From NCBI RefSeq assembly GCF_018977255.1, contig NW_024704742.1, positions 118,236,001 to 118,300,000 on the forward strand: a DNA stretch of 64,000 nucleotides, in the 5' to 3' direction. Both the position numbers and the translations under genes were made by a program. Of the stretch, positions 1-64,000 are shown piece after piece (the stretch's first letter is position 1; every line of letters begins with the position of its first letter). The stretch is from Callorhinchus milii (taxonomy: Eukaryota). The notes under the pieces are model-generated. The model made no database searches. It had not been told where the DNA came from and worked only from the letters and a program-made list of their open reading frames with translations.

Positions 1-114
1 CAAGTATCGTAAGTAGCATGCCCCCCATGTGTAAATACATAGATTCAAACCCTTTTTGAGTGAGATCAGATGCTCTTACCTGAGGCTACAATCGTACTTA
101 ATCCTATTGCTGCA

Positions 115-697
115 ACTGTGTAGGGCCCTGGTGAGACCACACCTGGAATACTGTGTCCAGTTTTGGTCTCATTTAAGGAAGGAGGTACTTGCCTTGGAGG
201 GGGTGCAGCGTAGATTTACTAGGTTAGTGCCAGGGATGAAGGAGATGAGTTACGAGAATAGGCTGACCAATTTGGGCCTATATTCTCTAGAATATAGAAG
301 AATTAGAGGGGATCCTTTAGAAACCTATAAGATCATCAAAGGGCATGATAGAGTAGATAGTGGGAGATTATTTCCCCTGGTTGGAGAAACTAAAACCAGG
401 GGTCACAACCTTAAAATCAGAGGCCAGCCCTTTCGCACTGAGTTGAGAAAGAACTTCTTCACTCAAAGGATGGTGAATGTATGGAACTCACTACCCTGAA
501 GGGCTGTTGAAGCTCAGTCCTTGAACGTATTCAAGACTGAGATAGATATATTTCTTATTGCAAAAGGATTAAGGGATATGGGGATAAGGCAGGGTCAGGT
601 TATTAGCTGTAGTTAGATTAGAAGATCAGCCATGATTGAATGGCAGGGCAGGCTCAAAGGGCCGAATGGCCTACTCCTGCTCCTATAAGTTATGTTA
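115..697 (+). mobile_element. CR1 LINE, 5'-truncated 3' end
   Basis: ORF 56..499 carries CR1 ORF2 C-terminal motifs (LVRPHLEYCVQFW, EGVQRRFTR, NFFTQRMVNVWNSLP). Typical 3' UTR gggccgaatggcctactcctgctcctat. Confidence 0.9.
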
Positions 698-1944
698 TTG
701 GAGTGTTTTCTTTCCCCTCCTACTTCTTTAAATTAGGTTGATGCCCTGACAGTGCATTCTGTACACTATTTGGGTCAAACATGAATGGATCAGGCAATAT
801 CATAATTTGCTGATGCATTTATTACCCACTCATTGATGTGTATTAAATTCAAAGTTTGGCCAAGCAATAAAATTTTTCTTTCAATGTACATAATCTAAGG
901 CATTGAGACTCCTCTAAATAATCTTTCACCAAATCAGCTGTTCAAAGCTTTCCAAAGCTCTCTGTTTGCAATTTAGGAATGAAGATTTGCCAGCACTCGT
1001 ATTTTGAAAAATGATTTGAGTATCAACTCTTTGAATGACTTGCCAAATTGTGTGTTTTGGAACAATTCCATACAATCAAATGTTGATCTCTCTGCAGTTA
1101 TTTATCATACATCAGGTAAAATTATGTATCAGGAAAGCACCTAAACCAGGTTAAAGTATCTTGTTCGTTCCACAAGAGAAATCTAGCGTTACGACTCCTG
1201 TTTGAAATCTAAAATGCAAATGTTTATTACAAATGATTCTTACCAGTTCCTGGAACTACCATGGCAACAAAACATCTCATTTGAGTTGGCTAATTGCTGC
1301 TGTTGATGTGAGCATTTGTTTCAAACTAAACAATTTTCCTGCATGTGAAATTGGAAAAAAAAATTATGACATGCTCAAAATTGCTTGATTCAACCTTCAA
1401 TTATGTTTTTGTTCACCCTTTGTTCTTCTCATTATCCCCCACCCACATTTTGATCACCTGCCCGATTTCAGTCGATCTAGGAGAGAGCAAATAAAGGAGG
1501 TATCCTTTAGATTCTGATTCAGTGTCATTTCCAATTGCTTTCGAGGCAGGGTGGATCGCTAGCAGCAGCTCCAAGCCAGCATCTCACTTTTGTGGCCAGT
1601 GCATGAAAGATCAGTATCTCTACTCAGTACACAGGTCGTCAAGGCCAGAGTTGTTTCTTACAAAGGCTCTTCAGAAGTTGAATGATGAAAGATAACTGGG
1701 ATTCTTTATTGTTTGTACCTTTGTAAAGTAATACTGTAAAGTAATACTGGTATGAACCAATTCCAGAAACGCCTTTTGGAAGGTCAAGTCCAGTTTTATT
1801 CGACAAACCTGGCATCTTTTTTGCCTTTCCTGGTGCACATTAATCTATTTTACACACTTCATAAAAAAAAAACCATGCACTCTTGAGTTAAGGTCACATA
1901 ATGTATTTAGACTATTCTGCCTGCCTTATGTTTTCCAGATATTT

Positions 1945-2432
1945 AGATCAGGCTCCGTGACCCCATCACTCCCACCCTCGCCCGACTCCACTGGTTCCCC
2001 ATCCCTCAGAGGATCGAATTCAAGATCCTCGGCGTCACTTTCACGGCCATCCATGGCCTTGCCCCCTCCTACCTCTCTGACCTGCTGATTCCCTACCAAC
2101 CTGCCCACTCCCTCCGTTCAGCGGGCTCCAGTCTGCTCCATGTATCCCACCCGATCCGCCCTACCATCGGTGGCTGGGCTTTCAGCCTCTCTGCCCCCAC
2201 ACTCTGGAACTCCATCCCACAGTCCCTTCACCTCGCTTCTTCCCTTGCCTCCTTCAAGGCCGGTCTCAAGACTCTCTTCGATCGTGCCTTCAGTTGCCCT
2301 CCCACCTCTCTGCCTTCCCTCACCCCTACCCCACCCCTCCCCCACGCTCGGGTCCTGACCCCTGACTGTCCAGCGCCTTGGGATGTCCTCCTGACATGAA
2401 AAGCACTCTATAAATGTAATGTTGTTGTTGTT
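1945..2432 (+). mobile_element. L2 LINE, 5'-truncated 3' end
   Basis: Encodes LARLHWFPIPQRIEFKIL...HGLAPSYLSDLL...AFSLSAPTLWNSIP (L2 ORF2 C-terminus). Tail cagcgccttgggatgtcc...ctataaatg followed by (GTT)n. Confidence 0.88.
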
Positions 2433-3308
2433 AATGTCCCAGAAATTGCATTTACTCTGAATTGGTTTAGTCAGAATATGTCTGTATACTACAAAAACAG
2501 GAGCCTTAGCCTTATTCCTTATAAAGCATTGTCAGAATGCTACATGATACAGTTTGATTTTCTACTTTCTGCCCAATATCACGGCATATATTTGATGGAA
2601 ACGGGGGAAAAAAGAGATGAAGTTTCTATAGTTATAAATCTGAGAAACGTCTTTGTTTCCTGTGAGGACAAAAACGGGATTTTTCCGTCTCCACACAAAA
2701 GCTTCATTTCCCTCTGTTGCCACTTTCTCACAAAGAGCAGAAATTCAAAGCCAATGCTTCTGTGGGGAGGGGAGGATTGGTAATTGTGCTGTGTTTGTGG
2801 ATTGAGTGAGATCTACATTTGTGCTTGTGTGCGTTAAATTATTTGCATAATTATTCATAGTAGTCTACTTGAGATTGATTTTGGTATAACTTTGGGGACG
2901 AGTTCCCTGCTAAGGGATGACAAGTGCACCCAAAAGAAGACGAGAATATAAACTATAAGGAACAATAAACTAATTTCTGTCTACTGAAAGCATGAGAAAC
3001 GGATGGTTATTAAGAGTTGTCTGATCTGCTCTCCTTCTGGATCAGTGCATAAACGCACAGCCTGAGGGGATGCTGAGGCAGATCTGAAAGAGCCATGATT
3101 TAGATGCTGTGCTGGCCTTTGCTGAGTTTGCTGTTGTGAGCTGGAGCCTCACTGGGTAACCAGTGTCTGAATCTTGTCAAAGTTAGAGTGGGCTAGACAT
3201 AAAAGATACAGTTTTATTCTCACACTTTAATGTCAAATTGAGGTTTCACAAAACCTATGTTGCATTCTATTGAGGCAGCTGTTTCAGAAATAAAATCTGT
3301 TACAATAT

Positions 3309-3648
3309 TATAATAATCCTTGTATTTGATATAGCACCTTATCGCGTGTTTGAGATGTCTTAAAGCATTTTGCAGAATATACTGTACAGTGAATTAATTA
3401 TATATTTTGAGCCAATTGCGCACAGCAGTGTCCCACAAACAGTCATGGATTTAGTGACCAATTTATTATTTTTTGAGGAATTATTATCCCTGGAAAAGTG
3501 ATCCCCCAATCGACTAACAACCGGGTTCCTACTTACTGCTAGGTAAGCAGGCATGTGGAGTAAGAAAACTTGCCCAACGTTTTGGCCTGCCAGGTCTCTC
3601 TCTCTCGTGCGAGGCGAGTGCTCTAACCACTAAGCTACAGGACTCCAT
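3309..3648 (-). mobile_element. tRNA-Ala-like SINE, long subtype, near full length
   Basis: Head ggagtcctgtagcttagtggttagagcactcgcc, body ccttgggcaagt-like plus ttacctagcagtaagtagg, tail caaggattatta. Many copies in the window. Confidence 0.85.
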
Positions 3649-4064
3649 GAAACTTTGATTCAAGTACATTCTCATAGATTCCTAACCTTTTTCCCTAAGA
3701 ACCAACAATTTTGATATTTGGGCTATGATTAAGACTAGAAAGTTGGAAAAATTTAGCGCTTTTATTAAAGAGCCAGTTTGTTTTTAAAGTTCAAGGAGTC
3801 TTCAAGTTTCTTGACATTCATGTTTTTCTTTAACGTTCTCTTGCAAAGCTTCACTAAACCAAAGAGTGTAGTGGAAGATTGACCTGAATATTGAGTAGCA
3901 ACCCACTGCATTCCAAGGCAACATGTTAATATCCTACCTCATTACACAACATTTCAAGCAGATGGTTGGGTTTACATAAGCAATACATGCTTTAGACTCA
4001 TGAAATTAACCAAATTATATATTTATGTTTGGCAAGAAAGAATACATAGAGAATCAGTTCCTGA

Positions 4065-4350
4065 CATTCTTCAGATGAGATGTTAAATTGAGCTCCCACC
4101 TGCCTGTTCAGATGAACATTAAAGACCCCATGGTACTATCTGAAAAGAGAAGGGAGCATCTCACAGTCGCCTGGCCAAGAATCTCCTAGATAAAACTGGT
4201 TATTCGCTGTCTGTTTGTAGAATATTCCTGTGCACAAAAATTGTCTGCTCCATTTGCCTACAATTACAGTCACCTCACTCTACAATAAATCCTGTGAAAT
4301 GCTTTGAGATGTTTCAGCAACTTGATAAAGTACCATATTAAGTCCAAATA
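4065..4350 (+). mobile_element. Deu-domain SINE fragment
   Basis: cttcagatgagatgttaaa...cattaaagaccccatggtactat resembles the Deu central domain shared with AmnSINE1/SacSINE1. L2-type tail. Confidence 0.7.
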
Positions 4351-6314
4351 TTTAATTTTTTCAATCAATTACATTTACCCCTTATTAAATTGACAGAAGC
4401 CCTCATTCCTTTCATTATCACTGTCTGAAATTAACTCTTTACCATCCACAGGAGTGATTAAGAGCTTGGGTTGGGAGACCAACACAGGAGGCCCTTGCTG
4501 CACACTTATCTCCCAGTCCTAAATATAAATAGTTGTTCCCTTACCTGTACTTTTTTCCTCCTGAATGAGGTGATTCTTTCTGTGATTACAAAAAAAGTTT
4601 AATGACTGGAGGGAGCACCTTTTTAATTCAATCAATCACTGTTTATTTTGCAGAGAGGTGACACACTGTCATTTTTACACACTGAAATCAACTGTACTAT
4701 CAGGTGCAGGTGCTGAGACAGACACTCACCCCAGAGCTACATAAAGCAAAGGACAAATCACTGTATCAATTGCCCAAGCTTGATATAGATTGGAGTAGCA
4801 TCATCTAGTTTGTTTGATTTTGTGAGCGAAAGGAAAAAGGTTAAACACTTTTGAAATTGGATCTGCTTAGCATTTGTGGTATGAAACACAACAGCCACAG
4901 TAAAGTATGAAAAACATGAATAGGTTTAATAATTCAGTGTTGCACTGAATGTTTCAGTGTTGTGGGAACAGGGTTACCATCCACACATTACTGCTGAATT
5001 AATTACATTAATAGGGAAAATGGCCGACTGGGAGTGTTTACTGGGCAACTCTGCTGAACAGCTTTGGCAGATCTGTTGAAATAATACTCTACACCTCCAA
5101 CAGGCAACTGTTTTTTTCAACAACAAATTCAGTAATTTAATGATAGTGGTTATCAATGTAACAAGTGGGGTCAATGGTATTGCTACAACAGCTGTCATTT
5201 TGAATTCTGATGCATAAAGACATTTTGGCTTTGAGGTTTGTGTTCAATAAATCTCCATCAACTTGGGGAAGACATTGTAAAAATTACATCAACTGGGGTC
5301 TGATTACAAAGGGCAACTTCCAACTGTCCATTTAACAATCAGCTATTACTGGATTTCACCACTGATGTTGAATCTAATCATTACTGTGTAAATAGACGTG
5401 TGAGTGATGCTTTGAAATAGGGCTGACAAAACCCGGGATTCTTTACACTGGATGTTTGACACAATAACAGAACCTCAATTGTGCTAAGGAGGTCAATATA
5501 TAAACAGCAGATATATGCCATTTTAATACTTTTGGCAATATACAGTAGGTAAAACTTGCTGTAGCCCTTAACAAATATGTTTTTTTTAAATCTATATTAA
5601 GTTCAATCACAAAATAAAATGATATTCCACCGGTCAATGTCTAGATCATTTTATTTTGGCCGAAGCATTATTCTGTAGTAAATGGCATGGCAATTGAGAG
5701 GGCATAGTGTGGTGGGTTACTCCTAGGTTACTGAAAATGTTATCAATGAGAGAAGAGTAAAAAAAAATGGGTTTCTACGGAGCCCTTCTTGTTCACTTAG
5801 GCTCTGACAGGCTGAAGTATTCCATTCATCTGGGGATAATTTGAGTAAAAGAGTGAAAATAGTTCCGAACTCGCATTCCCTGAATCCTCTGTGTGGTGCA
5901 ACAAATTATTATTTCACAAATGTTGCTCCAATTCATAGTGACAGTTCCACCCAAGGACTATCATTTAATTTTCAATAACATTAATAATCCTTGCATTTGA
6001 TATAGCTGTTTTATCACGTCGTTAAGACGTCTCGAAGCGCTTCACAGATTATATCGGAAAGTGGATTGACTGGCTATTAAACATAACTGTAGTAATTCTC
6101 TTCACAGAAACCATTGCTTGTGTGTCTATGAGTACTGGACGTTTGACTGCATTGTCTCAATTTGAGATGGCCTAGCCTTATGTAGAGAAGGCTAATTTAG
6201 TGATCCAGAATTTATTCAGAAATGATGTGTGTATTACTGGATAAGATCTATCACATCAGCCCCAGTTCAAAATCCACATCTCTTCCTTCCACACACAAAA
6301 ACACAATAGGCAGT

Positions 6315-8682
6315 TTTGTGTTTTTTTATTATTATTGCACATATCTTACACACACTGTGTATAAATTTTAAATAATGGTAAAACTTACAAACGACTATGG
6401 CACAATATTTGAAACACATTAGGTTACTGAACAACAAATGTTAGCCAGAAATGTTGAAGTACAGCATCGATGGTCCTTCTTGTGTAATGTTAATTATGGT
6501 GAAGAGCTAAAAATGAACACAGGTTTAATGGCACTGATAACGTTTGGAAATTCAGCTTTTACAGCACATCAAGTCACTCATTCACAAGCAGAGCACGCTT
6601 CCTCAGCTGAAGACTGTTCCTTTTACAGTATTTCACTTCTGAAACAGTTCAGTTCTTTGGCACAAGAACCTTCAGTTTTTGATGCACCACTGCAGCCAAT
6701 TGACACATTAATCAAGCGTTACAGGGTTTTAGAGTGTATCACTTTTTATTTGGGTTACCTAAAACCAATTTTCCCTGCCCATCTTTCCTTAATGTACTTT
6801 CACAAAATAAATCGTTTTGCCTTTTTTTAAGAACTTAATTAATTTCTAGCTCAACAAGAATTGCAGTGGTGTTACCTTGCACAGAATGATTTAGGGGCGA
6901 GCCTGATAATCAGACCCTCTAAATCTGAAACTCCTGTGCTTCAATGTGTTATGTCTTAACTGGCACTGGATTAAGTTAGGCTAGTTTCCTGTAAGGTCAT
7001 TGGTGGAATTTGATCGAAAATGGCACTATTAAGAGTACTGACTTGCATTGAATATCCCTGTCATTTATAATTGTAAATATTGTTCCAAACGTACTCAAAT
7101 ATCTAGCGTTACCCAGCAGTACTGAAGCTGCAAGTGACAGCAAGTTGCACTTAGTGGTATTAGACATTTCTTTTGCAAATGGCAATAGATGTTGACAACA
7201 TCAGGGATCGATCCCGGCGGTGGATGATGATCATTGGTGCCGGTTACATTGTGGCTACAGGAATATGGCTTTCTTCAGTCTGGTAGGGTTCACAGTTCAT
7301 TAATTTTAAGGTTCATACTTAAGATCATGGCAGCCTTTCTGAGATGACTGAATTGCATTTGCAGTACTCATGACAGCCTTTACAATGATGTATGTAAAAA
7401 AACATAAATAGGCTATGTTATTTTATGTGTTGATGCCACAGTTAGCAATCATGGCTCCCGCTGCTCATATGCCATTAGTTCAATGTGAAATATCAAGTTC
7501 AATGATTTAACATCAATGTTAAAGCATCTACAATACAATCTGGTTTGCAACTTCCTTTGTACAGTAAAGATGTTCAGATGCAGACTTGCCTTCGTCACAG
7601 TCCAGATCAGATTGACAATTCCACATATGTAGGCCACCTACTCATGGTAATTTCCCTGAGATGCAATGTGCACTCTTTCCCTGACTTAGATAAGCAGATG
7701 TGTCCCTCTAGGGAGAGAGTGGGCATTCCATTCCAGACACAGTGATATTTCCATGTGTAGGTGGCATAGGTATGCAGAAGTTTCAGTCTGGTTTGGATAT
7801 TCTTAAGCACAGTAACGAGTTTCTGTAGACCCGACTAACAACAAAAAAATCACCATTCTGGATTTTCATTTATTCCAATAAGGTTCTTGTGTTGCCTGAT
7901 GATGTTAAACAAAGTCTCTGAAAATACCAGCCAAGCTGCACCTCTCAACAGACACAATGTGGACTTAACTGGACCAATTCACATATTTTTAATTGAAACA
8001 GCTTGAGTAGCATTTTAAATAAGGTATTCAGGCCATGAGCTCAATAATGCTACACAATTCTTTTTGGTGAGGCATGTTTCTGCGAAGCTTCTTGGTGTAA
8101 ATGGAGAGGAGCAAATGTACACTGTGCATATTGCAAAAATTGTTGGCTGCAATATTAGGAAACCCAACACTGCACCTCACAGTAACTCAAGCTTTCTGGT
8201 GGAAATCATTTCCCTTGACAAAAAAATTCAAAAGTGATTTTTTTTTTGTTGCAGTAATCCAACATTGTTTACATGTGCTTTTTAAAAACAAAAGCTGCTG
8301 AGGCCTCTTTACTGACACAAGTCTTTGTCTGTTGGCAGCTCTTAAAAAAACTGTCTGCCTCTACACTGTACAGTCTAGGAAATTTAAAAGGAAATCTCAC
8401 AGACCAGGATGAAAGCACAGCATCCAAAAGGTCTCCATGTATCACAGCTGCTAGCTATGTAAGCTGGTGTGGGCCACTCAAGTGACCCGACCTGCATCCT
8501 GTTTCATCAGTCTTTGAATGGAATTCAGTCTGACATTTCTGACTTGTACATGTACGGATATGGAGTTCAGATACAGGAGGAAGGTAGTAGAGTTAAAAAC
8601 ATTTGGCGCTCCAGAATTTTTTTTTAAAAATTGTCAAAGTAAAAACGAGAGACTCCGAAAAGCCTTTGGGCAATTTGTCTTC
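6315..8682 (-). other. lhfpl2: Probable lhfpl2 3' UTR with distal AATAAA (6330-6325) and possible proximal AATAAA (7874-7869)
   Basis: Follows the stop codon. About 2.4 kb with no recognisable SINE or LINE, whereas both flanks carry them. AT-rich and ending TGTGCAATAATAATAAAAAAAC on the minus strand. The true end is inferred. Confidence 0.6.
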
Positions 8683-8939
8683 TCACAGCAAGCAGATCAG
8701 ACTCTTGCCCTCTTCAATTTCTTCCTGTACTTTATCACTGGATGTTGCAATCTCTGCTTGTGCCGATAGAACTGCACAGAGGAATGTAAGGACAGTGCCA
8801 CCAACTGCTGTGTAAAAGGCCCAGCCCAGAGAGCACTCCCCCAGCTGATAAGGTGAAACCTCAGGTCCACAGTAGTCCACTACTTTCTGAGAACCCCATC
8901 CAGCAGGGTACAGGATCAGGCCAAGGATCAAAAAGAGAC
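8683..8939 (-). CDS. lhfpl2: LHFPL2, last coding exon (257 nt, TGA at 8685-8683)
   Basis: Acceptor tttctttttttccccag|GT with AG at 8941-8940. Phase matches the first exon (G|GT = Gly). Translation [25 protein letters not shown]...[19 protein letters not shown]. Spliced CDS is 430+257 = 687 nt = 228 aa plus stop. Confidence 0.96.
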
Positions 8940-9234
8940 CTGGGGAAAAAAAGAAACATGTTCAATGAGTTATTAGATTCAAAAAGAACAAACCGTGTTG
9001 GTATTTGAATTGCTAATTTATTTCTGCCTATTCAACCAGGCAGCCCGGGGAAATGGATGTTTTGTGCCAATCCCAATCCTATCCTGTGTGGGTGAACCAG
9101 GTGCTGCAGGGGTTTATTTTGGTCAGCCGGGTCTCTGACACATGCAAAAACAACCACCACAACACCCAGGTTTCATATATCGCCCTTCACACAGGATAGC
9201 ATCTCGGAGCTTTGCACAGTGGTTGGATGACAAG

Positions 9235-9600
9235 CATAATCATTTTTGCATTTGGTATAGTGGCTTTCACATTGGAGGATGCCTCAAAGCACTTTACATG
9301 ATTTATTATACAGTGCATTGAATGCATATTCTGCAGGTGAATGCAGCAGCCAATTTGTGCAATGCCATGTCCCACAAACAGCATGAAGTGAATGCCCAAT
9401 TTTATCTAGATGATTGTTGGCCAGGATACTGGGAAAAACATCTTATCTTTTCAAATACTGCCATGGGATCATTAATGTCAACTTGAACAAGCTAATGGAA
9501 GCTTGGGTTAATATCTCATCTGAAGAACAGCACCTCCAACTATACAGTATTTCCCCAGGACTGCATTGGTGCGTCAGCCCAGGCTAATGCAGAATAGTGT
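9235..9600 (-). mobile_element. Deu-domain SINE
   Basis: Reverse strand reads gttggaggtgctgttcttcagatgagatattaacc...cattaatgatcccatggcagtatttg, ending in the shared tail. Confidence 0.75.
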
Positions 9601-11516
9601 GGAATAGCCTTAAATTCAATCTGAATTTAGAAGCTGTTTGTGGGACATAGTTGTGTGCAAATTGGCTGTGCTAGACCAGACAGACCTGGGAATGCTGATC
9701 AAAAGCAAAATGTGCTTCATTTTTCAGCATTCACCAATCTCCCTCTTGAAGAGCACAGCATGTACAGTGAATCCACTCCACAATAGAAGCACGTATTATT
9801 ATTATGATGATGATAAAATTCATCCACTCAAAGTTTACAAACACAAACACTTTTGGTCAAACTAATTTAGTGCATTTGCAGTAAATCCCCCGATTAAGAC
9901 TCTGGGACTATGGGGTCTAATATGCAGTATTTCAGAATAATAAATGTGTAACGAACTGCGGAATACATTCTTCCAGCACATTTAAAGTTTAGAAATGTGA
10001 TAATTGCCTTTTTATGTGACAGAGGGTGATCTAATCAGTGTATAAAGATAAACTAAAGTCTAAAATTCAAGACTTAATTTACCCTAGTTAAGTTCTGAAA
10101 TTCAGTCGATTTTGAAATTGGTTCTTTTTAAGAATCGAGGGAACCCAGTTCCTAAATTCAGATTGAATTTAAGACTATTCCAAACTATTCTGTGTATTCT
10201 TAAATTATAAGACAAAACAGTCTTAATAGGCCCGAGACTAGATGGAATTTCAATCCCTGAGTTCCCTATACCACACACTGTTTAGGTCTCCCTCACTAAT
10301 AGAGAACACATATGCTGCACTGACTTTATGACCCACACCCCCTGGAGATAGTATTATGAAGGGCTCTACTGTATCAGGTAATGGAAATTTTGCATTCCTG
10401 TTTTTGTAAGCACATTGGCAAGTAATAGGCTTTTGTTCTGTTGTTCTCCGACTCCACTCACTTTAAGCTGCTGTCCGGAAATAAGTTTGTCGACATAATT
10501 GAAAACTAATCTTAACACGTTGCTGTAATTTAGTTAATTATATCTGAAATTCTTGGCAAAAGATGCAGTGCAAAGATTTGCTTTAATGTATCACAATTTA
10601 GAAACTCTGGCAAAGCACTAAAGAAGTGATACTAAGTGACCCCAATTTACTTCACCACATCTTAGCCGGAAGTGCCTGGAAAACCACATACTTCACGCAT
10701 CTTTAAAGAGGCTCTTAAAGGTCCATTTTATTTAGCTCCACACTGTTGAATCAAACTACAGTTATAATTAATTAATAAATAAATAATCTGTTGATCTGTC
10801 TGAATGGAATCCTGAAGAAATGGAAAGTGATGAAGTTGTTATTATTTACAGTTGCAATGGGGAAGGAGAATGCTATGCTCATTTCACTATAAGTCTTGGG
10901 AAACTCTACTACAGTGGAGAAGTTTTCCTTTGTGTTTGGTGAGGCTGCTGCTTACTGAATTTCTTGCTCACTCACTGTCCATGTTTCCAGATCACCCTCC
11001 ACAACAGCCACTGATGTTTTTGTTCTGGTCATATCCCAACTGTGTCATTCACAGCAAAGATTTCAGTCTCCAGCTCTTACTCGGTTGATCCAAAACAGGT
11101 AGCATTGTAATTGTCTGCTGATTGCTGTGCTTGTGTGATATTTACAAGCTCAGGTCTGGTCCTGTTCTGGTCTACAATCAGGTTGCATTTAAGTCAAAAT
11201 GCAAAGCATTACATCTGGTCCAATCATCCTGGCATCATTTAAAGATGCCAGGCTCAGTGGGGAAGCATCACCTCTTCTGTTTCACTTCAAATAACTTTCA
11301 ATTTGTAAAATCCCAATGTAAGCGATCCTACCACCATCAAAATCGACTGAGGCATATTGCTCCTTTAAATAATTATTATCCTTACATTTTTGGTGCAGTA
11401 TAAATTTTGCTATACTCTGGAGGAGATTTCAGTCCAATTTTTACACTTTTTCAGTAATTCTAGCCAGTTGGAGCCTGTATTTTACTGGATCAGCCAACAT
11501 CAAGTGTTGCCCTTAA

Positions 11517-11844
11517 TAGGAAGAAATTTCACCTGGATCCAGATTTATGCCATTTACATAAAATTTTGGAAAGTTCAGAATTTGGCAAATTGTTGAATTC
11601 AGTCTTAACTTTAAAGTTGGTTTTCTGGAATTCTTAAACAAAACTTAAAGAAGATTATCTTCAAAATTAAGGCTGTATTTAAGAATATTGAGGTACAGAT
11701 TAGCCACGAGATAATAGAATTATGGATCAGGCTAGAGGCACTGAATGGCCTACTCCTGTTCCTATGTTCCTAGAATATACCAAATTCAGGACTTTTTAAA
11801 ATGCTAAATGGGAGTAAATCTAGACCCAGGTGGAATTTCTCCCC
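11517..11844. mobile_element. MITE with ~70-bp imperfect terminal inverted repeats, interrupted by a CR1 tail (~11675-11771)
   Basis: Left arm gaaatttcacctggatccagattta...cagaatttgg; reverse complement of the right arm gaaattccacctgggtctagattta...ctgaatttgg. A related copy lies at ~18598-18755. Confidence 0.65.
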
Positions 11845-14650
11845 ACTGAATTTCCTACAAAGCCTCCTGCGCTGGGAGTGCGAGGAGGAGTTACACACCA
11901 AGAGAAGGAATAATAAAGAGGAGGATGTGGCCAGAACTGCATTCATATTAACAACATCCAAAATACCACATATCAACCTCACCTATAATGTCCACTTTCA
12001 AAAAGCAAGTGTCATTTAAAAAAAAACACATGTTGAAGATTGCTTTTATTAGCAACTTGATCTGACCAGAATAAGAAAGCTCCTTCTTTTAAGTGGTTAG
12101 CTGCTACAATAACACAGGGCGATTCAGAATTCTTTCAGCAGCCTGTTGATTTTATTTCCTCGGGTACTCTTGCATGGAGATATTTGCTGCCAGACTCTTT
12201 TCTATTTGGTCATGGTCATCTTAAAAAGCTCACCGTTCACTTGGAGGGGTTTGGGGCTGTAATACGTGTCTTTCTAATTGGAACAATTATCAAAAGGCAT
12301 CTCGGGCTGGCACCACAGGTGCTGAATGAACCGATTCAGTGGAAGAAGCAGCAATCTCCAAAAATGCTAAGCCGCCCCTGTTACAACTTTAATTGCATTC
12401 TGCACAGCACCCCAATTTCTTATTAAAAGTACCGTGACCTGTTAACTGCTGTTAGTATAATATAAATAATCCTTGCATTTCATATCGCGCCTTATCACGT
12501 CGTTGAGACTTCTCAAAGTGCTTCACAGAATATATTGTTCAGTGTAATGACTGTGTATTTTGTCGTCAAAATATAGCGCATCTAGCACTAGCAGCATGAC
12601 AATCTAGCAACAGAATAGATGAACAATAAAGAGGCAAAACTCACGCCTGTGTATTATGTTTGCACCGACATTGCAGAATTGACATATTCACAGCTCCCGT
12701 AAGCAATATTCTGAGTAAGCAGCTTCCACTTGGAGTAAATTAATAACTAGCAAGAGCTTCTTTTCCCTTTTATTGTTTCTGTTAAGATCTTGTCAAGTTT
12801 AAACAGCAGCTACAACAACTTGCATTTATATCTATAAATAATAAAAATCATCCTTGCATTTGGTATAGTGCTTTATTACATTGTTAGGTCTCAAAACGCT
12901 TCATAGGATATAATATTATGACCTTGTGTATTTTGTGGATGAACTTGGCAGACAGCTTGCACACAGCAATGTCCAACAAACAGCCATAGAGTGAATGACT
13001 GATTTTATTTGGGGGACTGTTGGCTAGGATGCTGGGAGAAACTCCCTTCACTCGTCACCTTGCACTTGAACATCTTAAAACGCTTAAACATGATACAGAA
13101 ATGGAGGAAGGGAGAATTAAGGGTGTTGACTAAAAACACAGTCAAAGAGACGTGGCTTTAGGAGGATTTTGAAGGCTGGGAGAGAGGGGCTGAAGAGGTT
13201 TTGGAAGAGAGTTCCAGGTGCCTATGCCTATTTCAGCATTCATATGTCAGCACTTTAATTTCAGAATTGGTGAAGCTGGTTGCAGAGCAGAAAGAGGTTT
13301 CAGACAACAACAAATTACACTTGTATAGCGCCTTTCACGTCGGGAGGACGTCCCAAGGCACTGGACAGAGTACAGCATTTCAGACCCGAGCTGGGGTTGA
13401 GGGAGTAAGGGAGGGGAGGGGAAGGGGGGTAATGATGGCACAGTGTTAGATGTAGATGTGGTTGAGAAGCCAGCAGTACAGCAGTGGTTTTAAAGTGAAC
13501 TCACAAGCCTGATTCACTGATTTTTGCCTTTGATGATTAAAGCAATAGGAAACAATAAGATGTGTCTCGTGGATTCTAACGTCAAAGTTAGAAGGAATGG
13601 TTTCATGCTGTAAGAATGTAGACGTACAGTAAGATGAGGAATCACCTTACTAAGAAAGTGCAAACAGGGTACAATGCCCTAGATAACAGTTCAGTTTCAG
13701 AACAGTTTAAATTAACAAAAATTGGAGCAGATTCATATCTTTTCCTTCCAAGACAATTGTAATGAAGAGCAACTACAGCCACCAGAAACAATGAGTTTTG
13801 TTATCAATTAAAACATCAAAGGTTTTTTATTGACTGAAAGCCCCTGGGAAATGAGAGCCTGAAGATGGAGTGCATCATTCATATGATGGTGAGTGTGTGC
13901 TGGTAATTTGACCAGATTGACACTTGTGTTCTCCACCAATGCTCATACGTGCACACTTTCTGGCAGAGATTACCGGACAATGCTCGGAAGTGAGATCCTC
14001 AGCTAACCAACTGTCTGTCCCCTCTATATATCAGGGACTGATTTAGATCCCCAACCACTGAACGGCTGAGATCAGCTCAGCACAGATTGCAACCTAGGAC
14101 CTTCTGTTCGCCCACAAATATACAGTCAATTCACTTTACAGTGTGTTCTGTGAAGCGCTTTGGGACGTCCTCCCGACGTGAAAAGCGCTATATCAAATGC
14201 AAGGATTATTATTATTATTATGGTCTGTGTGGCCTTCTGCTGCAGTCTTTCATTCACTGGACCAGGGGTCTTCACCAGTCGATCGCCACTAGGTGGCACT
14301 CTCACACATGATCAAAAAGACAAAGGAAGAAGCGATAGAATTGCATAAATATTTAGCTCAATTGAAAACGAAGCCAGATGCACAAAGTATTTCACGTACC
14401 TTGAAGTACAGATATAAACATTATTGTAAACTGTGGTAAATATCGCTCCTTCCTCTTGTTTTTTATTGAACATGTGTGAGATGCTACCTAGCTACGATTG
14501 ACCGGTTGGAGCCCCCTGCACTAGACCGCTGCAGGAGCTTAGTGAAAGCTTTTTCAGTTCCCTGTTGACTGGCAGTGCCACTGAGGCTCTGTTGCTCTGT
14601 AATTGGCTTCCAAAAGGTGCATGGGAGTTGACTGCACTGCCTCACCCACT

Positions 14651-15050
14651 ATAATAATCATTGCATTTGATATAGCACAATATCAAGCCGTTGAAATGTC
14701 TCAAAGCGCTTCACAGGATATACTGTAAAGTGGACTGACTATATATTTTGTGGGTGAAATGTGGCAGCCAATTGCATATAGGAGTGTCCCATAAACAGTC
14801 GTGGATTTTATTTGGGGTATTTCTGGCCAGGATACCGCTAGAAACATCCTTCTCTTTCAAATAGTGCCATGGAATCTTTAATGTCCTCCTGAACAGGCAA
14901 ATGGAAGCTTCGATCAACAGCACCTCCACCAATATAACAGCCCCCAACACTGCAGTGGAGGGTTATCATAGATTATGTGATTCCAAGTCCCAAAGTGGGA
15001 ACCTTCCGACTCAGAAGCCAAAGTACAACCACTGCACCACGCTGACACAC
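14651..15050 (-). mobile_element. Deu-domain SINE, near full length
   Basis: tRNA-like head (gtgtcagcgtggtgcagtggttg...ctgagtcggaaggtt), Deu core (cattaaagattccatggcactatttg), shared tail. Confidence 0.75.
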
Positions 15051-15494
15051 ACATCATCTCCCAGTGAAAAGTTCCTAACATCATGACTCCTCTGGCTGAC
15101 CCAGCTATGATTGGAATGCCTATATATATATACCTATATCAAATGCAAGGATTATTATTATCACCTCTCCCACCCCTCCCTGTCAGGCTGTGAAGCTCAG
15201 AACCAAAAGCACTTAAGCAGCCCTGAGTTGTTAAACATTAAACTTGGTGCCCTCGGGGAACTCTTTTATTGCTCATCTCAGTACGCTGCAACCAGCAGGA
15301 ATATTATATCTTCATATCTGCACTGTACTCTGCTGATAAAAGCACATTTCTGGGTGAGCTTTGTACTGAATTAAATTGCTACAGATCGGCCCCAATATAG
15401 GAAGATTCAGCAGCTACCTCCCTCCCTCCCTACCTAACTAACAATACAAACCAACGTCTGTCAGACTGAAAATGAAAGTCTGTATTCAGCATTC

Positions 15495-16016
15495 AACAAC
15501 AACAACAACAAGATTTCATTTATAGAGCACCTTTCACATTGGGAGGCCGTCCCAAGGCGCTGGACAGTTGGGTCGGGACCCGAGCAGGGGGGAAATGGTC
15601 AGGGTGAAGGGAGGAAAGGGAGGGAGCGAGGAGGGGGTAGAGAGTCGAGAGGGGAGCTGAAGGCACGGTCAAAGAGAAAGGTCTTGAGACCGGCCTTGAA
15701 GGAGGAAAGGGAGGAGGCAAGGTGAAGGCACTGGGGGATAGAGTTCCAGAGCCTCGGGGCTGAGAGGCTGAAGGCCCGGCCACCGAAGGTAGGGCGGTTA
15801 GGGCGGGGGATGTGGAGCAGACCAGAGCCAGAGGAACGGAGGGTACGGGCAGGTAAGTAGGGGATAGTAGGTCGGAGAGGTAGGAGGGAGCGAGGCCGTG
15901 AATGGCCTTGTAGGTGAGGATGAGGATCTTGAATTCGATCCTCTGGGGGATGGGGAGCCAGTGGAGGTGAGCGAGGGTGGGAGTGATGTGGTTGCGAAGC
16001 CTGGTGCGGGACAGTA
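15495..16016 (-). mobile_element. L2 LINE, 5'-truncated 3' end
   Basis: ORF 15599..16090 contains RTLRSSGSGLLHIPR...FGGRAFSLSAPRLWNSIP...FKAGLKTFLF. (GTT)n tail at ~15495-15510. Same family as 1945-2432. Confidence 0.9.
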
Positions 16017-16039
16017 CACAAGCTGAAATTCAAATATAA

Positions 16040-16300
16040 AGGTAATTCCCCTGGCCTGGGTGAGGGCAAAGTATCAAGCAGGTTTCCCATTCCTAATCCC
16101 CATCCAGCGACTCACTTCTCTTACTGGAAGCTGTGTGAGCATTGATGTGAGGTGGAGACAGGACACTATGGTCCCATAGAGTGCATCCTTCATTCACTGT
16201 GTGTCTCCACAAGAAGATTAGCCACTTGAGTGCGGGTGGTTAGCACTAGAGAACTGTAGCCCAACATGAGTCAGTGCCCTCAGGAGAGGAATGGGAAATA
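16040..16300 (+). mobile_element. Unclassified old SINE-like repeat, family B
   Basis: Shares blocks (caggtttcc..., gaggacagga, gccacttg, caggagagga) with ~56020-56345, ~42100-42450, ~49490-49640, ~33230-33390 and ~24440-24780 (minus). Confidence 0.55.
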
Positions 16301-16345
16301 AAATTAAACAATGGAATATGCCAGCTGAGTGTTGAGAATAGATCC

Positions 16346-16553
16346 CCGTGCCTTGGCTCTCGCCAAACTGCGCCTTATACTCTCTGGAGTTAGGTAAGCA
16401 GGATGCGATCCTCCAGGAAGAGAGTGTGCATTCCATTCCATGGGAATTTTCATGTGTTGGTGGGATGCATGGAACTGTCAGGTTGGTTTGGATACTCTTA
16501 GGCACGTTGTTGGGTTTTACGCATGTGTCAGACACCTGGCTGACCAAAAAAAG
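16346..16553 (+). mobile_element. Unclassified retroposon-like repeat, family C (3' end)
   Basis: ccttggctctcgcc...ggatgcgatcctccagg...ttggtttggatact...gtgtcagacacctggctgacc followed by an A-run. Homologues at ~21590-21730, ~33398-33690 (minus), ~41780-42070 and ~9115-9150 (minus). Confidence 0.7.
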
Positions 16554-17421
16554 AGAGGCTGTTAAAACGTAGAACAAACAACATTTTCACTCGGGTAGTG
16601 AGGGCCTGTTGACAAGCTGCTGTTCTGCAGTATGGTGTGTTGGATTGCAAGTTGACTTGGTTACCAGTTTATGGGTAGTATTCAGATCATAATGTATACC
16701 CTGAGTGCTTCTGGTGTAAACACATAGGTTCAATGTTATATTGCTGTACTTTTGACAAGGAAATCAGCCACTACACTTTGCCTCCAAGGACTTTGACTCA
16801 ACACAGTCTAAGCTGACACTTCAAAACAGTGCTCGGGATGCGCTGCATTGTTGGAGGTGCAGTCCTTCAGATATTAAACCAAGGTCCTGTCTGCCCGTTC
16901 AAATGCATGTTAAAAATCGTGTCGCACTACTCAAAAAGAGAGTGAGAAACAGAGGACAGTCTCAAAATGCTTCACAGGATTTTTTTTATTGTGAACGCAG
17001 TGACTTGTGTATTTTGTAGTCAAGTTAATAATTATCACATTGAACTTGTTATGAAAAGTTGCAATTTCACCGGAATAAATCTGTAAATATCAGTTAACAG
17101 AAAGCGCTGCCTCTTAAAGTGACACAGGACACTGGGTGCTAAAAGAGTTTGGTCTGCACTGAGTTCAGGGCCAAGGGCCAACCTTTGCAGTCATCAACAG
17201 CATTGGTCAGTCGTGAATTCACTTTGTTACCAAAACTTCTAAAGCAGAACACTTGTGGACTTTTTAAAACGATGACTGACGGTGTTTTTACTATCCTCGT
17301 CTCCAAGGACACAACCCTGCTAGATGAAGAAACCATGTGTCACCTCAATTGCCACAACACTGGGCCCCAGAGAAGCCAGTGTGCCTTTAAGTAGTGGCCT
17401 TCTAAAGTACCTTCACAGCTA

Positions 17422-17860
17422 ACATTTACATTTAAATTCTTGTATTTAATAATAATAATCATCCTTGCATTTGATACAGTGCTCACATTGTTGAGACAAC
17501 AATAACTTTCATTTATATAGCGCCCCTCACACAGGGTAGCATCCCGGAGCTCTTAAATGTCTCAAAACGCTTCACAGAATATACTGTAAGGTGAATTAAC
17601 TGTATATTTTGTGGGCGAAATGCGGCAGCCAATTACGCACAGCAGTGTCCCACAAACAGTGGTGGATTGAGTGACCAGAAATTACATTTAAATTCTTGTA
17701 CTAATACTTAAATTCTTACATTTAAATTCTTATAATTACATTTAAATTCTTGTGTTTACATTTAAATCCTTATATTTACGTTGAAATTCTAGCCTTTACA
17801 CTTACGTTTATGTTTAAATTCTCCCAAATACGTTTAAATTCTTCAATTTTTATAATTACA
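17422..17860. repeat. Degenerate AT-rich minisatellite (core ttacatttaaattctt) with a SINE 3' half inserted at ~17447-17680
   Basis: About eight ttaaattct-like units, one before and the rest after the SINE. Confidence 0.75.
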
Positions 17861-20179
17861 GCTGGAAAAAAAGACAGCCCTGTTCTTTTCTTTAACAAAA
17901 CGTCAACCCACAAAACACAATGCTGGTTCTCTGCAGCGATCAGAAGGGAGTGTGTTTTTGATTGCTCTGCAGGGACTTTGGAAAAATATGGACTGCTGCA
18001 GATTCTGCTGTTTGAGTGTGATTGGCTTCATTTCATTGATCCATTGACCTTTGCCTATGTGACTCCGTGAGGCAGCTGGTGAGGAGGTGGTCGAGTTTAC
18101 ACAGACATGCTCACTTACTTCACATTTGACTCATGAGTGAATCAGTCACATTTTGACCCTGTCCACTTAAGTTGCTGTGGTAACAAGAAGGTGGCCTCGG
18201 TTTTCCAGTGATGTTGTTTTCCCCTCAATGATCTAATGTAGCAGTGCAACATCACAGTGAACTTAGATCAGATCAAACCTGATGCAATTCATTTTTAACC
18301 AGAGCAAACCCAGTGTGACACCACATCTCAGTTACACACAAACTTTGTGTCTGACTCCACCACTGTTAAGCGCTCTGAGAAACCTGTCCCACGTGACAAG
18401 CACAATATAAACGCAGGTTGTTGTTGCTGTTGTACTTCCCTTCCTCTCAGAGGTAACTAAATATCTGCACTCATTGTATCCCCAGGCATGTGGCCAAAAT
18501 GTTCTTCGAGGATAAACCTCAGGTATGAAGCACATCCTGTCACATGTAATCCTGCTTGTTCCAAACAGGAACCCCGTTGCTCCCCTGAGAACACTGAATG
18601 GAGAAATTCAACCTGCAGAGACTTAACTCTATTTATCTAACATTTTAGAGCATTTGGTAAATTGTTGAATTCAGCCTCAACTCTGAAGTCTGCAAAAGAA
18701 ATTATGGAAAAACCCGTAATCAAGAATTTGCCAAATTCTGGCTGCTCTAAAATACTACATAAATACTTCCAAATACTAGTATTTGAAATACTTTCCTAAA
18801 TACCCTTTTGAAAGCTGTTATAGATTCTGTTTCAAGCAACAATCTTGGTAGCGTATTACACATCCCCATATTCTCCTGCTCTTCCATTTGGTGGACAGGA
18901 ATAGAGCTGGGCAGTTGTAGCTTTGCTGCCACTTGCCAATGACCTATAGGATTGCAAATGCTTCTCTGCATTAACCTTTTCCACAAACCTGGGCAAATTT
19001 ATGACAGCTGGCTCCCAGGGTGATGGGTGAATTGAGCAGAGAAGATCCTGAGTCTGCTTTCCCAGACACTGGGCCAGGCTCAACACCATCACCGTGCTCT
19101 TGAATATTTTATTTTGTAAAAGGAGAAGAATGAGGCTGGAGCGATTGCTTTTGGAGGCTCGTACATGTCATCCAATTCAGGGGCTTTGTCATACAGCAGG
19201 TTTTGATGCAATAAACAGTTTCTGGTATTACAGTGGTGCTGAGACTGGTGACATGATCTGCTGAGAAATATTCCATCATCCGTCCCACCAGCACTACGCC
19301 CTGCATCAGCATAAAAGCTATTTGAAATGGGACACTCAACGGACAGGCAGTAGATAGAGTTTATATCCTGCATTAAAGTTTGAGAAACTGTTCCTCAGAC
19401 TCTTAAAACATATCCGTTTACCGACCAACTTCAGGGGGAGGTGGGGGGGGGGAGGAAACACAAACTCGATATTCGAATTACAATTTACAATAGAAAAGTT
19501 TTTTTTTGATCCTGGGAGTTGGTGACAGGAGCAGATTTCACAAGAGGTAGTGACTATCGGCTTGCTGCCTCCCTGGAATAAAATTCTGACCAACACAGAG
19601 ATAATAAAAGTGCCTTTGTGCCTTACGCACACTCTCTGTCACCAGGTCACTGAAATATGTAACAAAGCACCAGCACGCCAACCCTACCCCACCACCTCCC
19701 CCAACATCACCCACAACCACACTGCAATGGAAAACAGTACTGTTCCCTCAGTGCCCAGGAACTAATCTCCCAGCTGTGAGGTGTTTGCAAAACACTGAGG
19801 CTATTGTCTCTCTCTTGGCCAGAGGTGCCGTCCTTCAAAAACTACAGTAAACATATCACAATCCCCACTGTGCTTAACTCTTCTATGTATGAAATTCCCT
19901 CTCCTTCCTCTCTCCTCAGCATGTGTGTGCTTTCCACACAGAGTGCAAGAATAAACCCACCGTCTTGTGGTAAAGTAATATTAAAAGGAAATATGAATTT
20001 AATTGTCCCACCCCCTTCTTTGGCCCCTTGCCTTTCAGCTGAAAAGCTGATATGACATTGGAAACCAGTAACTGTGAAATGACCCATAAATGTCACTTTT
20101 TATTTGGAAATTTTAACTTTATTTTCTCTCTCTATGACCTTGAGTGCAGGTTTACACTGTGGACCTGCAAAGGAGGATT

Positions 20180-20573
20180 GGTGTCAGCCTGACTTGATTG
20201 TGGTTTCTGAGTCATAAACGTTGTAGGTTCAAGCCCCAAGTCGAGACTTGGAGCTCACAATCTAGTCTGACCCTTCAGTCACTGCTGTGAGATGAGATGT
20301 GATATGAAAGCGTGGTCCTGTCTGTGCCTGCTCAGGTAGACAATAAAAATCACAAGACACTATTTGCAGGGAGTTTGTCCTGGTAGCGCAGTCAACATTC
20401 CTCCGGATAAAATTGGTCATGGTTATGTTGGTGGGACATTGCTGTGGGCAAATTGGCTGGTATGTTTTGCCTACAGAAAAACAGTCACTACACTTTACTG
20501 TAATATCCTGTGAAACACTTTGGGACGATTCAACTTTGAGGCACTATATCAAATATAAGGATTATTATTATTA
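20180..20573 (+). mobile_element. Deu-domain SINE
   Basis: Head ggtgtcagcc...ctgagtca...ggttcaagcc, Deu core, tail aaggattattattatt. Tail-to-tail with a minus-strand SINE tail at ~20621-20730. Confidence 0.75.
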
Positions 20574-21898
20574 GCATTATTCCCTAGGAACCTAAGAAAT
20601 CCCAAATGGGATTTTACTTACTAATAATAATCCTTGCATTTTGATATAGCACCTTATCACGTTGTTGAGATGTCTCCAAGCACTTCACAGAGTATACTGT
20701 AAAGTGAATTGATTTAGGATACTTGGCGGGCATCTGAAAGCTGTCGGGGAAATGGGCATTCATGCCTGAAAGGGACAAAGGGAAAACAATTCTCCTTATT
20801 AGGTGATGGTAGCTGCAAGTTGGGGTGAATGGGGACAAAAATCCGGCAATTGCCAGTTGGGAGTTGCAGCATTAATTGCAATGTTGATTTTGCAATCAGG
20901 GCAGGAGCTTTGCTTTATGGTTGACAATCTCAGGGCTTTAGGTATCTAATTTGACAACCACCCACCAGCAATTTTGACTTTCATCTATTGGCATGGACAC
21001 TGTCTGGTAGAGAGAGCACCAATCATTGAGAAACAGCCTGCAATTGTAACAGGGTTGCTATTTGGGAAGGATGATATCAAGTGGTCCACACTATCTGAAC
21101 TTCTCTTGTGATCTTGTGAATGACAGGGAACTGAGGCATTAATGATTCCCAGGGAATAATTTGCACCTGATTCTCATGACGCTCTGTGGCCAGTGGATTT
21201 TATGTACAGCAGATTAACAACTAAATCACTGGGCTCTGGACATTCTGTGGATTCATAATGTATCTGTAAAAATGGAAGGGTGAGAAACACATCTCTTCAC
21301 AGATGTGATAACTATTCAATGTGTTATTGAATTTGTTATAAAACATCACACTTTTCTATCCATTGCTTATGTTCTGACATGTCAAAGTTGAGGGTGGTGG
21401 GGGGTGTGGTAAGGAAAGAATGTGTCCACCCTCAAGGTTTTGGCTCTTTGGAATGATGATTTTAGTGCTATGTTTTGCTTCCATTCAAGGAGTTAGACTG
21501 GTATTTTAGTGCAGCTAAAATAGGACATCAATTAAAATAAACTGGTATCCTGTGAAGCCGTGCACAAAAACTGGCTCTGGTGGCACCAAGAGAATGTGCA
21601 TTAGGGAATGTACATTTCAGACGATTGGGAAATATCCATGCATGAGTGGAATTCAACAGTAGTTTGGTTTGGATACTGTTAAGCATGACATTGAGTTTTC
21701 ACATATGTCAGACACTTGGCTCACCAAACAAAACACTTACTTCACTCGCAACAGTAGAATCATAGATGAAAGAGAAATTGGAGCACAGAAGGAAGTGATT
21801 TAGCTTGTTGCTAGCTCTTTCACTGACGCTATCTGCTTTTACCCCATTCCTCTGCTCCTTTTAATACCCTTTCATTTTACTTTTTTCCAAGTACATAG

Positions 21899-22105
21899 CA
21901 ATGATAGTCAACCCATGGTCCGCGGGCTGGAAATGGCCCATGGGGCCACTGAATATTCACACGAGTCTCGGTGAATCTGTTTTAAATCAATGTTTTGTTT
22001 CCAGTAGCTTACGGGTGATTACGGGTGATGATGTATATGGTGTGGCACTAAATCAAATCAAGAAAATGTATTTGGTTGGCTAACCAAAAGGGTTGTGCAC
22101 CACTG
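21899..22105. mobile_element. hAT-like MITE (~205 bp)
   Basis: Termini caatgatagtcaaccc...gggttgtgcaccactg. Reverse-complement homologue at 46382-46581. Confidence 0.65.
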
Positions 22106-24801
22106 ATACATTCCTTTTTTGGAAACAATAAGGTGGATAATTTCTGGTACCTGGCATACACCTCATGAGGGCTCAAATCTGTACTTGTCTGATGTTAAAT
22201 GTCCAACTAGTTACTGTCTTCACTTGGTGATAGGGGGGCACGGGAGAGGTAAGCGGGGTCTTCTTCTAGCTCAGCTGACTCTGAGGTGACATGCTTAGCA
22301 ATAGATTAGTGGTTGGTGCACTTTAAGATTCCTTTCACTTAATACAAGTGTTGCTCTGCGTTCCCACCTCCTTCCTTCCCTCCTCGCCCCCATCACCATG
22401 ATCACAAGCATACAGAATTATGAGGAGCTCTTCACTGGCTGCCCCCTGTGTGTACTGAGCCATCTCAGGAGTCAAAGGGTTAACAGGATACCCACTCCAA
22501 TAGTCTAGTTCCCTAATTTTAGCCCAGATATTGACACAAAGGCTCTGCCAATGTTTACGCTGTTAACAGTGGCTTCCGACTCTCTCTGGAGGTTTACAGC
22601 CACCAGTTGCTGCTCTGACGTATCAGCACTATTTGTTTAGCATGGGGCAAGGTGATAATAAAGATATCCAATCAACTTTCAAACTTTCCCTCAAACATCA
22701 CAGGCTTAACTCGCCGAACGAGTCCAGTTAATGGAAAATTTGAAGGCGTTCCAGTGCATTTAGGAAAGCCACTTGCGAAATGAAGAATTTTAATTCCCGA
22801 GCAAAAATCACGTAGAAATCAATATAGGAATAGGAAACGCTGCATCTATTGTCCACTATGCCAGCTCCCCACACAGGGGAGAGAGCGGCCCACAAAATAT
22901 ACAGTCAATTCACTTTACAGTATATTATGTAAAGCGCTTTGAGACATCTCAATGACATGATAAACGACATATAAAATGCAAGAATTATTATTATTATAAG
23001 TTTCAATCCCTAATGTTTTCCATGCTAGTCAGGTTCAAACAGGTAGCAGTGAGGGTGCTATAATTGACCTCAATTTCCCTGGTCTGGAAAGAGAAGGAGA
23101 ATGGGGGGGGGGGAAGAGTCAGTCAAGGTCCTCACCCGGACTTCTTTCTGCGTGCATCTGTGTGAATATCGGATGGGATTCAACCTTGGTTTGTGAAGCT
23201 CTCTTCCCTGCAGTGTAAGAATCTGAAGATTTAGGCCATTGCCGGAGGGCTGTGGGCTGGTACATTGAAGAGACAAAGGGCCAGGGAGAAAGATAAGGAG
23301 AATGCAAACTCTGAACTGCCCACCTTTAGAAACAACAATGTCAATTAGTATCTTAATAAGGAAAGATTAGAAGAAAAAGCCAATGTACAAGTCACCAAGA
23401 CTTCTCTATCATTGTCGCTTTCGTGAAAACTTGGATCTATATTTTTGTCTTTAAGGAACACTTATATTAGTTAATATTATGTTATTAGTTTTTACACTAA
23501 CCAAAAAAGGAACAACTGTGAACAACAGGGATAGTAGAAAAGCCGCAAATATTCACTTCAACTTTTGGCATTGCCAACTCACTGAGTAAAGACAGACCAC
23601 AAAACTGTGTAGAAAGTATTAAAGGCTTCACTACCTATTGTGTTACTCACAGGAGCATTATAATATCTGCACTGCCCTACATGAAATGTTAATCTGTCTG
23701 AAAAGATATATTTCCACCATCTGCAGTGTCTCTTTCTTATGTCAAACCTGACAAGAGATTGCAACAGCAGTTCAGCCCTACAATGATGACTCAGTCAGCA
23801 CTGTGCATAAGCAAATTCCTAGTGCTCAGTGCTCTTGCATCATAGTTTTGGGCTACCTCGGGGAAATGTGGCCAGAAATGGACTTCTGCAAGTCACGCAG
23901 CTGAATCAAAATGACAAACTGAGACGCTTTATCATCTAAATTCCAGTTAAAAGGAAAATTACTACATGTGAAAAAAAATTCTTAAAATGTTAATTCTCGC
24001 AACACTGCCTCGGGTGCTTTTCCAGGCAGGAATTTTGGGGAGGTTTCCTGCTGTCAGCCTTCTGCCTTCGTCACAACTGATCTACGCAACTGTAGCCGCA
24101 GGACAGGGTGTGCATACCCAGGTTTGACAGAATAAGCGGGGGTGGCAGAGCCTGGGCAGAGGCAAAGCGAGTATGAGCTGGAACAGGTGGGAGACACCTG
24201 GCTGGTGATGCTTGAAATTAGTCCGGTTCCCACAGATTTGCCGTTAAGTGTATTGTGCATATTACAAACAGTGGAATAACCTGGGGCTCTTAATGTAATG
24301 AAGGAGAGATCAGTGAGGCTGAGTGACAGGTCTCTTGGGCCAGGATCAGGCCGTGGATATGAAGCACAGTGTGTGCTCTGTGTCTCTGCTTCTCCCTCCA
24401 CATGTACACCCACACACACATCTGCAGGACTTAGTTACTTCCACACCCAGGGGGCTGACCAGCTTCTCCTGCTGGAGTGGTAAAAGCACACAACCCAGAC
24501 CAGGAACAGGCATGCGTCACACTCCCATCCTAGCACTACTTCCGATCAAGGCTGAGGCTGTGGTTAAGGGTGCCTGTTCAGCACAGCCAGATGCAAATCC
24601 AAAATAGAATTGCCCTTCCCACCAAACTTTGAGGGTTGACAGGTTATTTGTTGGAGGAGGAGTGAGTCCATAACCAAACCCTTGATGTCCACACATGTAC
24701 ACATTCCAAGTAGGGATCAGTGTATGGGGATCGAAAGAGGGAATCCTACTGACTGCCCCTCTCTAGCCCAGGTACATGGAAGTCAATAGTATCAATCCAA
24801 G

Positions 24802-25227
24802 TTGAGATGGGCTAAATCAATGGAGAGAAGGTTATGCGAGGACCTGATAGAGGTCTTCAAGATCATGAAAGGTTTCGACAGGCTAGATAGGGAAAAGCTG
24901 TTTCTGCTGGTAGGTGTGTCTGTGACCCATGGTAACAGTCTTAAGATATCTACCAAAAGAAGCAGAGGGGAGGTTAGAAGAAATTTTTTCACTCAGCGAG
25001 TTGTTCGAATTTGGAATGATCTGCCTGAAAGGGTAGTGAAGTCCGATTCGATAACAACTTTTAAGAGAGAACTGGATAGGTATCTGGGGAAGACGGGTTT
25101 GCAGGGTTATGGGGAGAAAGCTGGTGATTGGGGTTAGTGAAAGTGACTTGCTCTGTCAAAGAGCCGGCACAGACTCGATGCGCCGAATGGCCTCCTTCCG
25201 TGCCGTAACATTCTATGAATCTATGAA
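24802..25227 (+). mobile_element. CR1 LINE 3' end
   Basis: ORF ERRLCEDLIEVFKIMKGFDRLDREKLF...RNFFTQRVVRIWNDLP...FKRELDRYL. 3' UTR gccgaatggcctccttc followed by (attctatg)-type repeats. Confidence 0.9.
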
Positions 25228-25384
25228 AAATAATTTACTCAAAGAAAACTAAAAAAACTTGAAAACAGACACATGTCTAAACAAGGTAGTGAGAAAGGCA
25301 AGTCTGCAACTGTACATATTCTTGCAACACCACTTTATGGCACCCCAGAGGTTAATGCAATTATTCTGTTACATGAATTGTCAA

Positions 25385-25730
25385 AAGGGCGTGGGTTCAA
25401 TCCCTACATTGAGATTTAAGTCTTGACGGACACCTCAGTTCAGTGCTGCTGTGCTGTTCTTCAGGTGAGATGTTAAACCAAGGTCCCATTTACCTGTTCA
25501 GGTGGATGTTAAAGATCCTGTAGCACAATTTGAAAAGAGAAAGGGATTTTCTACTGGTGTTTCTTTTCCTTGCCATTAACCCTCCAGATAAGTTGATCAT
25601 TCATCTCATGGCCGTTTATGGGACTTTATGTTTGCAAAATGGCTGTTGTGTTTGCTACAAATTCAGTCACTACACTCGAGTGCTATGAAGCACTTTGAGA
25701 CATTTTGACATTGCAGATGCTATATAAAAA
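25385..25730 (+). mobile_element. Deu-domain SINE
   Basis: gtgggttcaatccc B-box, ttcaggtgagatgttaaaccaagg...ggatgttaaagatcc core, shared tail. Confidence 0.7.
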
Positions 25731-26676
25731 AAACTTTTCTTTAAATTAATCACCCTCTCAACTGTTTAAAAGGGAAAGTTTTTTTTATATAGAGGAAGCA
25801 CTTTACCATTCAAAATACTTCTCCTAGATTTTGAGGAAAATAACAGCAATATAAATTTGTGCTTTATTGATAGCAGAAAATCCTGGCCTTTCTATATTGT
25901 CAGAACAAGTTTGCTGAGTTTGTTGTATGCTGGAGTGACATCAATGAGTTTAATGGAGTTTAAGACTGACTGGCAGCTTATCCTGAGCCATTCTATATCA
26001 GGAAAGTCCATTATCAGTAAGTAAGCTCCTCTCTGTAAGATATGTCATTCAGTGCAAGTACAATTGTGTTTCTTTGTAAGTATCTGGTAGTTTAGTTCTT
26101 TGAACAGCAAGTAAATCTCCCAATATTTCTTTCTCTTTAATTGTGAGGGAAAGAAAGAGAAACGGAAACAGCACAAGTGTGGGGATTCAGTGAGGGTTAA
26201 AAAATGTCCAAAGAATGTTTTAGATTTAAGTTGTTTCCTTGGTATCAAAAAGCTACCGTACATTGGAGCCTCTCTCTCTCACACACACACACTGTGCCTG
26301 GCAGCTGTACAGAAGGCATGGGAGGAACGTATTATTGACTATTCTGTGCTTTCATGCAGTTTATCTTTAAAGGAAGGAACCATGAACAATGTGCATTGTA
26401 TTATAGTTCATATAATGTCAATACAGTGTGGCTCAGAGGCAAATAGGAATTTCTGACTGATTGAAAATACAGTAAAACCCACTGTTCATTTACATTAGAT
26501 ATGAGGCAAATTCTCAATACAAGTAGATTGGGAATATACTCTGCTGTTGAATCAATAACTGTGTTTGAAACTATTCCAGTCATAGGCAAAACCGGACTAT
26601 GAAGTATCTCCTGTGACTGACCTGCGAAAAAGGAGTTAACATGATTCCTTCCACCGAGGTCTACATTTTGGTAAAA

Positions 26677-27037
26677 ATAATAATAATCCTTGCATTTGAT
26701 CGAGCACCTTATCAAAATCATTGAGATGTTTCAAATCGCTTCAAAGAATATACTGTAAAGTGAATTGACTGTATATTTTGTGGGTGAAAAGCAGAATCCA
26801 ATTGCGCATAGCAGTGGCTCACAAACAGTCGTAGATTGAGTGACCAAATTATTATTATTTTGAAGGGGCTATTACCCCCAGAAAGCAATCTCCCAATTGA
26901 CTAACAACCGAGTTCCTATTTACTGCTAGGTAAACAGAGGCGTGTGGAGTAAGGAAACTTGTCTAAGGTTTCCCCCTGCCCTGGTTGAACCTGGTTCCTC
27001 TCGCTTGCGAGGCGAGTGCTTTAACCACAGGACTCCA
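26677..27037 (-). mobile_element. tRNA-Ala-like SINE, long subtype, full length
   Basis: Complete head, body and tail; lies ~134 nt into the intron from the lhfpl2 donor site. Confidence 0.88.
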
Positions 27038-27170
27038 CAAAGAAATAACCCTCTTTACTTGGTTTTAAGTAAGGAGTGTTATTTCTGCAATTTCAAATGA
27101 ACACAAATGCACCCACTAGCAACAAAACCCAGCGATTGTTGTAGATTATTAGTGAGAGAGTCAGGCCTAC

Positions 27171-27600
27171 CTGCAATTCCCTGCAGCAATCCGCAGATGT
27201 TAAAAATGCTCTTCTTCAGGATGCTCTGCACACACATGGTGAAGACGGACACGAAAGCCACGGCGCACAGAACCAGAATACCTGTGGCCAGAAAGATAAC
27301 CGTCGCTTTCCAGAAGCCGCTGGCAATTTCCCCAAAGTTCTCAGCGTACGGACCACACAGAGTCTCTCGCTTGATGTTCGTGGAGTAGGAGAGTTTGATG
27401 CAGCGGCTGTACAGGCCCAGGGTGGGGCGGTAAGGGCTGCTCACGCTGCCCGAGCGGTTTGTCAGGGCGGGAGAGCCGCTGGGCTTCGACCTGCCGATCA
27501 GCCAGTCGGCGCTCATGAAAGCAATGAGTTCAGCGAAGGCCACCACAATGCTGAGCAGGGTCCATAACATCGAGCGGCAGGTAACAATCACATGACACAT
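27171..27600 (-). CDS. lhfpl2: LHFPL tetraspan subfamily member 2, first coding exon (430 nt)
   Basis: ATG at 27600. Translation [36 protein letters not shown]...[22 protein letters not shown] is recognisable as LHFPL2. Donor GCAG|GTAGG with GT at 27170-27169 (phase 1). Confidence 0.96.
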
Positions 27601-27762
27601 GGTTTAATTCAATCTGGTACGGAGCCGTTCTACTCCTCTTCCAGCCGCACGGGGACAAACGGCTAGCGAAACGTTCAGACAAGTTCGAAGAAGTAAATGT
27701 TTTACGTACTGTACGTAGTATATAAACCGCAGCCGGACGTGGAATTTCTCTCGCTGTAATAA
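27601..27762 (-). other. lhfpl2: Probable 5' UTR part of the first coding exon
   Basis: Acceptor-like tctctattttccag| with AG at 27764-27763. CpG-rich relative to the flanks; no upstream ATG in this segment. Confidence 0.55.
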
Positions 27763-27868
27763 CTGGAAAATAGAGATTGAGCCTTGAGTTAAATCCTCAC
27801 TTTATCACAGGGTGAAATCAAACGTAAATCGCTTCAGCTAGGATCCTCCACCAACTCGCAAGTCTTAC

Positions 27869-28027
27869 AGCTTCTGTTCTGCTGGTTGATTCTTCCTCTG
27901 AGCCAAGTTCCGGGAGAGTGGAGTGTGTCTCTTTTATCACTGCTCAGAGTGGCATATGACGCTACATTTCACTGGAGGACATTCCAAGGTCTGCCCACAA
28001 CCAGGTTCTTATCAGAAAAAAACACAC
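27869..28027 (-). other. lhfpl2: Candidate upstream non-coding exon or alternative acceptor of lhfpl2
   Basis: Strong polypyrimidine tract tctctctttctctttcctcctccccttgtag| with AG at 28029-28028. Weak candidate donor CT|GTAAGA at 27868. Confidence 0.4.
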
Positions 28028-28464
28028 CTACAAGGGGAGGAGGAAAGAGAGAAAGAGAGAGTAAGCGGCACGTTAGTACAAACACCACTCTGAGGGAAAA
28101 GTGATTCAACTTTCATTCAAACTCGGAATTAATAGGGAAAGATTCAACAAGAACTTGTCAAACACAGTTTGTTGGCTGGAAACGTTAAGGACTTAACTCT
28201 CTGTGTGCTCCGTGTATTTTGTTGCTAGGAAACAACAGCAGGTCTCTCCCACGCTAGAACTCTCAAAACTGGAACCAATAAAACAGATTTCCCTTTATTC
28301 TTCTCAGTGCTGCCCCTCTGTCGTAAATAGCTGTGTAAAAGTAATGTGAAAGAGACAGTGGCTATTTCTCTAGACCTGCATGTTGTAATCTGCACTCAAA
28401 CACATCAACCACAGAGGGCTAGCAGCTTCATTGAGTCACTGTCTGCCTTTTCTCTTGCTTTTCA

Positions 28465-28932
28465 AATAATCCTTGCATTTGATATAGTGCCTTGCCAAGA
28501 TGTGCTTCACAAGGCTTTACTAATAAAATATAATGACTGTATTTATAGCCGAATGCAGCAGACAATTTGCACACTGCAATGTCCCACTAACAGCAATGAA
28601 GTAAATGATCAATTTTTTTGGGCTGGGGGTATTGTAAATCGCCTTGAGACATCCTCCCGACTTGAAAGGCACTATACAAATGTAATTTCTTGTTGTCCAT
28701 GATACTGGGAGAAATTCCCTTCACTTTGCGTATAGTACTGTTGGAACAGATGGATGGGACCTTGGTTTAATGTCTCGTATGAAGGACAGCATCTCCAACA
28801 ACGAAGCAAACCCCAGCACTATATTGGAGCATCGGCCTAGACTACAAAGTCAAAGTCCCAATATTGGGGGAGGACTTTCCACAACGTTCCGACTCTGAAG
28901 CGAGCAAGCTACCAACTGAGCCAGGCTGACAC
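28465..28932 (-). mobile_element. Deu-domain SINE with a ~65-bp L2 tail inserted in opposite orientation (~28632-28697)
   Basis: Head ggtgtcagcctggctcagttggtagc, Deu core and tail; the insert matches the L2 terminal stem-loop. Confidence 0.72.
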
Positions 28933-29279
28933 CAAATCACCCCGATTTTAGCAAACAAAAACGACAACTGACCAGTATCTCCCTAGCCATCAGACATAAT
29001 AAGGACACCATGGAATCTCAATTATCCATCACTATAGAGAGGTCAATAAATAAGGCTCCAAACAACACAAATACCATTTATGATCAATAAGAAGTTAAAT
29101 CAATCAATTAATACCACCGCTTTCCACCAAGCTCAAATCCTCCATTTGGAAACAAAATGGCTCTGTTACAAGGTATGGTATCACAATATTATCTATGTAA
29201 CATTGGTAATAAGGGAAATTAACATTTATTGCTTCAAGATTTATTTTAATTTGAGAATATGTTCTTGTGGACGTCAGGT

Positions 29280-29510
29280 AGGAAAGTGGAATGGGGATGG
29301 GGGAGAGGGGACTGAGGTCAGAGGCAGTGTGAAGCGGGGGTCAGGGGGAGTGGGTTCAGAGGATTGGGTTCAGGGGTCGGGGTCAGGGTCAAGGAATGTG
29401 GGTGCGGAGATTGGGATCGGGAGGAGAGGGGAGAGGGTATTGGGATCAGGGAGAGAGGGGAGTGGGGCCTGGGGTCAGGGGAGGAGGGGAGCGTAGACTG
29501 GGGTCAGGCT
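29280..29510 (+). repeat. G-rich low-complexity tract (GGGGTC / GGGAGA-like units)
   Basis: Many runs of three or more G on the plus strand. Confidence 0.8.
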
Positions 29511-30254
29511 CGCAGATTATCCCTTTAAGACTATGGATGATAATCAGGAGATGAAATAATCCAAAGTTTCGCTGGAAGACATTATGGTAAGGTCCATTTA
29601 ATGGAACCATTAGTCTTTCCCTGAATGGGTCAGGCCACCAGGCAAGGCGAGGGTTAAGATGACAGAAGAACAAACATTAAAAATTGAATGAAACTACAGT
29701 ATTCATGTCTGATATCAACTTGACATGGCCCCACACCCCAGTATTTGACCACGAAAGGCAGGAATCTAGTTAATAATCACAAAGCACAATATCAATATTG
29801 AGAAGACAAATATAGAGGATTGAGTTCAAACGTGACTTTAGAAATCACTCCGGTTGGCCATCCAAGCCTGACTGAAGGACCCCACTGTTATGTAGAAATT
29901 AAAAATATACATCTACTGCTGCTCTAGGAGCATTAGCAGCTGTATATTTAGATTAGAATTTATTTTATGCATTTCCTGTTGTTTAAATTTCTCCATGACG
30001 CCTATTCCTATTCTAATTTTTGCCAAACAGATGGAGCGAGCTGCAAAATAGAAACATGGATGACTGTTCCTCATTTTCCCTCCTTGCCCATAATGCTCAC
30101 ACCCACGGCTGGCGCGGCCTGGCTGACATTAAGTGATCACCATGTGAAGACCCACGACTGGCTGAGGTGAGTTTTAGCTTCTAGTTAAAGATCTCATGAC
30201 ATTAACCAAAAGGGGAAGGAAATATCTCTGGGTGTCATAGCTTGGTGAAGGAGC

Positions 30255-30545
30255 GAAACCTTAGGCAAGTTTCCTTATTCCACGTGCCTCTGCTTACCTA
30301 GCAGTAAGTAGGCTGTTAGTCAATTGGCAGATCGCTTTCCGGGCACAATAATCCCCCTCCAAAGAAAAATGTGGTCACTCAATCCACGACTGTTTGTGAG
30401 AAATTGCTCTGCACAATTGGCTGCTTAATTTCGCCCCCACCAAAATACACAGACAATCCACTTTACAGTATATCTTGTGAAGCGCTTTCAGGCGTCTCAA
30501 CGATGTGATAAGGAGCTATATCAAATGCAAGATTATTATTATATA
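30255..30545 (+). mobile_element. tRNA-Ala-like SINE, long subtype, 5'-truncated
   Basis: aaaccttaggcaagtttcctta...cttacctagcagtaagtagg...caagattattatt. Confidence 0.85.
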
Positions 30546-31009
30546 TTATTATATAGCTTGCTGTGCAAAGCAGGTGCCATATTTGTCTGCAAAAGACAGT
30601 CACTACAGCTCAACAGTAATTGCTTTGAGATGTATTGACACAATAAGGCAATGTTCTTTCTTGAAGGCCTCAGGCTACTTTGCAAGTCTGATTGAGCAAC
30701 TTTCTTCTCCTCAATGAGCCAATTTAATGGAGAGAAATATTTAACCTCGTCTTTCTGTTCATGGGAACAAATTACAAAAGAAGACTTGTTCAGGTCTGGG
30801 AAGAGCACTGGCAATAGTCAGGAAACAGGAGTGTAAGCAGTTAGGAATGTACAGATAGGGAATAACATTCTCTAATGTTTAATTAAATAACATTACAGGA
30901 ATTGAATTGAGCTAGTTGGTGAACTGGATTTTCTAAAGGTGTACTGTTCAGATGACAAATTTTTGCTTCTGGCTATGGTTCCAGGTGGAGTGTGAAGATG
31001 GATTTTTAC

Positions 31010-31665
31010 AATAATAACAATTCTTGCTTTGATATGGTAACTATAACGTAAAAATGCCTCAAAGCACTTTGCAGGGCATTGCTGTTAGAAGTGACAACAT
31101 ATTTGTAAGTAAGTAAACGTAGCAGCCATTGTGTACATAATGGTAAGTCGGAACCTGGTTGTTAAGTTGATTGGCAGATTGCTTTTCTGGGGACAATAAT
31201 CCCTTCAAAAATAATAATAATGATTTGGTCACTCAATCCATGATTGTTTGTGGGACACTGCTGGCGAAACTGGATGCCATGTTCGCCTACAAAATACACA
31301 TTCAATTCACTTTACAGTATCTTCTGTGAAGCGCTTTGAGAAGTTTCGAAGACGTCATAAGGCAATTTTAAATGCAAGAATTATTATTATTACTATGGCA
31401 AGTTCCGACCAACAGCCATCATGTAAATGACCAATTTATCTGGAGAATTTCAGGCCAGGAAATTGGAAGATACTGCCTTCTGTTTTCCAATAATATTATG
31501 GGACCTTTAACATCCATTTGAACAGATAGGAGGGACCTTGGTTTAACATCTTATTCAAAGAGTAATCCCTGTAGGTCAGCCTAGACTCAAAGTCTCAAAG
31601 TCCTAGCATAGGGCTTGAACCATCTAACCCAGAGACGAGAACACTATCAACTGAGCCAGGCGGAC
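31010..31665 (-). mobile_element. Deu-domain SINE interrupted by a plus-strand tRNA-Ala-like SINE (~31145-31392)
   Basis: The two Deu halves resume on either side of the insert; atggtaagt (31140-31148) and atggcaagt (31395-31403) flank it. Confidence 0.7.
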
Positions 31666-32914
31666 AGAAGCTCAGAACAAAAGTTTGTCTCACTCTCTGG
31701 CACCATTTGTTGATCCTCAAACACACAGCGACAATGTGGTATTACAGCAATTTGATTTATGTGTGCGGAGGGAAAGATCAGGGATTTCAATACAATAATG
31801 CAGCACTGTCAATATTGCAATAACGCCCCTAAAGGCAGAAATACTAACTCCTGCTACCAACAGCAAGGAATAAATTCCACAAAATACTTACTTGTCTGGT
31901 ACAGAGGAAGAGAAAATCTTTCTGCTATTGCAGACTGTATTCACATCACTGGGCCACGGCAATAATTCCACCTCTGGGATAAAGACAACATCAAGGTGAA
32001 GACATGTGGTTACTTGTTGACTGATTATTCGGGGGTTCACTGTAAGGTTAGGGCTGATTTTGGTGAGTTAACTACAAGACAGCATCTGCAGTCCAGAAAG
32101 GAAAACCAGACTTCATCACTTCACACTCCTACACTTCCAGGTTTCCTTTGGTCAATGGGGGCGTTTCACAAATACGGAAATGCATCACCATGCTTAAGAA
32201 TATCCAACCAGATTGAAAGATCCTACACATGAACATTTCCCTGACCCAGCTTCAGCAGAAGCAAGGATCCAAATCCACCGGCACTATCTCTTGAGTACCA
32301 TAGTCAGCTCACAGCAGGATACAGGGAATAATACCATTCAGCATGATTCACCCGCTTTCTGAGGGGGTTGGGGAGGGGGCGCGGGAGAAGAGTAAAAAAA
32401 AGAGAAATTGAAATTGGCAGAGCCTGGTCATGTGAATGTTCAGATGGAGTGGAATTCTCTTGATGCTCAGACGCCCACCACACATACACACACTACACTT
32501 GTTTCTTTGTGCACAAAATAAGAGTGGTCAGCACAGAACTGATGAAGAAAATCTTTAATCCGTAGCTTGCTCCTTGCACATTGCTATCAGGAAAGAACTC
32601 TCTTCCGCCCACAAACACTCCAGGCAGCTGTAACAATGAAACCATCCACTGTCCTCTCTGGCTCAGAGACGGTGGAACAGTGCCAAGAACAGACAGCTTG
32701 TTTTATTGGGCTAGTAAGCAGAGAGTACCTCACAAAGCTGCATTGGTTGAAACACAGAGGTTTTTTCTCCCCCATTTCACCTCATGATCTCCTCTACCTC
32801 CTATAGTTGTTGCTCGCCTTAAACAGCCTGCCCACACTCCTTCAGTCATTTTTAAGTCAGGACAGGAGATTCATCCACTACCACTAGGAATACCATTCTG
32901 TGATAGTTAATGAT

Positions 32915-33140
32915 TCAAATTCAGAGTGGACTCTACAGAGGTACACATGATAGTGAGCGGGATAGAGAAGGTCAATATTTTCAGATATGCTAGGGCAGCA
33001 GGACAAGAGGGCACAGGTTCAGAATTGTGATGGGCAGTTTTAGGACAGACTCCGGGAGTTTTTCTTTACACAGAGGGTGGTTGACAGCTGGAATGTGCTA
33101 CCAGGAAGGGAAATGAAAGCCAGGATTAAGAAACAGTTTG
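32915..33140 (+). mobile_element. Degenerate CR1 fragment
   Basis: ggacaagagggcacagg...tttctttacacagagggtggttgacagctggaatg (TRGH / FFTQRVV..WN). Confidence 0.7.
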
Positions 33141-33397
33141 ATGATGGTGTTGAAAGTCAATACTGTGACTTGATCACAGAGCACTGGGCACTAGATTCCT
33201 CCAATGGCACAATCTTTAAAGGCATTGCTTGGTGCAGCTATGTATTAACCAAAGAGGTTCCATGTTCAAATCCCAGTCTATGCTCAACTATTTGATCTAA
33301 GCACGATATCAATTGGAAAGATACAATTGGCGTTAAGGCTGCGTGAGCAGCGAAGGATAAAATCAGCTAGTTTCTGCACTCCAATGACTGCTAGATT

Positions 33398-33690
33398 TTT
33401 TTTTGGTCAGCTGGGTATCTGACACATGTAGAAACCCATCACTTGCTTTAGAGTATCCAAACCAAGTTGAGAGTTCCAGGCAACCCACCTACACATGGAA
33501 ATTCCCGTGTATTAAAAAGAATGCGCACTCTCTCCCTGGTGGAACGCATCCTGCCTATCTAATTCCGGAGAGCATGAGGCAAGGAGCCAAGGATTCCAGA
33601 TTGTGTGTTAGGGTACTGCAGGAGTCTAGCCAGATAAAACCACATAGCTTTACATTGGGAGCACTCTCTGGCAAACTTCTGCGAATCTCA
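33398..33690 (-). mobile_element. Unclassified repeat family C
   Basis: Reverse complement aligns by eye to 16346-16553 and 41780-42070; T-run at ~33396-33404. Confidence 0.7.
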
Positions 33691-34050
33691 TCTGACTGCA
33701 CAAGCAAAGAATGGGTGCTGAAGGCTGGAGATATGAGCTCACAATGGAAAAAAGTTGTGTGAACTTGGATGGTGAGTCAACCCTCCTGTAAAAGATTATT
33801 CATTTTAATTAGCACAGTCAGCCAGCATCCTATAGTGCCTCAGTGCATCCAGGCTAATCCTGCTCAGAACACAAAGACAATTTCCAGGAAAAACATCTCG
33901 GAGTGAACCAGTGTGTTTGTCACAAAGCGAGTGAGTTATGATGGTTGTGAGATGGTCACGTTTTCTTTGTAAACTAGCTGTCCTTAGAATGTGTAAATGA
34001 AGAAGGCACTTGGAATATCATTACACAAGAACCAAATATACAGAAGACTT

Positions 34051-34492
34051 ATAATAATAATCCTTGCATTTTAAATAGCACTTTATCATGTCGATGAAAC
34101 ATCTCAAAGCATGTCACATCGTTAAGTGTTTATTGTAAAGTGCTGTAACTGAGTATTTTGTAGGCAAATACAACAGCCAATTTTGTACACAGCAATGTCC
34201 CACAAACAGCCATGAAGTGAATGACCAATTTTATTTGAATGATTGTTAGACAAGACAAAGTCTCTTCTCTTTTTGAATAGTGACACAGGGTTTTTAAAGT
34301 CCACCTTAACGGCAGACGGGGCCTCGGTTTAACGTCTCATCTGAAGGATGGCACGTCCGAGAATGCAGTATTCCCAAGTACTGCACTGGAATGTCAGCGT
34401 AGACTATAAGTTCAAAGAACTGACGTGGGCCATAAACCTATAACCTCCTGACTCAAAGGCGCGAGTACTTCCAACCGAGCCAAGTTGACTCC
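34051..34492 (-). mobile_element. Deu-domain SINE, full length
   Basis: ttggctcggttgg...ttgagtcaggaggtt head, gtgccatccttcagatgagacgttaaaccgaggcc Deu core, tail gcaaggattattattat. Confidence 0.82.
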
Positions 34493-35070
34493 ATTAAAAA
34501 AGAACCAAGTCAGGAGTCAACAATACCTTTTCTGCAGGAATGATAGTGACTTGCTGTGCTCAACAAATACACAGCCAAAGAAGTATTTCCCTGCTGGAAA
34601 GCACCACTTTCTTATTTGTAATTTCCTGGAATCTTCCCAACTTTCTACATTAATGTACCTTGAAGCATTCTGACTGTAGTTGTTTAGCCATTAATCAAGC
34701 GTAGGATGAAGTGGCCTAAAGAAAAGGCCAAATTTTCGATTAATGACCAAATGTTAGTTTTGCATAATGAGAACACAACAGGATAAAAATTCTCTTCCCA
34801 TGAGCTCAGAAATGCAACAAGACCAACTGTGGGCATGAGTCATGCGAAACACAATTCTTGGCAATTCAAAAACAAAATAAGACCGGTCAGCATTTCAGCA
34901 ATACAGTGCAGTCCGTTTTATTCATTATAGAAAGAGGAAGGTTTCTCAATCACTTCTCACAACCTAGCAGGACAAGCAAACCTTGCAGTATTAACTCCTT
35001 GATTACTGAATATCTCAAGTCATTGTACAGAATGCAAATGGAAATCACTTCTGACAATTAGAGAGGACCC

Positions 35071-35543
35071 GTGGAGTCCTGTAGCTCAGTGGTTAGAGCA
35101 CTCGCTTTGCAAGCGAGAGACCCAAGTTCAATTCCAGGCAGGGTGAAACCTTGGGCAAGTTTCTTTACTCCACACGCCTAATAATAATCCCTTCAAAACA
35201 CAAAAGGATTATTATTATTAATTCCCGGGCAGGGCAAAACTTTAGGCAGGTTTCCTTACTCCACATGTCTCTGTTTACCTAGCAGTAAGTAGGAACCTGG
35301 TTGTTAGTTAATTGTTGGATCGCTTTTCCTGGGGTAATAATTCCTTCAAAAATAAATAAATAAAAATAAATAATTTGGTCACTCAATCCACAGCTATTTG
35401 TTGACTATTGCTGTCTGTAATTGGCTACCGAGTTTCACCCACAAGATATTAATTCACTTTGCAATATGATCTGTGAAACTCTTTGAGACGTCTCAAAGTT
35501 GTGATAAGGCGCTATATCAAGTGCAAGGATTATTATTATTATT
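35071..35543 (+). mobile_element. Tandem tRNA-Ala-like SINEs: internally deleted copy (35071-35220) then 5'-truncated long copy (35221-35543)
   Basis: Head with A box gtagctcagtgg, anticodon arm ctcgc-tttgcaa-gcgag (TGC) and B box gttcaattcc; two separate (ATT)n tails. Confidence 0.85.
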
Positions 35544-35639
35544 AGACAAACTGACTCTCTTCAGTCAGCCATATTTTGCTGCTCCTTCATTCTTTACTTG
35601 GTCAAAATTTTGGAAATGCCAACTAAGTAACTCATATAG

Positions 35640-36270
35640 TCCACGCTGACACTCCAACACAGTGCTGCTGGTGTGCTATATTGTTAGAGATGCCGCACTT
35701 CGGATGCAACGTTTAAATTGAGGTCATGTTCGACTGTTCAGGGAAACATTAAAAATCCTGTGGAACTATTCAAAAAGAGGAGGGGGTTTCTCCTGGTGTT
35801 TTGGCCAACAATCTTCCAGATAAAATTTCACTTCAAGTTGTTTGTGGGACACTGTTATGCGCAAATTGGCTGCTATACTCACATACAAAATACTTTGCAG
35901 TACTACACTTTCCCTACTTCCCGGACCTGCCCCCTTCACTCAGTTGACCTTCTGTATGTCCCTTGTCCCCTCTGCTCCATCATCGTTGACGGTGCTTTCA
36001 GCCATTGCACCCTGAGTCTCTGGAACTCTCAGCCTCAATCCCTCTGCCTTGCCCCCTCCTTGACAGGCTTCAGATCACACCTGAAGACCCTCCTCTTTGA
36101 CTGTTCTCTCCCTGGCTCGGCATCAAGATCTAGCATTGTTAAGCACTGCAAGACACTACCCTGCGTGAGGGCGCTATAGAAATACAAGTTGTTGTCTACT
36201 TGTGAAGCCTTCTTGATGGGAAAGGTGCTTTATCAACAATAAGATTATTACTAATTATCATTATTATTAT
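35640..36270 (+). mobile_element. Deu-domain SINE interrupted by an L2 3' fragment (~35910-36196)
   Basis: Deu core at ~35680-35800. Insert encodes AFSHCTLSLWNSQP...FRSHLKTLLF. SINE tail resumes at ~36200. Confidence 0.72.
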
Positions 36271-36711
36271 AACATCAACAACAACTGTACCATCTTAACA
36301 AGGACTACAGCTGTTTAAGGAGAAGGCCCAGATCCTACCCCAATGTTCTCAGGGCAACCAGCCATGGCCAATAATTGTTGCCAAATACCAGCATTGCCCA
36401 CATCTCGAGACAAGAATAAAAAAAGATCATCTGCCTAATTCTGAAGCTGTTAAACTCCCAGGTTCCAGGATTTGTGCCCAGTCTATAAACAGGCGCATAC
36501 ATTAGCAGCTAGTTTATCAATTAGATTGAATCATTTGTTGACAGATTTGTTGACCGTGACGAACAGAAACAGGATAACCAGCTGTCATCCACCACACTCA
36601 ATTACATATTTGATTTTATATATAAAAAAAACTGATGTGTTCAACGATACAAATTTAAGTCCATTCAAAATAACATTGTAAGTAGCCTCAACTGGTGAGG
36701 GCAGGGAAATG

Positions 36712-37038
36712 ACAATAATAATACTAATAATCCTTGCATTTGATATAGCGCTTTTCACGTCAGGAGGACGTCCCAAAGCGCTTCACAGAATACACTGTAA
36801 AGTGAATTGACTGTATATTTGTGGGCGAACGCGGCAGCCAATTGCGCACAGCAATGTCCCACAAACAGTCGTAGATTGAAAATGACCAATTTAATTATTG
36901 TTTTTGTTTTTTTGGAGGGATTATTATTAGGCGTGTGGAGTAAGGAAACTTGCCCAAGGTTTGGCCCTGCCTGGAACTGAACTCAGGTCTCTCGCTTGCA
37001 AAGCGAGTGCTCTAACCACTGAGCTACAGGACTCCACA
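36712..37038 (-). mobile_element. tRNA-Ala-like SINE, short subtype, full length
   Basis: Lacks the ~70-bp ttacctagcagt block (acgcct|aataataatccc junction); tail loop is L2-like (gggacgtcctcctgacgtgaaaagcgct). Confidence 0.88.
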
Positions 37039-38064
37039 ATGGAGGAAGAGGGCAATAAAGGAGTCAATACAAGTGACCCCACTTCAGAGTGTGCGTGTCG
37101 CTGAATAATCATGGAATAACACACTTGTTACCATGGAGACACCGATTGCTCCAAATGGCGCACATGAACAGAATGCAAATGCGTGTGGGAGAGGAAGCAA
37201 CAACAAGAAGAAAAATATAAGTTAAATGGAATACAGACTTCATAACTTAAAAATGTCTTGAATACAAATATTGAGACATAAATCACGCTACTTTCATGGC
37301 GAAAAACTAACACCACTGTCAAAGAAGCTCAGAAAATCATTCTTCATGTTTAAAGTTGGCAGCGCCCTCCTAATCCATAAAAGACGTATCATTTTCAAAG
37401 AATGTCCCATGACACACTCACTGGCTAAATGTGCGCTGCTGTTAATGGAAACAAACAGTCCAAATTGTCTGCAAAAACTCCACTCTGTATGCAAATCAAC
37501 ATAAAACAAGAAAATATAAATAATAATAATCCTTGTATTTGATGGAGCACTTTATCACACCATCTCAACATGTCAAACAGCTTCACAGGATTTATTGTAA
37601 GGCTCAGTGACTATGCATTTGTAGAGAACAAAAGAATGCAAATTGCCTTACAAGAAATTGGCAGCGTGCTTTAAATTGTGAAATGGTGGTGTTGAAGAAT
37701 GGAACATTTTTTCACATCGTGATTCATGTCACTTCTAAATACTCCAAGGTCAGGGCAGGCACAGGTCAGCCTGTGCTGGACAATGGCGCTCAGTCTCTCT
37801 TTATGAAAAGACCACCCTGCTGGATGTGAATGATATTTCCATTTGCAAATGTACCTTGGCTATGTTCAGACTGACCCACTATGGAAATGGCGTGTGTGCT
37901 AGGGCCACGTGTAACAAAATTCACCCAGGCAATGGAGCAATGGAAAGAGAAGCAGTCAGGGTCACTTCACTCCCAAACTCATGCCTCACCCATGAGCAGA
38001 TTTCAGAACTTTTCAGAAAAAAAATCAGAATTAAAAAAATATTCCCCTATTGTCTTGATATAAT

Positions 38065-38360
38065 AAAATAATCATCATTGTATTTGATATAGTGTTTTAA
38101 CACATTATCAAGATGTTTCAAAGCCCTTTATAGGGTTTCACTGTAAAGTGTAATGACTGTGTATTTTGTAGGTGAACTCAAGTCCCCAATTTGTGCACTT
38201 GTCCCACAAACAGCCATGAAGTGAATGACCAATTTTATCTTGGGGATTGTTAGTCAAGGCACTGGGAGAAACTTGCTTCTCTCTTTGAATCATCTGATGA
38301 GATTGTTAATGTCAACCTGAACAGGTTGATGAGACCCCGGTCTAATGTCTCATCCAAAAG
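38065..38360 (-). mobile_element. Deu-domain SINE fragment
   Basis: ttggatgagacattagaccgggg core on the reverse strand plus the shared tail. Confidence 0.7.
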
Positions 38361-39509
38361 ATGTATGGTGACATCAAGCACACATTAAATTAGTTAAGTC
38401 TTCCTTGGAAAGGTGTTTGATCACTGTTGTGGGGGCAAAATGGTATTTTGTTTTCATTCCAATTGAGCCCTATATTCCCCGCCTCTGTCTCAAAACACAC
38501 ACTTCTATGCAAATATTGCAATTCACAGACATTTCCATGAATAATATCAACATTTGGCCTTGCAAACTAGGCAGAAGTAAACTTTGTTTCCTTGCATTTG
38601 CTACAGCACCTTATCATGTCGTTGAGACTTCTAAAAGCGCTTCACAGAATATATTGTAAAGTGGATTGACTGTGTATTTTGTAAACGTTAGTGGTGTGAA
38701 AAATGACTCCAGCTCACCCTATCCTAGCCAGCTTCTTCCATCTACATGGGCATTGCCTTTTTTTTTAAATCCCATACAACCTAGATCTAATGCTAAAGAG
38801 ATTAGTTCTAAATTGACTGTGGAAACACAAGGTACTAAATCAAGGTGCTATTGGTTCATTAAGTAAATTTTAACACTCAGTTCATTTTCAAGTTGTTTGG
38901 ACTGGGTTTGAATCTACACAGTGAGAAAAGGTGGAAATATTACCTTCTGACAGGTCCTGTGTGCAAGTACCACGTTCATGTCCATTTACAATGAGCTGTG
39001 CTGAACTGGCCTGGGACCTTACGTGAATCTCTCTTGCATGCTTATCCCGTCCACCCCACAAAAAAAATACCTGAAAGGGTGAAGGTATTTTCTTACCATT
39101 CAGAAAGTAGATAAGGTTATTTGGTCAGCCTCTCACTCAGCTTTTCCGAATACAACCCAAGATATTGTTTTGAAAGAAATTAAAATATTGGAAAACTGAA
39201 CTGACAACTGGAGCTCCTGATCTCAAAATGGTAAAGACAACCTCGGCAAGATCATCCTCTACAGCTGATCAATAACTTTCGGAGAGAGATCTCCAATGCA
39301 ACATAATTGCCAAAAAGGTCATATGCTCAGTGAAGAAACTATAGTATTATAAATGTTTGAAGTCCTCAGTGCTAGATATAAATACAGTACAGTATAAGCA
39401 GCAAACAAAGTTTCTCCTACATCTAACTGGAAATGTCTGTACATAGAGGTACATTAGGAATTGATCATCAACATGTTGCACAATGGAAAGTCTTTACATT
39501 CTGTTGGTA

Positions 39510-39905
39510 GAGTTCTAACCTGAGTCAACAGGTTGTGGGTTCAAGGCCCATGTTGGGTCTTTGAGTTCATAGTACAGTCTGACAACCCAACACAAGGCAG
39601 GGGAGTGCATTCCTGGAAGTGCTGTTGTTCAGAAATTAAACCAAGAGCCTTGTCTGCCTGTTCAAGTGGGCGTTAAAGATCCCATGACACTATTTGACGT
39701 TAAATCAATTTTTTTCCTGGTTTCCTGACCAATAATCCTCCAGACAAAATTGGTCATTCTCTCCATGTGGGATATTGCTATGAGCAAATTAGTTGCCACG
39801 TTTGCTTACAAATACACAGTCATTACACTTAATAGTAATTACTGTGAAGCGCTTTGTGAGGTTTTGACAGTATAAGGACATCCAATGCAATGATGATTAT
39901 TATTG
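39510..39905 (+). mobile_element. Deu-domain SINE
   Basis: ctgagtcaacaggttgtgggttcaagg head; gcgttaaagatcccatgacactatttg core. Confidence 0.75.
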
Positions 39906-41779
39906 TTACTATTGAACTCCACAATCTGAGTACTGGATCAGACAATTCTAGTATTCACACTCACTCAAATGGCTTTCTCAGTGACCAGGAAAGCCAACAC
40001 TATAAACCTGTGAGAAGAAATGGAGCTCATACCACTAATGGCTGACCAGGGTTATGCAATTGATTTTGGCTGGACTCCAGGTCAGAGAAGCAAAGTTGCC
40101 AAATATATGGGAATCACTTTGCAGATTTCTGAAATCTTACCCAACCCCGCCCCAGAAGATGTGTAGAACAGTGACTAAGGAAGATGGGAATGTCTTGGTA
40201 CAAGCACCTTATAGCTCATCCAACCATCATCTCACCGTGGGAAATTTGGCATTTCTCCTGCACATTTCAGATACATGTAGGTACTAGAAAATGTGGTTTC
40301 TGTGAACTCAAGCTGTTTATATTGTGTTCACTTGGTTCTGTACAAACCTGTTACAATCAAAATGTGTACAAAATAAATAGAACATGTATTTGAACTCAAA
40401 TGAAAGTTTATTGCTCACTTCTGCAATATATTCTGGATTATCATACTTACTGGAATATTAAATAGGAAAGAAATGTCAACAAAGTAAATCTCCTCTGGCG
40501 TTAGGTAACTTTGCTACTGCAGCAGGTCACATCCAAAGCTGTTCCCTCTACTCTACTTTTGATTCAGCTACCAATAAAGCACAGGTCCAGACACTAATTG
40601 GCCCACACGATGATCCGTATATCAACAACAACAATTTGTATTTATGTAACCCTTTCATGTCGGAAGAACGTCCCAAGGCTCTGAATATCAAAGGTGTTGA
40701 CTACAATTGAACTGCTTGGGTTAGCAAGAGTAATGCTATTCCAGTAACTTACTGTATTTGAACATAAATGGTATCCCGTGGGGAATGTTCCGCACACGTA
40801 AGCACATTGATAGTTTCATACCAGATATTGGCTTAGTGTGCTTTGCTACAGCACAAGACTCTCCTGCATGACTTGGTTTACATCAGACATAAAAAATGTG
40901 GCAGTAAAATTCATACGTTAACCACAGTCTAAATTAAAGAAACGCTGGGTTATAATTTAAATCATAAGTTAATTGCACTTTGCCATTTTAGCCTTGCAAA
41001 ACAAAATTGATATACCTTATTTCGTTACAAGTGCATCTGTTGTCACACAATTCCAAGGATCTAAGTTACATAAAATGTTTCACCTCAAATACATAATTAA
41101 AGCTTTATTTTCCAAGCTAATATATGCATTGAAAAATGTTAATAAACACATTCCGCACTGTAACTTTACGTATTTCTGTTTAAAATGATTATCCCAGCGA
41201 CTAAGCTAACTCCAAATGAATATGATTACATAATACAGTACATTTCACATCAGAATATACTGTAAAGTGAACTGACTGTATGTTTTGTGGGCGAAATGCG
41301 ACAGCAATGTCACACAAACAGTCGTAGATTGAGCGACCAATGCTCTCACCCATTTCAGCTGAGCTGTGTTGCCCATCAGGAAGCTCGCAGGGAGTTTCTG
41401 GTACCTGCCATCCACCTAGTAAGGGTTCAAACCTGTCTTTGCCAGATGTCAAATGATCAACTTATGACTATTCTCCGGAGATGTGGTGGGGGGGGAGGGG
41501 GAGCTTAAGTGGGGTCTCCTTGGAGCTGAACTGGCTACAAGGTGACATGTTTGGCAATGCAATGTCAGAATTGAACTCTGTCGGACTTGGTAGTCCAGTT
41601 CCTGAGCGAGAAGGGTGCACAGTATTCCAGGGCAATGCTGATAGCAGATTAGCTGGGCTGGCTCACTGGCAGACCAGTCACTGGGGGCAGGGACTCTTTG
41701 CACTCAGTTCCCATTAACCCTGCTAGCCAAAGTCCTAATAGGTATGGTGGTCCTGCAATGTCTGAACGGGAAACCTTGC

Positions 41780-42070
41780 TCGACAGTGCGCTCAATGATG
41801 CGCTATGCAGTTTAGCTGGTTAGACTCCAGCAGTACCCTAACGCACACTCTGGGGTACCCAAACCAAGCCTTGGCTCTTGCCAACCTGCGTCTAATACTT
41901 TCCGGAATTATGTAAGCAGAATGCGTCCCTCCAGGGAGAGAATGTGCATTCCATTCCAATAAATATCACTGGGAATTTCATGGATACATGGAATTCTCAG
42001 TTTGGTTTGCATTTTCTTCAGCATGGTGATGGGTTTCCACATGTTTCAGATACCTGGGTAACCAAAATAA
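41780..42070 (+). mobile_element. Unclassified repeat family C (longest copy; may extend left toward ~41400)
   Basis: ctggttagactccagcagtaccctaac shared with the 33.6-kb copy; same 3' end gatacctgggtaaccaaaa. Confidence 0.65.
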
Positions 42071-43554
42071 ATCATCATTCAGCAAGTTTTTCTAATGAGC
42101 AAACGAGCCACAAGACTGAGATCCCAGATTTGATGCCCGATCTATACTGAATTTTCTGATGTGCCGATTGACAGGAAGGGAACAGCTGGAATCAATGCTC
42201 TAGTTCAAGGAGGGAAACATTCCCACTTCTGATCACAATTCTAAGTCTTCCCCCAGAGCTGCACATGTGTGGATGAGGTTAGGGTGAGTCATCATCACCT
42301 CCATCTCAATTCAGACCTGCAAATGCTTTATGTGTTGCCACTTGGTGAAACAGTGGGAGAGTGAAGGAATGGGGGTGGCGGGAACAGACTATGGAATTAT
42401 ACCACAGCAGAAGGAATAAAAAGGAGTCAGACATCTTCACGAAAGGAGAGAAAGGGAGAGAGTTGTAAAACCCAAGATGCAGAAAGCTGGCTAAAATTAT
42501 GAAATTGAAAGGAATGTGTGGTTTGGTGCTGTGGAATTTTATGATCGTTGGCGGGTTGAGACATGGGCAGAAGTGCTGACAGACGGGTTACACTGTGAAA
42601 TAATTCAACAAGTATTAAGCACTACAAGACGTGTATGCTGATATAACACTTGAAAGATATCATACGTCTCTGTACACATTTATCTAAGCTCAAAATACGT
42701 CTGTGTTTATGTTTACCAGGATAAGAACACAGCTCCCTTGGTTTGCTGATTAGACGTTCCTAGAATCCAAACTATTTTTGTCAATCATGATATCCCTCAG
42801 AACAATAAATACAGAGCCATGGATCCAAAGTCACTCTCCCACGTCCCCTTCCCCACCACCTATACATACAACTTACAAAATATTGCTGGAAGTGGTCTAG
42901 GAATTGAGTCAGAGGGGAAACCCAAATATGAGTCTTGTGACAATTAATGTAACAGGAAGAATCATGGTGAAAACTTACTTAGAAGTATAATGTCTGTTTT
43001 GAAAACATTGACATTTGGTAAAGCCTCAGATTTCTTTTCTAAATGGAGATGAAGGGCCAAGGCCCAGGGCTGTGTGCAGTGCAAGCAGGTGATCTGAAGA
43101 AAGCCAATAAGTGTGGAGTTGAGGCTCGTCTCCAACCCTACCTCTTTAACTGCGTTTTTATCCATCTTTCCCCACCCCACCCCCACTCCGGTACGCAGCC
43201 AATTTCTGTTAAGCGCTTTGGGATGTTCTTCCAATGTAAAAGGTGCTACACAAATGTAAATTTGTATTGTGTTTAATTCATCAGCTACAGAGTGGATAGG
43301 ATTGGATGCTAGTTGGAATGAGACATGGGTAGAATAATTGATACAGTTAACAAGTGCCAGCAACATCACCCCAATACTGGGAATCAGAGAGGCTTTGGAG
43401 ATTCACTGAATAACAAGCCAATGTGTCGGCTGATAAATTCTTCAAGTTCATTGCAAGATTGTAAAGGATCAGGGATGAATACCTGCCTAATAAATGGAAA
43501 AGAGTAACCATTACGTTGATGGTAGGCAACCACCAAGAATGATGAATTCAATAA

Positions 43555-43852
43555 TAGTATGAATAATAATCCTTGCATTGATATATTGCTTTTCACTTCT
43601 TCTAGATGTCTCAAAGCACTTCGCAGAATATACTGTAAAGTGAATTGATTGTATATTTGTGGGCGAAACACGGCAGCCAATTGCACACGGCAGTGTCACA
43701 CAAACAGTCGTGGATTGAAGTGACCAATTTATTATTGTTTTTTTCTTGAGGGATTATTATCAGGTGTGTGGAGTAAGGAAACTTGCCCAAAGTTTTGTCC
43801 TGCCAGGAGTCGAACCCAGGTCTCTTGCTTGTGAGGCGAGTGCTCTAACCAC
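43555..43852 (-). mobile_element. tRNA-Ala-like SINE, short subtype
   Basis: Same internal deletion junction as 36712-37038. Confidence 0.85.
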
Positions 43853-45593
43853 AATATAGGGTAAGTTACAATTCATAAGACAGAATTTGATGAGACGTAA
43901 AGTTGAAAGTCTGGCACTTCGCTGTGCTGGGTTGGGTTTTGTGACACGTGGTCGGTTTAAAAAAAACTTACATGCAACATAACATCCGTGAAAGTTAGTT
44001 TAATCTTGATTATATTTGTTTAATGAATATCCTGCAAAGGAAATGTATCTAAAATGCTGACTCAGGGGAGGAAATCGTGCACATGACAGAGGAAGGAAGC
44101 GATATTCCATTTTAAAAACTCACTTAACTTTGCATTCCTTGACTGGAACAAAGTTGCATGTTATATATGTATCTATAGCCAATTTTATCCTGTAAAGTGT
44201 TGCCACTGATAGCAATCATGCCTTCACTTGCAGCACACCAATACCTCCAGAAACAAGGACAACCACCTCAAGAGGCAGCAGCCCTGGAGACACCAATGTC
44301 AATGCTCACCTCTGCCACTGGTGTTGAAAAAGCAGCCCTCAAGAAAGTGATAACGTTAACAATATCTGTATTCATCTTGCAGTACAAATGGCATCTTCTA
44401 CAGAGAAAGCCATATACGACACTCACAAGACCTCAGCATCTACCCAGGATCACACGGTCTCACAAGTTGGCTGTCGTACAAGGGTTCTCTGCTCGAGGAT
44501 GTCTTTTTCTTCCTCTTTGGGTGTCACTGTTTCTGACCACAGGTGTGACCACTGTACATGGTCAGTGATACAATCTGTGCACTAAATCATTACTGTACAG
44601 TACTTCTGAGACCTTCAACATAGACAGCGTTATTAAAGTACAATATCTTTCTTCTCCACTATTGCCATGCTTAACCTGCACAAGCCACACCAATCTTAGC
44701 CATCTGGAAGAAACCTGATCAGTCTGCTACATGACAGTGGTGTAAGGAATCTGTGTTCTTGACTGGCCAACATATGTTCTGTACCTGTAGATGGAGATGC
44801 ATCAATGCAGGATGAGATTACCTTCTGACAAAAACAATCAACTTTTTTGTATGCCAATGTAAAAGATGATACAGAGACATTCAAAGCCTGACCCGACACA
44901 CCCACGTTCCCAGACTAGTCATTTGATCTTGTGACATACAGCAACTGTAGCACCTGAACCCATGTGATTATATTTGTGAATGAAGTATTTAAGTACAAAG
45001 AGCCCTGAGCTTCAAATTGGTTAGGATAATCAGGCATTAATGGATCCAGGTGCTTCCTGCCTGTTTGGTGGACATTTATAATCCCACGACACTATTCAAA
45101 CAGAGAAGTGAGTTTTTCTCGGTGCATTGGCCAACAACCCCCCGAGATAAATTGTTCATTCATCTCCTAGCTATTTGTGGTGCCTTGCTGTGCACAAATT
45201 GGCGCTGCATTTGCCTACAAATGCACTTGACAGCAATTAACTTGCAAAGTCCTGAGAGATATTTTAACATTAAAGTCACTATATGAAACCCAATGATTAT
45301 ATTTTCTTGATTATGATCTATTGGAGTGATCCTATTTCTTTGATCCTACAGAATACAGTCACAATCAATGTGCCTCAGACAAAAAGAGTTTAATTTATCA
45401 TCAGTTTTACCTATTGCTACACCATTTGCTAATTTGCAAACAATTTAATGAGATTTAAACTTCAAAAGACTCACACAAGAAACTTTATCAAATTTATTCT
45501 GCAAATCAAAGTAATTTATGGCCACTGGAAAGTTGGCTTTGAACAATAATTTCTTTGACTTTCTTCACAACACCTACTGATGTGTGATAAGAA

Positions 45594-45919
45594 GTAACAA
45601 AACGCAAAACACTGCAGATGCTGGAAATCTGAAACAAAAGGGGGGAATTGCAAAAACACTTCTATTCCCTGTTTTACAATCCCCCTCTTTGTTTTGCATC
45701 ATTAACACCTCTTTAACCCATCATCCCCTGTCCTCTACCCCATTTTCTCCTTTGTCTTCCTTGCCCTCTCTCCCCTCTCTGTTAGCCCTTAAAAGCCTCT
45801 CCCTCCCAACATGCCCCAACTCTGACAAAGGCTCGTGGGCTCGAAACGTTGACTCACTTTCCTTTCTCCATAGATGCTGCCTGACCTGCTGAGTGTTTCC
45901 AGCGACTTCTGTTTTTGCT
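45594..45919 (+). mobile_element. Penelope-like element remnant with 11-bp flanking direct repeat
   Basis: tgtgataagaa at 45583-45593 and 45920-45930. Contains ctgacaaagg...cgaaacgtt and gatgctgcctgacctgctgag...tccagc. The left end (cactgcagatgctggaaatctgaaac) is in inverted orientation, as is typical of PLE insertions. Confidence 0.7.
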
Positions 45920-46381
45920 TGTGATAAGAATTCTTGAGTTCAAACAATTGCATCTGGATTTTGATAACAATCTTTATCTGTGAACACTGGTGTAATAAAT
46001 ATATTCAATATATGTGCCATCTTCAGATCTTCAACACTGTAATCTAAGAGATGCGAAAGGATTATAACTACTGTAGTGAGTCCAACAGATAGCTGCATGT
46101 GGCCAACTGGATTGAGGCCAGAGGACACTCCTGCCAGCCTGTGGGAGATTGATGCCTGAGCCAAGTTCCCATCATGTTGGCCTCCAATACATTGTTCTAC
46201 TATCGATCTACTTGTACTAACAATTATTACTTGTGTTAACAAGTATTGTTGTAAAATAATTCCTCTGTTGTATTTTTAGTTACAATAAAAATACAAGGAC
46301 AAGTGTTGGAACAAGGAATTATAAAAGGTTTCAAAAAGGAAATAAACAGCTTCCTGGAAATGGCTGTAAAATGATTCAGTG

Positions 46382-46581
46382 CAATGGTGGCCAATCTTTT
46401 TGGTCGGCCAACAAACACATTTCCTTGATTGAATATTTCTTGATTTATGAAGGTAAATCAAGGCGTATTCAATCAAGAAAAAACTGGAAACAAAACATTG
46501 ATTTAAAACAGAATCATTTAGACTAGTGCAAATGTTTGGTGGGCCACTTCCGGCCCACGGGCCATAGATTAGCCATGATTG
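46382..46581. mobile_element. hAT-like MITE (~200 bp)
   Basis: Termini caatggtggccaatc...gattagccatgattg; flanks attcagtg / atttagtc (6/8 match, possible decayed 8-bp TSD). Homologous to 21899-22105. Confidence 0.65.
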
Positions 46582-48289
46582 ATTTAGTCACACTGACTGG
46601 TCCAGTCTATGTGAGATACAGTAGATGTGTTAAAACAAATGACTCTTTAGGCAAGCTGGGTGGATAGTCTCAATGGGGATAATGGTTCTATTCTTGCCTG
46701 AAACGGTTGTTGTGAGAGACAGGAGAAATATAATGGGAACAAGATACAGTATATACAGAAGCCAAAAAAAGCATAAAACCAGCCAAATAGAAAGAGATTA
46801 AAAAATACATTCACCAAAACTGTAATGAGACTATCCCTCCCTTGATTTTGCCATTTGCTACTCTGCCTGCTAATGATGCCCTGACTTTTCCTCCCACCCC
46901 ATGATTTGTTGCCCATGGGGTCAGCTCACCAACAGTGGGTTATTGTGAATTCACTACAGCCTAAAAAAAATCAATCTCAGCATTTTATTTTCATTCCGTA
47001 CCCTGACATAACTCTCAAAAAATTATTTTTCGCGTGATATTTAGTTTCAGTAGAAACCAAAGATGTGAATTGGAAGTGAGATTGTTGACCCAGCAGCATA
47101 TCAGAAGATCGAGCCGACTGGGATTCATGGTTTACAAATGTTTTGACAATCTCGCAATTTCCACTCCAAGGGTGCTACGGTCGGAGGTGGTAAACTACAC
47201 AACATTGGTAAACGACACAATTTTTTTTCAACAATATTATTGCCTTTGTATTCGGGTGCTTGGTGTCAAACTGCTTCCAACTTCAGCTTAGTTGAAGAGG
47301 CTTTACATTGATCAATCGCTGGCGTAATCTCCTCTGTGCTCCCAACCACACCATCATCTGCCTTTCATGCTAAGTGAAGAGAGGTAACTGGTGAAACTGA
47401 TGCGCTTAGTGTGGAAAGGAATGGAGACTGATGTGGTCTACAGATAAACCACCCTCTATTCAAACAAGCAGCTGCCAGAACAACCTGAGCGAGAGATCCC
47501 ATTACATCAAGGAGAATTGGGTTCACTGTACACGGCAACAAAATAACACTGTGAAAACAAAACCCCGCCTCACTGCACAAACCATAGCCACAGACGAGCA
47601 TGAACAACACACTCAGCTTCAAAGAAGCATTAACCCTTCATTCCAATGACCAGACAAGTTATCTCCATTCCTAGCATTTTATTTCTCTCGAGTCAGTTTC
47701 TTCGCTTCGATTCTAATAATAATAATATGAATCCTTGCATTCGATATAGCACCTTATCACATTGTTGAGATGACTCAAAGCATTTCACAGAATACACTGT
47801 AAAGTAAATTGACTATATTTTTGTGGGTGAAACGCTTGCAGCCAATTGTACACAACAGTGTCCCACACACAGTCGTGGATTGAGTGACAATTTCTTTTTG
47901 AAGAGATTATTACCTGTTACAGGATTCTAATACTCAGCTGTTACTGTGGGCAATATTATTAAAGGTAAATTTTCTGGAGACCTTGTGCAGAAAAGTAGGA
48001 AATCAGCAGAAGAATGGGAGGGTGGGGTGGGGGTGAGCATTAACAATTATTGTTTCTTCTTCAAGTTAAATACCTGAGCAAAAGGGCAGAATGTTAAAGA
48101 AACAGGAACAAAGTAGCAGCTTCTGAGTAAATGTTCCTACATATTCATTAATTTAATTTATTAGTTAGATGGTTATTCCTCCATCTGGCCTGACAAACCA
48201 TCACTGAACAAATTTCCGGCCATTTTGCCTCTGCCTCTCCCCACTCCCCCCCAAACTCTTGGGGACTCCATCAACAAATCCTCCACCTC

Positions 48290-48630
48290 ATCCCCTTCTC
48301 ACCTTTAAACCCCACCCTAGGATTTTCTTTAGACTGCACTTTTAGTCACCTTTTCCTCTCTCACTTTCACCTACTCCCAGCTCAGGCTCTCAGTCAGCTC
48401 TGTGAAGCACTTTGAGACATCCTCTCAATGTGAAAGGCACTATATAAATGTAAATTGTTGTTAGAATCATAGAATTATACAGCACAGAAGGAGGCCATTC
48501 AGCCCATTGTGTCTGTGCCGGCTCTTTGAAAAAAGCTACCAATCCAATCCCACTCCCCGCGTTCTCCCCATAGCCCTGCAAACTTGTCCTCCCCAAATAA
48601 TTATCTACTTCTTTCTTGAAAGTTGTATCG
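48290..48630. mobile_element. L2 tail (plus, to ~48462) abutting a CR1 tail (minus, from ~48463)
   Basis: aagcactttgagacatcc...ctatataaatgtaaattgttgtt followed directly by agaatcatagaattatacagcacagaaggaggccattcagccc. Confidence 0.7.
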
Positions 48631-49154
48631 AATGTTGGTTAATGGTTATGTATAAAAGACTCTTCCCAATAGCTCATAATAATATAATTCCTACCTTTGC
48701 ACCATTTGGCGTATATAATTTTGAGATATTAGACAACAAAGGATTGAATTGGTTTAGTTAAATATAATTTGTATTTATAACATTACATTGATTGAAAAGC
48801 AACTACCTGCTATAATTCAAATCATCTAAGTAGTAGACACATCGCCCATTGGGGTAACTAGGCTTATTTCATTCCTAGTCCACTCTTTTTTGACCTTCCC
48901 TCTGCTGTAAGTTATGATGCTTCCTTCTTCATCAGAGCAGTGAGTTGGCCACTGCTCTCAATAATGTCACTCTGAAAGGCTAATTGATGTTGCCTTTTGC
49001 GGAATTAATGCTAATGTTTCACTTTCTCTGAGGAGACCCATTCCCAGCCCATTCAGGTCCTGCAGCACAGTCAGGCAAAGGCTCTTCCAATGGCTCAGTA
49101 AGTAATTGTGTGCAGCACCGATTCAACACTGGCCTCTGTTGAATTAACTGATTT

Positions 49155-49445
49155 AATAATAATAGTAATCTTTGCATTTTATATATCACCTTATCATGTG
49201 GTTTAGATGTTTCAAAGCACTTCACAAAATATATTGTAAAATGGAATCACTGTATATTTTCTGGGTGAAACACGGCAACCAATTGCGCACAGCAATGTTC
49301 CACAAACAGTCGTGGATTGAGTGACCACATTTTTTTTGTTGCGGGATTATTACCCCTGGAAAGCGATACGCCAATCGACTAACATCCGGCTTCCTACTTA
49401 CTGCTAGGTAAGCAGAGGCGTGTGGAGAAAGGAAACTTGCCTAAG
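49155..49445 (-). mobile_element. tRNA-Ala-like SINE, long subtype, 5'-truncated
   Basis: Body and tail match 26677-27037. Confidence 0.85.
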
Positions 49446-50346
49446 ACAGAGGAGCAATGGGTCAGTACAACTAGTATTAGCTTTCCCCCAAACAAGGGGT
49501 TGGGAGAAGGAGATATCAGTTAGGGTTCCCATTCCTGAGCTCTCTCCAGCAATCCACACTGGCTAGTATGTACATGATCTCAGATGAGAACAGGACTGGG
49601 TTCGGTCGGCATTGATCCAGAAGAGGAGAGAGAAAACTTAGACTGATGGGGGGAAGAGATGAAAAATAGTCGAATAAACTCAGCCACTCAGGAGAACAGA
49701 ATTCCTCAAACATCTTTAAATAAAAAGTCCCCTTTAAAAGAAATAAAACATGGGAATAGGCAGATATGCTTTGGATTAAAAAAGCAAGTCATTCTTCAAA
49801 ATAGGAAAATCTGACTACGATTTCCAAGTAGAGGATTTAGAAGTTCAATATTTATAAAGAACAGACCACACCAGGGCCCCCTTTCTCTTAGAAACATATA
49901 TTAGCTTTGAGTTCGCTTGGATTTGAACTATTGGTGCATTATCAATCCTCGAAGTCCACCACCCACTTAGAGGAAGTATCTATCTCAAATCTGCTTCTTG
50001 TTAAGTTTCACCAGATGTAATAGAAGGACCACCAAGGACCACTAAGTGGTGGTCTGTTTACAAGCGAAGGTTTGAATGTCTTTGAGTCTCTAGTGATATA
50101 TGTAACACCCACTTGACACTTGAACAGTCAGGATACATTTGTAAATGTTCCCACTCTGCGACCAACAGGAGAGTTGCTGTTTCAAAACAGGAAACTTGAT
50201 ATAACTGTTGAAATCAATATTAGATATGTTACACTACTGACTGTCCCACCACTGATTGTAAATTGTACACATACTCTATAAATGAAACACGGTCATAAAT
50301 TCTTCTGGAGCGCAACTAATAAAATACAATTACACAGAGAATCATA

Positions 50347-50650
50347 GGATTCCTGTAGTTCAGTGGTTAGAGCTCTCACCTTGCAAGCGAGACACCTGGG
50401 TTCAATTCTAGGCAGAGCAAAACCTTGGGCAAGTTTCCTTACTCCATACGCCTGATAATAATCCCTCCAAAATAATACAATAATAAATTGGTCATTTTCA
50501 ATCCACGACTGTTTGTGGACACTGCTGTGCGCAATTGGCTGCCGCGTTTTGCCCACAAATATACGGTCAATTCACCTTACAGCTGTGAAGCTCTTAAGGA
50601 CGTCGAGAAGACATGAAAAGCGCTATATCAAAATGCAAGGATTATTTATT
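50347..50650 (+). mobile_element. tRNA-Ala-like SINE, short subtype
   Basis: Head ggattcctgtagttcagtggttagagc; junction acgcct|gataataatccc. Confidence 0.85.
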
Positions 50651-50652
50651 CT

Positions 50653-51700
50653 TACAGCACAGAAGGAGGCCATTCGGCTCAATGTATTTATGTTGCAGTC
50701 AGCTCCCCCACTGCATTATGTTTATGTTACTGCTCGCTCCTCCACTACATTGTGTTTGTTCTGCAGCAATCTTTTCCCCACTGCATCATACTTTTGTTAT
50801 CTTAACTCACTGTACAGGTAAACTCACATAAGTTGTATCAGTCAGGACCATAACATTCAACATGACCTATGTTAAGTATGAGTTACAGGCAAACTTGCAT
50901 AAGTCGTATCATATGACGTATGCAAAGTTATGTACAAGTCAGATTTTATATCATTAATATATAACAAATATAGTAACAAGTACAAGCTTGTACTTGTTAC
51001 ACTTGTTTTGCCTGATGAGTGCTTCAATACATTCGGTAAGTGTGATAGCGGTGTTACAAGTTAGGAGAATATTTGAATAGGATTCAGGATGATTTGGGAC
51101 CAAGAAACTGTTGCGATGTAGCTGTTTATCCAACGTATAAAATATGACTAGTGCAAAAAAAATCTAAGCATTTTTTGGTATGATAATGAATGGGATTCAG
51201 GTGCATGTACGACTTGGGTGATTACACAATTTATAAAGAGATGACTTGTGCAAGGTTTAATGTATTGTGTTTGCATTACCACTAGCTCCTCCACCACATT
51301 GAGCTTGTGGTGGAGCCTATCTCCCCCGCTATCTACGCTAATTCCATCTCTTTCCTTGCACCCTCTGTAACATTAGTTCAAATCCAATTCTTGCAAGTTT
51401 TAATCAAGTTATCTTTCAAATGTTTCTATGGACTCAACTTCAACAGTCGTTTATGGTAAGGCATTCCACATTCTAACAATCAACCCTAATTGTAAAAGAA
51501 AATGTTTCCTTGTTAATTGCTCTTGTTACTGACTCACCAATAAGTGGAAATAGTTTTCCTCTCTTTAGTTGTTCATAATTTTGTAAACCCACACTACATC
51601 CCATAATTTTCGATGCAATGACATAAAATACGTTTTTAAAGCTCAAAGAAGTATAACTCTTCATTCCTGATCTCCTCCTTGTAAATCTGAGACTTACTGC
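50653..51700 (-). mobile_element. Degenerate CR1 3' end interrupted by an unclassified ~0.6-kb segment
   Basis: CR1 tail acagcacagaaggaggccattcggc at ~50654-50678; CR1 body resumes by ~51340 (ggtaaggcattccacattctaac). Confidence 0.55.
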
Positions 51701-51799
51701 TCACAAGCCTTCTATCCTTCCTTTTATCAGCATTTTTCTTACACTAATCACCAGAAAGTTGTGTTAAAGATTCTTTCACTCACTCCCAGTACTTATCTT

Positions 51800-52485
51800 C
51801 AACCTCCCTGAGCTCTCCCTCAGACCAAACCAGTGCGCAATCTGTCTTTCCCCCCCACATCTGGTCCCTGACCAGGATCGCCTTCCTCCAAGTCAGTCAC
51901 ATTGTCCACCTCCAACCATACATTACCCCAAATGCAGCCGAAACCCTCGTGCATGGATTTGTCACCTCCCGCCTGGATTACTCAAACACACTCCTCGCCG
52001 GTCTCCCTAGCTCCACTATTCAAAAATTCCAGCTCATTCAGAACTCTGCTGCCTGCATCTTTACCCGGACCAAACTCCGTACCCACCTCACCAGTTCTGG
52101 CTAGGCTCCGCTGGCTCCCCATCACAGAACGGATCAACTTCAAGATCTTTACACTCGTGTTCAAATCCCTTCACTCTCTGGCACCTCCCTACCTCTCTGA
52201 CCTCCTCACTCCCCAATCCACCAACTGATGCCTCCACTCGACTTGCACCAACTTCCTGCTTGTCCCTCGTACCCTCCGCCCCACCACCGGAGGTTGTGCT
52301 TTCAACCACTATGCCTTGAAACTCTGGAACACTCTCCCTCAATCCTTCTGCTTTGCCCCCTCTCTTCCTTTTCAACCGTGCTTACGATCACCTCCCTCCC
52401 ACCCTAACCCCCTGCTCGTAGTCAGGTTCCACCACTGTTAAGTGCTCTGAGACGCCACCCTGCGTGGAGGGCAAGTTGCTGTTAT
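51800..52485 (+). mobile_element. L2 LINE 3' fragment
   Basis: Frameshifted ORF2: AETLVHGFVTSRLDYSNTLLAG...KFQLIQNSAA..., PVLARLRWLPITERINFKI...LAPPYLSDLL. Confidence 0.88.
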
Positions 52486-52889
52486 TCAATGGTTGCGATT
52501 TGATACAGTGTCCTATATCCAAATGTCTCTAAGTGCTTCAGAATGTGAGTTACTTTCGGATGTAGTGAATATACCATAAAACAGAACTTTATCATCATTT
52601 ATTTTGGTGCAGGAAAACCATCGTGGACCTCAAAGGATCAAAGTGTAAGGTGGAATGCCAACTACAATTCCACAATACAAAGTCTGCTTTTAGCATTGAT
52701 AGCGCAGCACGCTGTCGACAGCCAAATTTTAAGGGCTGCCTGTGATTGATAGACATTTCATCATCAGTTGAAAACCTTTAACACTGTTAAAAACTCCACA
52801 ACAAAAGGGTAAGCTCAGAAACAGTGAAGGTAAACAGAGTAAAGGTTTAGATTTCGTCAGCATCCAGAGAGAGTACTGAATACTGTGTA

Positions 52890-53305
52890 TTTAGAATATA
52901 GCACCTCATCATCTTGTGAAGAAGTTTCAAAGCGCTTTACAAGATTTCACTGTGAAGTGTAACTGTGTATTTGTAGGCAAACACAGTAGTCGAATTGCGT
53001 ACAGCAATGTCCCACGAACAGCTAGTGAATTGAGTGACCAACTTTATTTGAGGGATATTGGGCCCAGAAACCAGGATACTTTCCCTTCTCCTTTCAAATA
53101 GTGCCACGGGATTTTTAACATCCACCAGGACAGGCCGTCGGGGCCTCAGTTTAACATCTCGTCCGAAAAACAGTACCTCCAACAATACAGCACATTTCCA
53201 GCGTCAGCTTAAACTGTGAGTTCAAAATACTGATGTGGAGCTTGAACCCACACAGCCTTTTGACTCAGAGATGAGAGTGCTATCAACTGAGCCAGGCTGT
53301 CACAC
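52890..53305 (-). mobile_element. Deu-domain SINE, near full length
   Basis: gtgacagcctggctcagttgatagcactctc head; gttggaggtactgtttttcggacgagatgttaaactgagg core. Confidence 0.8.
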
Positions 53306-56019
53306 AGGTATTCAGTAACAAAACAGATTGAGGAGCATGATAGGTGGAGCAGTGTAGGTTTTTTTTAACTTTGAGACTCAAATGGTGGACCACAATATTT
53401 TTTTCCCAGTCAATACATAGTATGGGACACGACATGTCAAGCGACTGTCAGGATGGTTGAACTTGATCTTCTTTCACCTTGCAAATTCTAATGGTGTTAT
53501 GTTCGTTTTCCTAGATTCCTAAATTTCTTCTCAAAATATTAGCTCTTCCTACCACTTGATGCCTTAAAAGTTAACACAGGGGCAGTGAAAATCAAGATGC
53601 CTCCAGCATCCATGGCATCCCACTTCCCTACTAACCCCCCCCCCAGCTGCTAGGCATGAAACAAGACATAGTGCCCAGACAGTGCATTGAATGAGCTGGA
53701 CTGCACACAGATTGTAAACCCTCCCAATTTATGTATCGGAGCAGCTGAAGACTGACAAAAGAGCAGAGCCTCTGCCTCTCAAGACATAAAACATAGTGAG
53801 CAGCCTATAATGTGGAATGAGCTTGCGTGTTTAAACAGCCTTTTTTTTCAGGAGAAATATTTATTCACAGCATCTAGTGCAGCAATTATTCAACATCCTC
53901 TGTAGGTAGTTGCCAACAAGCAATGAGCACAGCTGGCCTTTTATTCAAATCCCTGTTCAGCTTCTACAATAAAGAAAGCACAAGATGGTGAAGGAGCAGA
54001 TTATCTATGGTGTTCAGAGGCAGCTGTATCTGTAAGTATCGTGCTATCAGGATACCAAAGCTGAATTGCTTGCCAGCTGCCACAATCTTATCTGGCCTGA
54101 TCTTAGGTCCATCAACCTGCCTTCAGCCAACAACCAACAAAACACACAAACAATCTCTGCCTATCAGGTTACCTCTTTATAATAATCCACTCATCTGAAA
54201 ATTTCTTTCTAACATCTGTTAATCAGATTAACGCTAAGCTTTCAGTAACAATTAAACTTAATGTTTAGTTGCTGCGGGAAAACTGAAGATCAATTCAATT
54301 CTCTTACCCATCGCTGGTTAGTTTGGTGAACAGGGGGTCTGGGATTGCTCTCTCCCAGCTGATCCAGCCTTGAATCCAATGAGCAATGGCATGAACAAGT
54401 GCTAAATGAGAATTAATTGTTGTTTTTGTGCCAATAAGTGCTGGGAATTTGTGTGAGTGTGCACTGGAGCAGCTGCTCGAAATGGGGCAGTAAGCTTGGT
54501 ACAGTACAGCACTAACGTAGCCCTAAGTCTTTCCACCCAACAAAGAACACCAATAGATAGTGTGTGTATGATAATAATCATACTTTTGTTTCATATAGCG
54601 AGTCATTGACATGTCTCAAAGCACTTCACAGAATGTACTGCAAAGTGAATTGATTGTATTTTGTGATTTTCCACACCTGCTTTCCTTCTCGTGGTCAAAT
54701 AGCCGGCTGTATAGTTATAAAGACATTGTGAAAAGATCAGTATTTTAGCCAGTTAGACACTAACCACACCCTCTGAGCTCAAACATCAAAGATCACAAGA
54801 CAGGATCAGATTGAAGAAAGCCCTTCGGCAAAATTGCTACTCATCCATCCAAGAAGACCCACCGTACTGTCTTCCCATTATAGCTGTTCTTAAATGAGTC
54901 TTATGCATTGGCCTCAACTCCCCTTCTTGGTAACCTGTTCCAGTTGTTAATTGACTGTGTAAAATGAAGACTAGCAGGAGGTGACTGAGCCTGTGAACAG
55001 GAGGGGAGACATTTAAAAACGTGCTTTAGAAACTCACAGGTTGAAAAATGAGTCCTGGAGAAGAATCTCTCTGCTCGCTCTTCATCCAACTTTTTGCCAC
55101 AGTGTTTCATTAGCTCTCTCTTCAGACTCCCTCAATGGACTCACTGGAAATAAAAATCACATATAATGAGCATTATATGATCAGAGACATCTGTGTTTGT
55201 TTATTATTGTACTATAGTTTGGGCTTTTTAAAAAGTGTAATTCCTGACAGCTGTGAACACTACTTCTGCAGTTATTCTCCAACACATAAATCATTGGAGT
55301 GTACATCCCTCAATAACCCTCCATCTTTCAGATGCTATGTTAAAAAGTAATACAATAATTCTTTTATTTCATGCTTACACAGAAGTTCTCTCACTGATTT
55401 CTATATGTTCACGCAAGTGGGAACTTATTATTAATGATAATAATCCTTGCATCTTGTGTAGCACCTGAAACCTCAAAACGCCTCAAAGGACTTTACAGGG
55501 AACTGCTGTCAAGTATAGCGTGTGCATTTGTTGACAAAAAACCTCAGTCAGTTTGAGCACAACTATATCCCACAAACAGTCATTATGTGAGTGACCAATT
55601 TATCTGGAGGATTGTTGGCCAGGAAACCAGTAGAAACTTCCTTCTCTTTTTTTCTCTTTTTGAATCGTGTCAAGGGACCTTATACCATAAACATGAACGG
55701 ATAGTTACCTTTAGATTGTCAGCGTGGTTTTGGTCACAAACCTGCCTGCACTTCTGTAAAGTGACTGGTTGTCGTTCTATTAGCTGGGGTGGTGTTTCAT
55801 CTGGCTCGGAGCCTTTTTACTTCTGGTTGAGAATTGGGATTAGAATTCAGGTACAGGGAGAATGCATTGAGATCTCATGCTTCCGGTTACTGTTACATGA
55901 CTGAAATTTCTTATTAAGAAATCCCATTAAGAAATACTACATATTAGATCCCCTGTATTTGAAGTTAGTTTTTTTTTGATAAAGTCAGACCATTCTGCTT
56001 TATGATGAATGCTTGACCA

Positions 56020-56345
56020 TGACATCTTGCCAAACAGTAGGGGAGCTACAATTGATCTCAGTGTCCCTGAGATAGGGAGACTGAAAATCAGCCAGGTTTC
56101 CTGCTGCTCTTTGCTGCCATGATTCCTCCCAGAAATTGTGTCTGTAGGCGTTTGGTGAGGACAGGATCAGAATTGGCTGTGGTGGCCTCTAACGTCATAT
56201 AGTCTTCTGTCACTCACTGTGCAGACTCACACGAGAATGCTCATCACTTGGGTGAAGTACTGGCTACTGACATTCTTCCTGTGGAAGGTTGGCTCAGCAT
56301 CAGTGTCGTCAGAAGAGGTGAACGGAAAGTAACAGAGAGAGGAAA
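56020..56345 (+). mobile_element. Unclassified SINE-like repeat, family B
   Basis: aaaatcagccaggtttcc...ggtgaggacaggatcag...cacttgggtgaagtactgg; shared with 16040-16300. Confidence 0.6.
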
Positions 56346-56609
56346 ATGCAGACAGTCATGTCTGCTTCTTTCCCTGCTGCCTGAGTAATTGGACTGTGCA
56401 TCTCTGCGCTGTCTTCATACACCTGGATTAAAGCACTGACTCTTTTCTATTAAAGCCTCAGAATTAGATCCCAATTCCCAACACTGTTCTCCAGTGCTTC
56501 CTGATTGGCGACACAATTAAGTTAGGAGGCAGATTTCTGGGCTTAACATTTATGAGAGTTCAGAAGACTAATTCCCTTTTAAAATGTGGGTAAGGATTGC
56601 ACAGGTGAT

Positions 56610-56900
56610 CATTGCCCCTGACTACCTGTGCAATCTCCTCCAGCTCTATCTCCTCTCAATGCCTCCACTCTTCTGATTCTGTTCTTCCTCTATCCTTCTG
56701 TACAACCATTGATAGTCAAGCCTTCAGACACTACTTCCCTGCTTTCCCCAACTCTCTCCCAAAACCCCTTTGCCCTACTCCTTTCCCAGGCTCCAAAGCA
56801 TCCTTAAAAACATATCTCTTTGAACATGCATTTGGTCAACACCTTTAAGTTATTGTTCCTCTTGTTGCTTTGTGCTCCCTATTGACTCTTGGGAAGCATT
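56610..56900 (+). mobile_element. Highly degenerate L2 3' fragment
   Basis: gcccctgactacctgtgcaatctcctcc...gccttcag...aactctctccc...ttaaaaacatatctctttga. Confidence 0.6.
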
Positions 56901-59900
56901 TTGAAATTTTCATGCCGTGTTCCCAAGGCTCTTGCCAATAGCACTCTTGTACACCGGGAGGCACCTGAAGGTTGATTGAAGGGGACTCAGCAATCAGCTC
57001 TGCTGAAGACCCTGAAATCAGGGAGTTCAATGGAAGGAAACCCAGAGACATATAGCTGCTGGTGAGAGCTGAGCAAGGACCTGCATTACCAGTTATTCTC
57101 CTGTATTAGTTTTATGGATGTATCAATATAATGGTTGCAGCATTGGTATAAGTGTAACACCAGCACTTTATTCTTTGAGCGATATAATGATTTTCTTCCT
57201 CCAGGAAGCTGATTGATAACTATAATAAAGATTTTAAAAAAGGGCTTTGAGCTGCAGCTAGTCACCACTGAAAGAGAAAATATATCGCACTGGGAACAGT
57301 CAGATAAAGCCAACTATAGTATTAGAGAAGCAAATACTTGTATTGGAGTCACTCAGTTATAATTCTGATTTATGTTACCAGTGAGAGGCAGCCTGGAAGC
57401 AGACCGTTGGAAGAAAGCTGACTCCTTCCCCAATGTAACGTTCTGACCTTTTGATCCAGCAGTTTATTAAAGGGGAGGATTGGGATAATTCTCCTTTAAC
57501 ACTCAGCATCCCATGATACACTGCTCTTTAAAAGTGCCTATATGTAACGAACAAAGTGTTGAGCTAACTGGCGGTTGGGTACAGGGATCTCATTGTGTAG
57601 AGCTCCATGACAATTCAATCACGCCTGCCTGTGGTACTGTGATTCGTGAAACTTTTGTGTTTGCGATAGAGTGCCATACGTGCACTGTAGTATTTTCATA
57701 ACGTCTTATATTTATTCTAGGAACCTCAGTGATGACTGACATAATAACCCAGGCCGGCGAGTTTGATTGTCAAGTCGTCTTTCCAGACTCAAAGTCCTGA
57801 CCTCACAGCGTACAAGGCCACCCTGACGGTAAATTTCAAAAAAAACAAATAAAGTTAATTTTCCTGGAAAGAAAACTAGGCAAATCTGCTTAAAGTTTTT
57901 TTTGGCTAAATAAACTGACTGACCAACTTATTGTGGCCATTACCTAAAATACAGGGAGTTCGGAAGCAGCCCGGCCTGCATCTACTAGACTGAAGTTTCA
58001 ATCAGTACTCATTGATTTATATTTTGTAATTACATTGGCATTTTCTCCTGAATGTTCATTGTTGGGCAGCTAAATACGATACCGTCAGAAACTAACTGGG
58101 GAGCACAATCCACCAAGTGTCACCCTAAATGATCATCATATTAACAGGCAGGAAGTATATGATTACCAGCAGCCCTGAGATCACCACTGGCCTCGGAATA
58201 ACATGCTACATAAGCACTTCTTGTCATAAAACAGAATCCAAACCCTTTTATATTCCAGTTAAAACCACACCGTATCCATCCACACTTCCAAGAGAGGCTT
58301 CTGAGAGGTTATGGTTGCAATTACAGTGAGCTATGGAGCCTTCAAGGGCTATGATAAAATGTCCTGGTTCCCTCACAAGGATACGCTTGCCTTTCATTAC
58401 AACTGCACTGAGCTCTCATTTAACTCTTCCTGGTAGGAATCTATAAATAGGAGTTTTTTCCTGCCAAGTTTTGCCCTTCTCTCCTCTCATTGAAGCATTT
58501 CACTGCTTTTTCCTTCTGTTGGATGCGTTTCCAGGGTGCTGTTCTGGTAACTCAACCATGCACCAGTATTTATGAGTGATCCTTGACAGTGAGTGTTAGG
58601 GACTGTTAGGGTTGTCACAACCAATGCTGTCCTCACCCAACATTCACTTCCTGCAGAAGATCTCCGAATAACAATCAGGAGCAGGAACCTCAGCCACTTT
58701 GCCCCATTCCGGGGACTCACTGTCCTGGTAGAGATCTGCTACGAACACCGCAATTCCCTAGAAGCAGATTTCAATGTTTAAAGAAAATTCCTCCGGGATG
58801 ATTGAATTGCTCACTTTCTACTTTGAATGACGTGCACTGCACATCGATGACTGTCAATTTTTTTTTATTTTCAGAGACGTTCATGTGACAAACAGCAGCA
58901 CAATTGAGTTGTGCTTCCCACAAGCTGTCATGTGAGGTGACTCTACCCTTCAGGCATTAAAATCTGACTATAATTACTGGCAAATGTAGAGGTCACGTTG
59001 GGAAAATAATTTCACTTTATTTTAAAAACTGCATCTTTGTAGCTGTCTTTTCTGATTACCGTTTGTCTCTGTTGCAGCTACTGATCATTCGTCCAGTGGG
59101 AAAGCACTCCAAGCTATCAACATTTCCACAGCAGCTGTCAGCTGTAAGAACAGGATGAAGCCACTCAGCAATATCGAGCCAACAATTTTGATCACGGAGA
59201 ATCTTCTAACAACATTTTCCTGCCTTTTCTTCATATCCCTTAATACCTTTACTCCCTATGTAAGCACCGTGATACTAGGTGAAAAGACAAGGGAGTTTCT
59301 CCAGGTGTGTTGGCCAACATTCCTCCAGATAAAATTAGTCATTCATCGCATGCCTGTTTATAGGATATTACTGTACACAAACTAGTTGCTATGTGCGCCT
59401 AGAAATGAACAGTCACTACACGTAACACTAATTCAAACCTTTCTACGGTACAGGCACTACATCCAATATAAAGATTAATCTTCTTAAATTCTTCCTAAGG
59501 TAGGGCACCCAAAATTGAAACCAATATTCCAAATAAGGTCTGATCCTCCCTCTATATATTATTTCCATCACCAATTTCTCCTTATATTGCAGATTCATTT
59601 CTGAACGGAGATACATACATTCTCAGACTTTAACTAGTTGTGTAGTTGGGGATTTGTAACATTGCTTGCATAACACATGTACAAATAGAAACCATTTTTC
59701 TAACTGAAAACACAAATAATAATCTTGGCAGCTTCAAACTGAAAGTGTGTTTAGTTTGTTGGGTTGGCAGGCGAGGGCTAAAATGATTTACATTAACATT
59801 GCTTGAACTAATTCGCTGGACTCTTTCTGGCCAATCCTTTGTGAGGTGACAAAAATAGGTGGAAACAACACAGAGGCTGAGACGGTGATTACATCACTTG

Positions 59901-60198
59901 TGTCAGGTTTTGTGCTGAAGCTCCGCAGCTGAAGCTGTATATGTGGCAGTCAGCACATCTAAAGGAGACATGAACAAGGAGCATTTACATGTGGGGGCAG
60001 GGCATAAAGAGTGCGATTGAGATCAAAAACATGTTGTTTTGGGATAAAATCCAAATGCAAGCTGGATATCAACAGGTGTGATTTACACTCTGTGAATAAA
60101 AGGACGGAAGTGGGAGGTGTAATGGTTGCTCTCTGACTCACTGTGGCTAACCTTTCCCTCAAAGAAGCAACTTTCAGCTTCTACGCAAGGGGACGTTC

Positions 60199-60914
60199 TG
60201 AGGGATGGTGTTCTTCAGGAATTTCTCAACATAGAATAGATGGATTGGTACGCTCCAACTGTGTGGAACGTTTTGAGGCAGTTCTGCCAGAGCCACCCTT
60301 CTCAGCACCGGGTACAGGTAGAAACCCAGCACATAGCAACATTTGTTGCTGGCGTAGCGGGGCTCCAGTCACAGCCTCAGGCAGCTACACCTGAAGGTGG
60401 CCATGAGGACCCCTTTCCCCCCCTTTCCGGGGTTTTGTACGTCGTGTCTCGGCGGACACGAATCATCTTGGGACCCCCAGATCAGTTGGAAAACCTCTCT
60501 GATGACTGCAGTGGTGTTGTTCCTGGTCAAAGGCCAGACGTGGGCCACGTATTGTAACACCGAGAGGGCTTCACACTTTATCACCAGATTTTTCCTGGTG
60601 ATTGGGTAAACATGTGCGAGTGCGGTGCACATCGGGGCGCATTCTGAAAGCGGCAAGTGCGCCTTATCAGGGTGTGTGCAGGCACACACATGGATGTGGT
60701 GCACACAGGGGCGACTCCCGATTGTTTTAAAGGGAGCATCCAAAAAACGTGCGCGCAGCCTGTGTGCGGGGAAGGAATGTACTGTAAACAACGGAATGTT
60801 TTTTCGCATCGGGAGGAAGAGAAAAATTGTAACAGACGATGTCGTGTTTGTTTTGGATTTGTGTTGTACCAAATATTACATTTATGAATAAATAAATACT
60901 TTCCAAAAAAAAAA
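60199..60914. mobile_element. L1/Tx1-clade retrotransposon insertion with inverted 5' part
   Basis: ~60199-60609 reads on the minus strand as decayed post-RT ORF2 (KNLVIKCEALSVLQYVAHVWP...FQLIWGS/KMIRVRRDTTYK...GG...LMATF...VEKFLK). ~60610-60914 on plus ends in AATAAA and A10. TSD at 60185-60198 and 60915-60928. Confidence 0.78.
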
Positions 60915-62391
60915 GCAATGGGACGTTCCAAACTCAAACAGCAGGTAATGGGGCAGCGCCTTGGCTTTGTGCACAAAGACCTTCATCAAGCAGCAGCTTG
61001 TTTCAACACAGAGTCCTAGGCTGAAAGCTTGCTCACATCTCTCGATTGTGGATCAAAGCCATCCCCGGGAGGTTCAGCAGTGACTGTACATTGCCCACAC
61101 CTGCTCATCTTCCTCTACGGAAGAAAGTGCGGAGGCAACTGTATCAAATCCAAAGGTGGGAAAAGAATAAAACAATAGGAATAAACAAAAGTGATCTCAG
61201 TTAAACATGTGGGAGGGTTGAGGCAGCTGAAAGATGAAGCTGAGCACTGTACTAGACCTGTGGGACTCCTTCAATGTCTCAAGTGGATGTATGCACCACC
61301 TGATGTAGTGTTAAGCTAGAGAGCCCTAGAAAATCTCAGGTATGATCTCTGAACAGTGCTAAGATAGCCTTAGGTAGGATGTTATGGAGAGAGTACAATA
61401 CATTATATCTTAGCATCCTGAGGCTAGGTTGACTGTCTAGTGCCTTGGGATGTCTTCCTGACGTGACAGGCACTATACAAATGTAATTTGTTGCTGTTGT
61501 TGTTAGGGGGCACAGTACCAGCAACATGTGTGTTATGCATTCTTAGGATACTGCTGTTTCTCCAACAACAGTCATTTCTCGTGTCATATAATGTTACTTT
61601 GGAGAATTGGAGAGATAGCTGTATTCTTTTATTGCTCCGCCTAAGTTTGACACAGAAATTTCTCAGCCTAAATTCTTCAGAGGAATGCTGACTTAATGGA
61701 ATATCCTTCACTGAGTAACCACAGTGACAGAAGGAAACACTCAAAGATTGATCACTGTATAACATAGAATACATGCATGTCTTAGTCCCTTACACGCACA
61801 CCAACATAAGACAATGTGCTGATAAAACAATAGAAACAGTTGCTGATATGCAATATGAACTGGCAATGATTCCACAATCCAGGCGCTCATGACAATACAC
61901 AATCTTACAGCACACGGCTTCTTTAAGAATCGTACAAACGAAGCTCAGTCTCCCCTAAACAGCAGGGGAGTTCCATTCTGTATCCTACTGCGTTTCAAGG
62001 TTGGAAATCATAAATCATACGATATATGTGTGAGGTACTAGCCTCTCAGAGAAGCTGTGTGAGTTGGAAAAGCTTGTTTCACTGATGACCTTTGGCTGAC
62101 GTTCAGTAAAGATTGTCACAGCATTATCTCTCTCTCACCTATATTAGATTTCAGTACTTTCAATAAAACAGTTCTCAGTAAGTCCTCCTCTGTATTGTAA
62201 GAACTAGGACAAGTCACTGTACTAGATTTTGATGATTTACTGTACTCCAAATTTTCACTCAACAATGAGTGGATTTTGTAACTAAGGATTTTGTAATTTT
62301 GCTCAGTACATCAATGTAACAAATCCATTAATGTTAGCTAAGTGCTGCTCTGCTCTGTTAGTAAGTTTCACTGACCTATCTCTTTGCACTT

Positions 62392-62724
62392 TAATAATAA
62401 TAATCCTTGCATTTGATATAGCGCCTTATCATGTCTTCAAGCTGTCTCAAAGCGCTTCACAGAATGTACTGTAAAGTGAATTGCCTATATATTTTGTGGG
62501 CGAAACGCGGCAGGCAATTGCACACAGCACGGACCAAAAACAGCCGTGGATTGAGTGACCACATTTTTTTTGAAGGGATTATTAACCCCGGGAAAATGAT
62601 CCGCCAATTGACTAACAAATAGGTTCTTACTTACTGCTGGGTAAACAGCGTGTGGAGTAGGGAGACTTGCCTAAAGTTTTGCCCGGCCCAGGAATCAAAC
62701 CCACGTCCTCTCACTTGTGAGGCG
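62392..62724 (-). mobile_element. tRNA-Ala-like SINE, long subtype
   Basis: Tail, body and most of the head match the other copies. Confidence 0.85.
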
Positions 62725-63474
62725 AAGAATTAAGAAGATTAAAGAGAGAGCAATCGCCCACACACATACCCCTACCCACCCATCCACACTCTCTGAAATC
62801 GACCATCGGTTACTTTTTAAACTGCGCAAATCTTTCTGTTAAATTTTTGCATCCATTATAAAAACAGTTCTCAAAAGTTGAAATTACTCCTGTTCAATTC
62901 TAAATGTAGAATTTAATTTAACGTTTATTAATGTTATGTCACGTTTTGCTGTTCAGAAGGCACTCTAAATGTACAGGTTATTTCTGAAGATAAAACTGCA
63001 CTGGAATAGTTAACAAGTGAGTGCTCCAGGACATGTTGGTGGCAACTTACTGAGTGGATGCACAATAGTGCTTAGTCCAGAACAAGGAATTCACTTTGTG
63101 GAGTGTCTGGAGCAGAATAACCCTCTGGAAAACAAAACTGGCCATTTTTAGGTCCAAAGCTTCTTTCGTAACAAAACAAAACTTTTTTCTTCAGAAAATG
63201 GGATTAAAAAAAAGACTTAAACAACACATGTGCTAGAAAGAGCGAATTGGGTGAGTTTGGCTGCTAGATCTCAGGTCAGAGCTAAAGTCTCGTAAATCCC
63301 TGTCATGTATAAGGAATTCCCTGCAGAAGGTAATTTATTGTGCGGATGCTTTATCCAGTGGTGATAACGCCGTTCATGCACTTTTTCAAATAGCTCTCAA
63401 TCCAAGCTTCCTTTACGGCCCTTTCCTGGCCACCCACTTTCTGTGCACTGCAAGGTCCTGCGCTCTGCCTGTTG

Positions 63475-63690
63475 TCATAGAATTATATAGAATTACATAG
63501 AACATTGCAGCACGGAAACATGCCTTTCAGCCCAACTAGTCTGTGCCAGTGTTTGTACTCCACCCCTCCCAATCCCCTCTCCAAGGCCTCTCTTTTCCTT
63601 TCTCCCTCATGCATGCAAGAAGTTTCCTCTTAAACAATTCAATGCTTTTTCCTTCAACCAAATCTTTAGGCAGTGAATTCCACAAACTGT
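63475..63690 (-). mobile_element. CR1 3' tail fragment
   Basis: (catagaa)-type repeats, gcctttcagccc and ggcagtgaattccaca on the plus strand. Confidence 0.7.
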
Positions 63691-64000
63691 CCTGTCAATT
63701 GTTAGAAATAACTAATTGGCCTCTTGGACATAGGGAGGGAAATATAAATGGAGTAAGAGCGGTAAGTGCAACGCTTTCCTACTGAGAACATCTTGTGTGT
63801 TACTGCCCTATAAGTGCCCCTCTAGTCATGTGTTCACTATACTGCGCCCAGGTTAATTCACCAGCTCTCTCTGTAACCCGGACACCAACTGTCCTGTAAA
63901 ACCATGCATTTTCCGTTCCATAATGCTCAATGTGATTTCCAGTTGCTAAACGGCATTAAGAGTGACAATCGAACACACGTATCCTCAGTGGAAGCAAATC

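Follow-up and report, generated by a model that had tools for sequence, protein, structure and literature searches.

Does the stretch at 60185..60928 of this Callorhinchus milii contig hold one retrotransposon insertion whose 5' part was inverted during integration, or two pieces of separate origin lying back to back? We have addressed this question in a window of 64,000 nucleotides (the whole stretch of DNA that was analysed, to which all positions refer), starting from a sequence-only reading that had proposed a single L1/Tx1 insertion with twin-priming architecture in a non-mammalian host. The twin-priming model was reportedly put forward by Ostertag and Kazazian in 2001. The sources cited here and below were accessible in part, and what is said of them holds for those parts. 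According to them, twin priming predicts a target site duplication (TSD), an inverted piece, the sense 3' end, a poly(A) tail and the second TSD, in this order (PMC2912911, PMC4245944, PMC11702581, 10.1101/2024.08.27.596794). The locus is one insertion with exactly this order, i.e., a TSD, an inverted ORF2 piece, a sense non-coding tail, poly(A) and a TSD, and the proposal is supported by the TSD, by the polarity of the two halves and by contigs from public sequencing runs.

The insertion is delimited by a 14-bp direct repeat on the plus strand, at 60185..60198 and 60915..60928, whose copies are identical at 13 of 14 positions and whose match has no clean extension in either direction. The left copy adjoins a flank that is single-copy in runs X1 and X4. 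The right copy abuts the poly(A) tail directly and is followed by a single-copy flank; beside this tail the limits of the TSD are uncertain by a few letters. Chance matches of at least 13/14 were found in 8 of 20000 random boxes of 25x25 nt placed 730 bp apart, at 11 of 2000 random window positions when searched 100-2000 bp upstream, and upstream of none of the 31 other A runs of at least 8 in the window, so that the duplication described before as surrounding the insert holds both on the repeat match and on these controls. Its length lies within the 10-20 bp expected for a twin-primed 5'-inverted LINE insertion, the range reported for 5'-inverted L1 (PMC4245944). The cut site, where CTAC closes the left flank and GCAA opens the TSD, differs from the human TTTT/AA consensus. 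Separate TSDs for the two halves, the outcome that the sequence-only reading had set against its own proposal, were also looked for, and the best candidate for either half alone matched at 7 of 14 positions, versus 13 of 14 for the whole insert.

The left half is an inverted internal piece of 401 bp at 60202..60602, on the minus strand, whose identity and limits come from phmmer, tblastn and the breaks against other copies. Its minus-strand translation, with the stop read as X, gave 59 phmmer matches at E<=0.001 (best 7.5e-33), and tblastn with the proteins found in this way traced the homology from 60602 to 60204 on the same strand. The best named relatives belong to whale shark, basking shark, horn shark and a skate. 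The piece is 50-52% identical to the shark proteins and 39-43% identical to P0061 and P0063, while the most similar stretch is found in the Callorhinchus milii protein P0020, with 67-71% identity over part of the piece. The whole relatives P0061 and P0063 carry the Pfam domains Exo_endo_phos, RVT_1 and zf-RVT, and their best solved structure is human L1 ORF2p (E 7e-80), with R2 proteins reaching just 1e-20. In P0061, a 1130-aa ORF2 of the EN-RT-zf type, the endonuclease occupies residues 7-222, the reverse transcriptase (RT) 504-752 and zf-RVT 958-1027. The left piece aligns to residues 788-920, just past the RT domain and ahead of the zinc-binding region, and it is the downstream end that faces the left TSD. 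In addition, P0013 and P0107 are fused gene models that join a ZCCHC3-like domain to related ORF2 sequence; we take Tx1 to be the label for the LINE type that combines an EN-RT-zf-RVT ORF2 with a ZCCHC3-like, zinc-knuckle ORF1.

The piece has decayed, with one stop near 60369-60371, a one-letter insertion near 60470 and a deletion near 60410, and it is a net 18 nt short compared with other copies. By homology, it is recognisable as a decayed post-RT stretch of an L1-clade (Tx1-like) ORF2 whose closest relatives are in chondrichthyans. The decayed minus-strand L1/Tx1-type ORF2 seen in the earlier reading was thus recovered by both phmmer and tblastn. The loss of the C-terminal zinc-binding region that it proposed is also borne out, since the whole relatives have this region (Pfam zf-RVT) downstream of the piece and the insert is devoid of it. 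No ORF2 homology was detected to the left of the left TSD when both flanks, along with the right half, were compared by blastx with 153 proteins (best E 0.19). A word-indexed protein search with the ORF2 piece scored none of its 254 candidates, and neither blastn nor the ORF2 profile run on six frames revealed a second copy of either half in the 64-kb window.

To place the limits of the parts we have used other copies of the family. Four of the 24 public sequencing runs listed contained half or more of the words, and 1022 contigs from X1, 1140 from X4, 186 from X5 and 42 from X10 could be aligned at 80% likeness. None of the runs is listed as RNA, although X5 may be. The summed depth is 6-11 in the flanks and reaches hundreds or thousands within the insert, dropping back where the insert ends. 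In X1 it is 8.5 in the left flank, mostly 450-1270 in the left half, with 60 in the bin containing the indels of the studied copy, then 1190-5100 in the right half and 7-14 in the right flank; summed depth is not copy number, and only its steps have been used. In the contigs of these runs, the flanks are single-copy and both halves are multicopy. Together with the one shared TSD and the lack of an own TSD for either half, this demonstrates that the locus holds one insertion. The higher summed depth of the 3' half is what 5' truncation of a single family would give.

Other copies leave the studied one at three places. Among the 24 of 594 loose ends listed, they break before 60202 in 21 contigs each of X1 and X4, behind 60602 in 18, 19 and 7 contigs of X1, X4 and X5, and before 60605 in 22, 29 and 7 contigs of the same three runs. 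These positions divide the insert into 60202-60602, two letters, and 60605-60914. Thus, the sizes of about 410 and 305 bp and the junction at 60610 given before were right in outline and coarse in detail, the other copies giving 401 and 310 bp and a junction at 60602/60605. Beyond 60202, the other copies continue the ORF2 in frame with DPRAITEWS (translated by hand), in register with DHxSIRxWS of sharks, and beyond 60602 they give LVMWRQRSLS, which is found letter for letter in Callorhinchus milii P0020. With the ORF2 reading on in frame at either end, the inverted piece comes from within ORF2 and has no tail of its own. The sequence before 60605 in the other copies is unlike the insert (median loose length 62-99 nt).

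The insertion itself is carried by X1 and X4, in both of which the two outer junctions are spanned by contigs with 0-1 differing letters, at 59850-60231 on the left and at 60853-61250 on the right. No locus-specific contig across the inner junction 60602/60605 was present among the 32 of 2461 pieces listed, none of the contigs listed holds both halves, and no strand-changing or insert-skipping joint appears among the 15 of 43 joints listed. The paralogous pieces listed differ from the studied copy by 6-16% in the left half and 13-18% in the right half. Over 59850-60231, where the window has 382 letters, the locus-specific contigs of both X1 and X4 have 383, possibly owing to a one-base assembly error or an allele. 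Run X10, which bears the same species label, covers only 60696-60930 and 61116-61223, and its right-flank piece differs in 10 of 108 letters; it may represent a related species.

The right half runs on the plus strand. Its sense 3' end at 60605..60904 is a multicopy, non-coding and strongly folding repeat that extends farther upstream elsewhere in the family. Two overlapping AATAAA polyadenylation signals (60887-60892 and 60891-60896, together 60887..60896) and a poly(A) tail of 10 nt at 60905..60914 are present as noted before. Including this tail, the sense piece measures 310 bp (60605-60914) and is 5'-truncated at 60605. No ORF2 profile match, no Pfam match in the three plus frames and no protein relative were found for it: the search with its stop-free frame scored none of 15 candidates, and the blastx against 153 proteins went no further than E 0.19. 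These negative protein, blastx and Pfam searches rule it out as an ORF2 C-terminus. A SINE with a head derived from tRNA, 5S or 7SL, or a structured RNA, was considered as well; the tRNA scan made no call within the insert and Rfam gave no match at E<=1 in 59500-61500, and a head farther upstream is possible, as the piece is 5'-truncated. In the sense direction, the right half folds better than all 100 shuffles (z -3.1), and in a second run with 40 shuffles it reached z -3.9, with -0.7 and +0.5 for the flanks. The predicted fold of 60605-60914 is a row of consecutive hairpins (z -3.1 to -3.9).

The right half thus behaves as a structured, polyadenylated, 5'-truncated retroposon tail. We infer that this tail and the ORF2 piece belong to one LINE, the tail being its 3' UTR, on the basis of the shared TSD, the similar divergence of the halves and the higher depth toward the 3' end. 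Its CpG observed/expected ratio is 1.15 (60610-60914), compared with 0.49 in the left half and 0.35 in the window, and several of its positions read C or G against T or A in the majority of copies. A minor source lineage and GC-biased change are both candidate causes of these features. No DNA of this family was confirmed in metagenome and viral contigs, where three viral loci with a 16-nt pattern share nothing else with it.

The junctions between the parts are short. The 5' junction comprises the 3 nt at 60199..60201, delimited by the divergence of other copies at 60202, and read directly it consists of 2 extra letters and a 2-nt microhomology. A compatibility test offers a lead to another reading: in 8 of 23 relatives, the eight 3' letters of the TSD fit the back-translation of an R-N-V-L stretch that lies exactly 10 codons farther downstream, and 54 of 1500 random 14-mers fit an equally long stretch anywhere in 30 residues. 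On this reading, the junction might hold what is left of a site of 8 nt where the primer annealed, with an in-frame deletion of 30 nt after it. The inversion junction consists of the two letters 60603..60604, between the loose ends behind 60602 and those before 60605. GG is offered by the family sequences of both sides, giving 1-2 nt of microhomology and 1-2 extra letters. In P0061 and P0066, about 204-208 residues follow the matched stretch. With the gap sized from these two relatives, about 612-624 nt of ORF2 (204-208 codons) and at least 30 nt of UTR, i.e., about 640 nt or more, would be missing between the two pieces. The breakpoints of the segments would thus be far apart on the RNA; a short deletion or duplication is typical of twin priming, not obligatory.

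We are confident that this is a product of twin priming in one form or the other, on one RNA or on two, and a single retrotransposition event of an L1-clade (Tx1-like) LINE, with both primers used on one RNA, is the probable course. The steps would be as follows. The endonuclease, to judge from the TSD, would have made staggered nicks 14 bp apart. The bottom-strand end would have primed cDNA synthesis on the poly(A) and copied about 310 nt of 3' UTR, of which the tail and its polarity are seen in the insert. The top-strand end would have found its annealing site within ORF2, shortly after the RT/thumb region, and from there about 400 nt would have been copied in the 5' direction; here the piece and its polarity are observed, and the 2 nt, possibly 8 nt, of microhomology point to the annealing. 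The first cDNA would have halted far short of the second primer, leaving uncopied some 640 nt or more that include the zinc-binding C-terminus and part of the UTR. The cDNA ends meet at 60602/60605 with 1-2 extra letters, and end joining may have linked them. Such a copy would have been dead on arrival and would have decayed since. Nothing indicates a function for this old, dead copy.

Twin priming on two templates, in which the DNA ends of one event were extended on two RNAs to yield an opposite-orientation chimeric retrocopy, is a reading that we consider unlikely while taking it seriously. The RNAs could be two transcripts of the same LINE, or one of the LINE and one of another polyadenylated repeat (of a different Tx1/L1 family or a non-autonomous tail element). 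The large gap would then require no halt of the first cDNA 640 nt or more too early, and opposite-orientation insertions made from two RNAs have been described for human L1 in the accessible text of PMC13174262, PMC11702581 and PMC4476161. The direction of substitution also differs between the halves: compared with the majority of copies, strong-to-weak changes number 13 in the left half and 6 in the right, and weak-to-strong changes 4 and 8, respectively (Fisher p 0.075; 37 listed places of the insert with another letter in X1, with 591 further rows outside the test), a weak hint of different source copies. The same three runs, however, contain both halves in multiple copies of similar divergence, and a chance partner need not match in age. 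Several contigs of X10 carry the final ~160 bp of the tail and none carries the ORF2 piece, as two sources would predict, but this run is shallow (42 contigs), it is also devoid of 60602-60695, and the pattern is accounted for by the GC-rich part being lost more strictly at the 80% cut. In the same-family form, two molecules would be indistinguishable by sequence from one.

Two further explanations dispense with an inversion at insertion or with the observed centre. A later rearrangement of a 5'-truncated copy, or two back-to-back insertions with a chance match of the 14-mers, is very unlikely in our judgement. The age of the copy and its other indels would suit such a history, and up to 8 of the 14 letters of the left TSD may be ORF2-like, which would lower the independent information in the repeat; against this, the right 14-mer abuts the poly(A) exactly and 5 of the 6 letters that are not ORF2-like match too. 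A later inversion would have had to end by chance within 3 nt of the TSD, where the inverted piece ends, and as a separate insertion the internal ORF2 fragment would have lacked a tail to prime it, and there are no separate TSDs. We give hardly any credence to an assembly error, in which a longer twin-primed copy had its centre collapsed and the large deletion is unreal. That no locus-specific contig among the 32 of 2461 pieces listed spans 60602/60605, or the whole stretch, is what a collapse would leave, but two runs bear out the outer junctions as well as the opposite polarity of the two ends, and the inversion is independent of the centre.

The window around the insertion contains an LHFPL-family coding exon at 27079-27600 on the minus strand (Pfam L_HMGIC_fpl, E 1.9e-36), presumably of LHFPL2. 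The insertion lies about 33 kb on the 5' side of this exon, possibly in a 5' UTR intron of the gene. Short repeats are numerous in the window. Three tRNA-Ala(TGC)-like calls, at 35075-35146 (+), 36963-37032 (-) and 50350-50419 (+), lie at the ends of an abundant repeat of ~320 bp, which has many copies in the window, and are probably the head of a tRNA-derived SINE. Open frames at 35-499 (+), 1947-2432 (+) and 15501-16111 (-) have no Pfam match, the last two being 79% alike over 506 bp; we take them to resemble the 3' ends of CR1 and L2 LINEs.

This is a known process, well documented for human L1 and sparsely so for fishes, in a new lineage, seen in one copy: the same product as that of human L1 twin priming, in a distant vertebrate lineage, in the germline and from a Tx1-like element. 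The 14-bp TSD fits the idea that a long 3' overhang permits second priming, and, owing to the large gap, this LINE family lends itself to asking whether both primers use one RNA. In the accessible text of PMC4245944, 5' inversions were almost only those of human L1 in human cells, with none for L1 in chicken cells, and were concluded to depend on both host and element. The literature that pairs the model with Callorhinchus, teleosts, Tx1 or the L1 clade, as far as we could cover it (few subscription papers among it), gave no germline case in a fish, and studies of zebrafish L1 junctions may bear on this novelty. We offer as a tentative conjecture, which may well prove wrong, that twin priming is regular in this Tx1-like family of cartilaginous fishes, accounting for several percent or more of insertions, with long skips or two-RNA joins, and that it is neither a speciality of mammalian L1 nor dependent on mammalian host factors, dating to early jawed vertebrates at least.

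Among known systems, the human twin-primed L1 is like the studied insertion in the order of TSD, inverted piece, sense piece, poly(A) and TSD, in the length of the TSD, in short microhomology or extra letters at the junctions and in having an internal deletion. About 31% of recent human and chimpanzee L1 insertions are 5'-inverted, and nucleotides added at the 5' junction occur in just 3.9% of human L1 copies with a 5' inversion, in the part of PMC2912911 that was accessible. The differences are that our host is a cartilaginous fish, that the element is a Tx1-like L1-clade LINE, and that the internal deletion is about 640 nt or more, whereas the median internal deletion is 14.5 bp in 1120 of 1703 human inverted insertions (10.1101/2024.08.27.596794) and 1-10 bp is given as typical in the available part of PMC11702581. 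In addition, the sense piece is here shorter than the inverted one, whereas the human medians are 1.51 kb and 0.54 kb (10.1101/2024.08.27.596794).

The opposite-orientation chimeras of L1 with U5, tRNA, 5S or mRNA sequences share with this insertion two opposed segments within one TSD, the 3' one with poly(A), as far as the available text of PMC4476161, PMC13174262 and PMC11702581 goes. Unlike in these two-RNA chimeras, the inverted segment here is itself LINE ORF2. The L1-clade LINEs of chondrichthyans and amphibians (EN-RT-zf-RVT) share the ORF2 type with the studied copy, which is without the EN, RT, zinc-binding region and ORF1. Finally, the 5' inversion of zebrafish Nimb-2_DR in chicken DT40 cells, described in the accessible part of PMC4245944, also concerns a non-mammalian LINE, but it is a single cell-culture event of another clade, whereas the Callorhinchus milii copy sits in the germline and is seen in at least two of the sequenced runs.
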